From Patescibacteria group bacterium (GTDB lineage Bacteria > Patescibacteriota > Microgenomatia > PFEM01 > JAHIFH01), in contig DATKWU010000004.1 of NCBI GenBank assembly GCA_035529375.1, positions 1 through 59,331 on the forward strand: a stretch of DNA of 59,331 bases, written 5' to 3'. The notes under the pieces are model-generated. The model did not search any database, was not told the DNA's origin, and saw nothing but the letters and a program-made list of their open reading frames with translations. Positions 1 to 59,331 of the stretch are shown one piece after another. The translations under genes and the position numbers were made by a program. How positions within the stretch are numbered: the first letter of the stretch is position 1; each line of letters begins with the position of its first letter.

Positions 1-594
1 TTAAAAAAAAAGAAGCTTTGGCCCAAGAAAATTATTCTGCCAATTTTAGTTATCTATCTAATTGGGATTCTTTATTTAATTCTTCCCAGTTCTAAGATTC
101 CTGATTTAGAACCGGCTTTAAAATCAATTGAACCAGGGGACACGGTTCAGATTCCTGGGGTCTCCGCTTATTACACCAATCTTTCTCGCCGGGAAGCGAT
201 TGCTTTTTTTGAAAAAGCTTTTTCTCATTCTTCTTTTTTCAATTTGCCTTTAGTCACCTATCGTCTGAATCATCCACCGGAATATGCCCGCGAAACCATT
301 AAAGACACCCTTCAAACAAATTTTTACGAAGAATTGATTCATCCTTTAAGGGAATCTCTTTTTATTAGCGGCTGGATTCCGGGTGAAGACGAAGTCTATC
401 TTTCCAAAAGTATTAAACCGATTACTGATTTTACTATTGAGGGTCAGAATTTTACCGCCAAAATTACCCTTTTCCGGGTCGAGTCACCGATTTGGGCAAG
501 ATTGTTAATTTGGACAGGGATTATTCTGGTTGCTTCAGTTTTAGCCTGGTTTATTGTTAAAATCATTCGCTCACCATGGCTAAAAAGAAAATAA
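1..594 (+). CDS. Hypothetical membrane-anchored protein, 5'-truncated by window edge
   Basis: Frame of the 244..594 ORF is open back to base 1 (LKKKKLWPKKIILPILVIYLIGILYLILP...), giving an N-terminal TM helix; a second TM lies near the C-terminus; overlaps the next GT2 start. Confidence 0.75.
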   Translation, partial: LKKKKLWPKKIILPILVIYLIGILYLILPSSKIPDLEPALKSIEPGDTVQIPGVSAYYTNLSRREAIAFFEKAFSHSSFFNLPLVTYRLNHPPEYARETIKDTLQTNFYEELIHPLRESLFISGWIPGEDEVYLSKSIKPITDFTIEGQNFTAKITLFRVESPIWARLLIWTGIILVASVLAWFIVKIIRSPWLKRK

Positions 595-1457
595 TTTCGG
601 TTATCATTCTTTCCTGGAACACCAAAAAAATCCTAGAGAATTGTCTCCAGTCTCTTTTCAATTTCCAACCCGATCCTTATGAACTGGAAGTGATTGTGGT
701 TGATAATGCTTCGACTGATGGTTCACCAGCGATGATTAAAAAGAAATTCAGACAAGTCAAACTAATTGAGAACAAGGAGAATCTTGGCTTTACCAAGGGT
801 AATAACCAGGGAATGAAAAAAGCCAGAGGTGATTATCTGCTCATTCTTAATTCAGACACTTTGATTAAAGACAAGGCACCGGTCAAGATGGCGCGTTTCC
901 TGGAAAACAATGATCAAGTTGGTGTCGTTGGTTGCAAGCTTCTTAATTCTGATGGGACTAACCAACCCTCTTATGGCCCTTTTCCTCATCTAAGAATTGC
1001 CATGGTCATGCTTTTTGCCGAACATTGGCTGGGCGGTCACTTGGTTCGCCGGAGTGGGGAAAAGACAGTGGAAGCTGATTGGGTGATGGCGTCGGCTTTG
1101 ATGATTAGAAAAGAGGTCATTAAAAGAGTAGGGATGTTTGACGAAAAGATTTTTATGTACATGGAGGAAACAGAATGGTGTTATCGAATCAAAAAAGCCG
1201 GTTACCAAGTTATTTTTTATCCAGAGGCTAGGATTACTCATTTGGAACGAGCCAGTTCCGTCACCGGCCGGAAAGACCCGATCTTGAATATTTATCGAGG
1301 CTTAATCTATTTCTATAAGAAACATTATCCTGCTTGGCAGTTACCGGTTTTACGTTTGATGTTAAAATTAAAGGCAGGCGGAGCCCTCTTGCTTGGTTAT
1401 TTAATTAAGAAACAGTATCTTAAGGAAACTTATGGCGAAGCTTTTAAAATCGCTTAA
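576..1457 (+). CDS. Glycosyltransferase family 2 (GT2, WbbL/rhamnosyltransferase-like)
   Basis: ISVIILSWN, VIVVDNASTDGS, NLGF..GNNQG, LNSD, FMYMEETEWCYR motifs. Confidence 0.92.
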   Translation: MAKKKIISVIILSWNTKKILENCLQSLFNFQPDPYELEVIVVDNASTDGSPAMIKKKFRQVKLIENKENLGFTKGNNQGMKKARGDYLLILNSDTLIKDKAPVKMARFLENNDQVGVVGCKLLNSDGTNQPSYGPFPHLRIAMVMLFAEHWLGGHLVRRSGEKTVEADWVMASALMIRKEVIKRVGMFDEKIFMYMEETEWCYRIKKAGYQVIFYPEARITHLERASSVTGRKDPILNIYRGLIYFYKKHYPAWQLPVLRLMLKLKAGGALLLGYLIKKQYLKETYGEAFKIA

Positions 1458-2877
1458 AGAAACCAACTGGCTGTCCTTAGCGGTCATTGTTTTGTTTATC
1501 TTTATTCCTTTGTATCCCAAATTTCCTTTGGTCAATGTCCCGGGGACTTACGTGGCCATTAGGGTTGAAGACCTTTTGGTGATGGCGATTGTTTTATTCT
1601 GGTTGGCTTTGGAAATCAAGAATGGTTTTCCGGTGCTTCGGGACCGGGTCAGTCAGTTAATTCTCCTTTATCTGGCAATTGGCGGTCTGTCTTTTTTCAG
1701 CGCTCTTTTGATTACTAAAAACATTTCCTCTCATTTAGCCTTGCTTCATTGGTTCCGGCGTTTTGAGTACATGTCGCTTTTCTTTGTGGCCTATGCTTCG
1801 GTTAAAGAAATGAGAAACGTGGTTTCCTATGCTTGGGCGATTCTTCTGGCGACGATTGGGGTAGTGATCTATGGCTTGGGCCAAAAGTTTTTTGCCTGGC
1901 CCGTGGTCTCGACTATGAACGAAGAATTTTCCAAGGGTTTACTGCTCCAATTAAGTGAGTGGGCGAGGGTCAATTCCACTTTTGCGGGTCACTATGATTT
2001 AGCTGCCTATTTGGTGATGATTCTGGCTTTAACCATTGGTTTGATGGTTGGTCTGAAGAAAAAAGCCAGCAAGGTGGCCGTTGGCTTGGTTGGTTTTTTC
2101 AGTCTTTATCTTTTGGTTCTGACGGCTTCCCGAGTTTCTTTTATTGCCTATTTAATGGCGATGGTTCTCATTCTGATTAGCTTAAAGAAGTATTGGTGGG
2201 TGGGACCGGTGCTGGCGGTCAGTCTAATGTTGGTTTTTCTTTCGGCGGACTTTGTTCAACGTTACGCCACCACTTTTAACATTGATCTTTCCGCTCTTTC
2301 GACTCGGATTAAACTTTTTGAACAAGCCAAGGAAGAGGCAATTATCCAAACACCGGTGACTGAAGAAGAACCGAAAGGAACGGTAGCCCAGCGGCCCAAG
2401 CCTTCACCCAAAGCCAAAAAAGAAGCAGAAGAAGCGACAGTCACGGCTGAAGCCTGGAAGCCGACCACTGAGATGGCGGTTGAATATTCCAGCGGGATTC
2501 GTTTTAATGTTGAATGGCCCAGGTCCCTTAGAGCTTTTGCCAAAAATCCTTTGTTAGGGACGGGCTATTCTTCGGTGACTTTGGCCACGGATAATGACTA
2601 TTTGCGGATTTTGGCGGAAACCGGTCTGCTTGGTTTTCTTTCCTTTTGGTTGATCTTTTTAGAAATTGGTCGAAGGGTAATCTTGTTTTTCCAAAAAGAA
2701 AAGAAGACCTTTGCTAAGGCAATGGTCGTTGCTCTGGCCGGGGCGGCGATTGGTTTGTTTGCTAATGCGATTTTCATTGATGTTTTTGAAGCCTCCAAAG
2801 TCGCTTTTGTTTTCTGGCTCTTAATGGGCACTTTAATGGGTTTAATGGCTTTAAAGCCAGTCAAACTAAAAACATGA
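1432..2877 (+). CDS. O-antigen ligase/Wzy-like polymerase family membrane protein
   Basis: About 10-12 TM segments, RVNSTF, LTASRVS, NPLLGTG, DNDYLRILAETGLLG motifs; located in a glycan cluster. Confidence 0.8.
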   Translation: MAKLLKSLKETNWLSLAVIVLFIFIPLYPKFPLVNVPGTYVAIRVEDLLVMAIVLFWLALEIKNGFPVLRDRVSQLILLYLAIGGLSFFSALLITKNISSHLALLHWFRRFEYMSLFFVAYASVKEMRNVVSYAWAILLATIGVVIYGLGQKFFAWPVVSTMNEEFSKGLLLQLSEWARVNSTFAGHYDLAAYLVMILALTIGLMVGLKKKASKVAVGLVGFFSLYLLVLTASRVSFIAYLMAMVLILISLKKYWWVGPVLAVSLMLVFLSADFVQRYATTFNIDLSALSTRIKLFEQAKEEAIIQTPVTEEEPKGTVAQRPKPSPKAKKEAEEATVTAEAWKPTTEMAVEYSSGIRFNVEWPRSLRAFAKNPLLGTGYSSVTLATDNDYLRILAETGLLGFLSFWLIFLEIGRRVILFFQKEKKTFAKAMVVALAGAAIGLFANAIFIDVFEASKVAFVFWLLMGTLMGLMALKPVKLKT

Positions 2878-4346
2878 GAAAAATTATGACCCAGCCCTGG
2901 TTTCTCTTAGGCCTAATTTTACTTTTGGGTTTAGGTTTGCGCTTGTACAAAATCGACATTCCTTTGGCCGACCACCATTCCTGGCGGCAGGCCGATACCG
3001 CGGCCGTAGCCCGGAATTTTATTAAAGAAGGTTTTGATTTCTTTCATCCCCAAATTGACAATATGGCGCCGATTGCCAAAGAAATGGTTTTTAACCCCCA
3101 GCGCTATTTCTTGGTTGAACCGCCCATTTACCAAACCTTGGTGGCCGGGGTCTATGCTCTTTTTGGCGTCCAAGAAAAATTCGCCCGTTTAGTGACCATT
3201 GGTTTTTCTTTGGCCGCCATTGGTTTTCTTTATTTATTGGTCAAAAAATTAATTAATCAAAGGGTGGGTTTATTAGCCGCCTTTTTCATGGCGATTCTGC
3301 CTTACAGTGTTTATTATTCCCGGGTGGTTCTGCCGGATATGGAAATGCTTTTCACCTCGATGGCCATGCTCTATTGCTTCATTCTTTGGTTGGAGAAACA
3401 AACCTGGCAACGTTTTGCTTTGGCTGTCCTTTTTGCGGCCTGGGCTTTAACTCTAAAAATGTTTCCTTTGTTTTTAGGCATCCCTCTGTTTTATTTAGTC
3501 TGGCGTCGGTGGGGCTTCAATTTTATTCGCCAAAAGAAATTATATTTATTTCTCGCTCTGGCGCTTTTGCCTTTAATGGCCTGGCGGCTTTGGATTACCC
3601 AATTTCCAGAAGGGATTCCGGCCAATATCTGGTTATTCAATCTTTACGGGATTCGCTTTCGGCCGGCTTTTTTCCGTTGGATTTTTGCGGAAAGAATCGG
3701 CAAATTAATTCTGGGTTATTGGGGTCTGCCTTTGTTGGTTTTAGGTCTAATGCTTAAACCTAGCAAAAAAGAGGGCTGGTTTTTTTATTGGTGGCTGCTG
3801 GCTTTTCTGGCTTACGTCACCGTTTTTGCGACCGGCAATGTCACCCATGATTATTACCAGATTCCTTTTATCCCGATAGCCGCGGTTTTCTTGGCCAAAG
3901 GGACTGCTTGGCTCTTAAAAGCCTCTAAACAATCCTTTTCCAAGATGATTAGCTATCTTGTAATTGCCATCTGTATTCTTTTTATGTTTGGCTTTTCCTG
4001 GTATGAGATTGAAAGTTTTTATCTGATTCAAGGCGGCGTTGATTTGGCCGGTTTGGCGGTTGATGAACTTTTGCCTCAAAACGCCCTAATTTTGACCGGT
4101 GATTCCAATGACGCCACCCTTTTGTACAATACCAATCGCTATGGCTGGACCGGCGGTTATGCTTCTAATATTCCCAATGAAAAGGAAGCCTTTAACAAAG
4201 CCAGGGAAAGAGGGGCGGAATATTACGTCACCACCAAAGTCAACGAATTAAAAAACACTGAGTTTGGCCAATTTCTTAATGAATCGAAATTAATTAAAGA
4301 AACCGACCAATACGTTATCTTTGATATCCGACTTAATCGCCAATGA
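2874..4346 (+). CDS. GT-C fold membrane glycosyltransferase (ArnT/PMT-like, GT39/83)
   Basis: Multi-TM, WRQADTAAVARNF, EPPIYQ, YYSRVVLPD, HDYYQIP motifs. Confidence 0.8.
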   Translation: MRKIMTQPWFLLGLILLLGLGLRLYKIDIPLADHHSWRQADTAAVARNFIKEGFDFFHPQIDNMAPIAKEMVFNPQRYFLVEPPIYQTLVAGVYALFGVQEKFARLVTIGFSLAAIGFLYLLVKKLINQRVGLLAAFFMAILPYSVYYSRVVLPDMEMLFTSMAMLYCFILWLEKQTWQRFALAVLFAAWALTLKMFPLFLGIPLFYLVWRRWGFNFIRQKKLYLFLALALLPLMAWRLWITQFPEGIPANIWLFNLYGIRFRPAFFRWIFAERIGKLILGYWGLPLLVLGLMLKPSKKEGWFFYWWLLAFLAYVTVFATGNVTHDYYQIPFIPIAAVFLAKGTAWLLKASKQSFSKMISYLVIAICILFMFGFSWYEIESFYLIQGGVDLAGLAVDELLPQNALILTGDSNDATLLYNTNRYGWTGGYASNIPNEKEAFNKARERGAEYYVTTKVNELKNTEFGQFLNESKLIKETDQYVIFDIRLNRQ

Positions 4347-5548
4347 AAATTTTAATGCTCACTTCTTATCTGCCTTACCCGCCTTCCTCTGGCGGTCAGG
4401 TTCGCTCCTATAATTTAATTAAAAATCTAGCCAAGAAACACCAGATTTCTCTTTTTGCCTTAATCAAGGATGAAGCCGAAAGAAAACACGTCAAAGAATT
4501 AGAAAAGTTTTGTCATAAAGTCAGGATTTTTAGGAGGCCAGAACGCCCTTGGATGTTAACTAACATTCTGAAGACTGGTTTTGGTTTTTACCCCTTTTTG
4601 GTGGTTAGGAATTCTTCGGTTGAAGAAAAAAAAGCTTTGGCCGAAGAATTAGAAAAAGAAACCTATGATCTGATTCACGCTGAGAATTTTTACGTCATGC
4701 CCCATATTCCCAAAACCAAGATTCCCATTCTTTTAACCGAACAAACCATTTTTTACCAGGTCTACCGCCATTATGTCGCCACTTTACCCTGGTATCTTTT
4801 TTTCCTGAAAATCGTTTTAATCATTGATATTCTCAAACTAAAATATTGGGAGTCTTACTACTGGCGCCAGGCCAATTATTTGGCGGCGGTTTCTGAAGAC
4901 GATATCAATTACATTAAAAAAGTCATTCCTGGCAGAAAAGTTTTTCTCATTCCCAATGGGGTTGATTTTGAATTCTATAGTCAAAAAAAATATCCCAAAA
5001 ACAAACAGGCTACCCTTCTTTTTGGCGCCGCCGACTTTCACTGGATGCAGAACACAGAGGGCGCCAAACTTTTAATTGAAAAAGTCTGGCCAATTATCAA
5101 AGAAAAAAACCAAGCGGTTAAACTCTGGATTGTGGGCAAGATTGCGTCCGAAGCCTTGGCTTCATACGTGGGTAAGGAAAGAATTGTTATCCAGGAGATA
5201 AAGGACAGTCGGGAAGCTTACCAGCGCTCCTGGGTTTTAGTCGCGCCGATGCGCAGTGGCGGCGGCAGTCGGACCAAGTTTTTTGAAGCGATGGCTTCGG
5301 GTTTACCAATCGTCACCACCTCTGAAGGGGTTGAGGGCATCAAAGCCAAGGATAAAGAAGAGATTTTTGTTGAAAATGATTTGGGTCTTTTAGCGGAAAA
5401 GGTGCTGATGCTTTTAGAAGATAAGGATTTAGCCAAAAAGGTTGGTCAAAAGGCCAGGGAATTGGTTAAAGAGCAATACAGTTGGAATAAAAGTGCCCAA
5501 GCTTTAGACAAAGCTTACCAGGAGGTTGCCAGTGGCCAAAAAAATTGA
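4343..5548 (+). CDS. Glycosyltransferase family 4
   Basis: LPYPPSSGGQVRSYN, IPNGVD, KFFEAMASGLPIVTT. Confidence 0.9.
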   Translation: MKILMLTSYLPYPPSSGGQVRSYNLIKNLAKKHQISLFALIKDEAERKHVKELEKFCHKVRIFRRPERPWMLTNILKTGFGFYPFLVVRNSSVEEKKALAEELEKETYDLIHAENFYVMPHIPKTKIPILLTEQTIFYQVYRHYVATLPWYLFFLKIVLIIDILKLKYWESYYWRQANYLAAVSEDDINYIKKVIPGRKVFLIPNGVDFEFYSQKKYPKNKQATLLFGAADFHWMQNTEGAKLLIEKVWPIIKEKNQAVKLWIVGKIASEALASYVGKERIVIQEIKDSREAYQRSWVLVAPMRSGGGSRTKFFEAMASGLPIVTTSEGVEGIKAKDKEEIFVENDLGLLAEKVLMLLEDKDLAKKVGQKARELVKEQYSWNKSAQALDKAYQEVASGQKN

Positions 5549-6443
5549 TCTCTCGATTATCATTCTTAGCCATAATACTAAAGAACTCTTGGAAAAGTGT
5601 TTAATGGCGGTTGGTAAAGCCGAAGAAAACGATTATTCTTTTAAAACAATTGTGGTTGACAATGCTTCGACTGATGGCTCAGCCAAAATGGTGAAACAAG
5701 AATTTCCTGGGGTAGACTTAATGATCAGTAAAAAGAATCTTGGCTTTTCTGGGGGTAACAACCTAGGTTTAAAAAGGGCCGCCGGCAAGTTTACTCTGTT
5801 TCTAAACTCAGATACAGAAATCAAACCTGATTCCCTTATAAAAATGATTAAGTTTATGGGGAGCGATAACAAGATTGGGGCAATTACTCCCAAAGCCCTT
5901 TTAGTCTCTGGGGGTATGGATCCCGATTGTCATCGGGGTTTTCCCACTCCCTGGGCTTCGATTACTTATTTCTTAGGTTTGGAAAAATTCTTTCCCAAGA
6001 GCAGGTTTTTTGGTCAATACCATCAATTCTATCTTGATTTGGACAAAGCCCATGAAATTGATGCCGGTTTTGGCACCTTTATGTTTGTTCGGAGAAAGGC
6101 TTTAGAGGAAGTCGGCCGTTGGGATGAGTCCTATTTCTTTTACGGTGAAGATCTGGATTTGTTTTACCGAATCAAAAAAGCCGGTTGGAAGAACATGTTT
6201 TATCCGGAAGTCCTTTTAAAACATCACAAAGGCGCTAGTTCCGGTTTAAGAAAAGAATCAAGAGAAATTACCCAAGTGACTCGGGAAACAAGGATAAAAG
6301 TCGCCAAGGCTTCAACCCAGGCAATGGAAATCTTTTACAGAAAATTTTACAAGGATAAGTATCCTTTTTGGTTGACTTTCCTGGTAATTACTGCCATCAA
6401 ATTACTGGGTTTTTTAAGATTACTGCTTCATCGCTTTAAATGA
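5532..6443 (+). CDS. Glycosyltransferase family 2
   Basis: LSIIILSHN, VVDNASTDGS, LNSD, YGEDLDL; start placed at GTG 5532 after SD ggagg 5521-5525. Confidence 0.92.
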   Translation: MAKKIDLSIIILSHNTKELLEKCLMAVGKAEENDYSFKTIVVDNASTDGSAKMVKQEFPGVDLMISKKNLGFSGGNNLGLKRAAGKFTLFLNSDTEIKPDSLIKMIKFMGSDNKIGAITPKALLVSGGMDPDCHRGFPTPWASITYFLGLEKFFPKSRFFGQYHQFYLDLDKAHEIDAGFGTFMFVRRKALEEVGRWDESYFFYGEDLDLFYRIKKAGWKNMFYPEVLLKHHKGASSGLRKESREITQVTRETRIKVAKASTQAMEIFYRKFYKDKYPFWLTFLVITAIKLLGFLRLLLHRFK

Positions 6444-7576
6444 CTAAACCAATGAAAATCGTTATTGACGCTAGGATGTATGGGCTGGAACACGCGGGGA
6501 TTGGCCGTTATATTCTTAATTTAATCAATCAAATTGAAAAAATTGATGAAAAAAATGATTATTTTATCTTATTAAGAAAAAAATATTATCAAAAATTAGA
6601 ATTCAAAAACAAAAGGTTTCATAAAATCCTGGCTGATTGGCCTCATTACTCTTTTAAAGAACAATTTCTTTTACCAGGGATTTTAAGAAAGATTAAACCT
6701 GATCTCGTTCATTTTCCTCATTTCAATGTCCCCATTTTCTGGCAAGGGAAATATATTGTTACCATTCATGATTTAATCAAACACGAATCAAGAGGAAGGA
6801 AAACGACCACCAGATTATCTCTTTTTTACTGGCCCAAATATTGGGTTTACCAATTAATTGTTTTTCTGGCCATTAAAAGAGCGAAAAGAATTATTACCCC
6901 TAGTCAGTATTGGCAAAGAGAATTAGTTAAGAGATACAAAATCAAGCAAAACAAAATCGTGGTTACTTATGAAGGCGCCGGGGAGTTTGCCAACAAAAAA
7001 GCCAGTCTGAGTGGTGAAAAAGCTTTGAAAAAATATGGAATTACTAAACCTTTTATTATTTACACGGGTAGTCTTTACCCTCATAAAAACGTTTTCCGTT
7101 TAGTCCAAGCGGTTCAATTAATCAATAAAGAAAACAAAAACAATCTTTCTCTGGTGATTGCCAGTGCCAGAAATGTTTTTATGGAAAGGTTTAAAAAAGA
7201 AGTGGAAAAAACAAAAGGCTTAAACATGGTTATTCTGGCTGGTTTTGTGCCAGATGAAGAATTGATTGCTCTTTATCAAGAAGCCGAAGCTTTTGTCACT
7301 CCTTCACTCTTAGAAGGTTTTTGTTTGACTGGATTAGAAGCGATGGTGACTGGTTTGCCGGTGGTTTGTTCAAAAGCCAGTTGTTTACCAGAGATTTATG
7401 GTCAGGCCGCGGTTTATTTCAATCCTTTAGAAGTCAAAGATATGGCTGAAAGAATAGAAGAAGTAGTTGACAATAAGAAACTTCAACAAGAATTAAGCAA
7501 AAAGGGCTATCAACAAGTAAAAAAATATTCTTGGGAAAAGATGGCCAGGGAGACTTTAAGAGTTTACGAATCGTAA
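6440..7576 (+). CDS. Glycosyltransferase family 4 (mannosyltransferase-like)
   Basis: IDARMYG..HAGIGRY, HFPHFNVP, TIHDL, YTGSLYPHKN, EGFCLTGLEAM, KYSWEKMARETL. Confidence 0.92.
   Translation: MTKPMKIVIDARMYGLEHAGIGRYILNLINQIEKIDEKNDYFILLRKKYYQKLEFKNKRFHKILADWPHYSFKEQFLLPGILRKIKPDLVHFPHFNVPIFWQGKYIVTIHDLIKHESRGRKTTTRLSLFYWPKYWVYQLIVFLAIKRAKRIITPSQYWQRELVKRYKIKQNKIVVTYEGAGEFANKKASLSGEKALKKYGITKPFIIYTGSLYPHKNVFRLVQAVQLINKENKNNLSLVIASARNVFMERFKKEVEKTKGLNMVILAGFVPDEELIALYQEAEAFVTPSLLEGFCLTGLEAMVTGLPVVCSKASCLPEIYGQAAVYFNPLEVKDMAERIEEVVDNKKLQQELSKKGYQQVKKYSWEKMARETLRVYES
7515..7565 (+). repeat. Direct repeat copy 1: GT4 3' end (VKKYSWEKMARETLRV)
   Basis: 44/51 nt identical to 8284-8334; all 7 differences synonymous. 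Confidence 0.9.
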
Positions 7577-7623
7577 ATTTATCCAGAGAAACATTGCTTC
7601 CAAAAAACCAACTTTACTTTTCA

Positions 7624-7632
7624 TGCTATAAT
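7624..7632 (+). promoter_or_regulatory. Extended -10 promoter (TGcTATAAT) for the 7705 mini-gene
   Basis: tgctataat at 7624-7632; SD ggaggg upstream of ATG 7705. Confidence 0.65.
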
Positions 7633-7704
7633 TATAGGTAGAAATCCAAAGGGATGGCACTTTGTCAGACAAAAAATCCACGCAATTAGGATAGGAGGGT
7701 CGAG

Positions 7705-7899
7705 ATGTCAGGATATGACAAGAGTGATGCTGCGAAAGATACCGATTCGTCAAGCAGAGACGTTTCTCAAGCTTGGCACGACGCACGAGACGATGCTGTG
7801 GATAGCGGAGACCTTTCCCGCGGTGGTAGCACCCACTCCGATAGCGGAGACCGTGGTAGTGATGGGGAGAGCAGCGACCGCGGCTCAGACGACAAGTAG
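7705..7899 (+). CDS. 64-aa Asp/Ser/Gly-rich acidic orphan protein
   Basis: Own promoter, strong SD (aggataggagggtcgagATG), downstream terminator hairpin. Confidence 0.7.
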   Translation: MSGYDKSDAAKDTDSSSRDVSQAWHDARDDAVDSGDLSRGGSTHSDSGDRGSDGESSDRGSDDK

Positions 7900-7919
7900 T
7901 CGATCTTTGCTCCGGCAAA

Positions 7920-7961
7920 GGGCAGGAGTTTTTTCAGCCATCCCCTTTTTAACTCCTGCCC
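7920..7961 (+). terminator. Hairpin with 11-bp stem and 20-nt loop
   Basis: gggcaggagtt (7920-7930) / aactcctgccc (7951-7961). Confidence 0.75.
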
Positions 7962-7985
7962 CCATTTTTAAATCTTTTTAATAAA

Positions 7986-8345
7986 ATGACTCAAAAACAA
8001 GAAAAAGAACTAGTTAAAAAAGCTCGCCAAGGTAATAAAGAAGCCTTTACAGAATTAGCCCAAGAGGGCATCAGACTGGCAGTAAGTGTCGCCAAAAAAG
8101 AAGGCAAGGAAAAAGACTTCTTCAAATTAGCCAAAGCCGGTTTCTCTGGCTGGCTGATGGCTTTTGAAAAATATGATTTAAGCAAAGACTACAAACTCTC
8201 TACCTATTCCACCTGGTGGATCAGAGCCGCCATTAGAGAAGAACAAACAGGCGTCTCTATTCAAAAACAGGCGAAGAAAGAAAAAGTAAAAAAATACTCT
8301 TGGGAAAAGATGGCTAGAGAAACTCTGAGGGTTTGTAAAGAATGA
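7986..8345 (+). CDS. Sigma-70 region 1.2/2-only protein fused to a duplicated GT4 tail (possible remnant)
   Basis: EKYDLSKDYKLSTYSTWWIRAAI resembles sigma70 region 2.3-2.4 (KFSTYATWWIRQAI); no regions 3 or 4; last about 19 aa copy the GT4 C-terminus. Confidence 0.7.
   Translation: MTQKQEKELVKKARQGNKEAFTELAQEGIRLAVSVAKKEGKEKDFFKLAKAGFSGWLMAFEKYDLSKDYKLSTYSTWWIRAAIREEQTGVSIQKQAKKEKVKKYSWEKMARETLRVCKE
8284..8334 (+). repeat. Direct repeat copy 2: GT4 3' end
   Basis: See 7515-7565. Confidence 0.9.
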
Positions 8346-8374
8346 AACTAGAAATTTATCTAATAAAAGAAACA

Positions 8375-8428
8375 GAGCAGGTGAGTATGGTTTCGGCAAG
8401 AGCCAATTCCGGTGACTTCCACCTGCTC
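8375..8428. terminator. Large imperfect hairpin between convergent genes
   Basis: gagcaggtg (8375-8383) / cacctgctc (8420-8428) with inner stems. Confidence 0.6.
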
Positions 8429-8477
8429 GATAAGATCTGTCCTAGAAATCTAGAGAGAGTTTGCTTGTCAGCATTGA

Positions 8478-8753
8478 CTAGCCAAGTCGTTGGACAGCCT
8501 TTCGGATCTCTAGGTCAACATCCTCGACGCCCAGCGCCCTTAGGCCCTGTTTCAGCGCTTCGGCTGTTTCCGATAGGAACCGAGGTGGATTACATTCGAT
8601 TAGAGGAAGAGTGCTCAGTAGTTCAGCGATGCCGATCTGATTGGCAGTGGAAACGATGAGCGCTCTCCTCTGATCTTCAGGTAAGCCTTTAAGCACCTCT
8701 TTTGGGATGTAGTACTTAGCCCAACCTACCGCTACTAACACTTGTTCAGCCAT
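8478..8753 (-). CDS. 91-aa orphan protein
   Basis: Start reassigned to ATG 8753 (MAEQVLV) after SD gaggag; consensus promoter upstream. Confidence 0.7.
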   Translation of the reverse strand: MAEQVLVAVGWAKYYIPKEVLKGLPEDQRRALIVSTANQIGIAELLSTLPLIECNPPRFLSETAEALKQGLRALGVEDVDLEIRKAVQRLG

Positions 8754-8793
8754 CTCTTTCCTCCTCAATTCTCTTTCTCTAGGATTTTAAGTT

Positions 8794-8822
8794 ATTTTAA
8801 CAGAATAATAACAACGAGTCAA
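8794..8822 (-). promoter_or_regulatory. Sigma70 promoter TTGACT-17-TAAAAT
   Basis: Reverse complement of agtcaa 8817-8822 and atttta 8794-8799; 17-nt spacer. Confidence 0.7.
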
Positions 8823-8932
8823 ATATTATAGGATTTGAAAATTAATTTCCAGTGGGGTTTTGGATTTTTCTTTTGACCCAAAGCATTTGATTGTTGAAAC
8901 AATGGAGGAATGGTAAAATTAGAATTAGATTG

Positions 8933-10207
8933 ATGTTTATTGACAAACTTGAACTTCGACTCCGACGGGCGATAAAGTCAATCTTTCTTCGGCTGAAAGC
9001 CTATATCAAGCGTCTCCTTTTTCCTTTGTATCTTTTTCCTTTAAAACTGGTTACCTATTCCGCTTATTACTCGGTCAAGTTCCTGATTAAATTAGTTATT
9101 GCCCTTATTAAAATAATCATTGATGCTTTCATTTTTTCTTTTAAAAGCCTGAAGAATTTCTTGAAATCTCTTTTTGTTCTTGGTTTAGTTATTTACATGG
9201 TGGCTTCTCTTTTTGTGATTATGGATTACTTAAGAACCCAGTACGGCTATTACGGTAAGTTTTTATGTTCCTTTGGGGTTCAGGATAAGTTAAAGGGTTC
9301 GGTGGTCAGAGTCGTCGGCGGTTATTCTGAGGGATCCGGCTTTTTTATCACTGAAAACCAGATTCTAACTAACTTCCATGTTATTGCTGATGAACCCAGT
9401 CCTAAAGTAATCTTTCCTGACGGTAGTTTTATTACCCCGAATAGGATTCTTGGTGATAGAGACGCTGATTTGGCTCTTTTGTTTACCGAAGACCACTACC
9501 CGAATTTAGTTTTGCCTATTTTGAAAGATATTACCTTTCGTCAAGATGAACCACTAATAGCCACCGGTTATCCAATGGGAACGGAATTAAGCGGCAAAGC
9601 CACGGTTTTAAAGGGAAATTTTGTTGACTTTCGTAATCCCAAAAGCCAACGGGTCGGTTATATTCAAACTAATATCAGTTTAGTGGAAGGGATGAGCGGC
9701 GGACCTTTAACCGACCAGTGTGGACAGGTAGTCGGCATTAATACGATCGGCTTGGCTGGTTTATCTCTTTTTATTGATGCGGATCATGCCAGAATCATGG
9801 TTCCGCTCTTTACTGACCAGGAAATTACCAAGATAGAAGTTGATCCGTCGGCTTCTCCTGAGGAAGCGGTCAAGGCTTTTTATACCTATCTTAAAGCCAG
9901 GAAAATGAAAGAAGGCTTTGAGCTTTTAAGTCAGGAGTATCTCCAAAAGACCAATTTTGAAGAATGGACAAACAGATTTGTTGATATTCTAGATGTCAAT
10001 ATTTTTCTCTCGGAAAGATACGAAAATAGCGAAGACACGGTCTTTGTCAAATTTGGGACCAAAAACTGGGTTGATGGGGAAGTGGAAATTCATTATTATG
10101 AAGGCACTTGGCAAACAGTCCTGGAAGACGGTGTTTATAAAATGCTGAAAAGTAAAATAAAAGAAGTGGAAAATCCAGAATGGGATTGGTTTTATTCATC
10201 TGATTAA
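8933..10207 (+). CDS. Membrane-anchored trypsin-like serine protease (S1) with C-terminal alpha/beta (NTF2-like) domain
   Basis: Catalytic triad motifs LTNFHVI, DADLALL, GMSGGPL; N-terminal TM; ATG 8933 preferred over TTG 8891. Confidence 0.85.
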   Translation: MFIDKLELRLRRAIKSIFLRLKAYIKRLLFPLYLFPLKLVTYSAYYSVKFLIKLVIALIKIIIDAFIFSFKSLKNFLKSLFVLGLVIYMVASLFVIMDYLRTQYGYYGKFLCSFGVQDKLKGSVVRVVGGYSEGSGFFITENQILTNFHVIADEPSPKVIFPDGSFITPNRILGDRDADLALLFTEDHYPNLVLPILKDITFRQDEPLIATGYPMGTELSGKATVLKGNFVDFRNPKSQRVGYIQTNISLVEGMSGGPLTDQCGQVVGINTIGLAGLSLFIDADHARIMVPLFTDQEITKIEVDPSASPEEAVKAFYTYLKARKMKEGFELLSQEYLQKTNFEEWTNRFVDILDVNIFLSERYENSEDTVFVKFGTKNWVDGEVEIHYYEGTWQTVLEDGVYKMLKSKIKEVENPEWDWFYSSD

Positions 10208-10235
10208 AACTATAAGCTAGAGTGTAGGTAAAATA

Positions 10236-10270
10236 GACTATTGACACCAGAATAAATAGTCGGGTATAAT
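10236..10270 (+). promoter_or_regulatory. lexA promoter (TTGACA-18-TATAAT) overlapped by inverted repeat GACTATT-N12-AATAGTC
   Basis: ttgaca 10241-10246, tataat 10265-10270; IR arms 10236-10242 and 10255-10261; ATG 8 nt after the -10 (leaderless). Confidence 0.7.
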
Positions 10271-10278
10271 TTTAGCAA

Positions 10279-10917
10279 ATGAGACTAGCCATTACCAAAA
10301 GACAAAAAGAATTACTCTCGATCATTTACAAATTCATTAAAGAAACAGGTTATCCTCCAAATTTTGAAGAGATGAAAGATGCTCTAAACGTTGTCTCTAA
10401 TCAATCAGTAGTTGATCTTCTTGGCCATCTTGAAAGAAAAAAATTTATTAAGCGTGATGAAGGAACAGCCCGAAGCATCGCTATTTTACTGTTAGGATAC
10501 GAAGCTTTGGAAAGACCTCCACTAGTTCCTTTTTTAGGTATAACCAGTGCAGGAGCGCCTCTAGAAGCAATTGAGGTTTCTGGAGATTGGGAAGCTATAT
10601 CTTCAGAAGTAACTCAACTTAAAGATGAAGTTTTTCTTCTTAGAATCTCTGGTGATTCGATGATTAATGCGGGTATTGATGATGGAGACACAGTTTTAGT
10701 TAAGAGACAAAATGAATTCGTTTCTGGGGATATTGTCTTGGCTGATGTTGAAGGAGAATCAATGGTCAAGCGATTTATTTCCGACGACCAACCTCCATAC
10801 ATTTACCTTAGACCAGAAAATCCAAAATATGATGTTATTCCATTCACTGACAAGATGAAATTGAAAGGTAAAGTTGTTTCAGTTTTAAATAAAGCATACT
10901 GGAAACCAGCAGCTTAA
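10279..10917 (+). CDS. lexA: LexA-family repressor (wHTH + S24 peptidase)
   Basis: TKRQKELL..I..FI..GYPP wHTH, Ala-Gly cleavage site (SAGAP), GDSM and VKR catalytic Ser/Lys. Confidence 0.88.
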   Translation: MRLAITKRQKELLSIIYKFIKETGYPPNFEEMKDALNVVSNQSVVDLLGHLERKKFIKRDEGTARSIAILLLGYEALERPPLVPFLGITSAGAPLEAIEVSGDWEAISSEVTQLKDEVFLLRISGDSMINAGIDDGDTVLVKRQNEFVSGDIVLADVEGESMVKRFISDDQPPYIYLRPENPKYDVIPFTDKMKLKGKVVSVLNKAYWKPAA

Positions 10918-10926
10918 GGAGAATTT

Positions 10927-12879
10927 ATGCCAACAGTGAAACAAAACAAGACAAAAGTAGTAATTGACAAAATTTTTAAAGACCCAGGAATTCTTTATGG
11001 GCTGAAAGAGTTTGAAGAGATAGATTTGGTTAAAGTTCTAACGATTACCGAGGAAGAGAAAGGGGTTTATTATATTAAAGATCTCAAATCTGGAAAAAGA
11101 AAAGTTGTCTATGACGAAGAAAAACAGAAGGGCAAACCTGAAGAAATTATTCGGCAATTATGGCTTTACAAACTCCACACTACCTATAAGTATCCATTTG
11201 AACGAATAGATACAGAGAAGAGTATTCACTTCGGTCACGAAATTCACGCCAAAGCGGCTGATATTATTGTTTACAAGAAAGATAAAATTACACCCTTTAT
11301 TATTATTGAAGTTAAAAGCCCAACAGAAAAGAAAGGCATTGAACAACTCAAGAGTTATCTCTCTGCCGAGGGTTCAGAAATCGGAGTTTGGTCGAACGGA
11401 ATAGAAAAAGTAATCTTGTACAGACCCTATCCAAAGGAATTCGAGGATTCCTTAAGTGAAATTCCAGCCGCAGATCAGACAATTGATGATCTCTTTGAGA
11501 TTAAAAAAACCTGGAATGATTTAAACCCCAAATTTGATTTTGTCGAAATTGTTAAAAGAATTGAAGAACTGGCACTAGCTGGTTCTGGAGCTAATGTCTT
11601 TGAGGAGATATTTAAAATGATCTATGCCAAACTTTTTGATGAGAAGTTGGCTCTTGAACGCCGAAAAGACCAAGAAGTTCTTTTTAGAAAGTACCGTGAT
11701 CCGGAAAAAACCTATGAAATTATCAATCAACTCTTTAAAAATGCTGCCCGGCAATGGCCGGAAACCTTTGAGTCGTCTGAGCGGATTAAGCTTACGCCGG
11801 CAAGACTTAATATTTGTGTTCCTTTTTTAGAAAATGTTCGCTTTTTTGAATTAGGCCAGGGCGAATATGAGATTATCGATAGCGCTTTTGAATATCTCAT
11901 CACCGAGGTTTCAAAAGGTAAAAAAGGTCAATATTTTACTCCTAGGCACGTGATTAAGATGTGTGTGAAGATGCTTAATCCCAAAGATGATGAGTATGTT
12001 ATTGACCCCGCCTGTGGTTCTGGAGGATTCCTCCTTCACACAATGTATCAAGTATGGGATAGTTTGCCAACAGAATCAGCGAAGAAAGATTATGCAGGAA
12101 AATACCTTTTTGGAATTGATTTTGATGACAATATGCGACGAATTTCTCAGGCACTGATGTTAATTGCCGGTGATGGCAAACACAATATTTTTAAAAGAGA
12201 TTCACTTGATGCTCGGGATTGGCAGGGAGTTTATGCAGAAGAAGCCCGGGTAGCCTTAAAGCCGCTTTTAGCTAAATTTGACAACCCCTCAGATGATAAA
12301 GAAAACCAGCTTGCTTATAGCCATCTTAATTTTGATATTTTATTAACCAACCCTCCGTTTGCCGGTGAAAATCCGGAGCCAGGCTTGCTACGTCAGTATG
12401 ATTTAGCCAAAAAGGACGGCAAACTAAAGAAAAACGTTGAACGCCACATTCTTTTCATTGAAAGATCATTAGATGCGATTCGACCAGGGGGTCGTCTAGC
12501 GATAGTTCTACCTCAAGGAGTCTTAAATAACACCAATATGGAATATATTCGTCAGTGGATATTTGAGAAAGCTAGAATTTTAGCAGTAGTCGGCTTACAC
12601 GGTAATACTTTTAAACCTCACACGGGTACTAAAACAAGTGTTTTGTTTTTACAAAAATGGATCGAAGATGAAAAACAACCAAAGGATTACCCAATTTTCA
12701 TGGCGGTTTCCAAAAAATCGGGAAAAGACAATTCCGGGAATTATGTTTATAAAAAAGACGAAAAAGGAAACCTAGTCTATGATGGCCGAGGTCGCAAAGT
12801 TCTCGATCATGACCTCGACGAAATCGCCGAAAAGTTTATTAAATTCGCTAAAGAGCAAAAATTTAGTTTTTGGAGGTAA
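10927..12879 (+). CDS. Fused restriction endonuclease / N6-adenine methyltransferase (HsdR_N-like + N6_Mtase; Type IIB/IIG-like RM subunit)
   Basis: N-terminal ADIIVY...IIIEVK PD-(D/E)xK; GQYFTPR, DPACGSGGFL (motif I), NPPF (motif IV). Confidence 0.88.
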   Translation: MPTVKQNKTKVVIDKIFKDPGILYGLKEFEEIDLVKVLTITEEEKGVYYIKDLKSGKRKVVYDEEKQKGKPEEIIRQLWLYKLHTTYKYPFERIDTEKSIHFGHEIHAKAADIIVYKKDKITPFIIIEVKSPTEKKGIEQLKSYLSAEGSEIGVWSNGIEKVILYRPYPKEFEDSLSEIPAADQTIDDLFEIKKTWNDLNPKFDFVEIVKRIEELALAGSGANVFEEIFKMIYAKLFDEKLALERRKDQEVLFRKYRDPEKTYEIINQLFKNAARQWPETFESSERIKLTPARLNICVPFLENVRFFELGQGEYEIIDSAFEYLITEVSKGKKGQYFTPRHVIKMCVKMLNPKDDEYVIDPACGSGGFLLHTMYQVWDSLPTESAKKDYAGKYLFGIDFDDNMRRISQALMLIAGDGKHNIFKRDSLDARDWQGVYAEEARVALKPLLAKFDNPSDDKENQLAYSHLNFDILLTNPPFAGENPEPGLLRQYDLAKKDGKLKKNVERHILFIERSLDAIRPGGRLAIVLPQGVLNNTNMEYIRQWIFEKARILAVVGLHGNTFKPHTGTKTSVLFLQKWIEDEKQPKDYPIFMAVSKKSGKDNSGNYVYKKDEKGNLVYDGRGRKVLDHDLDEIAEKFIKFAKEQKFSFWR

Positions 12880-12881
12880 AA

Positions 12882-13589
12882 ATGAAACAAGATAATGATT
12901 TTCTTCAGCCGGTAATCTCCGTACTAGGACTTGCAATTTCCTTAATTATCGCAATCCTACCGCTTTTTAAGTTAGAGCCTTTAATCAAATTGTTTACTAA
13001 TAAAGATTTGGCTCAACCAGTCTCATTTTTAACTTTTATACTTGGTGTAGCCATTGTTTGGCAAATTATAGAATTTCATCCCTTTGTGTCGATTCCACTC
13101 GGAAATCTTAAGGACAGAGGCAGAGGATTCCCTGAATATTGGAAAGTGTTAGGGACAAATAACATAATTTGGTTGTTAGTATTTTCCTCGTTCTTTTTTG
13201 GATTTTTATTTCTTTTTGCACAAAGTTGGAGTGGCAATTTTGCATTAGGCCAAGCTATTTTTTATTTGCTTTTCTTTTTATCCTTGATTTCTATCTTTTC
13301 TATTCTATTCACACAGACAAGGCAAAAATATATGTGGAACGAACGTAGAAAGAACTTTCCTCAGACAGTTTTTGAGACACTAGAAAGAAATAGGTTAGTA
13401 AAACCGGGTATAGAGATCTACGAAAATGTTCAACTGGGAGCCCAAGAACTACAAGATATGGGTTTTAAAAACGTATTTCTTGCCAAAAAGATGACAGTTA
13501 AGACGATTTCGCAAGAGCCAGAAGTTATAAAGTTTATTATTTCTTCTGATGGTGAAGAAATTTTGAAAGTGATTAAGAAAGGAAAATAA
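12882..13589 (+). CDS. Hypothetical multi-TM (about 5) membrane protein inside the RM operon
   Basis: Hydrophobic helices in the N-terminal 145 aa, soluble C-terminus; start ATG 12882 after ggagg; stop overlaps the next start (taatg). Confidence 0.75.
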   Translation: MKQDNDFLQPVISVLGLAISLIIAILPLFKLEPLIKLFTNKDLAQPVSFLTFILGVAIVWQIIEFHPFVSIPLGNLKDRGRGFPEYWKVLGTNNIIWLLVFSSFFFGFLFLFAQSWSGNFALGQAIFYLLFFLSLISIFSILFTQTRQKYMWNERRKNFPQTVFETLERNRLVKPGIEIYENVQLGAQELQDMGFKNVFLAKKMTVKTISQEPEVIKFIISSDGEEILKVIKKGK

Positions 13590-14941
13590 TGGTTTTTTCA
13601 ATAATCAAAAAATCCCAACTCGAAGGTGCGAACCGATTGGATGCGGAATATTACCAGCCGGAGTATCTGGAAAAAATTAAAAAATTGCAATCTTCTACTG
13701 TCAGACTTGGAGATATCGCTTATATTACTGACGGTGAACATGGATCGCCTATTTTTGATGAAAAAAGCGGAATAAAATACTTCTCTGCCCAACATGTAAG
13801 AGACGGATTTATAGACGACACCAATGTCAACACAATTTCTAAAATTATTGATGAGAGAAATAAAAGATCACAGTTGAAAGAAGGAGATGTTTTATTGTCC
13901 ACCGTAGGTACAATTGGTTTTGCTGGTTTAGTAACAAAGGAATTTCTACCAGCTAATATTGACAGGCACGTCGCGCGGATTGTTTTAAAGGAAAAAACCT
14001 TAGAACCAGAGTTTTTAGTTGCCTTTTTAAATTCAAGATATGGGAAATTTCAATCGGTCCGCGAATCTACTGGGAATGTTCAGTTTAATTTGTTTATCGA
14101 TAAAATTAAAGATCTTAAAGTCCCTAAATCTAACAATCCCTACATTGCGCGGTTATTAAAAGATGCACTAAAAGAACTAGATAATACAGAGAATTTTTAT
14201 TCCCAAGCAGAAAATTTGCTTTTAGAAGAATTAGGGCTGAAGGATTTTGAAGTGGAGGATGATTTATCTTTTGTGGTTAATCTTTCCGAAGTAAAATCCG
14301 CTCATCGTGCCGATGCCGAATACTTCCAACCGAAATACGAAAAATTAATTGAAAAAATTAAAAATAAAAATGCAAAATTACTAGGGGAATTAGTTTCAAT
14401 AAAAAAAGGAATTGAACCAGGGAGCGAAGAATATCAAGAAGAAGGAAAATTATTTTTTCGAGTAAGCAGCCTCTCGAAATTCGGGTTTGAAGATAAAGAT
14501 CAAAAATACCTAACCGAAGATTTATATCAAAAACTTAAGGATGATTTTGAACCAAAAGTTGGGGAAATTTTATTAACTAAAGATGCAACACCAGGGATTG
14601 CCTATGCGTTAAAAGAGCCAATTGAGGGAATAACCGCAGGAGGAATTTTGCGATTGAAGTTAAAGGCAAAAATTGAGCAAGAATATTTGGCATTAGCTAT
14701 AAATTCAATTGTAGGTCAGATTCAGGTTGAAAGAGACACCGGTGGTTCAGTTATAGTCCATTGGAGACCAGATCAGGTTAGAGATTGCCTAATTCCTGTT
14801 CTCTCAAAATCAACCCAACAAAAAATTGCCAATTTAGTAAAAAAATCTCACCAAGCCCGCAAAAAATTAAAAGAACTTCTCGAAAAAGCAAAAAGAAAAG
14901 TTGAAGAGATAATTGAAAAAGGAGGTGAAAAAACTGCATGA
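13589..14941 (+). CDS. hsdS: Restriction-modification specificity subunit (HsdS-like, two TRDs)
   Basis: Duplicated RLDAEYYQP / RADAEYFQP motifs, GDVLLSTVGTIG, PEFLVAFLNS, coiled-coil spacers. Confidence 0.85.
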   Translation: MVFSIIKKSQLEGANRLDAEYYQPEYLEKIKKLQSSTVRLGDIAYITDGEHGSPIFDEKSGIKYFSAQHVRDGFIDDTNVNTISKIIDERNKRSQLKEGDVLLSTVGTIGFAGLVTKEFLPANIDRHVARIVLKEKTLEPEFLVAFLNSRYGKFQSVRESTGNVQFNLFIDKIKDLKVPKSNNPYIARLLKDALKELDNTENFYSQAENLLLEELGLKDFEVEDDLSFVVNLSEVKSAHRADAEYFQPKYEKLIEKIKNKNAKLLGELVSIKKGIEPGSEEYQEEGKLFFRVSSLSKFGFEDKDQKYLTEDLYQKLKDDFEPKVGEILLTKDATPGIAYALKEPIEGITAGGILRLKLKAKIEQEYLALAINSIVGQIQVERDTGGSVIVHWRPDQVRDCLIPVLSKSTQQKIANLVKKSHQARKKLKELLEKAKRKVEEIIEKGGEKTA

Positions 14942-15249
14942 TTTTGAAAGATAATTCAAATATAAAACTTCCAAGTTTCACGGGCGGTTCGTTTACAGAA
15001 ATGGATATCCACAGAACTGGAGCCCTTAATAACCTTATATTGGAAGGAATAGAAAAAATGGAAAATGGCGACTTAAAACTTGTTGTTCGAACTGAGAAAA
15101 CACAAAATAAGTTAAGTGATTCTATTAAATTTTTGAAAGAAAAACGAGGATTGAAAAATGCTCTTCATAAGTGGTTATCCGGTCAGATAGGAAAAACAAT
15201 AGATTCGATATACAGAAGTGAGTTTAGTTTTGAAAAAGACAGCGAGTAA
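14938..15249 (+). CDS. Hypothetical protein (103 aa)
   Basis: ATGA overlap with hsdS, SD aaaggaggtg. Confidence 0.65.
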   Translation: MILKDNSNIKLPSFTGGSFTEMDIHRTGALNNLILEGIEKMENGDLKLVVRTEKTQNKLSDSIKFLKEKRGLKNALHKWLSGQIGKTIDSIYRSEFSFEKDSE

Positions 15250-15577
15250 AAATGGCTAAAGCAAAGTTTAAGAAATTCAAACTACCAAAAACAGGTGATT
15301 TTCTTGCCTATAAGGTGGAAGTTTGGGCAAAAGAAGTATTACAATTTTCTTTCATAGGAAAGTTGACTGGCACAGAGCTTAAAATTTCGAAAGATAAGGG
15401 ATACGTAAAAACAGATACGGAAGCTCTTAAAAAACTCAGAATTTATAGTGTTAAAAAAGCGAGAGAAATTTATCAAGGAAATAGGTTTCGTATTGGGGAA
15501 GAATTTCAAGCATTTTACTTTCCTTCTTGGTGATTTTTTGAAACCTTTGAATTCTGGCAGTGAGTAAAAATGGCTAA
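15240..15577 (+). repeat. 20-nt direct repeat cag(c/t)gagtaaaaatggctaa spanning two consecutive start codons
   Basis: 15240-15259 vs 15558-15577, 19/20 identical. Confidence 0.85.
15252..15533 (+). CDS. Hypothetical basic protein (93 aa)
   Basis: ORF in operon orientation, flanked by a 20-nt direct repeat. Confidence 0.6.
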   Translation: MAKAKFKKFKLPKTGDFLAYKVEVWAKEVLQFSFIGKLTGTELKISKDKGYVKTDTEALKKLRIYSVKKAREIYQGNRFRIGEEFQAFYFPSW

Positions 15578-16343
15578 CTACCAACAAAGAAAAAGAAATC
15601 TCTACAACCCAAAATCAAAAATTCCCTTTCGGATTAGTCGGGGAAAAATTGATTTGTTTTTGGAATGCCCTCGTTGTTTTTATTTAGACAGGAGGTTAGG
15701 TTTGGGTCGGCCCAGCATGCCGGGGTGGGCTTTAAATTCGGCTGTTGATCAACTTTTAAAAAACGAATTTGATTTGTTAAGGAAAAACGGGGAAAGACAT
15801 CAATTAATGAAACATTACAAGATTGATGCCATTCCTTTTGCTCATCCTGACTTGCCCCTTTGGCGAGATGATGTTTATAAATTTGTTGGTGCTTCAGTTC
15901 TTCATCAACCCACTCATTTAGAAATCTGTGGGATTATTGATGATCTTTGGATTAATAGTCAGGAAGAATTAATTATTGTTGATTACAAATCAACCAGTAC
16001 TAGTCAAGAAATTTCCCTTGAAGATGAATATAAACAAGGTTTTAAAAAACAAATGGAAGTTTATCAATGGATCTTTAGGCAAAAAGGTTTTAAGGTTAAT
16101 CCGACCGGTTACTTTGTTTACGCTAACGCCGGTAGAAGTAGGCCTAAATTTGATGCCCGTTTAGAGTTTGAATTGCAAATAATTCCTCATAAAGGGGATG
16201 ATGCTTGGGTGGAACCGACGATTGTTGAAATTAAAAAATGTCTTGATTCCAGTAAAATCCCTGACTCCAACCCTGATTGTGAATTTTGTCAGTATCGGAA
16301 ACTAATTAAAAAAGAAGAAAAAGTTAAGAAAGGTGGTGGTTAA
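15570..16343 (+). CDS. PD-(D/E)xK nuclease, Cas4/RecB/AddB-like with predicted Fe-S cysteines
   Basis: CPRCFY, GIIDDLW, IVDYKS, QMEVYQW, CEFCQY. Confidence 0.85.
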   Translation: MANYQQRKRNLYNPKSKIPFRISRGKIDLFLECPRCFYLDRRLGLGRPSMPGWALNSAVDQLLKNEFDLLRKNGERHQLMKHYKIDAIPFAHPDLPLWRDDVYKFVGASVLHQPTHLEICGIIDDLWINSQEELIIVDYKSTSTSQEISLEDEYKQGFKKQMEVYQWIFRQKGFKVNPTGYFVYANAGRSRPKFDARLEFELQIIPHKGDDAWVEPTIVEIKKCLDSSKIPDSNPDCEFCQYRKLIKKEEKVKKGGG

Positions 16344-16345
16344 AA

Positions 16346-16516
16346 ATGACTGAGGAAGAAAGATTTAATCCAGAAGAAGGAAAGGTTTCAAAAGAAGAAA
16401 CTGCGGATTTGGCTTCTTCAATCACCAATCTTGAAAAACCAGAAATGACAGAGGCAGGTAAAGAAAGAGGCTGGGAGCGGATAGAAAGAGCGATCAGGAA
16501 GAAATTTGGAAGATAA
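16346..16516 (+). CDS. 56-aa Glu-rich protein (below ORF-track cutoff)
   Basis: MTEEERFNPEEGKVSKEETADLASSITNLEKPEMTEAGKERGWERIERAIRKKFGR; starts 2 nt after the nuclease stop, SD-like aggtggt. Confidence 0.6.
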   Translation: MTEEERFNPEEGKVSKEETADLASSITNLEKPEMTEAGKERGWERIERAIRKKFGR

Positions 16517-16592
16517 TTTATAAATAACACTTTAGAGGTGTTTTAGATAGGACACCTTGTGATTTTTTAGAAAAAGAGGATTTTTCGCCACT

Positions 16593-16607
16593 AAAATCCT
16601 GCCACTT
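16593..16607 (+). repeat. 15-nt direct repeat aaaatcctgccactt (copy 1)
   Basis: Exact second copy at 18849-18863; both precede similar extended -10 boxes. Confidence 0.85.
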
Positions 16608-16639
16608 CGAAATTTTCTTGAATTTGGTAGAATTAATAT

Positions 16640-17230
16640 ATGGTAAAAGTTAAAGTTTTAATTCAAGGATACGCAACAACTTTAAAGAAAGGCTGGATTG
16701 CTAGTTCAACTACAACATTGATTCAAGACGGGAAAACAAACATTGTTGTTGATCCAGGAATCAATAGAAAAAGACTCCTCAACGCTCTAAAAAAAGAAGG
16801 ATTAAAACCAGAAGACATTAATTATGTTTTTATGACTCACTTTCACCCCGACCATAACTACCTTGTCGGAATTTTTCCTAAAGCAAAGGCGTTGGATAAT
16901 GAACTGGTCTACGACAAAGATAGAGAGTATGAACATAAAAGGAAAATCCCAGGAACAAAGATAGAAATTCTTTTTACTTCAGGCCATGACCAATTCCATA
17001 GCTCTCTTGTTGTCCCAACCGAGAAAGGAATCATTGTTGTTGCTGGTGATGTCTGGTGGTGGAAAACAAGTCAAAAACAAAAAACAGATAAAGAATCTTT
17101 GCTTAAACATAAAGACATGTACGTTAAAGATAAAAAAGCTTTGCTAAAAAGCAGAAAAAAAATCTTAGAAGTTGCTGACTGGATTATTCCCGGACACGGA
17201 AAGATGTTTAAGAATCCACTAAAAAAATGA
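16640..17230 (+). CDS. Metallo-beta-lactamase-fold hydrolase
   Basis: THFHPDH (HxHxDH), GH, AGD, IIPGHG. Confidence 0.88.
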   Translation: MVKVKVLIQGYATTLKKGWIASSTTTLIQDGKTNIVVDPGINRKRLLNALKKEGLKPEDINYVFMTHFHPDHNYLVGIFPKAKALDNELVYDKDREYEHKRKIPGTKIEILFTSGHDQFHSSLVVPTEKGIIVVAGDVWWWKTSQKQKTDKESLLKHKDMYVKDKKALLKSRKKILEVADWIIPGHGKMFKNPLKK

Positions 17231-18153
17231 TTGGAGAGGGAAAAATAATTCTTCACCCCAAGCCTCCCTATGATTTAAATCAATATATTCAAACTTTAGG
17301 GGATTTTACTTCTGATGGCGTCAATCTTTTTAAAAAATCCGATCTTCTGGGCAAGGCTTTTTACCAGAGAGTAATTAGAGTCGGTGATCAATTCACTCTC
17401 ATTACCGCTTCTCAAAAAACACCTCCTGATAAACCCCAAATCACTGTTCAATACCAACCTAGAGTCAATCAAAAAGAATTAAAAAAGAAATTAACCTGGA
17501 TTTTTGGCTTAGATGAGAGTTTAAAAGGTTTTTATCAAAAAGCCAAAAAAGACCCGGTTCTTTCTGAAGCCGTCAAACAATTTTACGGTTTAATTCCTTT
17601 GAGAACAGCTACGGTTTACGAAATGGTGATTGCCGCTATTACCGAACAACAAATTTCTTTGGTAGTGGCTACTAAAATCCGTTCTCGTTTGGTCAAGAAA
17701 TTTGGCGAATCAATTAAAGTAAAAGGAAAAAAATATTATGCTTTTCCTTCTTCGGAGAGATTGGCTTCTGCGAAACCCAAAGACCTTCTTAAAATAGGCC
17801 TCAGTCGTCAAAAGGCTGATTATATTCTTGGTTTTTCTAAACTGGTGGCTTCAGGCGAATTTGAAGTTGAAGAATTGAAAAATAGGTCTGATCAAAAAGT
17901 CATCGAAGAATTAACTAAGATAAGAGGTTTAGGTCCTTGGACAGCTGAATATGTTTTAGCTAGAGGCTTAGGTAGGACTGATGTTTTCCCGGCTGATGAT
18001 TTAGGTGTTCGAACCGCTCTAGGAAGAATATATGGGGACGGTAAACTAGTCTCTCCTCAAAAAGCAAGAAAAATTCTAGCTAAATGGAAGCCTTATCGCC
18101 GTTATGCCACTTTTTATCTTCTTTGTGCCGGCAGACTTAATCCAATGATGTAA
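17227..18153 (+). CDS. alkA: DNA-3-methyladenine glycosylase II (AlkA family, HhH-GPD)
   Basis: AITEQQIS, GLSRQKADYI, LTKIRGLGPWTAEY, FPADDLGV, WKPYRRYA. Confidence 0.9.
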   Translation: MIGEGKIILHPKPPYDLNQYIQTLGDFTSDGVNLFKKSDLLGKAFYQRVIRVGDQFTLITASQKTPPDKPQITVQYQPRVNQKELKKKLTWIFGLDESLKGFYQKAKKDPVLSEAVKQFYGLIPLRTATVYEMVIAAITEQQISLVVATKIRSRLVKKFGESIKVKGKKYYAFPSSERLASAKPKDLLKIGLSRQKADYILGFSKLVASGEFEVEELKNRSDQKVIEELTKIRGLGPWTAEYVLARGLGRTDVFPADDLGVRTALGRIYGDGKLVSPQKARKILAKWKPYRRYATFYLLCAGRLNPMM

Positions 18154-18187
18154 TGAAAAATTTCTTCCTGAATTTGGTAAAATTGGG

Positions 18188-18841
18188 ATGATGAAGAAAA
18201 CTTCTTTCAAATCTACAACAGTAAAGGCTTACGACATAATTTCGAAGATTTTTAAAAAAGAAAGAACTCCAAATTTCTGGTTGGATGAGTTTAAGATTCT
18301 CATGGGGTTAATGGAAGCGAATAGTTTGAAAATAACTGGAAGTAAATTTTTAGACTTGGGTTGTGGCACAGGGAATGATGCCCATTTAGCGCTAGATAGA
18401 GGAATGAAATATGTTGGTGTGGATTTATCAAAGGGAATGCTTGATCTTGCTAGAAAAATGGTGAAAGGAGCGAAATTTCTTGAAATGGACGTTACCAATC
18501 TTAAGTTCGAAGATAATGAATTTGATATTGTCTGGGCCTCTGCAGTTTTACTCCATTTGAACTCTCTAGATTTAAACAAAGCTTTAAAAGAAATAAGGCG
18601 GGTATTGAAACCTGACCATTTTGCTTTTATTTCAATGGAAAAACGTCAGGAAGGAGATAGGCCGAAATCAATGAGGAGATCAATAAAAGAAGGGAAGTTA
18701 GTTAAAAGATTCTTCGCTTTGTACACGGAGTCAGAGTTTGGAAATATATTAGAGAAAGCAGGTTTTAATGTCGTGGAGACTAGTTTTAAAATTGAACCCA
18801 GTGGCCAAAAAGAGTGGCTAGGTTTCTTCGTAAGGAACTAA
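18188..18841 (+). CDS. Class I SAM-dependent methyltransferase
   Basis: FLDLGCGTG, GVDLSKGML, FDIVWASAVLLHL. Confidence 0.9.
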   Translation: MMKKTSFKSTTVKAYDIISKIFKKERTPNFWLDEFKILMGLMEANSLKITGSKFLDLGCGTGNDAHLALDRGMKYVGVDLSKGMLDLARKMVKGAKFLEMDVTNLKFEDNEFDIVWASAVLLHLNSLDLNKALKEIRRVLKPDHFAFISMEKRQEGDRPKSMRRSIKEGKLVKRFFALYTESEFGNILEKAGFNVVETSFKIEPSGQKEWLGFFVRN

Positions 18842-18848
18842 ACCCCCC

Positions 18849-18863
18849 AAAATCCTGCCACTT
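18849..18863 (+). repeat. 15-nt direct repeat aaaatcctgccactt (copy 2)
   Basis: See 16593-16607. Confidence 0.85.
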
Positions 18864-18890
18864 TCCCCTGAATCTGTTAAAATATATGGG

Positions 18891-19970
18891 ATGAGAGTCG
18901 CTCTTGTTTATGATCGGGTTAATAAAATTGGGGGAGCGGAAAGAGTTTTGGAAACTCTTCATCAAATTTGGCCTGAAGCTCCGCTTTACACCGCCGTTTT
19001 TTATCCTCAAACGGCCTCTTGGTCTAAAAAGTTTAGAGTTATCCCTTCTTTTTTAAATAAATTTCCTTTAGCCAGGAAACGCCATGAAGCTTATCCTTAT
19101 CTAATGCCTTTGGCTTTTGAATCTTTTGATTTTAGTGAATATGATCTGGTCATCTCGGTGACCAGTGAAGCGGCCAAAGGGATTATTACCCAACCCCAGA
19201 CTTTTCATCTTTGTTATTGTTTGACCCCAACCCGTTATCTTTGGAGTGGTTATGATGATTATTTTCAAAACAATTTCTTTCGTTTTTTAGCCAAACCAAT
19301 GGTCGCTTATCTCCGTTACTGGGATAAATTTGCTTGTCAAAGACCTGACTTTTATTTAGCCATTTCTCAAAACGTTCAAAAAAGAATTAAAAAATATTAT
19401 CAAAAGGATTCAGCAATTCTTTATCCACCCCTTGATATTGAAAAATGGTCTTTAGGTGAGGAAAAGGTTGGTGATTATTTCTTAGTTGTGGCCCGATTAG
19501 TTGGTTACAAGAAAGTTGATTTAGCGGTTAAGGCTTTTAATCAATTAGGTTTACCTTTAAAGATTATTGGGACTGGTAGTCAAATGGGTAGATTAAAAAG
19601 AATGGCTGGAAAAAACATTGAATTCCTGGGCCAGTTGACAGACAAAGAGCTTTTGGGCTACTATCAAAGGTGTCAAGCGCTGATCTTTCCGCAAGAGGAA
19701 GATTTTGGTATTGTACCTTTAGAAGCGCAAGCGTGTGGCAGGCCGGTTATCGCCTTTCGAGGCGGTGGAGCACTGGAAACAGTGATTGAGGGGAAGACCG
19801 GCTTGTTTTTTAACTCGCAAACGCCAGGTTCTTTAGTCAGGGCGATTAAGAAATTTGAAAAAAAGAGATTCAGTTCTCAAGCTTGTCGCCAGAACGCGGA
19901 GAGATTTAGTCAAGAGAATTTTAAAAAGGAAATTAAAGAGATTGTAGAAAAGAAATGGAAAAAGCAATAG
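18891..19970 (+). CDS. Glycosyltransferase family 4
   Basis: GGAERVL, YCLTPTRYLW, EDFGIVPLEAQACGRPVIA. Confidence 0.92.
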   Translation: MRVALVYDRVNKIGGAERVLETLHQIWPEAPLYTAVFYPQTASWSKKFRVIPSFLNKFPLARKRHEAYPYLMPLAFESFDFSEYDLVISVTSEAAKGIITQPQTFHLCYCLTPTRYLWSGYDDYFQNNFFRFLAKPMVAYLRYWDKFACQRPDFYLAISQNVQKRIKKYYQKDSAILYPPLDIEKWSLGEEKVGDYFLVVARLVGYKKVDLAVKAFNQLGLPLKIIGTGSQMGRLKRMAGKNIEFLGQLTDKELLGYYQRCQALIFPQEEDFGIVPLEAQACGRPVIAFRGGGALETVIEGKTGLFFNSQTPGSLVRAIKKFEKKRFSSQACRQNAERFSQENFKKEIKEIVEKKWKKQ

Positions 19971-21067
19971 AAAATCTCTATATTGTTATCCCTGCCGGTG
20001 GGGTCGGCACTCGTCTTTGGCCTAGATCGAGACAAGCCAACCCAAAACAGTTTCTCAAACTTTCAGGAGGTAAGAGTATTACTCAGGAAACAGTTGATCG
20101 ATTAGAGGGCTTCATTCCTTATGATCGGATCTTCGTGGTTGCTCATGATAATTACAAGCAAAAATTAGTTGAACAATTACCCAAGTTTTTACCCGAAAAT
20201 TTCATTTCCGAACCAGAAAGAAGAGGCACCAGTGCCGCCATTGGTTTGTCAGCCATGTTTATTAGAAGAAAAAATCCCCGGGGAATCGTCCATTTTTTGG
20301 TTAGTGATGATTATATTAAAGATATCGCTCGCTTTAGAAGAATGATTGAAGCGGCGGCCAAAGTCGCTGACGAAGAAAAAGCCTTGGTTGTTTATGGGGT
20401 CAAGCCAGCTTATCCGGCCACAGGTTATGGTTATATTAAAGTCAGAAAAAAAGTTAAAACAATTGGAGGTATTCCCATTTTTGAAGCCGAAAAATTTATT
20501 GAGAAACCCGATGAGAGTACCGCCAAGAAATTTATAGCGACCGGTAAATATTTCTGGCATTGTTCAGGTTTTACCTCTCGGTGTGATCTGCTTATTGCTG
20601 AGATGGAGAAGAGATGGCCTTCGGGGTTTAAACTACTGGCTAAAATTGATCAACTCGCCGGTTTACCGGCTGATGTAGAAGAAGGAGAAATCGCTAAAAT
20701 ATATCATCAGCTTGAGAATATCCCAATAGAGTACTCTATCTTAGAAAAAGCTGATAAGGTGATGATGGCCAGACAGGAAGACAGCTGGCGGGATATTGCT
20801 AACTGGAAAGTGATTTATGATATTTCTAAAAAAGATAGGGACGGTAATGTTATTATTGGGACTGGTAAAAAAGGCGAATTCATTGGTTTTGACGCTAAGA
20901 ATAATCTCATTCATTTTGATGACCAGCTTATAGCCGTCATCGGGGTGGAAGATTTGATTATTGTTGATACTGGTGATGCTGTTTTGATTTGCAAGCGGGA
21001 CCGAGCCGAAGACGTTAAAAAAATGGTTAATTTATTAAAAGAAAAAGGCAGGCAAGAGTATTTATAA
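19955..21067 (+). CDS. manC: Mannose-1-phosphate guanylyltransferase
   Basis: IPAGGVGTRLWPRSR..PKQFL, EPERRGTS, TGYGYI, FIEKPD, C-terminal beta-helix. Confidence 0.9.
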   Translation: MEKAIENLYIVIPAGGVGTRLWPRSRQANPKQFLKLSGGKSITQETVDRLEGFIPYDRIFVVAHDNYKQKLVEQLPKFLPENFISEPERRGTSAAIGLSAMFIRRKNPRGIVHFLVSDDYIKDIARFRRMIEAAAKVADEEKALVVYGVKPAYPATGYGYIKVRKKVKTIGGIPIFEAEKFIEKPDESTAKKFIATGKYFWHCSGFTSRCDLLIAEMEKRWPSGFKLLAKIDQLAGLPADVEEGEIAKIYHQLENIPIEYSILEKADKVMMARQEDSWRDIANWKVIYDISKKDRDGNVIIGTGKKGEFIGFDAKNNLIHFDDQLIAVIGVEDLIIVDTGDAVLICKRDRAEDVKKMVNLLKEKGRQEYL

Positions 21068-21071
21068 GAAG

Positions 21072-21710
21072 ATGTTATACGACTTTGTCAAACGAGGAAT
21101 TGATTTTATCATGGCGACTGCCTTGTTGATTTTCTTTTCTCCGTTACTAATTCTCATTGCCATCTTAATCAAACTAGATTCACAGGGGCCGGTTTTTGCG
21201 GATACACCGAGAAGAGTAGGTAAAAGTGGTAAACTTTTCCATATGTATAAATTTCGCTCGATGGTGACGGATGCCCACGAATTACTCCGGACTGACCCCA
21301 AGTTTCGCAATCTTTATAATCAATACAAAAGAAATAGTTACAAACTTAAAGGTGATCCCCGGATTACCCGGGTGGGACGCTTAATCAGGCGTTTTTCTTT
21401 AGACGAACTGCCCCAGATCCTTAATATTTTTAAAGGCGAGATGAGCTTGGTCGGTCCCCGGGCCTATTACCCTGATGAATTAAAACAGCAGCAAAAGGTC
21501 TACCCAAAGAGCCAAAAATATGTTAAACAATTATTAGGGGCCAGACCAGGAATTACCGGTTTCTGGCAAGTCCAGGGGAGAAGTGAGATTAATTTTGACA
21601 AACGAGTGGAGATGGACGCTTCTTATGTTAAGCGGCAGTCTCTTTTAGAAGACTTAACCATTATCTTAAAAACACCTTGGGCCATGCTTTCCGGCAAAGG
21701 AGCTTTATGA
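21072..21710 (+). CDS. Undecaprenyl-phosphate sugar phosphotransferase (Bac_transf, WcaJ/CpsE-like)
   Basis: KRGIDF, KFRSM, DPRITRVG, SLDELPQ, MSLVGPR, PGITGFWQV. Confidence 0.92.
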   Translation: MLYDFVKRGIDFIMATALLIFFSPLLILIAILIKLDSQGPVFADTPRRVGKSGKLFHMYKFRSMVTDAHELLRTDPKFRNLYNQYKRNSYKLKGDPRITRVGRLIRRFSLDELPQILNIFKGEMSLVGPRAYYPDELKQQQKVYPKSQKYVKQLLGARPGITGFWQVQGRSEINFDKRVEMDASYVKRQSLLEDLTIILKTPWAMLSGKGAL

Positions 21711-23734
21711 ACGATACTTTAAACAAAAAAATCGAATTAGAAGTCACCACTTCATCAGACAAAGAAGCAAAAGCAACGGTTGAACCTAAAACAGTTCAAC
21801 CAGAAGCAGAAGTAAAAACAGGTGAGATGAGTACAGGAAAAAAGCGGTTGGGTTTTAAATTCAAACTTCGTTTTTCCCGTAAAGCCCTTTTTCCGATAAT
21901 TGGAATTTTGGTTTTCTTAATTGTTTTTCTAACTGTTTTTCTGGCTTTGCCTCTTTGGCGAATCAAGGCTGATTTTTCCCCTTTAATGGCCAATGCCCAA
22001 AAAACCGCGGCCGCTGCTCAAACTCAAAACTTAAATCAGGCAGTGACGGGTATTCAAGAGACCAGTCAAGACTTAGATAAATTAGCCAAGGATTACCGCT
22101 GGCTGGTTTGGCTGAAATTTGTTCCCTTAGTCAGAGGTTATTATTTTGACGGAGAACGCTTAATCAAAGGCGGTCATTATCTCCTCGAAGCCGCTGATGT
22201 TGGCATTAAAGGCCTTCAACCTTATGCTGATATCTTAGGTTTGGAAGGTGAAGAGAAAAAGACGATGGAGGAGATGACGATTGAAGAAAGATTGTTATTG
22301 GTTTTGGATACGGTTGATAAACTCCAGCCAAGTTTAGAAGAGATTGGCGGTAAACTGGAATTGGCCAGAGAAGAAATTGACCAGATTGATGCCAATCGTT
22401 ATCCCCAGACTCTTTTTGGCAAAAATATCAGGGCCAATGTGGTAGCGATGATTAGCTCGATCGATGGCGCCGCCGAAATTATTCTGGAAGCTCGACCAGT
22501 AATCAGTTATCTCAAACCGCTTTTGGGTGTCCCTGAAGAAAAACGCTATCTTTTATTGTTCCAAAATGACGCCGAATTAAGACCAACCGGCGGTTTTCTG
22601 ACGGCCTATGCCATCATGTCAGTTAAAAACGGCCAGATAACCCCGGTCAGCTCTCATGATATTTATTCTCTTGATGCTCAATTAGGTAACCGGGTCGAGG
22701 CCCCGAAACCGATTCTTGATTACCATAAGAATGTTTTTTACTGGCATCTTCGGGATATGAACCTTTCGCCGGATTTTGCTGAGTCAATGGCCACCTTTTG
22801 GGAAAACTACCAAAAGGTCGGTGACAAGGATGTTGACGCCATTATTGCCGTTGATACTAAGGTTTTGGCTGATCTTTTAAGGATTCTTGGTCAAATCGGT
22901 GTTCCGGGCTGGGGAAATTTCTCGGCTGATATTGACGAGCGTTGTGATTGCCCCCAAGTCGTTTATGAACTGGAATTACAGGCTGATAAACCGATTAGTG
23001 ACTGGCGAGCCGAAAGAAAGGCCGTGATTGGTCCTTTGATGCACTCGATCTTATCCAACGCCATGGGTTCACCCCGGAAAAAATGGCCGGAATTCTTTAA
23101 TGTCGCTTTGTCAGCTATCCAGGAGAAACACCTTTTAGTCTATTTCTTTGATGAAGAGCTTCAGCAAGCGATGGAAGCTCTAAATGCCGCGGGTAGAATC
23201 AAGGAAACCGACAAAGATTATTTCCATCTTAATGACTGTAATTTTGCCGGGGCCAAATCAAACATGTTTATCAAACAAGCGGTTAGACAAGAGATTGAGG
23301 TGGCGGGCGACGGCACGGTCACCAAAACCGTCACCATTGATTACCGCAACCCGGCTCCAGCTTCAAACTGTAATCTTGAAGCCGGCGAACTCTGTCTTAA
23401 TGGTCTTTACCGAGATTGGGTTAGACTTTATGTCCCTCAAGGGAGTGAATTGATTGAAACGACCGGCGCGGAGATTGAAACCAAGGTTTATGATGATTTA
23501 GGCAAAACCGTTTTTGAAACCTTTTACGGCGACCAAGCGCCGCTAAGACCCGAAGGCACCAAACGATTGACCTTTAAATATAAACTGCCTTTTAAACTGG
23601 AAAAAGGTGATGATTACCAGCTTTTAATCCAAAAACAGCCCGGCACCTATAATCCCGAATACGAGATTACTCTTAATGGCCAGCAAGAGATTTTCGAACT
23701 GACCACTGATCGCCAGCTCCAATTAAGCCGCTAA
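21707..23734 (+). CDS. DUF4012-domain membrane-anchored protein
   Basis: LLFQNDAELRPTGGF, RDMNLSPDF; N-terminal TM; start ATG 21707 (ATGA overlap). Confidence 0.8.
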   Translation: MNDTLNKKIELEVTTSSDKEAKATVEPKTVQPEAEVKTGEMSTGKKRLGFKFKLRFSRKALFPIIGILVFLIVFLTVFLALPLWRIKADFSPLMANAQKTAAAAQTQNLNQAVTGIQETSQDLDKLAKDYRWLVWLKFVPLVRGYYFDGERLIKGGHYLLEAADVGIKGLQPYADILGLEGEEKKTMEEMTIEERLLLVLDTVDKLQPSLEEIGGKLELAREEIDQIDANRYPQTLFGKNIRANVVAMISSIDGAAEIILEARPVISYLKPLLGVPEEKRYLLLFQNDAELRPTGGFLTAYAIMSVKNGQITPVSSHDIYSLDAQLGNRVEAPKPILDYHKNVFYWHLRDMNLSPDFAESMATFWENYQKVGDKDVDAIIAVDTKVLADLLRILGQIGVPGWGNFSADIDERCDCPQVVYELELQADKPISDWRAERKAVIGPLMHSILSNAMGSPRKKWPEFFNVALSAIQEKHLLVYFFDEELQQAMEALNAAGRIKETDKDYFHLNDCNFAGAKSNMFIKQAVRQEIEVAGDGTVTKTVTIDYRNPAPASNCNLEAGELCLNGLYRDWVRLYVPQGSELIETTGAEIETKVYDDLGKTVFETFYGDQAPLRPEGTKRLTFKYKLPFKLEKGDDYQLLIQKQPGTYNPEYEITLNGQQEIFELTTDRQLQLSR

Positions 23735-23736
23735 TC

Positions 23737-24282
23737 ATGGGCAGAACCTACAAGACCGAAGGCATTATCCTCAAACGAATTAATTATGGTGAAGCCGATA
23801 AAATCCTGACCATTTACACCAAACATTACGGCAAGATCAGGGCCTTGGCCAAAGGCGTTAGGCGAGTGACCAGCCGTCGGAGCGGCAACGTTGAGCTTTT
23901 TAACCAGGCAATTCTTTTTCTTAACAAAGGCCGGAATTTTGATCTTCTGACCGAAGCCCAGGTCACGAAATCTTTTAAAGTCTGGCGAAGGGATCTTAAA
24001 AAAGTCGCTCTGGCCTATTACTTTGTCGAATTGGTCGATAAATTAACACCGGATGAACAGGCTAGTCAAGCCGTTTTCCAGCTTCTGAGTTATTATCTCA
24101 ACCAACTAGGCACGGCTAACCTGCCAGAGCTGACCAGGAGCTTTGAAGAAGCCCTTTTGAGAGAGCTGGGCTTTGGTGTTCCCCAGGAGCTCAAGCAAGA
24201 GCCTGGCAGCCTTAAGGATTACATTGAAACGATTACCGAGAAAAAGATCAACAGTCAAGAGATTGCCAAGGAAATTGATTGA
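23737..24282 (+). CDS. recO: DNA repair protein RecO
   Basis: YKTEGIILK..NYGEADKIL...GKIRALAKGVR. Confidence 0.92.
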   Translation: MGRTYKTEGIILKRINYGEADKILTIYTKHYGKIRALAKGVRRVTSRRSGNVELFNQAILFLNKGRNFDLLTEAQVTKSFKVWRRDLKKVALAYYFVELVDKLTPDEQASQAVFQLLSYYLNQLGTANLPELTRSFEEALLRELGFGVPQELKQEPGSLKDYIETITEKKINSQEIAKEID

Positions 24283-24316
24283 CTTCCTGGCTGAAAATAA
24301 GCTATATTGACGATAG

Positions 24317-25654
24317 ATGGCCGACTTAATGAATAAAATTGTTAGTCTTTGTAAAAGAAGGGGTTTTATCTATCCCGGTTCAGAAATCTATGGTGGTTTA
24401 GCTAATACCTGGGACTACGGACCTTTGGGAGTAGAATTAAAAAACAATCTCAAAAACAATTGGTGGCAGACTTTTATTCAAAAAAGAGAAGATCTTTTTG
24501 GTCTTGATGGTGGGATTCTCCTTAACCCGAAGATCTGGGAAACTTCAGGCCATACCACTGGTTTTATTGATGTTCTGGTTGAATGCAAGAGTTGCCATTG
24601 CCGTTTTCGGACTGATTCTCTTAAAGAAGCAACCAAATGCCCTGATTGCGGCGGTGAATTAACCAAACCTAAAAAATTTGTCCCGATGTTCAAGACTTTT
24701 ATTGGTCCGGTGGAAAAAGAAGCGATGTTGGCTTATCTTCGACCCGAAACCGCCCAAGCGATTTTCGTTAATTTCAAAAACATTATTGATTCTTTTCATC
24801 CCCAGTTACCTTTTGGGATTGGTCAGATTGGCAAAGCTTTTAGAAACGAGATTACTTTAGGTAATTTCATTTTCAGGAGTTTGGAGTTTGAACAAATGGA
24901 AATTGAATATTTTGTTCTCAAAAAAGACTGGGAAAAATCTTTTGAAGAATGGAAAAAATTAATGGAAAAATGGATGACTGACTTGGGCGTCGCCAAAAAG
25001 AATCTTCGTTGGCGGCCCCACGGCAAAGATGAACTTTCTCATTATTCAGAACGAACCGAAGACTTAGAATACAAATTTCCTTTTGGTTTTAAAGAGCTTT
25101 TTGGTTTGGCTTACCGAACCGATTTTGATCTTAAGCAACACGCTGAAGCCAGTGGGGTTGATTTGACTTATCAGGACCAGAAAACTAACAAGAAATTTTA
25201 TCCTCAGGTGGTCGAACCTTCTTTTGGTGTCGAACGAGCCCTTTTAGTCGCTTTGATTGACGCTTATCATGAAGAAAAGGATAAACAAGGTGTTCGAGTA
25301 CTTTTATCTCTCAATCCTCATCTTTCTCCCTATAAAGTAGCGGTTTTTCCCCTTTTAGCTAATAAGCCAGATTTGGTGAAAGAAGCGAAGAAGGTTTACA
25401 TGTTACTTCAACCTGATTTTGCTACCACCTGGGATGATCGTGGCAATATCGGTAAGCGCTATTATTCCCAAGATGAAATAGGGACGTTCCTTGGATGTAC
25501 AGTAGATTTTCAAACACTTGAAGATCAGACAGTAACTTTAAGAAACAGAGAGACGATGAAACAAATAAGAGTAAAAATCTCTGATTTAAAAAAGACAATT
25601 CAAAAAATACTTGAAGGCGAAGAGTTTTTGAAGTTTGGTAAGTTGGTCAAATAA
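24317..25654 (+). CDS. glyQS: Glycine--tRNA ligase (alpha2 type)
   Basis: LRPETAQ, GKAFRNEIT, EFEQMEIE, VVEPSFGVER, GNIGKRY..QDEIG. Confidence 0.96.
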   Translation: MADLMNKIVSLCKRRGFIYPGSEIYGGLANTWDYGPLGVELKNNLKNNWWQTFIQKREDLFGLDGGILLNPKIWETSGHTTGFIDVLVECKSCHCRFRTDSLKEATKCPDCGGELTKPKKFVPMFKTFIGPVEKEAMLAYLRPETAQAIFVNFKNIIDSFHPQLPFGIGQIGKAFRNEITLGNFIFRSLEFEQMEIEYFVLKKDWEKSFEEWKKLMEKWMTDLGVAKKNLRWRPHGKDELSHYSERTEDLEYKFPFGFKELFGLAYRTDFDLKQHAEASGVDLTYQDQKTNKKFYPQVVEPSFGVERALLVALIDAYHEEKDKQGVRVLLSLNPHLSPYKVAVFPLLANKPDLVKEAKKVYMLLQPDFATTWDDRGNIGKRYYSQDEIGTFLGCTVDFQTLEDQTVTLRNRETMKQIRVKISDLKKTIQKILEGEEFLKFGKLVK

Positions 25655-25794
25655 TTTCAGCTATTTCTCTATCAGTTTTGACGACATTTTTCGATATTCT
25701 ACTAAAATCAAAATCTAAGACTTTGCACATTTCTCTAAGGATATAAATAATGGGTTGACAAATTAATCAATTTATTTCAAGATAGATTAAGAAA

Positions 25795-26577
25795 ATGAAA
25801 AAGAATTATTTGATTATTGGCGGGGTCATTATTCTTATCTTAATAATCGTTGGCGGTTTTTGGTTTTGGCGGAGTCGCCAAGCCAAAGAACCAACGCCAA
25901 CCAAAGAACCAGAAGGGACGCTGATTGAAACCACTCTCGCAGAACGACCTTTTGTGATTCTGACTCCAACCGATGACGGTCATTGGTTGACGATTGATGT
26001 TTCTCGGATTAAAGACGCTGACAGTCTGGAATACGAACTCCTTTACAACACCGAAAGTGGGGCCACTCAAGGCAGTATTAACACCGTCAGTCTTAAAGGT
26101 GAAACTACTTATTCCAAGAAAATTCTTTTAGGTTCGGAATCAAGCGGAAGATATAAATATGATGAGGGAGTGACCCAAGGAACCTTAACCATCAGATTAA
26201 GAGGCGGTCCGGGAACAAGAAAACTGGTGACTGATTTCCATCTCCAACAAGGTGATGATGAATTAACTTCGATTGATGAAAAGTTTTCTTTAACCGGAAC
26301 TTTATCGCAAAATGATTTCTACGTGACGATGATGACCATTGGTTTGCCTGGTGAATTTGAAGGTGAAATTTTGGTGGGTCCTTATAGTGTTTTTACTTCA
26401 GGTACGGAAACGGTTAAGAATGGAGAGGTGAGTCTTAAACTACCTGATGAAGTAACTGGTGCCAAATTATCTGCCTGGACAGGGACAGAATGGCAGGAAA
26501 CAGAAGCAGAGGTCAAAGACAAAACCATTTCTGGAGAAATTGATTCTTTGGCCACTTTTATTGTTATGGCTGAATAG
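25795..26577 (+). CDS. Hypothetical single-TM exported protein
   Basis: Basic N-terminus + TM, Thr/Glu/Gly-rich beta-like ectodomain. Confidence 0.75.
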   Translation: MKKNYLIIGGVIILILIIVGGFWFWRSRQAKEPTPTKEPEGTLIETTLAERPFVILTPTDDGHWLTIDVSRIKDADSLEYELLYNTESGATQGSINTVSLKGETTYSKKILLGSESSGRYKYDEGVTQGTLTIRLRGGPGTRKLVTDFHLQQGDDELTSIDEKFSLTGTLSQNDFYVTMMTIGLPGEFEGEILVGPYSVFTSGTETVKNGEVSLKLPDEVTGAKLSAWTGTEWQETEAEVKDKTISGEIDSLATFIVMAE

Positions 26578-26644
26578 ATCTTCTCGTATCTTTCAATTTT
26601 GGGCGTGAAGCTTCGGGTTTTTTTCTGGTTGACAAATAGTATCG

Positions 26645-26690
26645 AAATAGACCAAAATGGAATAAATTGGTGACAAATGGATAAAACAGG
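26645..26690 (+). promoter_or_regulatory. Five 10-bp-phased repeats, putative MraZ operator
   Basis: aaatag/aaatgg/aattgg/aaatgg/aacagg at 26645, 26655, 26665, 26675, 26685, directly upstream of mraZ. Confidence 0.65.
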
Positions 26691-26699
26691 GGCAGGTCT

Positions 26700-27098
26700 A
26701 TGTTTTTAGGAGAATACAAACACAATTTAACCAAAGGCAATCGCTTAGCTTTGCCAAGCAAGATTAGAAATGAAATCGAAACCAGTGAAATTGTTTTGGC
26801 GAGAGGTTTTGAAGCTTGCGTTTTAGGCTATCAGAAATCGACCTGGGAAGAGATTTCAAAGGCAGAACTAGCCAAGCCAGTTTCCGAAATAGAGGCAAGA
26901 AAGATTAGACGCCAGCTCTTTTCAGGCGCCATTTTGATTGAAATTGATCAGCAAGGAAGAGTCGTGGTACCTAAAAATTTATTAAGCTATGCCAAGATCA
27001 AAAATGAAGCAATGGTGATTGGTGCCGGTGATCACTTTGAAATTTGGGACTCATTAACTTGGAAAAACTATAAGGAGGAAAATTATGGTTCGTCTTAA
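26700..27098 (+). CDS. mraZ: Division/cell-wall cluster regulator MraZ
   Basis: MFLGEYKHNL..GNRLALPSKIR, IDQQGRVVVP, IGAGDHFEIW. Confidence 0.95.
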   Translation: MFLGEYKHNLTKGNRLALPSKIRNEIETSEIVLARGFEACVLGYQKSTWEEISKAELAKPVSEIEARKIRRQLFSGAILIEIDQQGRVVVPKNLLSYAKIKNEAMVIGAGDHFEIWDSLTWKNYKEENYGSS

Positions 27099-27204
27099 TG
27101 GTAATCAAATGAGAAAAAAATTGGATAGGTCGATCCAAAGATATTATCAGAATAATCATTCAGAGACCAAGAAGAAAGCCCAGACGAATGGCAAGGTTTC
27201 ATAA
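27085..27204 (+). CDS. 39-aa basic micro-ORF bridging mraZ and rsmH
   Basis: SD taaggagg 6 nt before ATG 27085; MVRLNGNQMRKKLDRSIQRYYQNNHSETKKKAQTNGKVS; overlaps both neighbours. Confidence 0.5.
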   Translation: MVRLNGNQMRKKLDRSIQRYYQNNHSETKKKAQTNGKVS

Positions 27205-28108
27205 ACCGGTTCTTTTAAAAAAAGTTCTTGAATATTTAGAAGTTAAAGAAGGGGAGAAGTATCTTGATGCTACCGCCGGTGGCGGTGGGCATACCCAAGC
27301 AATTTTAAAATTAGGTGGAAAAATTTTAGCGATTGATTGTGATCCCGAAGCAGTTAAAGCCGCCAGGGTTTACCTGGCTTCAGCCTGCCCTCCAGGTAAA
27401 CACTACTTCTGGCGGCTGGTTTCGGGAAATTTCAAGGATCTTAAAGAGATCGCTAAAAAAGAGGGTTTCTCGGAGGTTGCCGGTATCCTCTTTGATTTAG
27501 GTGTTTCTAGTTACCAGCTAGAAACAGAAGAACGCGGCTTTTCGTTTCGAGACAACGGACCCTTAGATATGAGAATGGACCCGCGGCTAGGAGTGACAGC
27601 GGCTGATCTGATTAATGGTTTGAATAAAGGAGAATTAAATGAAATTTTTTCGAAATTTAGTCAGGAACACTATTCTCGACGCTTTGCTGAGGCTATTTGT
27701 CAGTCCCGTCGGTTAAGGCCGATTAGGACAACCGGCGAGCTGGTGGCGGTGATTGAAAAGGCTTTGCCAGGTAAAGCCAAGCGAAAAATGAAAATCCATC
27801 CAGCCACCCGAGTTTTTCAGGCTTTGAGAATCGTGGTTAATGACGAACTAAATAATTTGAAAGAGGCTTTGCCTCAAGCTCAAGATCTTTTAAAACCAAA
27901 AGGCAGGCTGGCGATAATCAGTTTTCATTCAGGCGAAGACAGAATCGTTAAACAGTTCTTTAAAGATAAAGAAAGTACTAGTCAATTAAGAATTATTACC
28001 AAGAAACCAATTAGACCAACTCTTGAGGAGATTAAGGAAAATCCTCGGAGTCGGAGCGCCAAACTAAGAGTGGCTGAAAAAAATAAAAATATAAATGAGA
28101 AAAATTAA
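27188..28108 (+). CDS. rsmH: 16S rRNA m4C1402 methyltransferase RsmH (MraW)
   Basis: HKPVLL, DATAGGGGH, DLGVSSYQL..RGFSF..GPLDMRMD, HPATRVFQALRI, NPRSRSAKLR. Confidence 0.97.
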   Translation: MARFHKPVLLKKVLEYLEVKEGEKYLDATAGGGGHTQAILKLGGKILAIDCDPEAVKAARVYLASACPPGKHYFWRLVSGNFKDLKEIAKKEGFSEVAGILFDLGVSSYQLETEERGFSFRDNGPLDMRMDPRLGVTAADLINGLNKGELNEIFSKFSQEHYSRRFAEAICQSRRLRPIRTTGELVAVIEKALPGKAKRKMKIHPATRVFQALRIVVNDELNNLKEALPQAQDLLKPKGRLAIISFHSGEDRIVKQFFKDKESTSQLRIITKKPIRPTLEEIKENPRSRSAKLRVAEKNKNINEKN

Positions 28109-28376
28109 CCTACCTGCTTTGATTATCATCCTTGTCATTGCCTTAGCCTTAGGTCAGTTGCTTCTGACTCATCGCTTGGCGACTGATGGGGAAATGGTTA
28201 AAGAATTTGAACTTAATGCCGCCAGGTTAGAAGATAAGAACGAGATCTTAAGACAAGAAATTACCCAATTAGGTTCTTTAAGAGAAGTAGCCCAAAAAGC
28301 CGAAAAACTTGGTTTTGTCCACAATTCTCATTTGCTCCATCTCACCCCAGAATTGCCAGTGGCAATGAATTACTAA
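28095..28376 (+). CDS. ftsL: Cell division protein FtsL-like
   Basis: TM + coiled coil, canonical position between rsmH and ftsI. Confidence 0.7.
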   Translation: MRKINLPALIIILVIALALGQLLLTHRLATDGEMVKEFELNAARLEDKNEILRQEITQLGSLREVAQKAEKLGFVHNSHLLHLTPELPVAMNY

Positions 28377-28377
28377 A

Positions 28378-30114
28378 ATGGAGGGTAAAGCCCGAATAAA
28401 CTTTCTTCTTGGTTGCTTTCTAGCCTTCGGTCTTTTGATTATCTTTCGTCTTTATTACTGGCAGATAGTGGCTGGTGATGACTTAGCGGCCGCGGCTGAA
28501 GGTCAATATCAGGTTTCTTTTGAAATCCCGGCCAAGCGGGGTCAAATCTTAGCCAGTGATGGTTTTCCTCTGGCCACCACCCAAGAGTCTTATCTCGTTT
28601 TTGCTTCTCTGGCTGATTTGGATAAAAGCCCAGCCGAAATTGCCAGTCAATTGGCCCCGATTTTGTTTGAGGAAGAAGCAGCCACCCCAGGCGGTGAATT
28701 AGATAGAGAAAAATCTTTGTTAGAGATGGAACAATTGATTAAGGAAAGATTGGGTCGGACTGATTTGAGTTGGGTGCCCCTGAAACATAAAGCGAGTCGA
28801 GAGGTTAAGGGCGAAGTCGAAGCCTTGCTGCTCAAAGGGATTGGTTTTGAAACCGAGCAGAAAAGGAGTTATCCCGAAGGTTCAAGTTCAGCTCATCTTC
28901 TGGGCTTTGTCGGTCAGGACATTAATGGCCGCGATAAGGGCTATTTTGGCTTGGAAGGTTATTACGATCTTGAAGTTAGGGGTAGATCGGGGATTGTTCA
29001 TCGGGAAAAAGATGCTGCCGGTCGGCCGATCTTGATGGGAGAGGCCAAAGATGAGGAACAATACCATGGCCGGGATTTGCTGACGACCATTGACCGGAGT
29101 GTCCAATACATTGTCGAAACCGAACTGGCCAAGGGAATCGAACATTATGGCGCCAAATCAGGTTCGGTGATTGTCATGGAACCAACCGGGGCGATTCTGG
29201 CGATGGCCGCTTATCCAGGTTATGATCCAGATAAATATGGGCAATATGATAAAGAACTTTTTCCCAATCCGACCGTCGCTTTTTCCTATGAACCAGGTTC
29301 TACTTTTAAAATTGCGGTGATGGCCGCGGCTCTTAACGAGGGCGTGGTTAAACCTGAGACCAAATGTGACCAATGTGCTGGCCCTCGGGTAATTGGTGAA
29401 TACGTGATTAAAACTTGGAATGAGGAATATCATCCTGACTGCACCATGGTTGATGTCATTAAATATTCAGATAACATCGGCATGGTTTTTGTTGGTGAAA
29501 AATTAGGGATTGATAAATTTACGGAATATCTTGCTAAATTTGGCTTAGGTCAAAAAACCGGCATCGATCTCGAGGATGAATTAACGCCAAACTTAAGGCC
29601 GAAAAAAGACTGGAGTTTCATTGATTTGGCCACCGCTTCCTTTGGCCAGGGAATTGCCTTGACGCCCATTCAGATGGCCAGAATTGGGGCGGTGATTGCC
29701 AATGATGGCAAGTTATTTCGTCCTTATCTGGTTAAAGAAATTGTTGGTGAAGATAAAAAAATTAAGATTGAACCCCAAATTCAAAGTGAAGTCATTAGTT
29801 CGGCGACAGCCAAAGTAATGACCGAGATGATGGTTAATGCCGTTGATAACGGTGAAGCCAAATGGGCCAAGCCAGTGGGTTACCGAATTGCCGGCAAAAC
29901 CGGGACCGCCCAGATTCCGGTGGCTGGCCATTATGATCAGGAAAAAACGATTGCTTCTTTTATCGGTTTTGCCCCAGCCGATGAACCTAGATTTGTGATG
30001 CTGGTGACTTTAAGAGAACCTCAATCTTCACCTTGGGGTTCAGAAACGGCCGCCCCGCTTTGGTTTAAGATTGCCCAAGAGTTATTTAGCTATTATGGGG
30101 TTCTTCCAGGATAG
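28378..30114 (+). CDS. ftsI: Class B penicillin-binding protein (FtsI/PBP3)
   Basis: RGQI, EPGSTFK (SxxK), SDN (SxN), KTGT. Confidence 0.93.
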   Translation: MEGKARINFLLGCFLAFGLLIIFRLYYWQIVAGDDLAAAAEGQYQVSFEIPAKRGQILASDGFPLATTQESYLVFASLADLDKSPAEIASQLAPILFEEEAATPGGELDREKSLLEMEQLIKERLGRTDLSWVPLKHKASREVKGEVEALLLKGIGFETEQKRSYPEGSSSAHLLGFVGQDINGRDKGYFGLEGYYDLEVRGRSGIVHREKDAAGRPILMGEAKDEEQYHGRDLLTTIDRSVQYIVETELAKGIEHYGAKSGSVIVMEPTGAILAMAAYPGYDPDKYGQYDKELFPNPTVAFSYEPGSTFKIAVMAAALNEGVVKPETKCDQCAGPRVIGEYVIKTWNEEYHPDCTMVDVIKYSDNIGMVFVGEKLGIDKFTEYLAKFGLGQKTGIDLEDELTPNLRPKKDWSFIDLATASFGQGIALTPIQMARIGAVIANDGKLFRPYLVKEIVGEDKKIKIEPQIQSEVISSATAKVMTEMMVNAVDNGEAKWAKPVGYRIAGKTGTAQIPVAGHYDQEKTIASFIGFAPADEPRFVMLVTLREPQSSPWGSETAAPLWFKIAQELFSYYGVLPG

Positions 30115-30128
30115 AGAAATTAAAGAAA

Positions 30129-30968
30129 TTAATTAAGGTGTGCTCCAGCTGTACAAGGTTCATCGTTAAGACAGATTTTTAGAGGCATTGCTTTTCCATA
30201 AATGGCTGGTTGTTCTTTAATTCTTCCCCAGAATTGATCACCAAAGTCATAATGCCAATGTTCCTCTTCATAATTAGTGAAACCAGCTGTTATCATAACA
30301 GAATAAAGAAGCCGACGGTTGGCTAATATTTCTTTTTCCTCTTCTGAAAAGGCAGTATCACCCTCTCTTAATTTTTCTTCATAAAAAGTTGTTCTTGCTT
30401 CTGAACCAAAATAATCAAAGGGGACTCCCATGTTAAGTGTCTTTCCATCCGGGCCAACGATCGTTAAATCAATTGCCCCGCCGGTGCTGTGAGGGGAAGG
30501 TTTTGTCGGATCATCTGAAGGCAGCGAAACATATTTTTGTGTCTCCTCTCTTAATTCTGCTTCGGTTAATCCCTTCATCTTTTTTCTCAAAACTTCAAGA
30601 TATTGATCAAAAAGCCTTTTTTGAACAGGTGCCGGTCGCCAAGCATCCCAGATTTCAAACTGACAACCTGTTGGTAAAAGAAGGGCGGCTCGATAGAGGG
30701 CCTGGGCAACACCCGTTCTTACCCACATTGTTTCAACGCTTCCAGGAATTTCCTGACGATAATATTGAGGAGCGAATCTAATAAATGGCCTAAGGCGTTT
30801 CTCTCTTGCTAAATTGGTTAAATCTTCGTTGGATTCTTGGATCTCAACCGTTTTCCAACCGGCGATTGATTTTCTTTTTCTCAAAACATCGCCTTCATGA
30901 ATAGGCACCACTAGTTGGACTCGTCGCTGATCAAGGGCTGACATCAATTTTTCTAATTCTTTTTGCAT
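30129..30968 (-). CDS. D-alanyl-D-alanine dipeptidase (VanX/DdpX, peptidase M15)
   Basis: WDAWRP, SPHSTGGAIDLT (SxHxxGxAxD), EEHWHY; start ATG 30968 lies 7 nt after TGtTATAAT (leaderless). Confidence 0.88.
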   Translation of the reverse strand: MQKELEKLMSALDQRRVQLVVPIHEGDVLRKRKSIAGWKTVEIQESNEDLTNLAREKRLRPFIRFAPQYYRQEIPGSVETMWVRTGVAQALYRAALLLPTGCQFEIWDAWRPAPVQKRLFDQYLEVLRKKMKGLTEAELREETQKYVSLPSDDPTKPSPHSTGGAIDLTIVGPDGKTLNMGVPFDYFGSEARTTFYEEKLREGDTAFSEEEKEILANRRLLYSVMITAGFTNYEEEHWHYDFGDQFWGRIKEQPAIYGKAMPLKICLNDEPCTAGAHLN

Positions 30969-31068
30969 CAGGAGAATTATAACACAGGCATGAAAGTAAC
31001 TTCTCTTTATCCAGCTAATCATGTAAAATAAAGGCAATAATTTGGTTTTAATAACCTTGGGGAGGAGA

Positions 31069-31836
31069 ATGATTATTCAGAAGAAAAAACTAATAGCCAA
31101 GATTAATCTTAGTTATTATCAATCAACCAAAGGCGAGGATTTAATTGTTTTACTTCATGGCTGGGGAGCTTCAAAAGAGAAATTATTGCCTTTAGGTAAG
31201 GCCTTAGAAAAACAGAATTGGCAGATTTTAATTCCTGATTTACCAGGCTTTGGCAAAACCAAACCACCATCCAAACCTTGGGGAGTAAATGAATATGCTC
31301 AGTTTGTTTTAGAAATAATTGCTGCCTTAGATGGAAAACAAAACATCTATCTTTTTGGTCATTCCTTTGGTGGCAGACTGGCCATAAAAATAGCTAGTCT
31401 TTACCCTCAGAAAATTAAAGGCATCATTCTTTGTGGTAGTGCCGGTCTCTCTCGGGCAAATTTTTTCAAGAGAACCTTTTTCTTAGTGATAGCCAAAATA
31501 GGTAAGGTAATTTTGCCCAAAAGTCATTCTTATCGCCGTCTAGTTTACAAATTAGCCAGAGAACACGATTACGAAAAAACCAAAGGAGTGATGAAACAAA
31601 CTTTTAGGTTAGTCATCGCTGAAGATTTAAAACCATTACTCTCTAAAATAAAACTTCCTACTTTGATTTGTTGGGGTTTGAAAGACAAAGAAACAAAATT
31701 TGCTGACGCCCAACTAATTAATTCTCGGATAAAAAATTCGCAATTAATTAGTTTTCCGGGTTTAGGCCATAAATTGCCTTATGAAGAACCGAGATTACTA
31801 GCTAAAAAAATTACTAAATGGAAGGAAGGGCAATGA
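31069..31836 (+). CDS. Alpha/beta hydrolase
   Basis: LHGWG, DLPGFG, GHSFGG nucleophile elbow, GH near C-terminus; ATG 31069 after SD ggagga. Confidence 0.9.
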   Translation: MIIQKKKLIAKINLSYYQSTKGEDLIVLLHGWGASKEKLLPLGKALEKQNWQILIPDLPGFGKTKPPSKPWGVNEYAQFVLEIIAALDGKQNIYLFGHSFGGRLAIKIASLYPQKIKGIILCGSAGLSRANFFKRTFFLVIAKIGKVILPKSHSYRRLVYKLAREHDYEKTKGVMKQTFRLVIAEDLKPLLSKIKLPTLICWGLKDKETKFADAQLINSRIKNSQLISFPGLGHKLPYEEPRLLAKKITKWKEGQ

Positions 31837-33446
31837 TTACTAAAACCATAATTTTAGGCCTTTGGTTAATATCTCTTTTGAAAAATACTTTGTTTCATAC
31901 CTATCTTTGGCAACTCAAAGAATATCGCTTTGATAGGCTAACTCCTCATCTTAAATTAAAAACAAGCCGAAGAATGTTTTTCTCACCGCTTTTTCTTATT
32001 AAGTGGCTTCTTCTGATTGTCTTTTTCATTATGCCAATAGAGTTAAGGAATTGGTTTCCTTTCCTTGTGGCCCTTATCTTTTTAATAGAGGCTCTTGATT
32101 TTTTAAGAAGAATCCTGATTCGTCAGATAGTCCGTCCGCAGTTCACTTTAAGAACAATAGAGATAGTTTCAAGCAGTCTTTTTTTAATTAGCCTCGCCAT
32201 TTGGCTGTTTGTTTCTCAGCTTAACCTCTGGACTTTTGCTTTTTGTTTATTGCTTTTTGAAAGATTGATGCCAATAGCGATTTTATTCCAAGTCTTTTTA
32301 ACAAAATTACCTGTTTCTCTTGCCCAAAAAAGAAAGGTCAAAATAGCCAAAGAGAAGCTAGAACAGCTGCCTAATCTGAAAATAGTTGGTGTTACCGGCA
32401 GTTACGGAAAAACCAGTACCAAAGATTTTATTGCTCAGATTTTGGCAAAAAAATATAAAGTTGCCAAAACTGAAGGAACCAATAATACCAAAATTGGTAT
32501 CAGCCAAAATATTATAGAGAAAATAAACCAAGACATTGAGATTTTTGTTGTTGAAATGGGCGCTTATAAAAAAGGAGAAATTACTGATCTTTGTCAACTG
32601 GTTCAGCCTCAGATTGCGGTTATTACTGGTATTAATGAACAGCATTTAGCCCTTTTTGGCAGCTTGAAGAATTTGATTGAGGCAAAATATGAGATAATCG
32701 GAAACCTTCCCAAAGACGGTATTGCGATTTTGAACGGCAATAATCGCTATTGTCTTGAGATGGCAAAAAAAGCCTCAAAAAGTTTTAAGACGATTTTATA
32801 TAAAAGAGGCAAGCCAAGAAAATTGCCTGGTTTTACCAACGTCATTTGGCTTGATTCAATCAGCGAAAAACAAGAGGGAACAGCCTTTAAAATAAATAGT
32901 GATGGTAAGTACTTAAGTTTAAAAACCAGTCTCAAAGGGGAATCTAATTTCGATAATTTTCTTGGAGCCATCGCGGTTGCCAAAGAATTAGGTTTAACAG
33001 ATATTCAGATTAAAGAAGCAGTTAGTCAACTTCAGTCTAATGATCGGGCAATGAAAAGTATCCAAGGAATCAAGAAGATGACGCTGATTGATGATACCTT
33101 TAGTAGTAATCCTAATGGATTTTTGGCTGCCATAAAAATCTTAGAAAAGGTTGAATCTCAAACTAAGGTAGTGATCACTCCCGGCATCATCGAACTTGGC
33201 TCGGCCAGTCCTCGGATTCATCAGGAAATCGGCCAAGCCTTAAGGGGAAAAGTTGATTTAGTTATTTTAACTAATGATAATTTCTTAGATGATTTCCAAA
33301 AAGGAATGGGTAGAGGCAAAACAAGGCTGATTGTCGAGAACAATCCTAAGAAAATTAAAGAGATTCTGGCCAAAGAATCGCCAAAGATTACTGTCTTACT
33401 TGAGGGTCGATTGCCAGTTAATCTAATCCAGGCTCTAAAACAATGA
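31833..33446 (+). CDS. murF: Mur ligase (MurF-like) with N-terminal membrane domain
   Basis: GVTGSYGKTSTK, VVEMGAY, LIDDTFSSNP; about 4-5 N-terminal TMs. Confidence 0.8.
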   Translation: MITKTIILGLWLISLLKNTLFHTYLWQLKEYRFDRLTPHLKLKTSRRMFFSPLFLIKWLLLIVFFIMPIELRNWFPFLVALIFLIEALDFLRRILIRQIVRPQFTLRTIEIVSSSLFLISLAIWLFVSQLNLWTFAFCLLLFERLMPIAILFQVFLTKLPVSLAQKRKVKIAKEKLEQLPNLKIVGVTGSYGKTSTKDFIAQILAKKYKVAKTEGTNNTKIGISQNIIEKINQDIEIFVVEMGAYKKGEITDLCQLVQPQIAVITGINEQHLALFGSLKNLIEAKYEIIGNLPKDGIAILNGNNRYCLEMAKKASKSFKTILYKRGKPRKLPGFTNVIWLDSISEKQEGTAFKINSDGKYLSLKTSLKGESNFDNFLGAIAVAKELGLTDIQIKEAVSQLQSNDRAMKSIQGIKKMTLIDDTFSSNPNGFLAAIKILEKVESQTKVVITPGIIELGSASPRIHQEIGQALRGKVDLVILTNDNFLDDFQKGMGRGKTRLIVENNPKKIKEILAKESPKITVLLEGRLPVNLIQALKQ

Positions 33447-34687
33447 TCAAGAAACCAATCGCTATTTCCCTTTCGCCAAATACAGAAAAACAAGACATTT
33501 CCCTTGCCGCTAAGATGCTGTTTTCTCCCGGACAGTGGCTAAAAGGTGAAAAGATAAAAGAACTAGAATCGTCATTTAAGGACTATTTTAAGGTGAAATA
33601 CGCTGTTAGTTTTAACAGTGGTCGTTCGGCAGAATATGCCCTTTTAAAGGCAATGGACTTAAAAAAGAATGATGAAGTTTTGATTCAGGCTTTTACTTGT
33701 GTTGTTGTTCCTAATCCGATTCTTTGGTTAAAAGCAAAACCGATTTATGTCGATTTTGAAAAAGATACTCTTAATATGAGCCCCAGGGATTTGAAAAAGA
33801 AAATCACCTCTAAATCTAAAATCGTCGTTGTTCAGCATACTTTTGGTAAGCCAGCCAAAATGGACGAGATCAAGAAGATTGCCAAAGATAAGAAACTCTT
33901 ATTAATCGAAGATTGTGCTCATTCTTTAGGAGCCAAATATAAAAATAAAAAATTAGGGACCGATGGTGAAGCTGCTTTTTTCAGCTTTGGCAGAGATAAA
34001 ATCATTTCTTCAGTTTTTGGCGGAATGGCCATTACCAATAATGATCGAATTGGAAAAAAGCTCTTAGAGATTCAAAAAAGTCTGAGTTTTCCTTCTCGAT
34101 TTTGGGTGGGTCAACAGCTTTTTCACCCTCTTGCCTTTGAGATAATTCTTCCTCTCTATAATTTATTTAGTTTAGGTAAGTTATTGCTCGTCGTTTTCCA
34201 GAAGCTTAATTTGCTCTCTCGAGCCGTCAGTGGGGAAGAAAAGATGAGTCGTCAACCAAGAAATTATCCTCGTAAATTAGCTAATGCCCAAGCGACTCTG
34301 GCTTTATCCCAGTTTCACAGATTAGCTAAATTTAATCAAAAAAGAAAGGAGATCGGAGAGATTTATCGCCAGGAATTAAAAGGGATTAAAACCTTAAAAC
34401 CAGTTTCTGGAGAAATCTTCATGCGTTATACTATTCTTAGTAAGCAGGCAAAAGCAATGATTAATGAGGCTAAGAAAAAAGGAATTCTTTTAGGTGATTG
34501 GTATCAAAATATTGTTGATCCTCAAGGAGTTAATTTCGAAAAAGCGGGCTACTCTTGGGGTAGTTGCCCTGTGGCTGAAGAAATCGCTTCTCAAGTAGTT
34601 AACCTGCCTACCTATCCCCGGATGGGAGAAAAAGAAGCGCGTCGGGTTATTAATTTAGTCAAAGCCTTTTTAAAGAAAAATGTCTAA
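33443..34687 (+). CDS. DegT/DnrJ/EryC1/StrS PLP-dependent aminotransferase
   Basis: FNSGRSA, VVQHTFG, IEDCAHSLG, FSFGRDK, NLPTYP. Confidence 0.9.
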   Translation: MIKKPIAISLSPNTEKQDISLAAKMLFSPGQWLKGEKIKELESSFKDYFKVKYAVSFNSGRSAEYALLKAMDLKKNDEVLIQAFTCVVVPNPILWLKAKPIYVDFEKDTLNMSPRDLKKKITSKSKIVVVQHTFGKPAKMDEIKKIAKDKKLLLIEDCAHSLGAKYKNKKLGTDGEAAFFSFGRDKIISSVFGGMAITNNDRIGKKLLEIQKSLSFPSRFWVGQQLFHPLAFEIILPLYNLFSLGKLLLVVFQKLNLLSRAVSGEEKMSRQPRNYPRKLANAQATLALSQFHRLAKFNQKRKEIGEIYRQELKGIKTLKPVSGEIFMRYTILSKQAKAMINEAKKKGILLGDWYQNIVDPQGVNFEKAGYSWGSCPVAEEIASQVVNLPTYPRMGEKEARRVINLVKAFLKKNV

Positions 34688-35699
34688 AATCATTAAGGAA
34701 ATCAATAATAAAGAAGATTGGGAAAGATTTGCTCTGAGTCAATCACCTAATATTTTTCTTCAGTCTTGGAATTGGGGTGAATTTCACCAGTCTTTAGGCA
34801 ATAAGGTTTTTCATTTGGGGCTTTTAAAAAATCAGGTAATCACCGGAACGGCTTTATTAGTCAAGGAAGAAGCGAAGAGAGGAACTTATTTAGCCTGTCC
34901 GGGTGGGCCATTATTGGCCGATTGGCAGGAAGATAATTTTAAACAAATTCTAAATCAAATGATAGAGTTGGGTCGGCAAGAAAAAGTCGTTTTCTTGAGG
35001 GTAAGACCTTCAATCCTTGATAATGAAAAAAATAGGACAATCTTTAAAAAATTGGGTTTTCAGGATGCACCGATGCATATGCACGCTGAAACCACTTGGC
35101 AATTAGATCTTAGTCCTTCGGAAGAGGAGCTTTTGGCGGGGATGCGAAAAAACACCCGCTACTATGTCCGCCGGGCCGTTAAAGATGGAGTGAAGGTTTT
35201 TCAGACTAAAGACCTAAAAGAGATTGAAACCCTCGATCGATTGCAAATGGAAGCCGTCAAGCGACACAAATTTATTCCCTTTCCAAAAGAGTTTTTAAGA
35301 AAACAGTTTCAAGCCTTTATCAAAGACGAACAAACAGCTCTCTTTTTGGCGGAATATAAAAAACAAATTCTCTCAATTGCCATGATTATTTTCTATGGGG
35401 ATATGGCGGTTTATCACTACGCTGGAACTTCCTCTCAATATCCCAAAATACCTTCTTCCTACTTGCTTCAATGGGAGGCTATTAAGGAGGCGAAAAAAAG
35501 AGGTTGTCGACTCTATAATTTTTGGGGGATTGCCCCCACCGATGATCCGAAACATCGCTTTGCTGGCGTCACCATCTTTAAAAAAGGCTTTGGCGGCGAG
35601 CGGGTTGATTATCTTCATGCTCAAGATTTTCCTTTGTCACCTTTATATCGAGTGACTTATTCATTTGAAACAATTCGTCGAAAAATAAGAAGACTTTAG
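34680..35699 (+). CDS. FemABX-family peptidoglycan bridge aminoacyl transferase
   Basis: FLQSWNWGEF, LDLSPSEEELLAGMRKNTRYYVRRA, YNFWGI, GVTIFKKGFGG. Confidence 0.9.
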   Translation: MSKIIKEINNKEDWERFALSQSPNIFLQSWNWGEFHQSLGNKVFHLGLLKNQVITGTALLVKEEAKRGTYLACPGGPLLADWQEDNFKQILNQMIELGRQEKVVFLRVRPSILDNEKNRTIFKKLGFQDAPMHMHAETTWQLDLSPSEEELLAGMRKNTRYYVRRAVKDGVKVFQTKDLKEIETLDRLQMEAVKRHKFIPFPKEFLRKQFQAFIKDEQTALFLAEYKKQILSIAMIIFYGDMAVYHYAGTSSQYPKIPSSYLLQWEAIKEAKKRGCRLYNFWGIAPTDDPKHRFAGVTIFKKGFGGERVDYLHAQDFPLSPLYRVTYSFETIRRKIRRL

Positions 35700-35743
35700 C
35701 AAAAGATATTCTGTCTTAGTGTTATAATCTAATTAGGTTCAAA

Positions 35744-36127
35744 ATGGAAAATGTTCGTTTTAGAGAAAGAATTGCGGTTAGACTCCTTCCGCCAGAGGCT
35801 AATTCCTTACCTGGCAGATATAAGATTTGTGCGGATGTTAGAGTGCCGGGCCAAAGACCGATCAACTCCTTAAGAAATGATGATAGGTTGAAAGTAGGCG
35901 AGATGGTCGCCAAAAGGATGTTAAAACTTTGTCCAAGCACGGGGCCGATTGCCATTACCGTTGATGGTGTCAAGAAGGATTACGTTAATGTTGGTGTTTA
36001 TACAGAAACTCTTTCAGATGTTCATGCCTTGAGAGACGCTGGAGAAGTCTATCCCTCTTTTGCTTGTGATATTTCTGATCCAGAAAAACCTAAATTTTTA
36101 CCTAATAAAGATTGGTTAAAAAAGTAA
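35744..36127 (+). CDS. Hypothetical protein (127 aa) inserted in the dcw cluster
   Basis: Own extended -10 (tgttataat) upstream; ends 1 nt before mraY. Confidence 0.65.
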   Translation: MENVRFRERIAVRLLPPEANSLPGRYKICADVRVPGQRPINSLRNDDRLKVGEMVAKRMLKLCPSTGPIAITVDGVKKDYVNVGVYTETLSDVHALRDAGEVYPSFACDISDPEKPKFLPNKDWLKK

Positions 36128-36128
36128 A

Positions 36129-37166
36129 ATGGCTTTATTTCTTGGTCTCTTGATTTTTTCTTTTGTGGTGACGAGTATTGTGATTGTTCCTTTTATTGGT
36201 TTTTTATATCGGCTTAAATTTACTCGGAAAGTTGAAGCGCCTAAAAACGGCAAAGTGCCCTTATTCGATAAAATGCATGATTGGAAAGCAGGGACACCCG
36301 TAGGCGGCGGTTTGTTGATTATCGGTTTGGTTAGCTTGTTGTACGCGATTCTTTTTCCTCTTCTTAGATATCTGGGTGTTTATGTTACCGCGGTTCATAC
36401 CTTAAGAGATGAACTCAATATTATTTTTTTTAGCTTTATTTCTTTTGGTTTATTAGGTTTTTACGATGATTTTGTTAAATTTTTTGGTAAGGCGAGAAAA
36501 GGAGTAATTGGTCGGAGTTTTGGTTTAAGTCGTTATGTTAAATTTTTCATTCAATTAACTCTGGCTTTGATAATTGCCTCAATGCTTTATTTTAACCTCA
36601 GAATAGACATTATTCACATCCCTTTGACTCATATTGTTTTTTATCTTGGCTGGTGGTACATTCCCTTCGCGGCTTTAGTCATCATTTCTTTTGTTAATGC
36701 CTATAATATTACTGATGGTCTTGATGGCTTAGCTGCTGGTTTATTAATGATTTGTCTTTTTGCCTTCTGGATTCTTTCAACCGCTGTTTTAGACACGACC
36801 CTATCGGTTTTCCTTTCTCTTTGGATTGGTGCTTTAATTGCTTTTCTTTATTTTAATATTTATCCAGCCAGAATCTGGCTAGGCGACAGCGGAGCACTTT
36901 CATTTGGGGCTACTTTAGCCGTAGTTGGTCTTCTAATTGGTAAAATTTTTGCCTTGGTGTTTATTGGTGGTTTCTTTGTTGGTGAAGCAGCCTCAAGCTT
37001 AATCCAAATTATTTCCCTGCGGGTTTTTAAACGCCGCGTTTTTAAAATTGCTCCTTTTCATCTTTGGCTTCAGGCTCGAGGTTGGGAGGAACCGAAAATC
37101 GTATCCAGGGCTTGGTTAGCTGGTCTAATGCTAGCCATTATTGGTATCTGGCTGGCCATCATCTAG
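36129..37166 (+). CDS. mraY: Phospho-N-acetylmuramoyl-pentapeptide transferase
   Basis: KAGTPVGGG, GFYDD, NAYNITDGLDGL, FNIYPARIWLGDSG, APFH. Confidence 0.95.
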   Translation: MALFLGLLIFSFVVTSIVIVPFIGFLYRLKFTRKVEAPKNGKVPLFDKMHDWKAGTPVGGGLLIIGLVSLLYAILFPLLRYLGVYVTAVHTLRDELNIIFFSFISFGLLGFYDDFVKFFGKARKGVIGRSFGLSRYVKFFIQLTLALIIASMLYFNLRIDIIHIPLTHIVFYLGWWYIPFAALVIISFVNAYNITDGLDGLAAGLLMICLFAFWILSTAVLDTTLSVFLSLWIGALIAFLYFNIYPARIWLGDSGALSFGATLAVVGLLIGKIFALVFIGGFFVGEAASSLIQIISLRVFKRRVFKIAPFHLWLQARGWEEPKIVSRAWLAGLMLAIIGIWLAII

Positions 37167-37175
37167 TTTTTTGAC

Positions 37176-38288
37176 ATGAGAAGGCTTAAACAAAACAAAA
37201 TTTCCCTAAAATTATCTCATCAAAAAGCAGACTGGCTTCTAATTCTTTTAGTTTTAGGCTTGACAGTTTTTGGCTTGATTATGATTGCCAATGCTTCCGT
37301 GGTTGAAGCCTATCGTGATTTTGGCGACAAGCTCTACTACTTCAAACTTCAGCTCCAATGGGCAGGCCTAGGTTTAATCGGTTTTATCTTGGCCAGCTTT
37401 TTTAATTACCGAAGGTTAAAATCTTTGGCCGTTCCCTTATTGATTGTTAGTTTAATTAGCCTAGGATTGGTTTTAGTTCCGGGTTTAGGGACAAAGATTA
37501 TGGGCGCCCAAAGATGGTTGGCGATCGGGGCTTTTCGCTTCCAACCAGCTGAGCTTGCCAAATTAGCTTTTGTCTTTTATCTGGCGGCCTTTATGAGTCA
37601 GAAGAAAAGTCCTTGGCCTTTTTTAATTCTTTTAACTCTTTTAATTGGTTTAGTGATTCTTGAACCTGATTTGGGGACGGCCGTGATTATTGCCGCCACT
37701 GGCTTGGTGGTTTACTTTGCTTCTGGAGCACCCCTTCTCTGGTTAGGTCTTTTAGGCATCTTAGGTTTCTTATCAGGTTTGGGTTTAATTTTTTCTTCTC
37801 CTTATCGAAAAGAACGGGTTTTAACTTTTCTTGATCCTAGCCGCGATCCGCTAGGGGCTTCCTACCATATTCGCCAAATTCTTTTAGCCCTTGGTTCAGG
37901 TGGCTTATTTGGTTTAGGCCTTGGTCAGTCACGCCAGAAATATGAATATCTGCCGGCGGCGGCCACCGATTCGATTTTTGCGATTATGGCTGAAGAAATT
38001 GGTTTCATCGGCGCCTTAGTAATTATTTTTGTCTTTCTGCTTCTAATTTGGCGGGGATTCAAAATTGCCAAGGAAGCCCCGGATAAATTTGGTACTCTTT
38101 TGGCCACCGGTATTATTTCCTGGATTGGTTTTCAAACCTTAATCAATCTCTCAGCCATTGTCGCTCTTGTTCCTCTGACCGGCGTCCCTCTGCCTTTCAT
38201 TTCCTATGGGGGTTCCTCGCTGATTCTAATTATGACGGCCAGCGGGATTTTAGTAAATATTTCTAAGCAAAAAGTGGTCGAGAAATAA
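37176..38288 (+). CDS. ftsW: SEDS peptidoglycan polymerase FtsW
   Basis: GAQRW, FQPAELAK, EPDLGT, GLGQSRQKY.YLP..TDSIF, LPFISYGGSS. Confidence 0.95.
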   Translation: MRRLKQNKISLKLSHQKADWLLILLVLGLTVFGLIMIANASVVEAYRDFGDKLYYFKLQLQWAGLGLIGFILASFFNYRRLKSLAVPLLIVSLISLGLVLVPGLGTKIMGAQRWLAIGAFRFQPAELAKLAFVFYLAAFMSQKKSPWPFLILLTLLIGLVILEPDLGTAVIIAATGLVVYFASGAPLLWLGLLGILGFLSGLGLIFSSPYRKERVLTFLDPSRDPLGASYHIRQILLALGSGGLFGLGLGQSRQKYEYLPAAATDSIFAIMAEEIGFIGALVIIFVFLLLIWRGFKIAKEAPDKFGTLLATGIISWIGFQTLINLSAIVALVPLTGVPLPFISYGGSSLILIMTASGILVNISKQKVVEK

Positions 38289-38319
38289 ATTTGTTTTTAA
38301 TAAATAAATCTTTAAAAGA

Positions 38320-39654
38320 ATGACGGAATATCCAGAAAAACAACCAGCCATCGACGAAATTTGGCATTCCCAATTTGAAAAAAATGGAATGGTTGAAGCA
38401 TATGAATATTTAGAAGGTTATAAGAACCATAGAGAAGAGCAAAAAAGGCTTTTTTTATCAGGTGAAGTTCGCAATCCCATTCTTGATTATCCTCGACTTG
38501 ACCCAGATGATTTAAAAGGAAGAGAAGAGGCATTATTAAGTTTGAAAGAAGAAATTTTGGCTAAAGAGGAGAATGAAATTGTTGGGCAGGCATATAGATG
38601 GAAAATAAATGAAAGCGTAGCTAAATTAAGAATGCTTCAGGCTTCGATTAGCGGAGATATGAGAAGATTTAAACGCTATTCAGAGTTTATTTATGGCAAG
38701 CCGTCCTATGAGATTTTTGTTTTTACTGTCCAATCTCTTCGGACAAAAATAAACGAATATCGAAACTCAGATAATCGACCACTTAGTCGGGCAGCAAGAG
38801 AGTTGGATGAAGTTCTGCCCCAGGAAACAGAGAGAGCGGGTTTTGTTTCTTTGCCATCAGAGGGAACTATCAGTCTTGCAGAAAGAGAAACAGCGAAAGC
38901 AATAGGAGATCTTGTCCATCTTCCTGAAGTTGAAGGCGAATTAGGGGTTGACGAAATTAAAGATATCTTTCAGAAAGCTTTGGATTCTTTAAATTTAGAT
39001 GAATGGGAGGTTGTTACTGATATTAGTGGTAAACCTGGTGCCAGTGTTGATCAGGAAGAGAAAAAAATAAAAATTCCAGAATCAAAAAAGTTACTCTTCA
39101 AAGAAGTCCAGTCCCTTTTGGTTCATGAGATTGGCACTCATGTCGCTAGGAGAGAAAAAGGAGAAAGAAGCAGATTAAGGTTGTTAGGGCCAGGCTTGGA
39201 TAGATATGAGCGGGGAGAAGAGGGAATAGCAACAATGCGAAGCCAGATTGTTAGTGGCCAAATAGAAGACTTTTCCGGCTTAACAGGACATTTAGCTATT
39301 AGTCTTGCCTACGGATTAGATGGCAAGCCTAGAGATTTTCGAGATGTTTATGAAATTATGCAGAAATATTATTTCTTTGATAGATTGGTGAAAGGTAAAA
39401 ATATTCAAAAAGCAAAAGAAGAAGCTCAGAGATTAGCCTGGAACAAAGGAATAAGAACTTTCAGAGGTACAGATTACACTACTCCTGGAGTTTGTTTTAC
39501 TAAGGACATCATCTATAGAGAAGGTAATATTGGCGTTTGGGAATTAATTGGAAAAAAACCAAACGAATTTAGAAGAATCACCGTGGGGAAATATGATCCC
39601 ACTAATCCACGCCATCTTTATATTTTAGATCAATTAGGAATTTCTGAATCTTAA
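38320..39654 (+). CDS. DUF1704 / tyrosine-carboxypeptidase (MATCAP)-like gluzincin metalloprotease
   Basis: VHEIGTH (HExxxH) followed by EEGIA; RTFRG, KDIIYREG. Confidence 0.75.
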   Translation: MTEYPEKQPAIDEIWHSQFEKNGMVEAYEYLEGYKNHREEQKRLFLSGEVRNPILDYPRLDPDDLKGREEALLSLKEEILAKEENEIVGQAYRWKINESVAKLRMLQASISGDMRRFKRYSEFIYGKPSYEIFVFTVQSLRTKINEYRNSDNRPLSRAARELDEVLPQETERAGFVSLPSEGTISLAERETAKAIGDLVHLPEVEGELGVDEIKDIFQKALDSLNLDEWEVVTDISGKPGASVDQEEKKIKIPESKKLLFKEVQSLLVHEIGTHVARREKGERSRLRLLGPGLDRYERGEEGIATMRSQIVSGQIEDFSGLTGHLAISLAYGLDGKPRDFRDVYEIMQKYYFFDRLVKGKNIQKAKEEAQRLAWNKGIRTFRGTDYTTPGVCFTKDIIYREGNIGVWELIGKKPNEFRRITVGKYDPTNPRHLYILDQLGISES

Positions 39655-39689
39655 ATTGATTCTTCAGATATAGAAGAGCAGTTAAATGG

Positions 39690-40034
39690 TTAAAAGAATT
39701 TTCCCTTTTTACGAATCAGTTTGTTTAAGCCTTTTTTGAATATCCTTGCTAAAGTTGATTTTTCCTGAGTGAAAATTGATCTACCATCACCCATCAGTTT
39801 TGACCAACAAGAAAGAATAATCCATTCACCCTTTTCATTCTGTTTAGCGACAACCTCAATTCTTTGCTGACCATAATTTTTAAAAAACTTTTTTGAACCA
39901 GGCGTTTTTCCAGGCAGACTGCCATCAGGATGTTGGAAAGTATACCAGGCATCACCTTGGGTAATCTTTCGATTGTAAAGGCGGTTAATGGCGTGATTCG
40001 TAAAAATAGCGTTCAAATAACGTTTTTTCATCAT
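39690..40034 (-). CDS. DUF4258-like (RelE/BrnT-fold) small protein
   Basis: IFTNHAINRL..R.I, VVAK..KGEWIILSCW pattern. Confidence 0.65.
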   Translation of the reverse strand: MMKKRYLNAIFTNHAINRLYNRKITQGDAWYTFQHPDGSLPGKTPGSKKFFKNYGQQRIEVVAKQNEKGEWIILSCWSKLMGDGRSIFTQEKSTLARIFKKGLNKLIRKKGKFF

Positions 40035-40083
40035 GCTTAATGCTATAATTCATTATAGACTATATAATAGAGAATTTTAATTA

Positions 40084-41205
40084 ATGAAAAAGAAAATCGT
40101 GATTACCGGCGGCCACGTTACTCCGGCTTTGGCCGTTATTGATGAATTAGAAAAAAAACCTTACCAAATTTATTATTTTGGCCGTCGCTATACTTCTGAA
40201 GCCCATAAAGCCTTGCCCATGGAAGCGGTTTTATTAAGAGAAAAAGAGATTACCTATATCCCTATTACCGCCGGTAAAATCCAGCGCTATTTTGATCAAT
40301 ATACTTTTTTTTCTTATTTAAAAATTCCTCTGGGCTTTTTTCAAGCTTTGGGTTATTTAATCAGAATCAAACCAAACTTAATCATCTCTTTTGGCGGTTA
40401 CGTCAGTGTTCCTGTGGTTTTAGCCGGTTGGTTGTTAAAAATCTCAATTCTGACTCATGAACAAACCGCCAGCTATGGTTTGGCTAGTCGCTTTAATAGT
40501 TATTTTGCCAAGAAAATTGCTGTTTCTTGGCCGATCAGCCAAAAATATTTTCCTAAAAAGAAAGTCATTTTGACCGGTAACCCAATTAGGAAAGAAGTTC
40601 TTCAGACTAATAAAAAAATCTGGCAGGTTTTTGATTTTGACGAAAAATTACCTTTAATTTTTATTACCGGTGGCAATCAGGGTTCTCGAATAATTAATCA
40701 AACCGTCAGTCAATTAATTAATCAGTTAGTTAAGAAATATAATCTTTTTCACCACCTTGGTCCGGTAGGTAGCCAAGGGATTCTTAAAGAGTTGGAAAAG
40801 AGAAGACAAAAGATGCCTTCTCAATTAAGAAATCGTTATCATTTTAAAAAATATCTCGACAGCCAGGAGATGGGTACCTTTTTAAACAAGGCTGATTTAA
40901 TTATTTCTCGGTCTGGGGCCAATACGGTCACGGAACTCGCGGCTTTGGGAAAACCAGCTTTATTCATTCCTCTGCCTTTCGCGGCGACTGATGAACAAAC
41001 GAAAAATGCTCAGCTTTTGGTTACGGCCGGGACAGCGGAGGTTCTACCTCAGGAAAAGTTAAGTCCTAAAAGATTATGGCAATTAATAGAAAAGATGATG
41101 ACTCATCTTGATGATTATCAAAAGAAATCTTCTCAAGCTAAAAAGTTAGTTAAGCTTGATGCTTCCAAAGAAATTGTCAGGTTGGCTGAGAAAATCATCC
41201 AGTGA
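40084..41205 (+). CDS. murG: Lipid II GlcNAc transferase MurG
   Basis: ITGGHVTPA, SFGGYVS, HEQT, TGNPIR, GGNQGS, SRSGANT. Confidence 0.95.
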   Translation: MKKKIVITGGHVTPALAVIDELEKKPYQIYYFGRRYTSEAHKALPMEAVLLREKEITYIPITAGKIQRYFDQYTFFSYLKIPLGFFQALGYLIRIKPNLIISFGGYVSVPVVLAGWLLKISILTHEQTASYGLASRFNSYFAKKIAVSWPISQKYFPKKKVILTGNPIRKEVLQTNKKIWQVFDFDEKLPLIFITGGNQGSRIINQTVSQLINQLVKKYNLFHHLGPVGSQGILKELEKRRQKMPSQLRNRYHFKKYLDSQEMGTFLNKADLIISRSGANTVTELAALGKPALFIPLPFAATDEQTKNAQLLVTAGTAEVLPQEKLSPKRLWQLIEKMMTHLDDYQKKSSQAKKLVKLDASKEIVRLAEKIIQ

Positions 41206-41927
41206 AAATAAAAAAGACAATCATTAAACTCCTGAAATTCTTGCTTATTTTTTTAGGGATAACTTCGTTTATTGTTGGTCTCTTTTTGGTTCTGAAAAGT
41301 GATTTTTTTAAAGTAAATCAGGTAGTTTGTTTTGAGAATCAAAATGCTTGTCAATCAGATTTATGGTTTCAGATCAACGGTTTGGTTTTAGGCAAAAATA
41401 TTGTTTTGCTTTCACCCCAAAAAGTTGAGGAAGAGATTAAGGGAAAATTGACAGAAATTGATGAGATTAAGATGGAGAAACACCTGCCGAATAAATTAGT
41501 TATTCATCTGAGTAAAAGAAGACCTTTGGCAATTATTGAAACCGATAGTCATTATTATCAGGTTGATTACCAGGGTTTTGTCTTGGCTGAGCTTCAACAG
41601 CCAACTGATTTACCCCTGATTACCAGCAGCGAATCAGCGATAATCGTTGATAACCATCAGTTCAAATCAACCGCAGTGATTAGCAGTCTTAATTGTCTTT
41701 ATCAGTTACTGATGAAGAATATTGAGGTCCGTCGTCTTGAGATTAATCTTTTTGAAGACTTAACTCTTTTTCTCAAAAAAGGCCCAGAAGTCTTAATTTC
41801 TTCTAAAAAAGGAATTGGTCAACAAGTTGACTCTTTACAATCAATTTTAGGGCGGGCTAAAATAGAGGGTAAACAAATTAAGGTGATTGATTTACGCTTT
41901 GATAAGCCAGTCGTTACCTTTATCTGA
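41202..41927 (+). CDS. ftsQ: Cell division protein FtsQ/DivIB
   Basis: TM + POTRA (KHLPNKLVI), IDLRFDKPVV; position between murG and ftsA. Confidence 0.85.
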   Translation: MKIKKTIIKLLKFLLIFLGITSFIVGLFLVLKSDFFKVNQVVCFENQNACQSDLWFQINGLVLGKNIVLLSPQKVEEEIKGKLTEIDEIKMEKHLPNKLVIHLSKRRPLAIIETDSHYYQVDYQGFVLAELQQPTDLPLITSSESAIIVDNHQFKSTAVISSLNCLYQLLMKNIEVRRLEINLFEDLTLFLKKGPEVLISSKKGIGQQVDSLQSILGRAKIEGKQIKVIDLRFDKPVVTFI

Positions 41928-41930
41928 CTT

Positions 41931-43247
41931 ATGGCTAAACAAAGAATTATTGCTGGAATTGATGTTGGCTCCTCGAAGATAGCCACCATTATCGGTTCAG
42001 TTGGAGAAGAAGAAAAACAAATAAAAGTTATTGGTGCTTCGAGCATTCCCTCACGCGGTATTAGAAAAGGCCAAATTGTTAATATCGAAGAAGCGGCTGA
42101 AGCAGTGATTGAGTCAGTCGAAGCGGCTGAGAGAATGGCTGGTTATAGTTTAACCAGAGCCGTGGTTTCGGTGAGCGGGCCTCATCTTACTTCTCAAAAC
42201 TCAAGAGGGGTTGTCGCCGTGGCCGAGCCTGAAGGAGAAATTAATGGTGATGACGTTCTTCGGGTTATTGAAGCCGCTAAAGCTATTTCCTTGCCTTCTT
42301 CAAGAGAAGTGATCCATGTCGTTCCCCGCTATTTTACGGTTGACGGTCAGGATGGTATCAGAGACCCGGTCGGAATGTCTGGTGTGAGGTTGGAAGTCGA
42401 AACCCACATTGTGACTGGTTCAACCACGGCCATGAGGAACTTGGCTAAATGTGTTTCCGAAGTTGGCGCCGACGTCCAGAATTTGGTGGCCGCTGGCTTG
42501 GCTTCAGCCGAAGCGATTTTAACGGAGACAGAAATGGAATTAGGGGTGGTTTTGGTTGATATTGGCGGGGGAGTCACTGACGTTGTTGTTTTTATTGAGG
42601 GCGCACCATTTTACACGGTGGTTCTACCCATTGGCGCCAAAAACGTGACCAATGATTTAGCCATTGGCCTAAGGCTTTCACTTGAATCAGCCGAGAAGAT
42701 CAAAACCTTTTTTTCAGAGAAAGAGAATTGGCCTAAAATGAAAAAGGTCAAGTTAGAAAAAGAGAAAAGGGAAAAAGAGGCGGAGAAGGATGAAGACGAG
42801 CTTGATCTAAAAGATTTAGGGATTGTCGAGGAAGTAAAAAAAGTTTCTAAAAAGACTTTAAGCGAGGGAATTATTAGACCAAGACTTAACGAAATCTTTA
42901 CGATGGTTGGTTTAGAACTGAAGAAAAGCGGGGTAATTGGTTTAACCCCGGCCGGGATTGTCATTACCGGTGGCGGTGCCTTAACCATCGGTATTAAAGA
43001 AGCGGCTAAGCGTAATTTATCAATGCCAATTAGGATTGGCGTCCCTCAAGGAATCGGTGGTTTAATCGATGAAGCCGAAAAAACCGAGTTTGCCACTGGC
43101 GTGGGTTTGCTCCATTATGGGGCTAAAAGTGATGTTAGGAGTACGAGCAGCTTTTCTTTGTTGAAAATCGGTAAAAAGTTAGAAAAAATTCCCTTAAGGG
43201 GAGTGGTGGGTAAAGCCACTAATTTAATAAAACAATTTCTGCCCTAG
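41931..43247 (+). CDS. ftsA: Cell division protein FtsA
   Basis: GIDVGSSKI, GIRKGQIVNIE, VDIGGG, ITGGGA. Confidence 0.96.
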   Translation: MAKQRIIAGIDVGSSKIATIIGSVGEEEKQIKVIGASSIPSRGIRKGQIVNIEEAAEAVIESVEAAERMAGYSLTRAVVSVSGPHLTSQNSRGVVAVAEPEGEINGDDVLRVIEAAKAISLPSSREVIHVVPRYFTVDGQDGIRDPVGMSGVRLEVETHIVTGSTTAMRNLAKCVSEVGADVQNLVAAGLASAEAILTETEMELGVVLVDIGGGVTDVVVFIEGAPFYTVVLPIGAKNVTNDLAIGLRLSLESAEKIKTFFSEKENWPKMKKVKLEKEKREKEAEKDEDELDLKDLGIVEEVKKVSKKTLSEGIIRPRLNEIFTMVGLELKKSGVIGLTPAGIVITGGGALTIGIKEAAKRNLSMPIRIGVPQGIGGLIDEAEKTEFATGVGLLHYGAKSDVRSTSSFSLLKIGKKLEKIPLRGVVGKATNLIKQFLP

Positions 43248-43319
43248 ACAATTGTGCTATTATAGTTAAAGAGATTATAGAAAAAATTTCTTCCTGTTTT
43301 TCCTGCCCAGAGATAAACA

Positions 43320-44474
43320 ATGGCGCTTGTTAAACCAGATACAGCCAGCTTTGCCAGAATTAAAGTTTTAGGGATTGGTGGTGGTGGTGGTAATGCCATC
43401 AATACCATGATTGAGGAGGAATCAATCAGAGGGGTTGAATTTATTGCCATTAACACCGATGCCCAAGCCCTTCTCGTTAACAAAGCCGAAACGAAAATCC
43501 AGATTGGGGAAAAGCTTACTCGGGGTTTAGGAGCCGGCGGTGATCCCGAATCCGGTCGTCAGGCGGCTGAAGAATCAAGAGAAAAACTAAAAGAATACAT
43601 GGCCGATACGGACATGGTTTTTATCGCCGGAGGGGAAGGTGGCGGAACCTGCACTGGCGCAACGCCGGTCATTGCCGAGATCGCCAGAGAATTAGGGGCT
43701 TTAACGATTGCTGTCGTCACCAAACCCTTTACTTTTGAAGGCACCAGAAGAATGGTCATTGCCGAAGACGGCATTGAGAATCTCAAAGACAAAGTTGATA
43801 CTTTAATTGTCATTCCCAATCAAAGAATTATGGAAGTGATTGACCAAAAAGTCACCTTAGTCGAAGCCTTTAAGGTAGTTGATGGGGTTCTAGGTCAAGG
43901 AGTTCAGGGTATCTCTGACATTATCACCGTTCCCGGATTAATCAACGTTGATTTTGCTGATGTTAAAGCGATTATGGGAGATGCCGGTTCTTCTTTACTG
44001 GGAATCGGAACAGGAGTGGGCGAAAATCGAGCCCAGGCCGCGGCTCGGGGTGCCATTTCCTCCCGTCTCTTAGATGTTTCGATTGAGGGAGCTAAGGGTA
44101 TTCTTTTCAATGTTACTGGCGGCAAGGATTTGACCATGTCTGAGGTTGATGAAGCCGCGAAAATCATTTCCACCGCGGCGGATGCTGATGCGAATATTAT
44201 CTTCGGCGCCGTGATTGATGATAATATGGTCGACCAGATTAAGATTATTGTCATTGCCACTGGTTTTGACGAAGCCAGACTTCGTCTCGCCAAACTAGCC
44301 AGATTAAGATCTCCTAGAACCGAACCTAGAGGGATTATCAGTGAAAAACCAGAACCAGGAGAAGAAATAAGAGAACCAGAGGAAGAAGAACCGGAAAGAA
44401 AAGAGAAAGCAGAAGAAGAGGAAGAAGACTATTCTGAATTTGATATTCCTGCTTTCTTGAGGCAGGGAAGGTAA
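43320..44474 (+). CDS. ftsZ: Cell division protein FtsZ
   Basis: GIGGGGGNA, NTDAQAL, GGGTCTG tubulin motif, INVDFADV, C-terminal DIPAFLR. Confidence 0.98.
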   Translation: MALVKPDTASFARIKVLGIGGGGGNAINTMIEEESIRGVEFIAINTDAQALLVNKAETKIQIGEKLTRGLGAGGDPESGRQAAEESREKLKEYMADTDMVFIAGGEGGGTCTGATPVIAEIARELGALTIAVVTKPFTFEGTRRMVIAEDGIENLKDKVDTLIVIPNQRIMEVIDQKVTLVEAFKVVDGVLGQGVQGISDIITVPGLINVDFADVKAIMGDAGSSLLGIGTGVGENRAQAAARGAISSRLLDVSIEGAKGILFNVTGGKDLTMSEVDEAAKIISTAADADANIIFGAVIDDNMVDQIKIIVIATGFDEARLRLAKLARLRSPRTEPRGIISEKPEPGEEIREPEEEEPERKEKAEEEEEDYSEFDIPAFLRQGR

Positions 44475-44516
44475 ACCCCTTGTGGTTCAAAAAATTATTT
44501 GTTAGAATAAACCCTA

Positions 44517-44570
44517 ATGGAAAAATTAATTAATAAGATTAAAAAGTTTATCGGTATTATTAGTAAATAG
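44517..44570 (+). CDS. Putative ileS leader peptide (17 aa, 5 Ile)
   Basis: MEKLINKIKKFIGIISK; ATG 8 nt after TGtTAGAAT (44500-44508), i.e. leaderless; followed by hairpin and terminator. Confidence 0.6.
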   Translation: MEKLINKIKKFIGIISK

Positions 44571-44597
44571 GAGCTGTGGTAAAAGCCATGGCTTCTG

Positions 44598-44628
44598 AAG
44601 TCGTCCTTAAAAACAAGGACGATTTTTT
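44598..44628 (+). terminator. Rho-independent terminator (attenuator) upstream of ileS
   Basis: tcgtcctt-aaaaac-aaggacga followed by T6, 13 nt before the ileS ATG. Confidence 0.75.
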
Positions 44629-44641
44629 GTAGAATAAGATT

Positions 44642-47605
44642 ATGAAGAAAAAGAAACCATTTTTTAAACCTGTTTCCTCAAGAGTCAATTTTGTCGAGCT
44701 GGAAAAAAAGATTCTGAAATGGTGGTATCAATCTGGTTTGGTGGAAAAATATCTTCAACGCAATCGTCAGTCTAAAAAACGCTTTTCTTTTTTAGATGGT
44801 CCGATTACGGCCAATAATCCTATGGGTGTTCATCATGCCTGGGGCAGAACCTACAAAGATTTATGGCAGCGGTTTTTTAATATGAGAGGCTATAAACAGC
44901 GTTTCCAGAATGGTTTTGATTGTCAAGGTCTTTGGGTTGAGGTAGAGGTGGAAAAGGAACTTGGTTTTAAGAATAAAAAAGATATTGAGGATTATGGTAT
45001 TGCTAAGTTTGTTGAGAAATGTAAAGCCAGAGTTAATCAATATGCCAAAGTTCAAACCGATCAATCTAAGCGCTTAGGTTTTTTCATGGATTGGGATAAT
45101 TCCTATTACACGATGAGCGATGAGAATAATTACATGATTTGGGCTTTTCTGAAAAAGTGCTGGCAGGACGGCAATCTTTATAAAGGTTGGGATACAGTCA
45201 CTTGGTGTCCCCGTTGCGGCACGGCCATTAGTGAACATGAAATTCTCACTGAAGAATATCAAGAATTAACCCATACCGCCATTTATCTACGTTTTCCAAT
45301 TGTTGGCCGAAAAAATGAATATCTTTTAGTCTGGACCACCACGCCCTGGACAATTCCCGCTAATGCTTTGATTGCCGCCAATCCAGAGATAATTTATGCT
45401 CAGGTTGAATTTGAAAAAAAGAAATATTGGCTGGCGGCTAGTTTGGTACCTAGAGTTTTTGGCAAAAATGTGAAGATCATTAAAAAAGTTAAGGGAAAAG
45501 AATTAATAGAAAAAGAAAAGATAAAACATTACCAGGCGCCTTTTGAAGATTTACCAATGATTAAGAAAATGAGGAAGAAGCCTTATTTCTATTCTCTGGT
45601 TTTATCAGAAGAATTAGTTAATGAAGCTGAAGGAACAGGTTTAGTTCATATCTCACCCGGAACCGGAACCGAAGACTATCGCTTTGTAGTCAAGGATTTG
45701 GGCTGGCGGGAAATTGTTTTTCCGGCTGTTGACGAAGCTGGCCGCTACATCCAAGGTTACGATTGGCTAGAAGGTAAGAGCGCTAAAGAAAAACCAAATC
45801 TAATCATTGATTATCTCAAAAAAGAAAAGAACGATTTCTTTTTTAAGACCGAAGAATACACTCATCGTTATCCTGTTTGTTGGCGTTGTAAAAGCGAATT
45901 GATCTGGCGCTTAGTTGAAGAGTGGTATATTGCCATGGATGATAATAATCAGAAAAAGGCCAAGAATTACCGTCAGCAAATGATTAAAGTGGCGAAGAAG
46001 GTTGAATGGTTGCCTTCTTTTGGTCTTGATCGAGAGTTGGATTGGTTGCGAAATATGGAAGACTGGATGATTTCTAAGAAAAGATATTGGGGATTAGCCT
46101 TACCGGTTTGGGAATGCGATTGTGGCCACTTTGAGGTCGTTGGTTCTAAAGAAGAATTGAAGAAAAAAGCGGTTAAAGGTTGGGAGAAGTTTACTGGCCA
46201 CACGCCTCATCGGCCTTGGATTGATGAAGTTAAAATTCAGTGTCCGAAATGTAATAAGGAGATGAATCGGGTAGCTGATGTCGGCAATCCCTGGCTTGAT
46301 GCTGGTATTGTTTCTTTTTCGACTTTAGTTGATCCTCAAACTAAGAAAGTAAGCTATTTGACTGATAAAAAATATTGGCGAGAATGGTTTCCGGCTGATT
46401 TTATTACCGAATCCTTTCCCGGCCAATTTAAAAACTGGTTTTACTCAGTCATTGCCATGGCTACGGTTTTAGAAAACAGAAAACCCTACAAAGCGGTTTT
46501 AGGCTACGCCACGCTTTTGGCTGAAAATGGTCAGCCAATGCATAAATCTTCTGGCAATATGATTGAATTTGACGAAGCGGCCGAAAAAATTGGAGTTGAC
46601 GTCATGCGTTGGATTTACACTCGTCAAAATCCGGCCAATAATCTTTTGTTTGGTTATCATCTGGCTGATGAAACCAGACGCCGCTTTCACCTTATCCTTT
46701 GGAACGTTTTTAACTTTCTTATTACCTATGCCAATCTCGATCGCTGGCAGCCAAGAAAAGAATTATCTTCAAAACCAACCAAGCTCGATTTATGGATTTT
46801 AACCAGACTTGATGAGGTGATTATCAAAGTCACCAGAAAGATGGAGGCTTATGATGTCAGTAAAGCGACCCAGATAATTGAGGACTTTGTTCAGGATCTA
46901 TCAACCTGGTATCTACGTCGTTCTCGGGGACGAGTTGGTCCCACCGTTCAAGATAAAAAGGACAGAGATTTAACTTACAGTGTTCTTTATACGGTTTTAT
47001 TAACCTTGACCAAGGTTTTAGCTCCGCTGACACCCTATTTAGCTGAAGAAATTTATCAAACCCTAGTTAATGGCGGTCGGTTAAACGTTAAAGATTCAGT
47101 TCATTTGGCTGATTGGCCAGAGGTCAGAACAAAAGAAGTTTTAGATAAAAAACTCTTGGTCCAAATGGAACAGGTGAGAAAAATCTGCGAATTGGGTCAC
47201 GCAATTCGCAAAGAAGAAAAGATCAAAGTCAGACAGCCGCTGCAATTAATTAAGGTTGCCACAAAAGCAAAAATAGATTTAGATGACGAGTTAACCCAAT
47301 TAATTTTAGAGGAACTCAATCTTAAACAAGTCAGCTGGCAAGTAGAAACTAAACAAAAAGATGAGATTGAGGTTAAATTGGAAACTAAAATTACTCCTAA
47401 ACTCAAAGCTGAAGGCGAGTTAAGAGAAATGATTCGGTGTGTCCAAGAATTAAGAAAAGAAGCAGGTTGTCAATTAGATGAAAAGATAATCGTTACTTTA
47501 CCTAAACTGCCCAAAGAAAAGAAAATGCTTGATTATTTTAAGCAAGCGACTTTAGCCAAAGAAGTAAAAAAAGGTGAAAAGATAATTCTTAGCAGGCAAA
47601 AATGA
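44642..47605 (+). CDS. ileS: Isoleucine--tRNA ligase (type 2, GVHH signature)
   Basis: FLDGPITAN, GVHH (HIGH variant), GFDCQGL, WTTTPWT, GTGLVH, DWMISKKRYWG, PMHKS (KMSKS variant). Confidence 0.97.
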   Translation: MKKKKPFFKPVSSRVNFVELEKKILKWWYQSGLVEKYLQRNRQSKKRFSFLDGPITANNPMGVHHAWGRTYKDLWQRFFNMRGYKQRFQNGFDCQGLWVEVEVEKELGFKNKKDIEDYGIAKFVEKCKARVNQYAKVQTDQSKRLGFFMDWDNSYYTMSDENNYMIWAFLKKCWQDGNLYKGWDTVTWCPRCGTAISEHEILTEEYQELTHTAIYLRFPIVGRKNEYLLVWTTTPWTIPANALIAANPEIIYAQVEFEKKKYWLAASLVPRVFGKNVKIIKKVKGKELIEKEKIKHYQAPFEDLPMIKKMRKKPYFYSLVLSEELVNEAEGTGLVHISPGTGTEDYRFVVKDLGWREIVFPAVDEAGRYIQGYDWLEGKSAKEKPNLIIDYLKKEKNDFFFKTEEYTHRYPVCWRCKSELIWRLVEEWYIAMDDNNQKKAKNYRQQMIKVAKKVEWLPSFGLDRELDWLRNMEDWMISKKRYWGLALPVWECDCGHFEVVGSKEELKKKAVKGWEKFTGHTPHRPWIDEVKIQCPKCNKEMNRVADVGNPWLDAGIVSFSTLVDPQTKKVSYLTDKKYWREWFPADFITESFPGQFKNWFYSVIAMATVLENRKPYKAVLGYATLLAENGQPMHKSSGNMIEFDEAAEKIGVDVMRWIYTRQNPANNLLFGYHLADETRRRFHLILWNVFNFLITYANLDRWQPRKELSSKPTKLDLWILTRLDEVIIKVTRKMEAYDVSKATQIIEDFVQDLSTWYLRRSRGRVGPTVQDKKDRDLTYSVLYTVLLTLTKVLAPLTPYLAEEIYQTLVNGGRLNVKDSVHLADWPEVRTKEVLDKKLLVQMEQVRKICELGHAIRKEEKIKVRQPLQLIKVATKAKIDLDDELTQLILEELNLKQVSWQVETKQKDEIEVKLETKITPKLKAEGELREMIRCVQELRKEAGCQLDEKIIVTLPKLPKEKKMLDYFKQATLAKEVKKGEKIILSRQK

Positions 47606-48681
47606 ACAAGCGTTTCTTTGAGTTTGATTGGGCTTTGCTTTTTATAATTTTGATTTTATTAACAATCGGTCTAGTAACGATTAGTAGTCTAGATAGAAAT
47701 CTTTTTTTCCAACAATTTTTCCACTTTCTAATTGGTTTACTCTTTTTTATTCTCTTCAGCAAGATTGACTATCATCTCTACCAGCGCTATAAATGGTGGC
47801 TTTTTATTGGTGCCCTAGTTTTTCTTTCCTCAACCTTTGTTTTTGGCGCCGTGACTCGAGGCTCAATCCGTTGGATAAGAATCTTTGGTCTCACTCTCCA
47901 ACCTTCAGAGTTAATCAAGCCTTTGCTGGTTGTCTTTTTTGCTTCTCTGTTTTTTGAACTCAAAAAACTTTCTTTGACTAATTTGCTTAAAGCTGGTGGC
48001 CTGATTATGATACCTGTTTTGCTGATTTTTCTTCAGCCTGATCTCAGTAGTAGTTTGGTTGTTTTGACCGCTTGGCTAGGAATTGTTTTAGCTACAGGGA
48101 TTTCCTGGAAAATTGTTGTTAGTTCCTTTGTCTTTTTCTTAGCTGGCCTACCGATTAGCTGGCGCCTCTTAAAACCCTATCAACAACAACGAATTTTTAG
48201 TTTTTTGAATCCCTTGGCTGATCCCTTGGGCGCTGGCTATAATTTAATTCAATCAGTGGTGGCGGTTGGTTCCGGCCAGCTTTTAGGCAGGGGACTAGGC
48301 AAGGGGACCCAAGCCCAACTAATGTTTTTACCAGAAAGACACAGTGATTTCATCTTTGCCACCATTGCCGAAGAATTTGGTTTTTTAGGCAGTTTTTTCC
48401 TGATTGTTTTAATTGGTTTTTTGTTTTGGCGACTCCTTGAGATTGCTCGTTCAACGCGTGATGGCTTAGGTTTCCTTATTTCTTTAGGCATCTTTACTCT
48501 TTTGGTTAGCCAAACCTTAATCAATATTGGCATGAACCTAGGTTTATTGCCGATTACCGGTGTTACCCTGCCTTTGGTTTCCTATGGAGGCAGTTCTCTG
48601 GTTGCCAGCCTGATCAGCTTAGGAATCATCAATAATATTGCTATCCAGAAAAAAAGAAACCAGGCCCTTGAAATTAAGTAG
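47602..48681 (+). CDS. rodA: SEDS protein RodA
   Basis: GSIRW, LQPSELIK, LQPDLSS, GKGTQAQL.FLPERHSDF, LPLVSYGGSS. Confidence 0.9.
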   Translation: MNKRFFEFDWALLFIILILLTIGLVTISSLDRNLFFQQFFHFLIGLLFFILFSKIDYHLYQRYKWWLFIGALVFLSSTFVFGAVTRGSIRWIRIFGLTLQPSELIKPLLVVFFASLFFELKKLSLTNLLKAGGLIMIPVLLIFLQPDLSSSLVVLTAWLGIVLATGISWKIVVSSFVFFLAGLPISWRLLKPYQQQRIFSFLNPLADPLGAGYNLIQSVVAVGSGQLLGRGLGKGTQAQLMFLPERHSDFIFATIAEEFGFLGSFFLIVLIGFLFWRLLEIARSTRDGLGFLISLGIFTLLVSQTLINIGMNLGLLPITGVTLPLVSYGGSSLVASLISLGIINNIAIQKKRNQALEIK

Positions 48682-48704
48682 GAGTTGAATTAAAATTAGA
48701 AGTC

Positions 48705-49037
48705 ATGAAATATGCTGTTATCGAGATAAATAATCGCCAACACAAAGTCACTGAAGGTGAAGAATTGGCGGTTGACAAACTTGAAGGTAAAAAAGGAGAA
48801 AAATTAACTTTTGATAAGGTCTTGCTTTTAATTGATGAGAAAAAAAGGTTTATAGGCCAGCCTCTAGTCAAGGGAGCTAAAGTGACAGCCGAAATCATTG
48901 AGCAATTCAAAGACAAAAAGATTAGAGTGGCCACCTACAAAGCTAAATCAAGATACAGAAAAGTAAAAGGTCACCGATCTCAACTAACTAAAATAAAGAT
49001 AAACAAGATTAGTCTTTCTAAATCTTCTTCAAAATAA
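48705..49037 (+). CDS. rplU: 50S ribosomal protein L21
   Basis: MKYAVIE...QHKV.EG, KSRYRKVKGHRS.LT.IKI. Confidence 0.97.
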   Translation: MKYAVIEINNRQHKVTEGEELAVDKLEGKKGEKLTFDKVLLLIDEKKRFIGQPLVKGAKVTAEIIEQFKDKKIRVATYKAKSRYRKVKGHRSQLTKIKINKISLSKSSSK

Positions 49038-49048
49038 AAACCTCATAT

Positions 49049-49077
49049 TTGACGCTATAGGATTATTGTGGTATCCT
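49049..49077 (+). promoter_or_regulatory. Sigma70 promoter TTGACG-17-TATCCT
   Basis: ttgacg 49049-49054, tatcct 49072-49077. Confidence 0.6.
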
Positions 49078-49117
49078 CTTTGACAAGAATCATTACGCAT
49101 GAGAAGAGGAGGTCGAA

Positions 49118-49366
49118 GTGAGAGAAGGAGAATTTGAAGGGAGGCGCCAAGATCTAATAGTTATCCCTACCCAAGAAAGCGTGGCCTCAGGGATGCTATA
49201 CGGTTGTCTAACAAGCGCCAACTTTCGAGAGAAGAGAGGCCTTGTCATTCGAGCTGATGAGCTCGAAGTGACAATCCGGGTTCCGGAAGGCCAGGAATAC
49301 GAAGAAGTTAAGGCATGGGTCAAGAAGAAAGGTAGTGAGCGCAGTCTCATCATTCGGATCACCTAA
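49118..49366 (+). CDS. 82-aa orphan protein
   Basis: GTG start after SD gaggagg; own promoter and terminator. Confidence 0.7.
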   Translation: MREGEFEGRRQDLIVIPTQESVASGMLYGCLTSANFREKRGLVIRADELEVTIRVPEGQEYEEVKAWVKKKGSERSLIIRIT

Positions 49367-49382
49367 TCCATCTTCTTGGCCG

Positions 49383-49420
49383 AAACTGGCTCTTGTTATT
49401 CATAGGCACGAGCCAGTTTT
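49383..49420 (+). terminator. Terminator hairpin, 10-bp stem, 17-nt loop
   Basis: aaactggctc / gagccagttt followed by a T-rich tract. Confidence 0.75.
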
Positions 49421-49583
49421 CTTTTCCCCAAATAAAAACTCGCCTCTAATTAAAAGCTACTTTTAACTTTAAGCGAGTTTACTAGCACATTTTTCTCCTA
49501 CAACGCTTAGAGAAAGAATCGAAAAATTTCAATCCTTTCTGAAAAGGTTGTAGGATTTGAAATGAAAGAAAGAGGAGGGGGTT

Positions 49584-49603
49584 AGTAGTCATCGTTGACT
49601 ACT
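49584..49603 (-). terminator. Hairpin at the 3' end of the Arg-rich gene
   Basis: agtagtca-tcgt-tgactact. Confidence 0.6.
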
Positions 49604-49615
49604 GCTTCCCGATTT

Positions 49616-49876
49616 CTAGTAGGAGTGCCTTAGTTGGCGTAATACCTGTTCGTCTCTATCTCTTGCTTTTCTTGGCCTTCCTGTTTGTCTTCTTCGTCCT
49701 TTCTTCGTTGTTTCCTTTTCTGCTACCCTTTTCAGAGCCATTTTGTGGGCCCGTTGCATGTGTGCGTGGAGTACCCTCGGCGTACCTGTTGGTCTGCAAG
49801 AGTTGGATCGCCTTTCCGAGGCAATCCTCTTGCTTCTGCTCCTATTATATCTCGAACCAGATCTTGGTCTTGCCAT
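49616..49876 (-). CDS. 86-aa Arg/Lys-rich basic orphan protein
   Basis: 21 Arg + 7 Lys; purine-rich SD region (aaaggaagggga) before ATG; downstream hairpin. Confidence 0.6.
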   Translation of the reverse strand: MARPRSGSRYNRSRSKRIASERRSNSCRPTGTPRVLHAHMQRAHKMALKRVAEKETTKKGRRRQTGRPRKARDRDEQVLRQLRHSY

Positions 49877-49969
49877 TTCCCCTTCCTTTCTTCCTTCCTG
49901 TTATGTGCGAGATTTCTATTTTTGTTTATATCAAATTATGGGACTAAAAAGCAAGTACATTTTATAGGA

Positions 49970-49998
49970 TTGATTTGAACCCCTTTTTTTGCTATATT
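49970..49998 (+). promoter_or_regulatory. Sigma70 promoter TTGATT-17-TATATT with TG extension
   Basis: ttgatt 49970-49975; tgctatatt 49990-49998. Confidence 0.6.
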
Positions 49999-50036
49999 TC
50001 CTAACTAAGAGAGGGAGTAAAGTCAAGGAGGGAAGA

Positions 50037-50390
50037 GTGGGTAGTCAAGAGGTCTTCAAGGACTCTTTCTGTAAGAGTCGTCAAGTGGCTGAGGAAATCA
50101 TGTCAGACTTTGCCGCGAGGGCATTCGACTATAAGGGAGCAGAGCTTGTAGTCAAGTTTGAGATGAGGATGAGAATGAGGATGGATTTGGCCATTCGAAG
50201 GGTATCTACGCAGTCTGAGAAGTTGGGATATCTTTTTGGCTATATCAAGGCCGTGAATGGTCTCTTTGAGATAGCGAATAAGAGGCCGAACGCTAACGCG
50301 AACGAGTTGTCTGAAGAATTCAGGAACCTTTTAGCTGTAGCTCAAATACAGCTTCCTGAATATTCATTTTCGGATTCCTTTCTGGAATAG
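50037..50390 (+). CDS. 117-aa helical orphan protein
   Basis: Start reassigned to GTG 50037 after SD aaggagg. Confidence 0.7.
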   Translation: MGSQEVFKDSFCKSRQVAEEIMSDFAARAFDYKGAELVVKFEMRMRMRMDLAIRRVSTQSEKLGYLFGYIKAVNGLFEIANKRPNANANELSEEFRNLLAVAQIQLPEYSFSDSFLE

Positions 50391-50474
50391 AAGCATTTAC
50401 TCCCTCTCTCATCCTCTCTTATTCTTCGTGTAAATATTGACAAGTGTGAAAAAATTTGTTACTTTGATTAGACA

Positions 50475-50723
50475 ATGGCAAAAACTAAAGCTGGTGGCAG
50501 TAAAGCGAGTCAACTATCACCCCGGCCTGGTAAAAGGTTAGGAGTGAAAATTTTTGGTGGCCAGGCAGTCAAGGCTGGTAATATTATTATTCGCCAGCGA
50601 GGAACTAAGTTCCATCCTGGTTCTGGTGTGGGGATTGGCCGAGATCATACCCTTTTTGCTCTTAAAGACGGCATGGTTGAATTTATTAAAAGACAAGGCA
50701 GAAAACTAATCACTGTTTCTTAA
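50475..50723 (+). CDS. rpmA: 50S ribosomal protein L27
   Basis: [47 protein letters not shown]. Confidence 0.97.
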
Positions 50724-50728
50724 AAAAA

Positions 50729-51559
50729 ATGGCTAAACAGATTGTTGATATTAATATAAACGAGCTTCAATCAAACCCCCTTCAGCCGCGAGGTGTGGTT
50801 ACTCCCGAGTCCTTAGTTGATTTAATTGAGTCGATTAAGGAACATGGTATTCTTGAACCTTTGGTGATTGCCAAAACTCCGGCTGGCTATCAAATTATTG
50901 CTGGTGAACGTCGCTGGCGGGCGGCTAAATCGGCTGGTTTGGCGACAGTGCCGGTCATCATTAAAGAAACCTCGCCTCGGGGAATGTTAGAAATGGCTTT
51001 GGTGGAAAATGTTCAGCGGGAAGATTTGAATGCTCTTGATCGGGCCAAAGCTTTTATTAGGCTAATTGAAGAGTTTGGTTTAACCAACAAAGAAATATCT
51101 AAGAGAATTAGTAAAAGCTCTGCTTACATTTCCAATTCGATCAAATTGCTTTCTTTACCTGATGCTCTCAAGGATGGTCTTTTGTCTGGTTTGATTACTG
51201 AAGGTCATGCTCGGGCTTTATCCTCAATTGACGATACTAAATTAATGATTGAGGCCTACAAAATTATTCTTCGTGAATCTGGTTCAGTCCGGAGAGCTGA
51301 AGAAGTGGCTCGGCGAATTAAGAAAAAAGGTAAACAGCCTTCTAAAACAAAGACGGCGGAGAGACCTCTAATCGTTTCTGAAGAGACAGATAAAGTTCAG
51401 GAAGATCTTCATCGGGCTCTTGGTGGTGAAGAAGATGTCCATGTCAAGTTAACTCGTTCTCGCGCCCAAACCAAACTCTACATTGTTCTCAAAGGCAACA
51501 CGAAAAAGACAGAAGATAAACTTCAGAAGATTTACCGCGGGATTACCAAAGCAAACTAA
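50729..51559 (+). CDS. parB: ParB/Spo0J partition protein
   Basis: NPLQPR, SIKEHGILEPL, IIAGERRWRAA, ALVENVQREDLN, HTH. Confidence 0.95.
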   Translation: MAKQIVDININELQSNPLQPRGVVTPESLVDLIESIKEHGILEPLVIAKTPAGYQIIAGERRWRAAKSAGLATVPVIIKETSPRGMLEMALVENVQREDLNALDRAKAFIRLIEEFGLTNKEISKRISKSSAYISNSIKLLSLPDALKDGLLSGLITEGHARALSSIDDTKLMIEAYKIILRESGSVRRAEEVARRIKKKGKQPSKTKTAERPLIVSEETDKVQEDLHRALGGEEDVHVKLTRSRAQTKLYIVLKGNTKKTEDKLQKIYRGITKAN

Positions 51560-52113
51560 TAGTCAACCCTTCTAATAATTCCAACTCTGTCAACCGGCCA
51601 GTAACGAAGCCAAACTTTACCGACAATATTCTTTTCTGGAACCGTCCCCCAATCTCGAGAGTCTGAACTGTAGGGCCGATTATCACCAGAAACAAAGTAT
51701 TGATTTTCATCAAGAGTAATACTTTGACCTGATTGCCAGAAGTGACCAGCGCTGGTGCAAAGATTTTCAGGTAAATACTCTTCTTCTAAAATCTGGCCAT
51801 TGACAAGAATATGACAATTTTCTACCTTAATGCTGTCTCCGGGCAGACCAGTAATTCTTTTAATGTAATCATATTTTTCATTCCCTGGAGCCTTAAAAAC
51901 AATTATATCACCCCTTTTGGGTTCGCTTAATTGATAAGTGATTTTATCAGTTAAAAGATATTCTTGATCCTGAAAATTAGGATACATAGAATTACCTCTG
52001 ACTTGATGGGGTTGAAAAAGAAAGAGATACATCAAAACGAAGATTGCCAGAGCAATTACAAAAGTTTCAACGATATCGAGAAAGAAGCCACCAATCTTCC
52101 TGAAAAAAACCAT
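51556..52113 (-). CDS. lepB: Signal peptidase I
   Basis: GNSMYPN, YIKRITGLPGD, GDNRPYSSDSRDWG; start 52113 or 52122. Confidence 0.95.
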   Translation of the reverse strand: MVFFRKIGGFFLDIVETFVIALAIFVLMYLFLFQPHQVRGNSMYPNFQDQEYLLTDKITYQLSEPKRGDIIVFKAPGNEKYDYIKRITGLPGDSIKVENCHILVNGQILEEEYLPENLCTSAGHFWQSGQSITLDENQYFVSGDNRPYSSDSRDWGTVPEKNIVGKVWLRYWPVDRVGIIRRVDY

Positions 52114-52178
52114 ATGAAACAATATTATTCTTCTTTAAATTGTCTGTAAAGCCTGAATTTGCTAAAATCAAGAGTGAT

Positions 52179-52252
52179 GGGTGATTAGCTCAGTTGGTTA
52201 GAGCGCTTCGTTCACATCGAAGAGGTCGCAGGTTCGAATCCTGCATCACCCA
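52179..52252 (+). tRNA. tRNA-Val (anticodon CAC), CCA not encoded
   Basis: Acceptor gggtgat/atcaccc, D-arm tagctcagttggttagagc, anticodon arm cttcg-ttCACat-cgaag, T-arm gcaggttcgaatcctgc; discriminator A followed by CTA. Confidence 0.95.
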
Positions 52253-52294
52253 CTAATTTATTTCTCTAGTTAATAATTAATTATGGAAGGAAGG

Positions 52295-52470
52295 GGGGGG
52301 AAAGATCTGGGAGGGAGGAGAAGGTTCTGTGTGGTGATGAACGTCAGGATTTGATTCGCACCCAAGACCAAGCACCGGGGGCACAGGACCAAACAAGAGT
52401 CCCGTTCCTCCTTGCGATGAACAGCAAGGAAACGAACCTCCTCACACGGACCCTCCCAGATTTCAAACTA
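52295..52470 (-). ncRNA. Candidate structured ncRNA (or micro-ORF mRNA), unassigned family
   Basis: 11-bp end pairing 52305-52315/52451-52461, internal stems, no long ORF; minus-strand promoter TTGACT-18-TACAAT at 52579-52550. Confidence 0.4.
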
Positions 52471-52594
52471 TCTTATAGGCAACCTCCTTTCGCATCGAGC
52501 CAAAGGAACCGCTTTGATTCCTGGAGATTGACTAGTTGTCAAGGATTTCATTGTAGCAAATGGAAATTAGAGAAGTCAAGGCAGAAACTCTAGA

Positions 52595-52644
52595 GGGGAC
52601 ATCATGGGCTGTTCTGGCGGCTGAAAGTGCCACATTTTGTCCCC
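52595..52644 (-). repeat. 3' structured repeat of cassette A (terminator-like)
   Basis: ggggaca...tgtcccc outer stem with internal tgttctggcggc and tgccac; similar copy at 53220-53267. Confidence 0.8.
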
Positions 52645-52664
52645 CCTTTTTTGTTTGCCTATTC

Positions 52665-53096
52665 CTAAGTACCCGTGTAGAGGGCATAGCTATTCTTTGC
52701 CATGATGATAGTACCCATCCCTACCGAGAGACTCAGGATGAAGCCAGTTGAGTATGTTGGAAGGAAAGCAGCGATGACAACCCCAGAGACAAAACCCAGG
52801 ATTATCAGTATGATCGAGATGGCGGCCAAGATGAGGACTAGGAGACAGCCTTCTTCTTCATGCTTTCCAGTGTCCAGGTAGATCATTAGGGTCCAGACCA
52901 GATAGCCTAGAGGGATATGCACCCCCCAGAACATTCCGATCCGGAACGTTCTCTCCTGCCATTCTCCAAGGGCAGCTGAACCCGCGAAGAGAGCGAGGAG
53001 AAGAAAGATGATAGAGCAGAAGACCATCGAGATGCGCCATTCCCATCTATGCGATTCTACTATCCGAAGCTGTTCATGCAGACTCCATTTGCTCAT
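52665..53096 (-). CDS. 4-TM orphan membrane protein, paralog 1
   Basis: SD aggagg; motif FxxGxxxGxxxPxGxxV shared with paralogs 2 and 3. Confidence 0.8.
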   Translation of the reverse strand: MSKWSLHEQLRIVESHRWEWRISMVFCSIIFLLLALFAGSAALGEWQERTFRIGMFWGVHIPLGYLVWTLMIYLDTGKHEEEGCLLVLILAAISIILIILGFVSGVVIAAFLPTYSTGFILSLSVGMGTIIMAKNSYALYTGT

Positions 53097-53115
53097 CCTA
53101 CCTTCCTCCTATCTC

Positions 53116-53175
53116 AATGTGCCACCAGAACAAATTAAGTATATTTAAAAAAGACTTCTAAGTCAATATTATGGG
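53116..53175 (-). repeat. 60-bp promoter/leader repeat, copy A (TTGACT-17-TATACT + leader)
   Basis: 57/60 identical to 54237-54296. Confidence 0.92.
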
Positions 53176-53219
53176 AATATAGATTAAGAATTTATTAATA
53201 TTAATTTGAAGTGTTAGAA

Positions 53220-53267
53220 GGGGACATTGCGTTGTTTTGGTGGCGAGAGCTGCCACGCTTTGTCCCC
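53220..53267 (-). repeat. 3' structured repeat of cassette B
   Basis: ggggaca...tgtcccc with internal ttgttttggtggc and tgccac. Confidence 0.8.
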
Positions 53268-53284
53268 TCCTTGTTTGTTGGCTG

Positions 53285-53695
53285 TCAGCCTTTATTGAGA
53301 ACATTAGAAAACTCAATGATCATTAAACCTCCTGCGATACTGACGGCGTACCCCCAAAGCATTATTCTTGGGGCTACCAGTATTAGGACGAAGCCAATCG
53401 GTATACCAGCTATGATCATTCCCAGGCTGCCGAAACAGACAAAACAGCCAAGGAACCAGCGAAAGGTGTTGTCTGGGTTTTTTATCGGTGCTATCGCATT
53501 GAATATGATATAGACAAATCTTCCCGCTGGAGAGATTGTTCCGACCATTACACCGGCCAGGAACAAGTTACTCATACCTTCTTGTATCTCCTTTGGTATT
53601 CCTAAAAATAAAAGGAGAGTTACAAGAACGACAACAAAGCAGTAATAGATTCTCTTGGCCCTTCTCTCTAGTCTATCTACATCTTCTTTTTTCAT
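53285..53695 (-). CDS. 4-TM orphan membrane protein, paralog 2
   Basis: Start reassigned to ATG 53695 (MKKEDV) after ggaga; shared motif. Confidence 0.8.
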   Translation of the reverse strand: MKKEDVDRLERRAKRIYYCFVVVLVTLLLFLGIPKEIQEGMSNLFLAGVMVGTISPAGRFVYIIFNAIAPIKNPDNTFRWFLGCFVCFGSLGMIIAGIPIGFVLILVAPRIMLWGYAVSIAGGLMIIEFSNVLNKG

Positions 53696-53723
53696 GGTCT
53701 TCTCCGATCTCAAAACATCATGT

Positions 53724-54194
53724 CTAGTCTTCCTTACATTTATGAGGGTCATCCTGAGAGAGCTGATATAAGCTATAGCTACCCCTTGCCATTTCGATGA
53801 TCCCTACCCCTAGTGAGAGGGTAAAGATATAGCCAATAAGGCTCATTTTTGATTGAAACAAAAGAGGTAGGCCGATTCCAAAGATTGGTCCTAGAGCTAT
53901 TATAATTATCCCAACTATGAGAATAAGGAATGGGTCTGAAACCTTCCCTCTTAGGAATAGGGCTATGTTACAGACCAGAAAGCCGGTGGGAGTGACTAAC
54001 CCCACTAGCATTCCCCCTAGAAATGAACTTTCTTGCAGGCATTCGGGGTAGTTAGCCATAAATGTGAGGAAAGCGACTAGAAGGAACAGGACAGAATAGA
54101 AGACAACTACAATGTTTTGCTCCTGTTTTTCATCCCTCATCTCTCTTTTGAGGATCCGATAGCGATCTTTCAATTTCAGATTCTTGACGGACAT
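53724..54194 (-). CDS. 4-TM orphan membrane protein, paralog 3
   Basis: SD taaggag; shared motif; C-terminal MARGSYSLY matches MAKNSYALY of paralog 1. Confidence 0.8.
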   Translation of the reverse strand: MSVKNLKLKDRYRILKREMRDEKQEQNIVVVFYSVLFLLVAFLTFMANYPECLQESSFLGGMLVGLVTPTGFLVCNIALFLRGKVSDPFLILIVGIIIIALGPIFGIGLPLLFQSKMSLIGYIFTLSLGVGIIEMARGSYSLYQLSQDDPHKCKED

Positions 54195-54236
54195 CGGTTT
54201 CTCTCCTTATTGTCAGGTATCAGGTATTAACAAGTG

Positions 54237-54296
54237 AATGTGCCACCAAAACAAACTAAGTATATTTAAAAGAGACTTCTAAGTCAATATTATGGG
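54237..54296 (-). repeat. 60-bp promoter/leader repeat, copy B
   Basis: See 53116-53175. Confidence 0.92.
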
Positions 54297-54385
54297 TAAT
54301 ATTTGATTTGTTAAATATGGCTCTATTTGATAAAATTTAAACAGGTACGGATATAGTTTAGATGGACAGAGGGCAGGAGGAAAGA

Positions 54386-54610
54386 ATGAGAGGCGAGGGT
54401 AGTTCAGAGTTGGCAACGCGTATATTTCTATCATTCATGGTATTTGTGGGTTTCGGGATAGCAGGTTTTGGGATTGTAAAGAGCTACAATCTAGTAGGAA
54501 GCTCTGCTATCATTATCCTCGTCATTGCCATGATCATGGCTTTCTTGATTGCCTACAAGGTCTTAGATCCAGGTCTTGCTAGGAGAATCAAGGAAGCTAA
54601 GAAACGCTAG
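54386..54610 (+). CDS. 74-aa two-TM orphan membrane protein
   Basis: ATG 54386 after SD ggagg; promoter TTGTTA-17-TAAAAT (54308-54336); hairpin 54632-54689 downstream. Confidence 0.7.
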   Translation: MRGEGSSELATRIFLSFMVFVGFGIAGFGIVKSYNLVGSSAIIILVIAMIMAFLIAYKVLDPGLARRIKEAKKR

Positions 54611-54697
54611 AAAGGCACATTAACATGCTTCAAGGGGGGAGTCAATGTCAATGTAGATATTGACTGCATGTATAAACTCAAACCCCCTTTCCGCTTT

Positions 54698-55072
54698 TTA
54701 TTCTATTTCATAAGATTGGAGAAGATAGTCTTGAATAATGCGAAGATTTTCTTCTATTTCAGTTGGAGGAAGAGTAAATTTCTTCCAAATTTCTAAATGT
54801 TTTTCTAGAAGTGAAAGATTAAGAATTAACTGATAAGTTTTAATTTGAGCCTTTTTATTTTTACCATTTTCAAATTAGTTTGAACCTTTTGAAGTTTTGA
54901 TATTCGCCCAAACATTTACCACCATCAAAGCAATCAAGATTGAAAGCAAGGCAATGAGAACCTGTCTGAATTCAATATTATTGTAGAGAAAATCAGAATG
55001 AATAAAATAGAGTATTCCATTAAGAATAAGAGCAACCCCAATAGCAAAAAACTTTAAAACAATTATATTCAT
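54698..55072 (-). pseudogene. 124-codon membrane-protein ORF interrupted by one in-frame TAA (54875-54877)
   Basis: The 65-aa ORF continues in the same frame for 58 more sense codons (FENGKNKKAQIKTYQLILNLSLLEKHLEIWKKF...SYEIE) to TAA 54698-54700. Confidence 0.6.
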
Positions 55073-55167
55073 TTAAATGAGCGGGTTTTTATTTTGAAGA
55101 ACAAAATATTGATCAAAACTGTCTTCCCGCTCAAGAACTGTTCTAATACAATATTTCTATTCATTTC

Positions 55168-55277
55168 TTGACAACTTGTGAAAAGGGTGCTACGGTAAGT
55201 TTAATGGGGTAAGTTTACTAAAACTCCACACGTCCGTTAAGGGGAAGTTTTTTGGTCCGCTGAAAGGCGGATTTTTT
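55168..55277 (+). promoter_or_regulatory. Promoter (TTGACA-17-TACGGT) and structured 5' leader with internal terminator
   Basis: ggtaagttta x2 (55194, 55208); stem 55220-55251; terminator tccgc-tgaaag-gcgga-T6 (55256-55277) before the SD of 55311. Confidence 0.55.
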
Positions 55278-55310
55278 ATTGGAATTTTTAAAGAAAGGAG
55301 GTGAAAAAGA

Positions 55311-55857
55311 ATGAAAAAAATATTTTTTGTTTTAATGAGTCTGGTCTTAGTATTTGGATTAGCTGGTGTCGTTAGAGCTGAAGTAAACCCTGTAACACCC
55401 AGCACGAACGATATTAATCGTACAAATGAATGGGCTCATGTTGATCAGCTCAGTATGGGCGTAGGAGAAACGGATTTACAATTCATCAGTACAAGGAACT
55501 TTTATAGTTGTTTCGAATATCGAACTGACGGTGATACCAGTCAGGTGATCGCAGAAAACGGTGGAGTAAACTACAACACTAACATTACTGATGGTTTGTA
55601 TCCTTACTACTGCCAGAATAACAACAGTAGTACCCATACTATCAATGCTAACGAATATGTTGAAATCCGTATGGTATTTGGAGCAGAGACAGATGAGCGT
55701 TTTGACTGGACAAGATTTGATGTACTGACAGTTCCGACAAAAGCAGATGTTTTAATGGACAGTGGCGTTCCGGGGGGATGGTTTAGAAGATGCCCCTGGT
55801 TTACAAAAGCCATTTAATCCTAAATCTAAGGCAGGTGATCACGCTGGGATGAAGTAG
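55311..55857 (+). pseudogene. Secreted protein with +1 frameshift in a G6 run (55772-55777)
   Basis: Signal peptide MKKIFF..VRA; removing one G gives the tail GVPGDGLEDAPGLQKPFNPKSKAGDHAGMK* ending at 55857, instead of the track's 168-aa form ending at 55817. Confidence 0.6.
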
Positions 55858-56052
55858 TTCAAACTGAATCCCACAAGCAACACTCTAATGACATAATAAA
55901 ATTTATGTCAGAGGTTGTTTTGTTACATTTGTTCACTAATCCCCCCCCTGCCTAGGATTAATCTAAGTGAAATTATTAAGGTTTTTCAAACAACGGTGAT
56001 AGTTGAACAGGCAAGAGAAAGGTTAAAACTTATTAAAATATTTCTCAAGTAA

Positions 56053-57302
56053 TCATTTGTCCAATTTAATGGCTTCATATTTATCTAATAGAACAGATAA
56101 TAAATTGCTCTTACCCTCCACAATAGCTTGAAGGTCTTTAAGCGTTAAAACAATAATCACAATGTTATCTTGATGGAATTCTTTAAGTATAGTAAGCTCA
56201 GCGTCTTTCTTATCTTTTTCGACGTCTTTTGAGCTTCCCGTTATCCCCCTTTTCGTTACCAAAATACCACAATTGCAATAGGAAAAGTGGACATTAGCAA
56301 TAAAATTTTTAACTTCTTGGACACCGACTTTTTCTGTAAACCAATTTTTACACTCAACTAATATAAATTTACCTAAAACATCATAGATTGGGTCATACTT
56401 TACTGAATTGCGAATTATTAAATCTAACTGAGCGTCTTGGGTTCTTTGATTAGTCCTTACATCGAAACCCTCAATCCCGCTAAATAAATACGCTGCTAAT
56501 TTTTCTAGAGCTTTACCTTTTTTAACTTTACTTAAGGATTTTTTATTAGCTTCCTCTAATAATTTTCTTGAAAATGAAGTGTTTATATCAAACAGTTGTC
56601 TATCGATGTCTCTTGTCTTTGAAACACTTTCATCTAATTTAAATTCCAAAACGAAACGCTCAGGATAAAAAAGGTCAGTGGGACTCGCGCTTTTAGTTAA
56701 GTCGTCTATTTTTTTTGCCAGAGCTTCTATCTCTTCATGGGGGGGATTTGGAATTCGTTCCTTAAAACAATATATCCTGGCCTATTTTTGTAATGTTGTT
56801 TGTCATCAATAATATCTTCCGTAATCGCTAGTTGAAAGTGCCTTTTAGCTTTAGTTAATCTTCCTAAAGTTAAATTAATAAGCCCTATTTGATGCAAGGG
56901 GGCGCCCTTATGAAGTCTTTTATTCAACTTTGTTTGTAGGGTGATTAAAAGTCTATAGAGGGTTTGATAAAAATCTTCAGATAATGTGCTAAAACCTATT
57001 TGTAATAAATCAAAACCAACATCTGTCCATGGACCTTCTGCAAATTCTCTTATTTTGTCTGGAGATTTATCAGCTAGTTTAGTTAGAAATTCTTCAAAAC
57101 GACCCTTAAGGCCTTCGTAAAAATGATAATTACCTCGGACATCCACCGCCAACAGCTTTCTCGCCTGCTGGTAAGCGCGCATGTCTTCAATTGGAAAGCA
57201 ATCTAAAAAGCCAACTACTTTATCATGGAAAGACGAAGGAGGAAGAGTGTACTCCACTCCGGTAATTTTATTTTTAACTTTTTTACTCCCAGTCCCATCC
57301 AT
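56053..57302 (-). pseudogene. Helical/TPR-like domain + Mrr-like restriction endonuclease, split by a frameshift in a C7 (G7 on +) run at 56739-56745
   Basis: Adding one C joins the 191-aa ORF to the open frame PHEEIEALAKKIDD...FVLEFKLDE, continuous with the 198-aa ORF (QLDLII...ILVECKNW Mrr/PD-(D/E)xK motif); about 416 aa fused. Confidence 0.7.
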
Positions 57303-57430
57303 TTTTTTGAATTTTGTAAGTTGATATTGCAGACAACAAGGGTTAGATTAAGAACAATTTAGCTCCCTTATTAGGACTCGAATTGAGGGTAATTATATCA
57401 TTAATCAATAAATGGTACAATATCGGCGAA

Positions 57431-58393
57431 GTGAAATTAGGAGACTTAACAGTCATAATTCCAAGTTATAATGGAAGTGAATTATTAGATATTTGTTTGA
57501 CTTCGTTATATAAGCAAGAAATAGTTCCCAATGAAATAATTGTAATAAATAATGGCTCAGAGGATGAAACAGAGAGTTTCTTGAAAAAAAAATATCCCGA
57601 GGTGCGGATAATATCTTTTTCTGAGAATCAAGGATTTGCAGAGGCGGTGAATATGGGCATTAAAAATGCGAAATTTGAAAAAATTTTCATTCTTAATAAT
57701 GATACGAAATTGGATAAAGAATGCTTAAAGTATTTATTAAGAGATTTAGAAAAAGATTACAGATTAGATGCCGTTGCTCCATTGATTTTCCTGTCAAATA
57801 ATAAAGTTGATTCTTCTGGGAGTTTTATTAACGAATTAGGCCAAGCCTTTCATGATAGGGGAAGAGTTAAAAAAAATCAGAATAAAGAAATTTTTTTAAT
57901 TACCGCTGCAGCTGTCCTAATTCGAAAAAACATTTTTAAAAAGGTTGGAATGTTTGAAGAGAAATTTTTTGCTTATGGTGAAGATGTTGATTGGTCTTTT
58001 AGAGCTCAATTAGCTGGATGTAGTTTTATATGTGATCAAAGAGCAGTTGTTTATCACGAACATAAAGCTACTAGTTCGAGAAATCCTCAGTTTCTCGAAT
58101 ATTTACAGTTTAGAAATGCTTATCTTTTTATCTTAAGATGTTTTCCATTAAAGACTTTACTTAAAAGAGGTAGGCTTTTTGGAATATTTTTAACAAATAT
58201 CAATACATTTTTTTATTTATTGTTTAAAGGTTTTATTTTAGAAGCCATAAAAGCAGAACTTTGGCTAATACTTAACTTGCCCTGGATTTTAAGAGAGAGG
58301 CTAAAAATTCAAAAAAATAGAAAAGTTAATCTTGAATATATAGATAATAATCTAAAACCTAAAGAAATAAGATTACTTAAACTTTTAAAATGA
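57431..58393 (+). CDS. Glycosyltransferase family 2
   Basis: TVIIPSYNG, IVINNGSED, LNND, FAYGEDVDW; GTG 57431 follows TGgTACAAT. Confidence 0.9.
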   Translation: MKLGDLTVIIPSYNGSELLDICLTSLYKQEIVPNEIIVINNGSEDETESFLKKKYPEVRIISFSENQGFAEAVNMGIKNAKFEKIFILNNDTKLDKECLKYLLRDLEKDYRLDAVAPLIFLSNNKVDSSGSFINELGQAFHDRGRVKKNQNKEIFLITAAAVLIRKNIFKKVGMFEEKFFAYGEDVDWSFRAQLAGCSFICDQRAVVYHEHKATSSRNPQFLEYLQFRNAYLFILRCFPLKTLLKRGRLFGIFLTNINTFFYLLFKGFILEAIKAELWLILNLPWILRERLKIQKNRKVNLEYIDNNLKPKEIRLLKLLK

Positions 58394-59199
58394 AGAAAAT
58401 TTTTATAATAATTGTTAGCTATAACGGAGGAAATAAACTTGTAAAAACTCTTAATTTTGTTAAAAAAATTATTGAAAAAGATAAGAATGTAAGCTTAATA
58501 GTTGTAGATAACGCTTCTAGAGATGGTTCGATTAAAGAAATTAAAAAAATTATTCGATCTTTTAAATTAATTCGCAATAGAAAAAATCTAGGATTTGCTA
58601 GGGCCAATAATCAGGGAATGAAACAGGCGATTAAAGACGGAGCTGATAAAATTTTACTGTTAAACCAAGATGCCTATTTAAGAAATAAAGATTTTTTATC
58701 TCTAATTAAAAATCAAAATGATATTTCGAGTCCGATAATCAAGTTTAAAAGAAATAGTGAGTTTATTTATGATCTAGGGGGAAAGCTTAATAGGGTTATT
58801 ATGCGACCTTATCATATTGAGAAATTTAAAAGACAGAACAAAAATTACGAAGTTGATTATGTTTCTGGATGTTGCATGTTAATTGATGTTTCGGTCCTTA
58901 AAAAGATTGGTTATCTTGAAGAAGATTTCTTTCTTTATTTTGAGGATGTTGATTTTTGTTTGAGGGCTTCAAAAGCAGGATTTAAAATAGGTGTAGAATT
59001 AAACGCTGAAGTTCTACACGATTTTGATGAAAAAGAGCAAAAGTCTATAAAATCAATTTATTATTTAATTAAGAGCAATTTACTTTTTATCAATAAATGG
59101 GCAAAGTTCCCAAATAAAACAATGGCTTATTTTTATTGGTTTTTTATAAGTTCCAAGATGTTATTTAGAAAACTAGTTTATAATATTGTTAAACTATGA
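58390..59199 (+). CDS. Glycosyltransferase family 2
   Basis: IIIVSYNG, VVDNASRDGS, LLNQD, FLYFEDVDFC. Confidence 0.9.
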   Translation: MKKIFIIIVSYNGGNKLVKTLNFVKKIIEKDKNVSLIVVDNASRDGSIKEIKKIIRSFKLIRNRKNLGFARANNQGMKQAIKDGADKILLLNQDAYLRNKDFLSLIKNQNDISSPIIKFKRNSEFIYDLGGKLNRVIMRPYHIEKFKRQNKNYEVDYVSGCCMLIDVSVLKKIGYLEEDFFLYFEDVDFCLRASKAGFKIGVELNAEVLHDFDEKEQKSIKSIYYLIKSNLLFINKWAKFPNKTMAYFYWFFISSKMLFRKLVYNIVKL

Positions 59200-59331
59200 T
59201 CTCATCAGTTATTCTTACCAAAAACGAAGAAGAAAATATTGAAGAATGTATAAAGTCTCTTAATTGGTGTGATGAAGTAATTGTTATTGATAATTATTCT
59301 GAGGATAAGACTCGGGAGGTTGCAAAGAAAT
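59196..59331 (+). CDS. Glycosyltransferase family 2, 3'-truncated by window edge
   Basis: MISSVILTKNEEENIEECIKSLNWCDEVIVIDNYSEDKT; ATGA overlap. Confidence 0.85.
   Translation, partial: MISSVILTKNEEENIEECIKSLNWCDEVIVIDNYSEDKTREVAKK

Follow-up and report, generated by a model that had tools for sequence, protein, structure and literature searches.

To our knowledge, almost all known cases of end-pairing in bacterial mRNAs come from single-gene mutagenesis. In the hbs mRNA of Bacillus subtilis, compensatory mutants have established in vivo a 14-nt interaction between the 5' UTR and the 3' UTR, with an energy of -19 kcal/mol (Braun, Durand and Condon 2017, PMC5737220). In the hok/Sok (tac-fbi) and aapA/IsoA systems, a long-distance interaction locks the Shine-Dalgarno sequence, either directly or via an anti-Shine-Dalgarno (anti-SD) sequence, with metastable 5' hairpins, and the toxins produced are small hydrophobic peptides, usually shorter than 60 aa (PMC6733600, PMC5416894). 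Finally, in the icaR mRNA of Staphylococcus aureus, a UCCCC anti-SD motif pairs intramolecularly with the Shine-Dalgarno sequence and blocks translation (PMC3868564).

Here we describe two adjacent membrane-protein gene units, cassettes A and B (winA and winB), which lie on the same (minus) strand of the window, that is, of the whole 59,331-nt stretch of DNA analysed. All sequences quoted in the original prediction, which had proposed that the two ends of each transcript pair with one another, are found on this strand. In the direction of transcription, the two units are laid out as follows.

54237..54296, minus strand: cassette B promoter repeat, 60 nt (-35 TTGACT 54287-54282, -10 TATACT 54264-54259), continuing into the 5' block
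54242..54252, minus strand: cassette B 5' block core GUUUUGGUGGC, predicted transcript nt 1-11, pairing extensible to 54254
54254-54242, minus strand: cassette B full 5' block UUGUUUUGGUGGC
53724..54194, minus strand: ORF B1, 156 aa, four-helix membrane protein of the family, 39% identity to ORF A
53285..53695, minus strand: ORF B2, 136 aa, divergent family member and second cistron of unit B (from gene calls)
53216..53271, minus strand: cassette B 3' hairpin, outer stem GGAGGGGACA/UGUCCCCUUC, -27.2 kcal/mol, z -5.4
53251..53256, minus strand: GUGGCA within the B hairpin, originally regarded as a decoy
53234..53244, minus strand: cassette B target GCCACCAAAAC, complementary to the B 5' block, extending to 53232 (repeat I8, 13/13)
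53244-53232, minus strand: cassette B full 3' complement GCCACCAAAACAA
53116..53175, minus strand: cassette A promoter repeat, 60 nt (-35 TTGACT 53166-53161, -10 TATACT 53143-53138), continuing into the 5' block
53121..53131, minus strand: cassette A 5' block core GUUCUGGUGGC, predicted transcript nt 1-11
53132-53121, minus strand: cassette A full 5' block UGUUCUGGUGGC
52665..53096, minus strand: ORF A, 143 aa, four-helix membrane protein without a Pfam or PADLOC match
52592..52647, minus strand: cassette A 3' hairpin, outer stem AGGGGGGACA/UGUCCCCUCU, -26.5 kcal/mol, z -3.05
52628..52633, minus strand: GUGGCA within the A hairpin, the corresponding decoy (repeat D3)
52611..52621, minus strand: cassette A target GCCGCCAGAAC, complementary to the A 5' block with one U.G pair (repeat I22)
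52621-52610, minus strand: cassette A full 3' complement GCCGCCAGAACA

The promoter repeat of cassette B is 95% identical to its copy in cassette A (repeat family D1). The ends of cassette B are complementary over 13 perfect bp and those of cassette A over 12 bp including one U.G pair, and in the bicistronic unit B the arms enclose the whole operon, not single genes. In the 3' element, the second half of the 5' block also recurs as a near copy (GUGGCACUUUCAG vs GUGGCACAUUGAG, repeat D3).

To the two cassettes of the window we added seven further independent ones from metagenomes (L007, L010, L011, L013, L014c1, L014c3 and L021); the resulting set of nine represents no more than some four to five independent lineages, with about four compensatory events. 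An 11-bp core is paired in 98 of the 99 cells of this comparison; contiguous complementarity extends over 11-13 bp in cassettes A and B and over 11-15 bp in the seven relatives, and pairs further upstream than the core G are inconsistent among cassettes. Two core positions have undergone full compensatory change (pair 13-52 is UA in five cassettes and CG in four, pair 12-53 UA in seven and CG in two), and three vary to G.U only, a type of variation present in winA, L007, L010 and L011. Both fully compensatory positions fall within six pairs that are specific to the long-range helix (GUUCUG/CAGAAC) and that are formed in 53 of 54 cells. When the 3' partner is shifted by 1-3 columns, pairing drops from 86.7% to 26-54%.

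The observation from which the original prediction started, a C-G pair in cassette A that is a U-A pair in cassette B, proved to be the sole difference between the two in the long-range-specific part of the helix. These paralogues reside in one genome and each keeps its own matched pair, which would not be required by a shared protein-binding site. Selection on the 5'-3' complementarity is supported by the seven added cassettes, which bring in another position that covaries and a number of changes to G.U alone, and in none of the nine do the two positions vary independently of each other. The blocks, which the original prediction placed at +1, 5-6 nt after TATACT, start 4-5 nt after this hexamer; the G with which the paired core begins lies 6-7 nt after the -10 hexamer in 9/9 cassettes, which fits the predicted +1. 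This start is kept in L013 and L021 despite an unrelated promoter (33/62 and 33/61 identity to winA, respectively).

A chance origin of the complementarity is unlikely, because long complements are so rare in random pairings. Using 632 crude transcription units of the genome as the source of a null, with 82 nt before the start codon set against 90 nt after the stop, a perfect complement of at least 13 nt arose in 0.03% and one of at least 11 nt in 0.2% of random pairings. Nor is end-to-end complementarity a genome-wide feature, the mean longest complement across the 632 units being 6.64 nt vs 6.59 nt in the shuffled-pair null. Only two units stand out, cassette B (13 nt) and an unrelated orphan gene in the same window (50037-50390), which has a perfect 14-bp end-to-end complement and for which no homologue was found; cassette A stays under the threshold because of its U.G pair. 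The high-energy outliers obtained with RNAduplex were spurious ORFs that overlie genes for rRNA, tRNA or non-coding RNA.

Searches for further copies had little yield. The genome has no more than two copies of the promoter repeat and two of the hairpin pattern, no homologue of ORF A was present in 60 related genomes, and one pattern scan each of metagenome and genome collections recovered already known loci only. When 400 genomes of the class were scanned for the pattern, a single match was obtained, which lies inside an 812-aa helicase ORF and was set aside as a chance match. Among Rfam families (positions 51500-55500, E <= 5), only tRNA-Val reached threshold, and only tRNAs were found in L010, L013, L014 and L021. 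By eye, we rejected a sigma-54-like reading of TGGCAC (no TTGC element at the right spacing) and an integron attC reading (no RYYYAAC/GTTRRRY cores, cassettes with promoters of their own, no integrase nearby).

The hairpin that contains the 3' partner of the helix has an outer stem with 97% pairing, in which three pairs have changed on both sides. In addition to the long-range pairing, the original prediction had envisaged a two-state switch, in which a GUGGCA inside each GGGGACA/UGUCCCC hairpin would act as a decoy by pairing locally with GCC(A/G)C. The motif is indeed there in both cassettes (52633-52628 in A, 53256-53251 in B), is kept in 8/9 cassettes and is able to pair with GCC(A/G)(C/U). 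However, in the minimum-energy local folds of winA, L007, L010, L011, L014c1, L014c3 and L021, the partner of GUGGCA is entirely or for the most part a segment lying 3' of the target, so that the target remains in the apical loop. An unpaired target comes at a cost of only 0-3.4 kcal/mol, whereas formation of the 11-bp duplex yields -13 to -20 kcal/mol, and the decoy switch is thus not supported in the form proposed. Rather than an equal competitor, the modelled local 3' fold looks to be a scaffold on which the target is displayed, although some switching by the 3' hairpin is possible.

Full transcripts were folded, one of the checks proposed with the original prediction. The long-range helix is absent from the minimum-energy fold of the whole transcript in 8/9 cassettes, with an ensemble probability of 0-2%, and was thus predicted in one cassette only; these numbers come from a nested-only model, which is unable to represent a closed hairpin whose loop is paired to the 5' end. 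Under the same restriction, the long-range state lies 1.6-8 kcal/mol above the minimum in 8/9 cassettes and 15.9 kcal/mol above it in L014c1. At the other end of the transcript, no conserved local partner of the 5' block was found in the 5' leader, the consensus fold of which is essentially empty.

We consider it probable that these elements form an RNA-level long-range helix between the 5' UTR and the 3' UTR that buries the 5' end, most like the one in hbs mRNA from B. subtilis. In this model, each cassette would be a single transcription unit that runs from a promoter through the 5' block at +1, a Shine-Dalgarno sequence and either one ORF or two for membrane proteins to the 3' hairpin. Once the mRNA is complete, its nucleotides 1-11, G(U/C)(U/C)(C/U)U(G/A)GUGGC, would pair with a stretch in the upper loop of the 3' hairpin, closing the mRNA end to end and burying its 5'-triphosphate nucleotide in the helix, and the lifetime of the message would depend on its 3' end being intact. 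The sequences establish that the two ends are complementary and covary, where the helix lies with respect to the -10 box, that the 3' hairpin covaries as well and that the RNases are encoded; we infer that a helix is formed in vivo, that its two arms belong to the same molecule and that it has a stabilizing effect.

The resemblance to hbs is that a short (near-)perfect helix, of 14 nt there and 11-13 nt here, joins the 5' UTR to the 3' UTR near a terminal hairpin, with energies of -19 kcal/mol and -13 to -20 kcal/mol, respectively, in a host that has RNase Y and RNase J, and with restrained 5'-side decay as the proposed effect. All three relevant enzymes exceed their curated cut-offs in the genome studied here (RNase J at 401.7 bits, RNase Y at 503.4 bits and RNase III at 241.7 bits). 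The two systems differ in that the hbs 5' arm is embedded in a structured leader, where it overlaps a site for RNase Y (PMC5737220), whereas here the 5' arm is the predicted transcript start; in that the hbs partner is located just upstream of the terminator, whereas here it is within the loop of the 3' hairpin; and in that the evidence is natural covariation here and mutants in hbs. The icaR mRNA shares intramolecular 3'-UTR/5'-UTR pairing and a host with RNase III, but its pairing targets the Shine-Dalgarno sequence (PMC3868564), which the helix described here excludes. This helix stops 24-46 nt short of the start codon and, in most cassettes, 8-14 nt upstream of the Shine-Dalgarno sequence (further in cassette B), the target pairing with leader nt 1-11 and not with the GGAGG further downstream. 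As the helix does not contact the Shine-Dalgarno sequence, any effect on translation would be indirect.

Watson-Crick covariation is likewise expected from inverted repeats at the DNA level and so is not specific to RNA. It is therefore conceivable, though in our judgment unlikely, that the arms are DNA inverted repeats at which a site-specific recombinase flips the ORF segment relative to a fixed promoter, as in an on/off inverton, and that recombination keeps them identical. As in invertons, inverted repeats of 11-13 bp surround a functional unit, here each of the two cassettes (I8, I22), and the 3' arm of cassette B and the 5' arm of cassette A, 98 nt apart, also bracket promoter A (I18). 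All compensatory changes are Watson-Crick, and the wobble test for the strand is weak, three events favouring the sense strand and one (A.C in L021) the antisense strand; moreover, the genome contains three tyrosine and two serine recombinase genes. However, these genes lie on contigs C7, C9, C17 and C18 only, none on the window's own contig C4 and none adjacent to a cassette. Unlike in an inverton, the promoter lies outside the repeats, one arm is part of an RNA hairpin and the examined contigs hold no inverted allele: all nine cassette types are in the ON orientation, and so are the contigs of the same population (seven carry ORF A; the three examined are all 100% identical). Furthermore, a recombination site gives no reason for a repeat to end, in each of three promoter contexts, precisely at the position predicted as +1, or for its partner to sit in the loop of a covarying RNA hairpin, and the G.U-only variation in the four cassettes mentioned above renders the arms imperfect as DNA.

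Were the pairing at the RNA level, it might still take place between molecules. The 3' hairpin could be freed as a stable small RNA derived from the 3' UTR, the loop of which would pair in trans with its own mRNA and with those of paralogues at their 5' ends and so mediate feedback or cross-regulation. The hairpin is stable (z -3 to -5) and displays the target in its loop in the manner of a small-RNA seed, and paralogues are partly cross-compatible: the B 5' block and the A target would form a U.G pair, and L014c1 and L014c3 have an identical core. Yet every cassette's own pair is matched at least as well as any cross pair, the A 5' block and the B target producing a C.A mismatch, and the design is retained in genomes with a single cassette (L007, L010, L011, L013 and L021), which shows that cross-talk between paralogues is not needed for it. 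Action in cis and action in trans look the same in sequence; we regard the small RNA as improbable.

Terminal 5'-3' pairing kept by covariation is a hallmark of the hok and aapA mRNAs (PMC6733600), and the present cassettes share with them the use of the extreme 5' end, family-wide coupled covariation with the 3' end and a membrane-protein product (PMC6733600, PMC5416894), encoded here by orphan genes. By analogy, the full-length mRNA of a harmful membrane protein could be held inert by the 5'-3' helix and become translatable once its 3' end was trimmed, a scenario that we find very unlikely. The proteins encoded by the cassette ORFs measure 136-163 aa and are predicted to have four to five helices; they exceed those toxins two- to fivefold in length and are not peptides of fewer than 60 aa. 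No match to a PADLOC or Pfam toxin family was obtained for the cassette proteins, and no Pfam model scored above its curated cut-off (the only sub-threshold hit being MFS_1 for ORF B1, at 21.8 bits vs a cut-off of 33.4); an AlphaFold model of a cassette protein (pLDDT 75) had no Foldseek match in the PDB at E < 0.2. The helix neither includes nor abuts the Shine-Dalgarno sequence, which is thus not sequestered, and neither a conserved anti-SD sequence nor a metastable 5' hairpin was found in the leader. Also in contrast to hok and aapA, there is no evident antisense RNA gene, as promoter-like matches on the plus strand are weak (9/12) and confined to the AT-rich promoter repeat. A downstream non-coding RNA matches the 5' block by (C/U)AGAAC in three cases (the window, L010 and L011) and not in L007, so that the match is not conserved, and it falls within that RNA's own stem. 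Finally, that the complementarity has no function, being a by-product of a GUGGCAC motif shared as a protein site by both ends or a remnant of the duplication from which the 3' element arose, is extremely improbable: owing to the near copy of half of the 5' block in the 3' element, 5/11 pairs do follow from the local hairpin alone, but the other six, which hold both compensatory positions, are absent from the internal GUGGCA copy.

Returning to the hbs-like helix, we can extend it by a more speculative and rather unlikely proposal, namely that the promoter, the +1 block and the 3' hairpin make up a portable "closed-loop expression chassis" of candidate-phyla-radiation bacteria. The co-evolving UTR pair would be copied as a unit and put to use again around rapidly evolving accessory genes for membrane proteins, and the 7-9-nt unpaired part of the target would serve as a toehold, such that the 5' end could enter the hairpin only after the 3' end had been made in full. 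This would fit with the 60-nt promoter block being far better conserved (85-95%) than the proteins (30-40% identity), and with the end-to-end complement of the orphan gene. If true, the arrangement would give the transcript an inbuilt test of whether it is complete, or a timer of its lifetime.

Taken together, these cassettes may be an instance from nature of a mode of mRNA-lifetime control that is known but seldom documented. In the nine cassettes, among them two paralogues of a single genome, the first 11 bases of the predicted transcript and a loop of the 3' hairpin have changed in concert, so that the compensatory-mutation experiment has been done by evolution; and the cassette is compact and easily moved into a reporter. 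If confirmed, the helix would mean that end-to-end closure of mRNAs also occurs in uncultured small-genome bacteria with a B. subtilis-like set of RNases, that it serves membrane proteins of ordinary size, beyond toxin peptides, and that it does so in a distinct geometry, with the 5'-terminal nucleotide buried in a hairpin loop.

The two neighbouring minus-strand cassettes A and B, each a membrane-protein unit, lie in the small genome of an uncultured bacterium (assembly of 844 kb, 19 contigs, 95% complete), and their surroundings are laid out as follows.

54362-54610, plus: divergent gene for a small membrane protein of 82 aa, upstream of the cassettes
54287-54282 (-35) and 54264-54259 (-10), minus: promoter B
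54254-54242, minus: 5' block of B
54194-53724, minus: ORF B1, 156 aa
53695-53285, minus: ORF B2, 136 aa
53271-53216, minus: 3' hairpin of B
53166-53161 (-35) and 53143-53138 (-10), minus: promoter A
53132-53121, minus: 5' block of A
53096-52665, minus: ORF A, 143 aa
52647-52592, minus: 3' hairpin of A
52579-52550, minus: third promoter, then a conserved non-coding stretch
Beyond that stretch, 3' of cassette A: tRNA-Val (plus) and a signal peptidase gene

All sequences quoted in the original prediction of pairing between the transcript ends are found in the window. In cassette A, UGUUCUGGUGGC at the predicted transcript start faces GCCGCCAGAACA in the 3' hairpin over 12 bp, one of them U.G; in cassette B, UUGUUUUGGUGGC faces GCCACCAAAACAA at 13 of 13 positions, and the arms enclose the entire two-gene operon. 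As claimed, the exchange of C-G (A) for U-A (B) is the sole difference within the long-range-specific part of the helix. When transcription units from the same genome are paired at random, 0.03% show a perfect 5'/3' complement at least 13 nt long. No general trend towards 5'/3' complementarity emerged from a genome-wide test. Its perfect-complement outliers are cassette B and, at a distance of 3 kb, an unrelated orphan gene (50037-50390, plus). The latter has a perfect 14-bp end-to-end complement (50008-50021 / 50396-50409), in which the leader arm AGAGAGGGAGTAAA lies about 9 nt past the -10 box and the other arm is the 5th to 18th nt after the stop; to judge by its sequence this is the same closed-end layout on an unrelated gene, one with zero homologues in any collection searched.

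No homologue of ORF A occurs among 60 related genomes. A few relatives, with 87% down to 22% protein identity to ORF A, came from the large protein collections, and we compared their contigs. After merging of duplicates (L007 with L008, L009 and L019; L014c1 and L014c3, which share one contig, with L015-L018 and L020), nine independent cassettes were available, namely A and B themselves (winA, winB) and, from metagenome contigs, L007, L010, L011, L013, L021, L014c1 and L014c3. All nine share one architecture, in which a sigma-70-type promoter is followed by a block ending GUGGCAC, then by a Shine-Dalgarno sequence and the ORF, and finally by a 3' hairpin containing the block complement. On an ungapped alignment of the two arms, 98 of the 99 cells of the 11-bp core are paired, the lone exception being an A.C in L021. 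Both U-A and C-G occur at pair 13-52 (five and four cassettes, respectively) and at pair 12-53 (seven and two), and three more pairs change only to G.U; independent drift of the two positions, named beforehand as the contrary pattern, was seen in none of the nine. Pairing falls from 86.7% to 26-54% once the 3' partner is displaced by 1-3 columns, and 0 of 500 shuffles reached the observed covariation score. For the six positions beyond a local-hairpin explanation (GUUCUG/CAGAAC and variants), which include both compensatory ones, pairing holds in 53 of 54 cells. Counted by descent, the core has undergone about two clean double substitutions, and the first flanking pair two more (there L014c3 and L021 have G-C). 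The covariation support is real, though few events lie behind it.

The outermost always-paired base is a G lying 6-7 nt past the -10 hexamer in all nine cassettes, including L013 and L021 despite promoters unrelated to that of winA (33/62 and 33/61 identity), and pairs 5' of this G are inconsistent between cassettes. A helix that starts at the predicted +1, with arms bracketing operon B, is expected of RNA and has no obvious DNA-level reason.

The main rival explanation is that the arms are inverted repeats serving an invertase. Every compensatory change is indeed Watson-Crick, the wobble test discriminates weakly (three events favour sense RNA, one antisense), and the genome encodes three tyrosine and two serine recombinases, though none on the window's contig. 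However, the window's own population is represented by seven contigs with ORF A, drawn from at least three samples, and none was reported inverted; the three that were examined match the window at 100% identity and in orientation, and all relatives are in the ON orientation. Moreover, the repeat stops at +1 and its partner lies inside a covarying RNA hairpin. That both arms are a common protein-binding site is unlikely, because each of the two paralogues in this genome retains a matched variant of its own. Taken together, the sequence comparisons confirm and strengthen the observation and support its interpretation as RNA pairing.

The 3' hairpin is, on comparative grounds, a genuine RNA structure, because its outer stem covaries: over seven alignable cassettes it is 97% paired, with both partners altered in three pairs (GGGGACA/UGUCCCC, GGAGACA/UGUCUCC and GGGGGCA/UGCCCCC are examples), and L013 and L021 differ by one more C-G to U-A exchange. 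Relative to shuffles, hairpin A (-26.5 kcal/mol) has a z-score of -3.05 and hairpin B (-27.2 kcal/mol) one of -5.36. Read by eye, a U tract follows the hairpin in 0 of 9 cassettes; a scan of 51500-55500 for terminator-like elements returned neither window hairpin, and the next promoter or tRNA gene lies close 3' of each.

The proposal of a two-state switch fared differently from the pairing itself. It had assigned the role of decoy to a GUGGCA, which does lie inside the GGGGACA/UGUCCCC hairpin in both A and B, is kept across cassettes, L014c3 having GUGGUU instead, and is able to base-pair with GCC(A/G)(C/U). In local minimum-energy folds of winA, L007, L010, L011, L014c1, L014c3 and L021, however, it pairs wholly or mainly 3' of the target, which sits in the apical loop. 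Keeping the target unpaired costs only 0-3.4 kcal/mol, against -13.3 to -19.9 kcal/mol for the 11-bp duplex with the 5' block, which has no conserved local partner in the 5' leader. In a whole-transcript folding model that cannot represent a closed hairpin whose loop is paired elsewhere, forcing the long-range helix raises the energy over that of the best fold by 1.6-8.3 kcal/mol in eight cassettes and by 15.9 in L014c1, and the helix has an ensemble probability of 0-2% (76% in L014c3). A true bistable switch, while possible, is without support from these computations. We rather envisage that the hairpin would display the target and that the 5' end would dock into it, probably via the unpaired CA(G/A)(A/G)AC(A) as a toehold, with only the weak upper stem melting.

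Several further features of the locus deserve mention. Promoter plus 5' block (60 nt; 53116-53175, 54237-54296; in L014 2920-2980 and 4135-4195) are 85-95% identical between cassettes (winA vs winB 57/60, winA vs L014c1 53/62), the proteins only 30-40%; this repeat and the hairpin pattern each occur exactly twice in the genome. A palindrome, GACTT-AG-AAGTC, spans its -35 box and could be an operator. The B target (53232-53244) and the A 5' block (53121-53133) form a 12/13 inverted repeat, 98 nt apart, flanking promoter A; were transcription from B to read through, the two could base-pair. A bidirectional promoter region may serve both the divergent 82-aa gene and the cassette; small divergent genes occupy similar places in relatives, with products of 75 aa (L007-L009) and 69 aa (L014). 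Between its two cassettes L014 carries an unrelated, soluble-looking 157-aa gene (3560-4120) with its own promoter and without the 5' block and 3' hairpin design. Cassette B is a lineage-specific addition, because the metagenomes JGI 3300031566 and ENA ERZ27256828 contain the two-cassette strain (L024/L025; 100% identical to the window across 2.1 kb) alongside a relative that has just one cassette, of A type (L009/L007; 85% protein identity). The cargo proteins are helical membrane proteins, modelled by AlphaFold with five helices (pLDDT 75), with no Pfam family above cut-off, no PADLOC entry and no PDB fold match.

Directly 3' of hairpin A, a strong promoter (TTGACT-18-TACAAT; 52579-52550, minus) precedes a non-coding stretch of about 290 nt (region 52260-52579, minus) that ends ahead of tRNA-Val, is closed by a perfect 11-bp inverted repeat, ATCTGGGAGGG (52305-52315 / 52451-52461), and is kept downstream of the cassette in L007, L010 and L011. 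Rfam gave no match to it at E <= 5; the stretch is a candidate for a new structured RNA. Its CACCACA-CAGAACC (52290-52330, minus; also in L010 and L011, as UGCCACAUAGAACC in the latter) could base-pair with the cassette 5' block if one bulge is allowed, probably by coincidence, because the motif is absent from L007 and part of the RNA's own stem.

Among known systems, hok/aapA (PMC6733600) have an end-to-end covarying helix in common with these cassettes, but their design does not fit in peptide size, Shine-Dalgarno sequestration and metastable hairpins; an antisense RNA of the kind they employ was not found. The icaR design (PMC3868564) does not fit either, the Shine-Dalgarno sequence lying outside the helix. 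In the Bacillus subtilis hbs mRNA, a 14-nt, -19 kcal/mol helix that joins the 5' UTR to a segment immediately ahead of the terminator, proven by compensatory mutants, limits RNase Y cleavage in the leader (PMC5737220). Genes for RNase J, RNase Y and RNase III, each scoring over its curated cut-off, are present here and make up a B. subtilis-type decay set. Stems at the 5' terminus of a transcript are protective. By analogy with hbs and with such stems, the helix would shield the triphosphate-bearing 5' end, together with the first nucleotides, from RNase J and RNase Y, and protection would then hinge on an intact 3' hairpin. The cassettes would represent a variant of the bacterial 5'/3'-UTR long-range interaction, documented by natural covariation.

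What the first reader, a model, noticed from the sequence alone, without database searches (positions are those of the whole stretch)
52595..54296. Tandem cassettes with near-identical flanks but highly diverged cargo
Seen: the 60-bp promoter/leader is 57/60 identical between copies and the 3' elements are clearly homologous. The enclosed proteins keep only scattered motifs, and one cassette holds one gene while the other holds two. Ordinary duplication would not leave non-coding DNA more conserved than coding DNA. Inference: cargo exchange or accretion between fixed flanks, gene conversion of the flanks, or strong diversifying selection on the membrane proteins. No recombinase gene is present in the window.
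Basis: partly seen in the sequence, partly recalled or inferred. Interest (0 to 1): 0.7.

Follow-up and report, generated by a model that had tools for sequence, protein, structure and literature searches.

The report
Swappable membrane-protein genes with pairing mRNA ends
Two neighbouring gene units for fast-evolving small membrane proteins in a tiny uncultivated (CPR) bacterium keep near-identical non-coding ends because those ends work: they hold a promoter and two short boxes that let the start and end of the mRNA pair with each other, and related genomes show whole units being replaced, gained or lost.

Summary
The genes are on the minus strand. A 60-nt promoter/leader is 57/60 identical between the two units, and both end in homologous hairpins. 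The three enclosed proteins are 21-36% identical paralogues of an orphan four-helix membrane family, with about 10 members in 1.8 billion representative proteins.

The conserved ends are functional. They hold a TTGACT-17-TATACT promoter, and a box at the predicted first transcribed base (GYYYUGGUGGCAC) is complementary to GCCACCARRAC in the loop of the 3' hairpin. Across eight cassettes from five sources this 11-bp helix is 98.9% paired. Three neighbouring pairs changed U-A to C-G in separate lineages, and the one-sided changes are G.U wobbles. This points to 5'-3' pairing of the mRNA, as in hok tac/fbi or B. subtilis hbs.

Cargo exchange is partly supported. Two contigs with 99% identical flanks carry cassettes whose coding regions are 24% identical. 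One relative has one cassette where the window has two, and the same-genus genome has none. The cargo is always the same family, the window's genome has only two copies, and it has no integron integrase.

The parts
54237..54296 (-). Cassette B promoter and leader module. The conserved edge is CCCATA (54296). The -35 box TTGACT is at 54287-54282 and the -10 box TATACT at 54264-54259. A palindrome GACTTAGAAGTC overlaps the -35 box and the spacer. The predicted +1 is G at 54252, and the leader box GUUUUGGUGGCACAUU covers 54252-54237.
   Evidence: 10/12 promoter match. The same module is found in L022, L023a, L023b and L028. The +1 is inferred from its distance to the -10 box and is not measured.
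53724..54194 (-). B1, a 156-aa four-helix membrane protein (A1/B1 subtype).
   Evidence: The AlphaFold2 model has four long helices and mean pLDDT 78. No match in Pfam, NCBIfam, PADLOC or PHROGs.
53285..53695 (-). B2, a 136-aa membrane protein of the divergent B2 subtype. It is the second gene of the cassette B operon and starts 28 nt after the B1 stop, with its own GGAG.
   Evidence: Its closest relative is P0006 on L027 (46% identity; clade support 100/100).
53217..53270 (-). Cassette B 3' hairpin. The outer stem is GGAGGGGACA/UGUCCCCUUC. Inside it are an inner hairpin GUGGC-N7-GCCAC and the anti-leader GCCACCAAAACAA (53244-53232), which is complementary to the first 11-13 nt of the cassette B transcript.
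   Evidence: leader helix; outer stem covariation.
53116..53175 (-). Cassette A promoter and leader module. The -35 box is at 53166-53161 and the -10 box at 53143-53138. The predicted +1 is G at 53131, and the leader box GUUCUGGUGGCACAUU covers 53131-53116.
52665..53096 (-). A1, a 143-aa four-helix membrane protein. Its orthologue P0003 on L022 is about 63-64% identical, with dN/dS about 0.19.
52593..52646 (-). Cassette A 3' hairpin. The outer stem is GGGGGGACA/UGUCCCCUC. The anti-leader GCCGCCAGAACA (52621-52610) pairs with the cassette A leader through one U.G wobble, and a G here compensates the C in that leader.

Best explanation
The region holds two self-contained transcription units on the minus strand, one with two genes and one with one gene. 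They encode old paralogues of an orphan family of 136-163-aa four-helix membrane proteins. The non-coding ends are conserved because they are functional.

(1) Each unit has a strong sigma-70-type promoter (TTGACT-17-TATACT) whose -35 box and spacer carry a conserved palindrome, GACTTAGAAGTC. This may be an operator (inferred).

(2) The first 11-16 nt of the predicted transcript (G-Y-Y-Y-U-G-G-U-G-G-C-A-C) are complementary to a box (GUG...GCCACCARRAC) in the large loop of a G+C-rich 3' hairpin. The two boxes covary, so the 5' end of the mRNA docks into the 3' hairpin and closes the mRNA. This competes with a small inner hairpin (GUGGC/GCCAC) that uses the same nucleotides. The pairing is shown by covariation. 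That it happens in RNA is inferred from G.U wobbles that appear only on the sense strand.

By analogy with hok tac/fbi and the B. subtilis hbs 5'/3'-UTR interaction, and because this genome has RNase Y and RNase J but no RNase E/G, the closed form most likely hides the 5' end from 5'-dependent decay and/or holds the mRNA translationally quiet until it is processed (inferred).

(3) Over evolutionary time the whole unit, from promoter to 3' hairpin, behaves as an exchangeable cassette in variable slots next to tRNA genes. It has been replaced by a very distant family member between two nearly identical genomes, it varies in copy number, and it is missing from the nearest relatives. Homologous recombination through the conserved ends and flanks is the most likely route, because no dedicated recombinase is present (inferred).
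For: The repeat and hairpins are real and unique in the genome.

The same promoter and leader occur in other genomes whose proteins are only 20-35% identical, with the promoter 80-94% and the leader 76-100% identical. L029 and L030 have a different promoter but keep the leader box and the anti-leader.

Leader/anti-leader helix: 16 pairs are 96.9% paired, against 38-52% when the register is slid. The 11-bp core is 98.9% paired. Three consecutive pairs changed U-A to C-G in three separate lineages (winA+L022; L028; L029+L030). One-sided changes in the core are G.U or U.G. No shuffle out of 500 reaches the observed covariation score.

Outer 3' stem: 95% paired, three pairs with compensatory changes, 1 of 500 shuffles as high. 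L029 and L030 add another C-G to U-A compensation.

Folding: the full-length cassette A mRNA leaves nt 1-14 single-stranded and folds the 3' hairpin locally. Forcing the 5'-3' helix costs only 0.2-4.6 kcal/mol in 6 of 7 mRNAs.

RNases: RNase Y is present, RNase J is present, RNase E/G is absent.

Selection: synonymous sites between A1 and its L022 orthologue are near saturation (pS 0.60) while the promoter is 84% and the leader 94% identical, so the ends are under purifying selection.

Cassette turnover: between L029 and L030 the upstream 695 nt are 99.1% identical, the promoter 90%, the leader 100%, the rest of the 5' UTR plus CDS 38% (24% aa), the 3' element 73% and the downstream spacer 96%. 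L022 joins the X82-homologue flank directly to an A1-type cassette. The family is absent from the other 22 genomes of the order.

Known precedents: hok tac/fbi (PMC9841398) and hbs (PMC5737220).
Against: No transcript data exist.

The hairpins lack a U-tract, so termination there is unproven.

The covariation rests on only eight cassettes and three independent events.

The leader helix lies inside a hairpin loop (a pseudoknot), which the folding programs cannot score. In L023a, forcing the nested helix costs 15.8 kcal/mol.

A crude genome-wide test found no significant excess of 5'/3' complementarity (12 observed against 7.3 +/- 2.8 expected), so this is not a demonstrated general habit of the genome.

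Only one clear allelic replacement (L029/L030) and one copy-number difference were found. All nine assemblies of the window's own species are essentially identical over the locus (one mismatch in one of eight compared contigs).

The protein's function is unknown.
Confidence: 0.62

Rival explanations
1. This is a dedicated mobile gene-cassette system, like an integron or a cluster of attC sites without integrase. The 3' hairpin would be an attC-like recombination site, the leader box its partner core site, and a site-specific recombinase would cut out and insert the cassettes.
For: In form, the layout resembles an integron cassette: a 5' box, an ORF, then a hairpin-forming 3' element that contains the complement of the 5' box. 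Cassettes are swapped exactly from end to end in L029/L030 and vary in number. The slots lie next to tRNA genes.
Against: No integron integrase is present: the best hit scores 87 bits against a cut-off of 265. The three tyrosine recombinases lie on other contigs. The boxes do not fit the attC core sites RYYYAAC/GTTRRRY, as read directly from the sequences. Each cassette has its own promoter. The cargo is always one family. The genome holds only two copies, and two whole-collection scans found only one further contig sequence, under three record names. The G.U wobbles are mismatches at the DNA level.
Confidence: 0.07
2. The leader box and the anti-leader are DNA operator sites for one regulator that binds at both ends of the unit (looping or a roadblock). 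On this reading the complementarity is just the same site in inverted orientation.
For: GUGGCAC is nearly palindromic and occurs in the same orientation in both the leader and the 3' element. The promoter also carries a conserved palindrome, so protein-mediated control is plausible.
Against: A protein site would be expected to keep one consensus. Instead, three different positions changed on both sides so that complementarity is kept within each cassette, and cassettes A and B of one genome differ from each other. One-sided changes are G.U wobbles, which are neutral only in RNA. The 3' copy is split by a 4-8-nt hairpin loop of variable length.
Confidence: 0.08
3. The 3' element is released, or transcribed separately, as a small RNA that acts in trans on the leaders (a 3'-UTR-derived sRNA or a type I antitoxin-like arrangement). 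It would not act by closing its own mRNA.
For: The same base pairing would serve. The 3' hairpin is a stable stand-alone structure. hok-like systems combine a membrane protein, 5'-3' pairing and an antisense RNA (PMC9841398).
Against: Each leader matches its own 3' element best; the leader of A against the element of B gives a C.A mismatch. No conserved promoter lies in front of the 3' element or antisense to the leader; the one antisense match, at 54184-54213, is not repeated in cassette A. The proteins are 136-163 aa with four helices, far larger than type I toxins.
Confidence: 0.1
4. This is an ordinary tandem duplication whose flanks were homogenised by gene conversion within this genome, and the ends have no special function.
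For: The promoters of A and B in the window are 94% identical, slightly more than between genomes (80-86%).
Against: The same ends are conserved in unrelated contigs whose proteins are 20-35% identical. The two copies in L023 are only 84% identical to each other, no more than copies from different genomes. Covariation shows selection for pairing. The paralogues do not group by genome in the tree.
Confidence: 0.05

Closest known systems
hok mRNA tac/fbi fold-back (hok/Sok type I toxin-antitoxin, plasmid R1 and chromosomal homologues)
   Same: The very 5' end of an mRNA for a membrane protein pairs with a box near its 3' end. The pairing is supported by coupled covariation across family members. 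An alternative local fold competes with it, giving a closed and an open form (PMC9841398).
   Different: The proteins here have 136-163 aa and four helices, not about 50 aa and one helix. No antisense RNA gene and no overlapping mok-like frame were found. The 3' box sits in the loop of a hairpin. One unit is a two-gene operon closed over about 1 kb. Toxicity is unknown.
Bacillus subtilis hbs mRNA 5'/3'-UTR interaction
   Same: A long-range pairing of 11-14 bp joins the 5' and 3' UTRs in an organism that degrades mRNA with RNase Y and RNase J. There the pairing modulates RNase access to the leader (PMC5737220). The window's genome has RNase Y and RNase J and lacks RNase E/G.
   Different: hbs is a single conserved housekeeping gene. 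Here the pairing is the hallmark of a small, fast-evolving accessory gene family and involves the predicted first nucleotide of the transcript. Nothing has been tested experimentally.
Integron gene cassettes with attC sites
   Same: These are compact units of one or two genes, arranged head to tail, that end in an imperfect palindrome. A short box at the 5' edge is complementary to a box inside that 3' element. Units are swapped and vary in number between relatives.
   Different: There is no IntI and no attC core consensus. Each unit has its own promoter. There is only one cargo family and only two copies per genome. The sequence changes fit RNA pairing (G.U wobbles), not DNA pairing.
Hypervariable allelic loci maintained by recombination (for example bacteriocin-immunity or surface-protein loci with ancient divergent alleles in near-identical backgrounds)
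   Same: The L029/L030 pattern matches: flanks 96-99% identical around a coding region with 24% aa identity and sharp edges. The family also shows presence/absence differences among close relatives.
   Different: This comparison rests on general knowledge and was not tested against a specific family. Here the edges coincide with the functional transcript-end boxes, and the function of the proteins is unknown.

Membership tests
Integron / attC cassette array | An integron integrase (IntI) in the genome or next to the array | tested here: not met
   TIGR02249: the best hit scores 87 bits against a cut-off of 265. The three generic tyrosine recombinases are on contigs C18, C7 and C17, and none is on the window's contig.
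Integron / attC cassette array | attC core sites R'' (RYYYAAC) and R' (GTTRRRY) bounding the 3' palindrome | tested here: not met
   Read directly from the nine 3' elements. The stems are GGGGACA/UGUCCCC-like and the boxes are GYYYTGG/CCARRAC. Neither fits the consensus.
Integron / attC cassette array | Mostly promoterless cassettes with varied, unrelated cargo | tested here: not met
   Each unit has a 10/12 sigma-70 promoter. Every cassette found carries the same protein family.
hok/Sok-type type I toxin-antitoxin | Pairing between the 5' end and the 3' end of the mRNA (tac/fbi), supported by covariation | tested here: met
   The 11-bp helix is 98.9% paired, with three compensated positions.
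hok/Sok-type type I toxin-antitoxin | A small (under about 60 aa) single-helix toxic peptide | tested here: not met
   The proteins have 136-163 aa and four predicted helices.
hok/Sok-type type I toxin-antitoxin | A cis-encoded antisense RNA antitoxin | tested here: inconclusive
   No conserved antisense promoter was found. No transcript data are available.
hbs-like 5'/3'-UTR interaction controlling RNase access | Long-range base pairing between the UTRs | tested here: met
hbs-like 5'/3'-UTR interaction controlling RNase access | An RNase Y / RNase J decay machinery | tested here: met
   RNase Y N-terminal domain at 72.9 bits, over the cut-off. RNase J at 401.7 bits, over the cut-off. No RNase E/G.
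hbs-like 5'/3'-UTR interaction controlling RNase access | The pairing changes mRNA cleavage or stability | not testable with these tools
   This needs an experiment.
Intrinsic (Rho-independent) terminator | A G+C-rich stem followed directly by a U-tract | tested here: not met
   The stem is present and covaries. On the sense strand it is followed by UCUAGAG or UUCUAAC, not by a U-run. A T-run exists only on the opposite strand.
REP/MITE-type repeated extragenic palindromes | Many dispersed copies per genome | tested here: not met
   Two copies in the genome.
Invertible DNA segment (inverton) | Inverted repeats flanking the segment, plus an invertase | tested here: not met
   Inverted boxes do flank the genes. 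However, no recombinase is nearby, the 3' box is split by a hairpin, and the imperfections are G.U-type. Reads showing both orientations could not be sought.

The most novel reading that the evidence does not exclude
The conserved transcript-end boxes may do two jobs. They close the mRNA, and they are also the handles by which whole transcription units for hypervariable membrane proteins are swapped between strains and loci of CPR bacteria without a dedicated recombinase. Because the segment replaced in L029/L030 matches the transcribed unit almost exactly, an RNA-templated route is not excluded. This would be a new, minimal kind of gene-cassette system for surface variation in ultra-small bacteria.
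Probability: 0.12. Interest if true: 0.85.

Novelty: new variant of a known kind. Interest (0 to 1): 0.6.

Why it matters
Pairing between the 5' and 3' ends of bacterial mRNAs is known from only a few well-studied cases, such as hok, hbs and (from my own knowledge) icaR and aapA1. Here it is the most conserved feature of a whole gene family in Candidate Phyla Radiation bacteria, whose gene regulation is almost unexplored, and covariation supports it without any experiment. The same family shows that near-identical genomes can carry coding regions only 24% identical between intact regulatory ends. That marks these membrane proteins as strain-specific accessory functions, possibly in host, phage or competitor interactions. 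It also offers a compact, testable model of how regulatory RNA elements and gene turnover are linked.

Tried and rejected
RNA families: Rfam at E<=1 on the window region and on seven related loci gave only tRNAs.

Protein families: Pfam, NCBIfam, PADLOC and PHROGs gave no meaningful family for the proteins. A Foldseek search of the AlphaFold2 model against the PDB had a best E-value of 0.75, so there is no fold assignment.

Homologue searches: the word-based search found only the protein itself, or four family members when a profile was used. The exhaustive profile search found about nine homologues. The family is absent from 60 relatives and from the other 22 genomes of the order.

DNA scans: the promoter+leader pattern, run over genome contigs and metagenome contigs, found only one other contig sequence, under three record names.

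Same-species assemblies: nine contigs carry the same gene arrangement, and the eight compared at nucleotide level are identical apart from a single mismatch, so they give no information about exchange.

Genome-wide 'closed-end' idea: counts of inverted against direct repeats were uninformative. RNAduplex on long flanks did not discriminate. An ungapped-helix test of each gene's own ends against mismatched ends showed no significant excess. The crude gene caller used there also picks many wrong start codons.

Structure tools: RNAalifold on a MAFFT alignment of the 3' elements misaligned the 3' arm and returned only the inner hairpin. I therefore counted the outer stem on a fixed-register alignment. 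L029 and L030 had to be left out of that count because MAFFT inserted gaps.

L036 against L037: the SNPs cluster in the Lactamase_B gene, not in the cassette.

Literature searches found no description of this family.
Full report
OBSERVATION

The finding is real. The repeat finder reports a 60-nt direct repeat at 53116-53175 and 54237-54296 that is 57/60 identical. A fuzzy search of the whole 843-kb, 19-contig genome finds only these two copies, and only two GGGGACA...TGTCCCC elements, at 52595-52644 and 53220-53267.

All the genes lie on the minus strand. Read in that direction the layout is:
- Cassette B: promoter/leader (54296-54237), B1 (54194-53724, 156 aa), B2 (53695-53285, 136 aa; gene callers in other assemblies use this start), 3' hairpin (53270-53217).
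- Cassette A: promoter/leader (53175-53116), A1 (53096-52665, 143 aa), 3' hairpin (52646-52593).

The three proteins are homologous but only 21-36% identical.

WHAT THE PROTEINS ARE

They match nothing in Pfam, NCBIfam, PADLOC or PHROGs. An AlphaFold2 model of B1, built from a 10-sequence alignment, has four long helices with mean pLDDT 78 and no significant PDB neighbour.

The family is tiny. A profile search of 1.84 billion representative proteins gives about nine homologues. The word-indexed search gives no more. None of 60 relatives, and none of the other 22 genomes of the order, has a member.

A1 has a clear orthologue, P0003 on L022, at about 63-64% identity with dN/dS about 0.19 and dS about 1.2. 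It is therefore a real gene under purifying selection. B2 pairs with P0006 on L027. The paralogues of the window do not cluster together in the tree, so the duplications are old.

WHAT THE CONSERVED ENDS ARE

The 60-nt repeat is a promoter plus the start of the transcript. It reads CCCATAATA, then TTGACT, a 17-nt spacer, TATACT, 6 nt, and then GTTYTGGTGGCACATT. Together with the neighbouring RNA-gene promoter at 52579-52550, the two cassette promoters are the best promoter matches of the region, all three at 10/12. The -35 box and spacer contain a perfect palindrome, GACTTAGAAGTC.

I fetched the DNA around every homologue and found the same module elsewhere. The promoter is 80-94% identical in L022, L028 and twice in L023, although those proteins are only about 20-35% identical to the window's. 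L023 is WVXO01000032.1, labelled an Aminicenantes MAG.

L029 and L030 use a different promoter. They still start with GTCTTGGTGGCAC 7-8 nt after the -10 box and still end in a hairpin that holds GCCACCAAGAC. The oldest and most constant feature of the family is therefore the pair of boxes, not the promoter.

THE 5'-3' PAIRING

The leader box is the reverse complement of the box in the loop of the 3' hairpin. On an alignment of eight leader/3'-element pairs, the proposed 16 pairs are 96.9% paired. With the register slid by 1-3 columns the figure drops to 38-52%.

The 11-bp core helix (G-Y-Y-Y-U-G-G-U-G-G-C with G-C-C-A-C-C-A-R-R-R-C) is 98.9% paired. Three neighbouring pairs changed from U-A to C-G, each in a different lineage: winA with its orthologue L022, L028 alone, and L029 with L030. 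The two one-sided changes in the core are G.U and U.G. No shuffle out of 500 reaches the observed covariation score.

The nine G.U cells would be A.C mismatches on the other strand or in DNA. This points to pairing in the sense-strand RNA.

The outer stem of the 3' hairpin also covaries. It is 95% paired, three pairs carry compensatory changes, and 1 of 500 shuffles is as high. L029 and L030 have a different stem sequence that still pairs and carries its own C-G to U-A compensation.

The full-length cassette A mRNA is predicted to leave its first 14 nt single-stranded and to fold the 3' hairpin locally. Docking of the leader into the hairpin loop would be a pseudoknot, which these programs cannot score. 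Even in the nested model, which must sacrifice the 3' hairpin, forcing the 5'-3' helix costs only 0.2-4.6 kcal/mol in six of seven mRNAs; L023a costs 15.8.

The inner hairpin GUGGC/GCCAC uses the same nucleotides as the leader helix. This gives two competing forms, one open and one closed.

LIKELY MECHANISM

Shown:
- The two boxes are conserved and complementary, and they covary.
- The hairpin is real.
- The genome encodes RNase Y and RNase J but not RNase E/G.

Inferred:
- The box starts at the first transcribed base.
- The pairing is within a single mRNA molecule.
- As in hok tac/fbi (PMC9841398) and B. subtilis hbs (PMC5737220), the closed form protects the 5' end from 5'-dependent decay and/or keeps the message silent until it is processed.

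On the sense strand the hairpins are not followed by a U-tract.

ARE THESE EXCHANGEABLE CASSETTES?

Within the window's own species there is no variation. Nine contigs carry the same gene arrangement, and the eight compared at nucleotide level are identical apart from a single mismatch. Comparison with relatives does show turnover.

(i) L029 and L030 are about 94% identical over 2.66 kb upstream. Segment by segment (on the alignment):

| Segment | Identity |
|---|---|
| 695 nt upstream of the promoter | 99.1% |
| Promoter | 90% |
| Leader box | 100% |
| Rest of 5' UTR plus coding region | 38% |
| 3' element | 73% |
| Downstream spacer | 96% |

The coding regions are effectively unalignable, and the proteins are 24% identical over 98 aa (E = 3e-8). 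The tRNA-Glu beyond the spacer is identical in both contigs, and the DNA after it is unrelated. The replaced segment is therefore the cassette itself.

(ii) In L022 the A1-type cassette directly follows a homologue of the window's 82-aa neighbour, and the 44 nt in front of its promoter match the upstream flank of the window's cassette B. That organism therefore has one cassette where the window has two. Recombination between the promoter repeats would produce exactly this difference.

(iii) In a same-family genome (G002) the slot beside tRNA-Val holds an unrelated 94-aa membrane protein gene.

(iv) In G001 and G004 the contigs break at tRNA-Val.

Only the first half of it is met.

The integron-like reading fails its tests:
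- There is no integron integrase.
- The tyrosine recombinases lie only on other contigs.
- The boxes do not fit the attC consensus.
- Every unit has its own promoter.
- There is one cargo family and two copies per genome.
- Two collection-wide pattern scans found only one further contig sequence, under three record names.

Gene conversion within the genome is not needed either. The ends are about as conserved between genomes as within them; the two copies in L023 are 84% identical to each other.

THE WIDER 'CLOSED-END' IDEA

Earlier notes of this scan suggested that mRNA-end pairing recurs in this genome. I confirmed the perfect 14/14 complement around the orphan gene at 50037-50390. My crude test, comparing each gene's own ends with mismatched ends, found no significant genome-wide excess: 12 units above the threshold against 7.3 +/- 2.8 expected. 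The generalisation remains open.

VERDICT

The locus holds two old paralogous transcription units of an orphan membrane-protein family. Selection keeps their ends constant because they hold a promoter and a covarying 5'-3' mRNA pairing. Over evolutionary time the units are replaced, gained and lost as whole cassettes in variable slots next to tRNA genes.

This is a new variant of known things: hok- or hbs-like mRNA closure, and hypervariable accessory loci. It is not a new class of mobile element. The protein's function, the real transcript ends and the exchange mechanism remain unknown.

Noticed in passing
window 52290-52579 (minus strand): A G+C-richer non-coding unit of about 250 nt has its own strong promoter (TTGACT-18-TACAAT, 52579-52550) and a long closing helix (AUCUGGGAGGG...CCCUCCCAGAU). 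It is convergent on tRNA-Val. It has no Rfam match. A conserved block GAAAGGAGGTTGCCTATAA is shared with L022 and L027; L027 seems to carry two tandem copies, each with the same promoter. A G+C-rich unit sits at the same position in G002 (L020:800-1140). This is a candidate new small RNA gene.
   Followed up: partly
window 54686-55072 (minus strand): An in-frame TAA (54875-54877) splits a 65-aa membrane ORF from a downstream segment of about 58 codons. That segment is homologous to the C-terminal half of an uninterrupted ORF in G002 (L020:3-302). The sequence is the same in all assemblies of the species. It could be a pseudogene, a split gene or stop-codon read-through.
   Followed up: partly
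window 50008-50021 and 50396-50409: A perfect 14-nt complement (AGAGAGGGAGTAAA / TTTACTCCCTCTCT) joins the leader and the region just after the stop codon of an orphan 117-aa gene. This is a second possible closed mRNA in the window. No relatives were examined.
   Followed up: partly
own genome contig C17, about 20.4-28.8 kb (outside the window); L029 4214-4438 and L030 5252-5495: A short sequence of 50-100 nt is repeated many times on C17 and also in L029 and L030, next to tRNA-like matches and near a tyrosine recombinase gene (C17:29910-30365). This may be a tRNA-array or repeat region.
   Followed up: no
L023 4430-4903: An unrelated soluble 157-aa ORF with its own promoter-like sequence sits between the two cassettes of the 'Aminicenantes' MAG contig. 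The contig's 40.6% G+C and its cassettes look CPR-like, so the bin label may be wrong.
   Followed up: no
L020 300-800 (G002): The slot next to tRNA-Val and the G+C-rich unit holds a different small membrane protein gene in the same-family genome (94 aa; I counted about three hydrophobic segments by eye). This suggests a slot that collects strain-specific small membrane proteins.
   Followed up: partly
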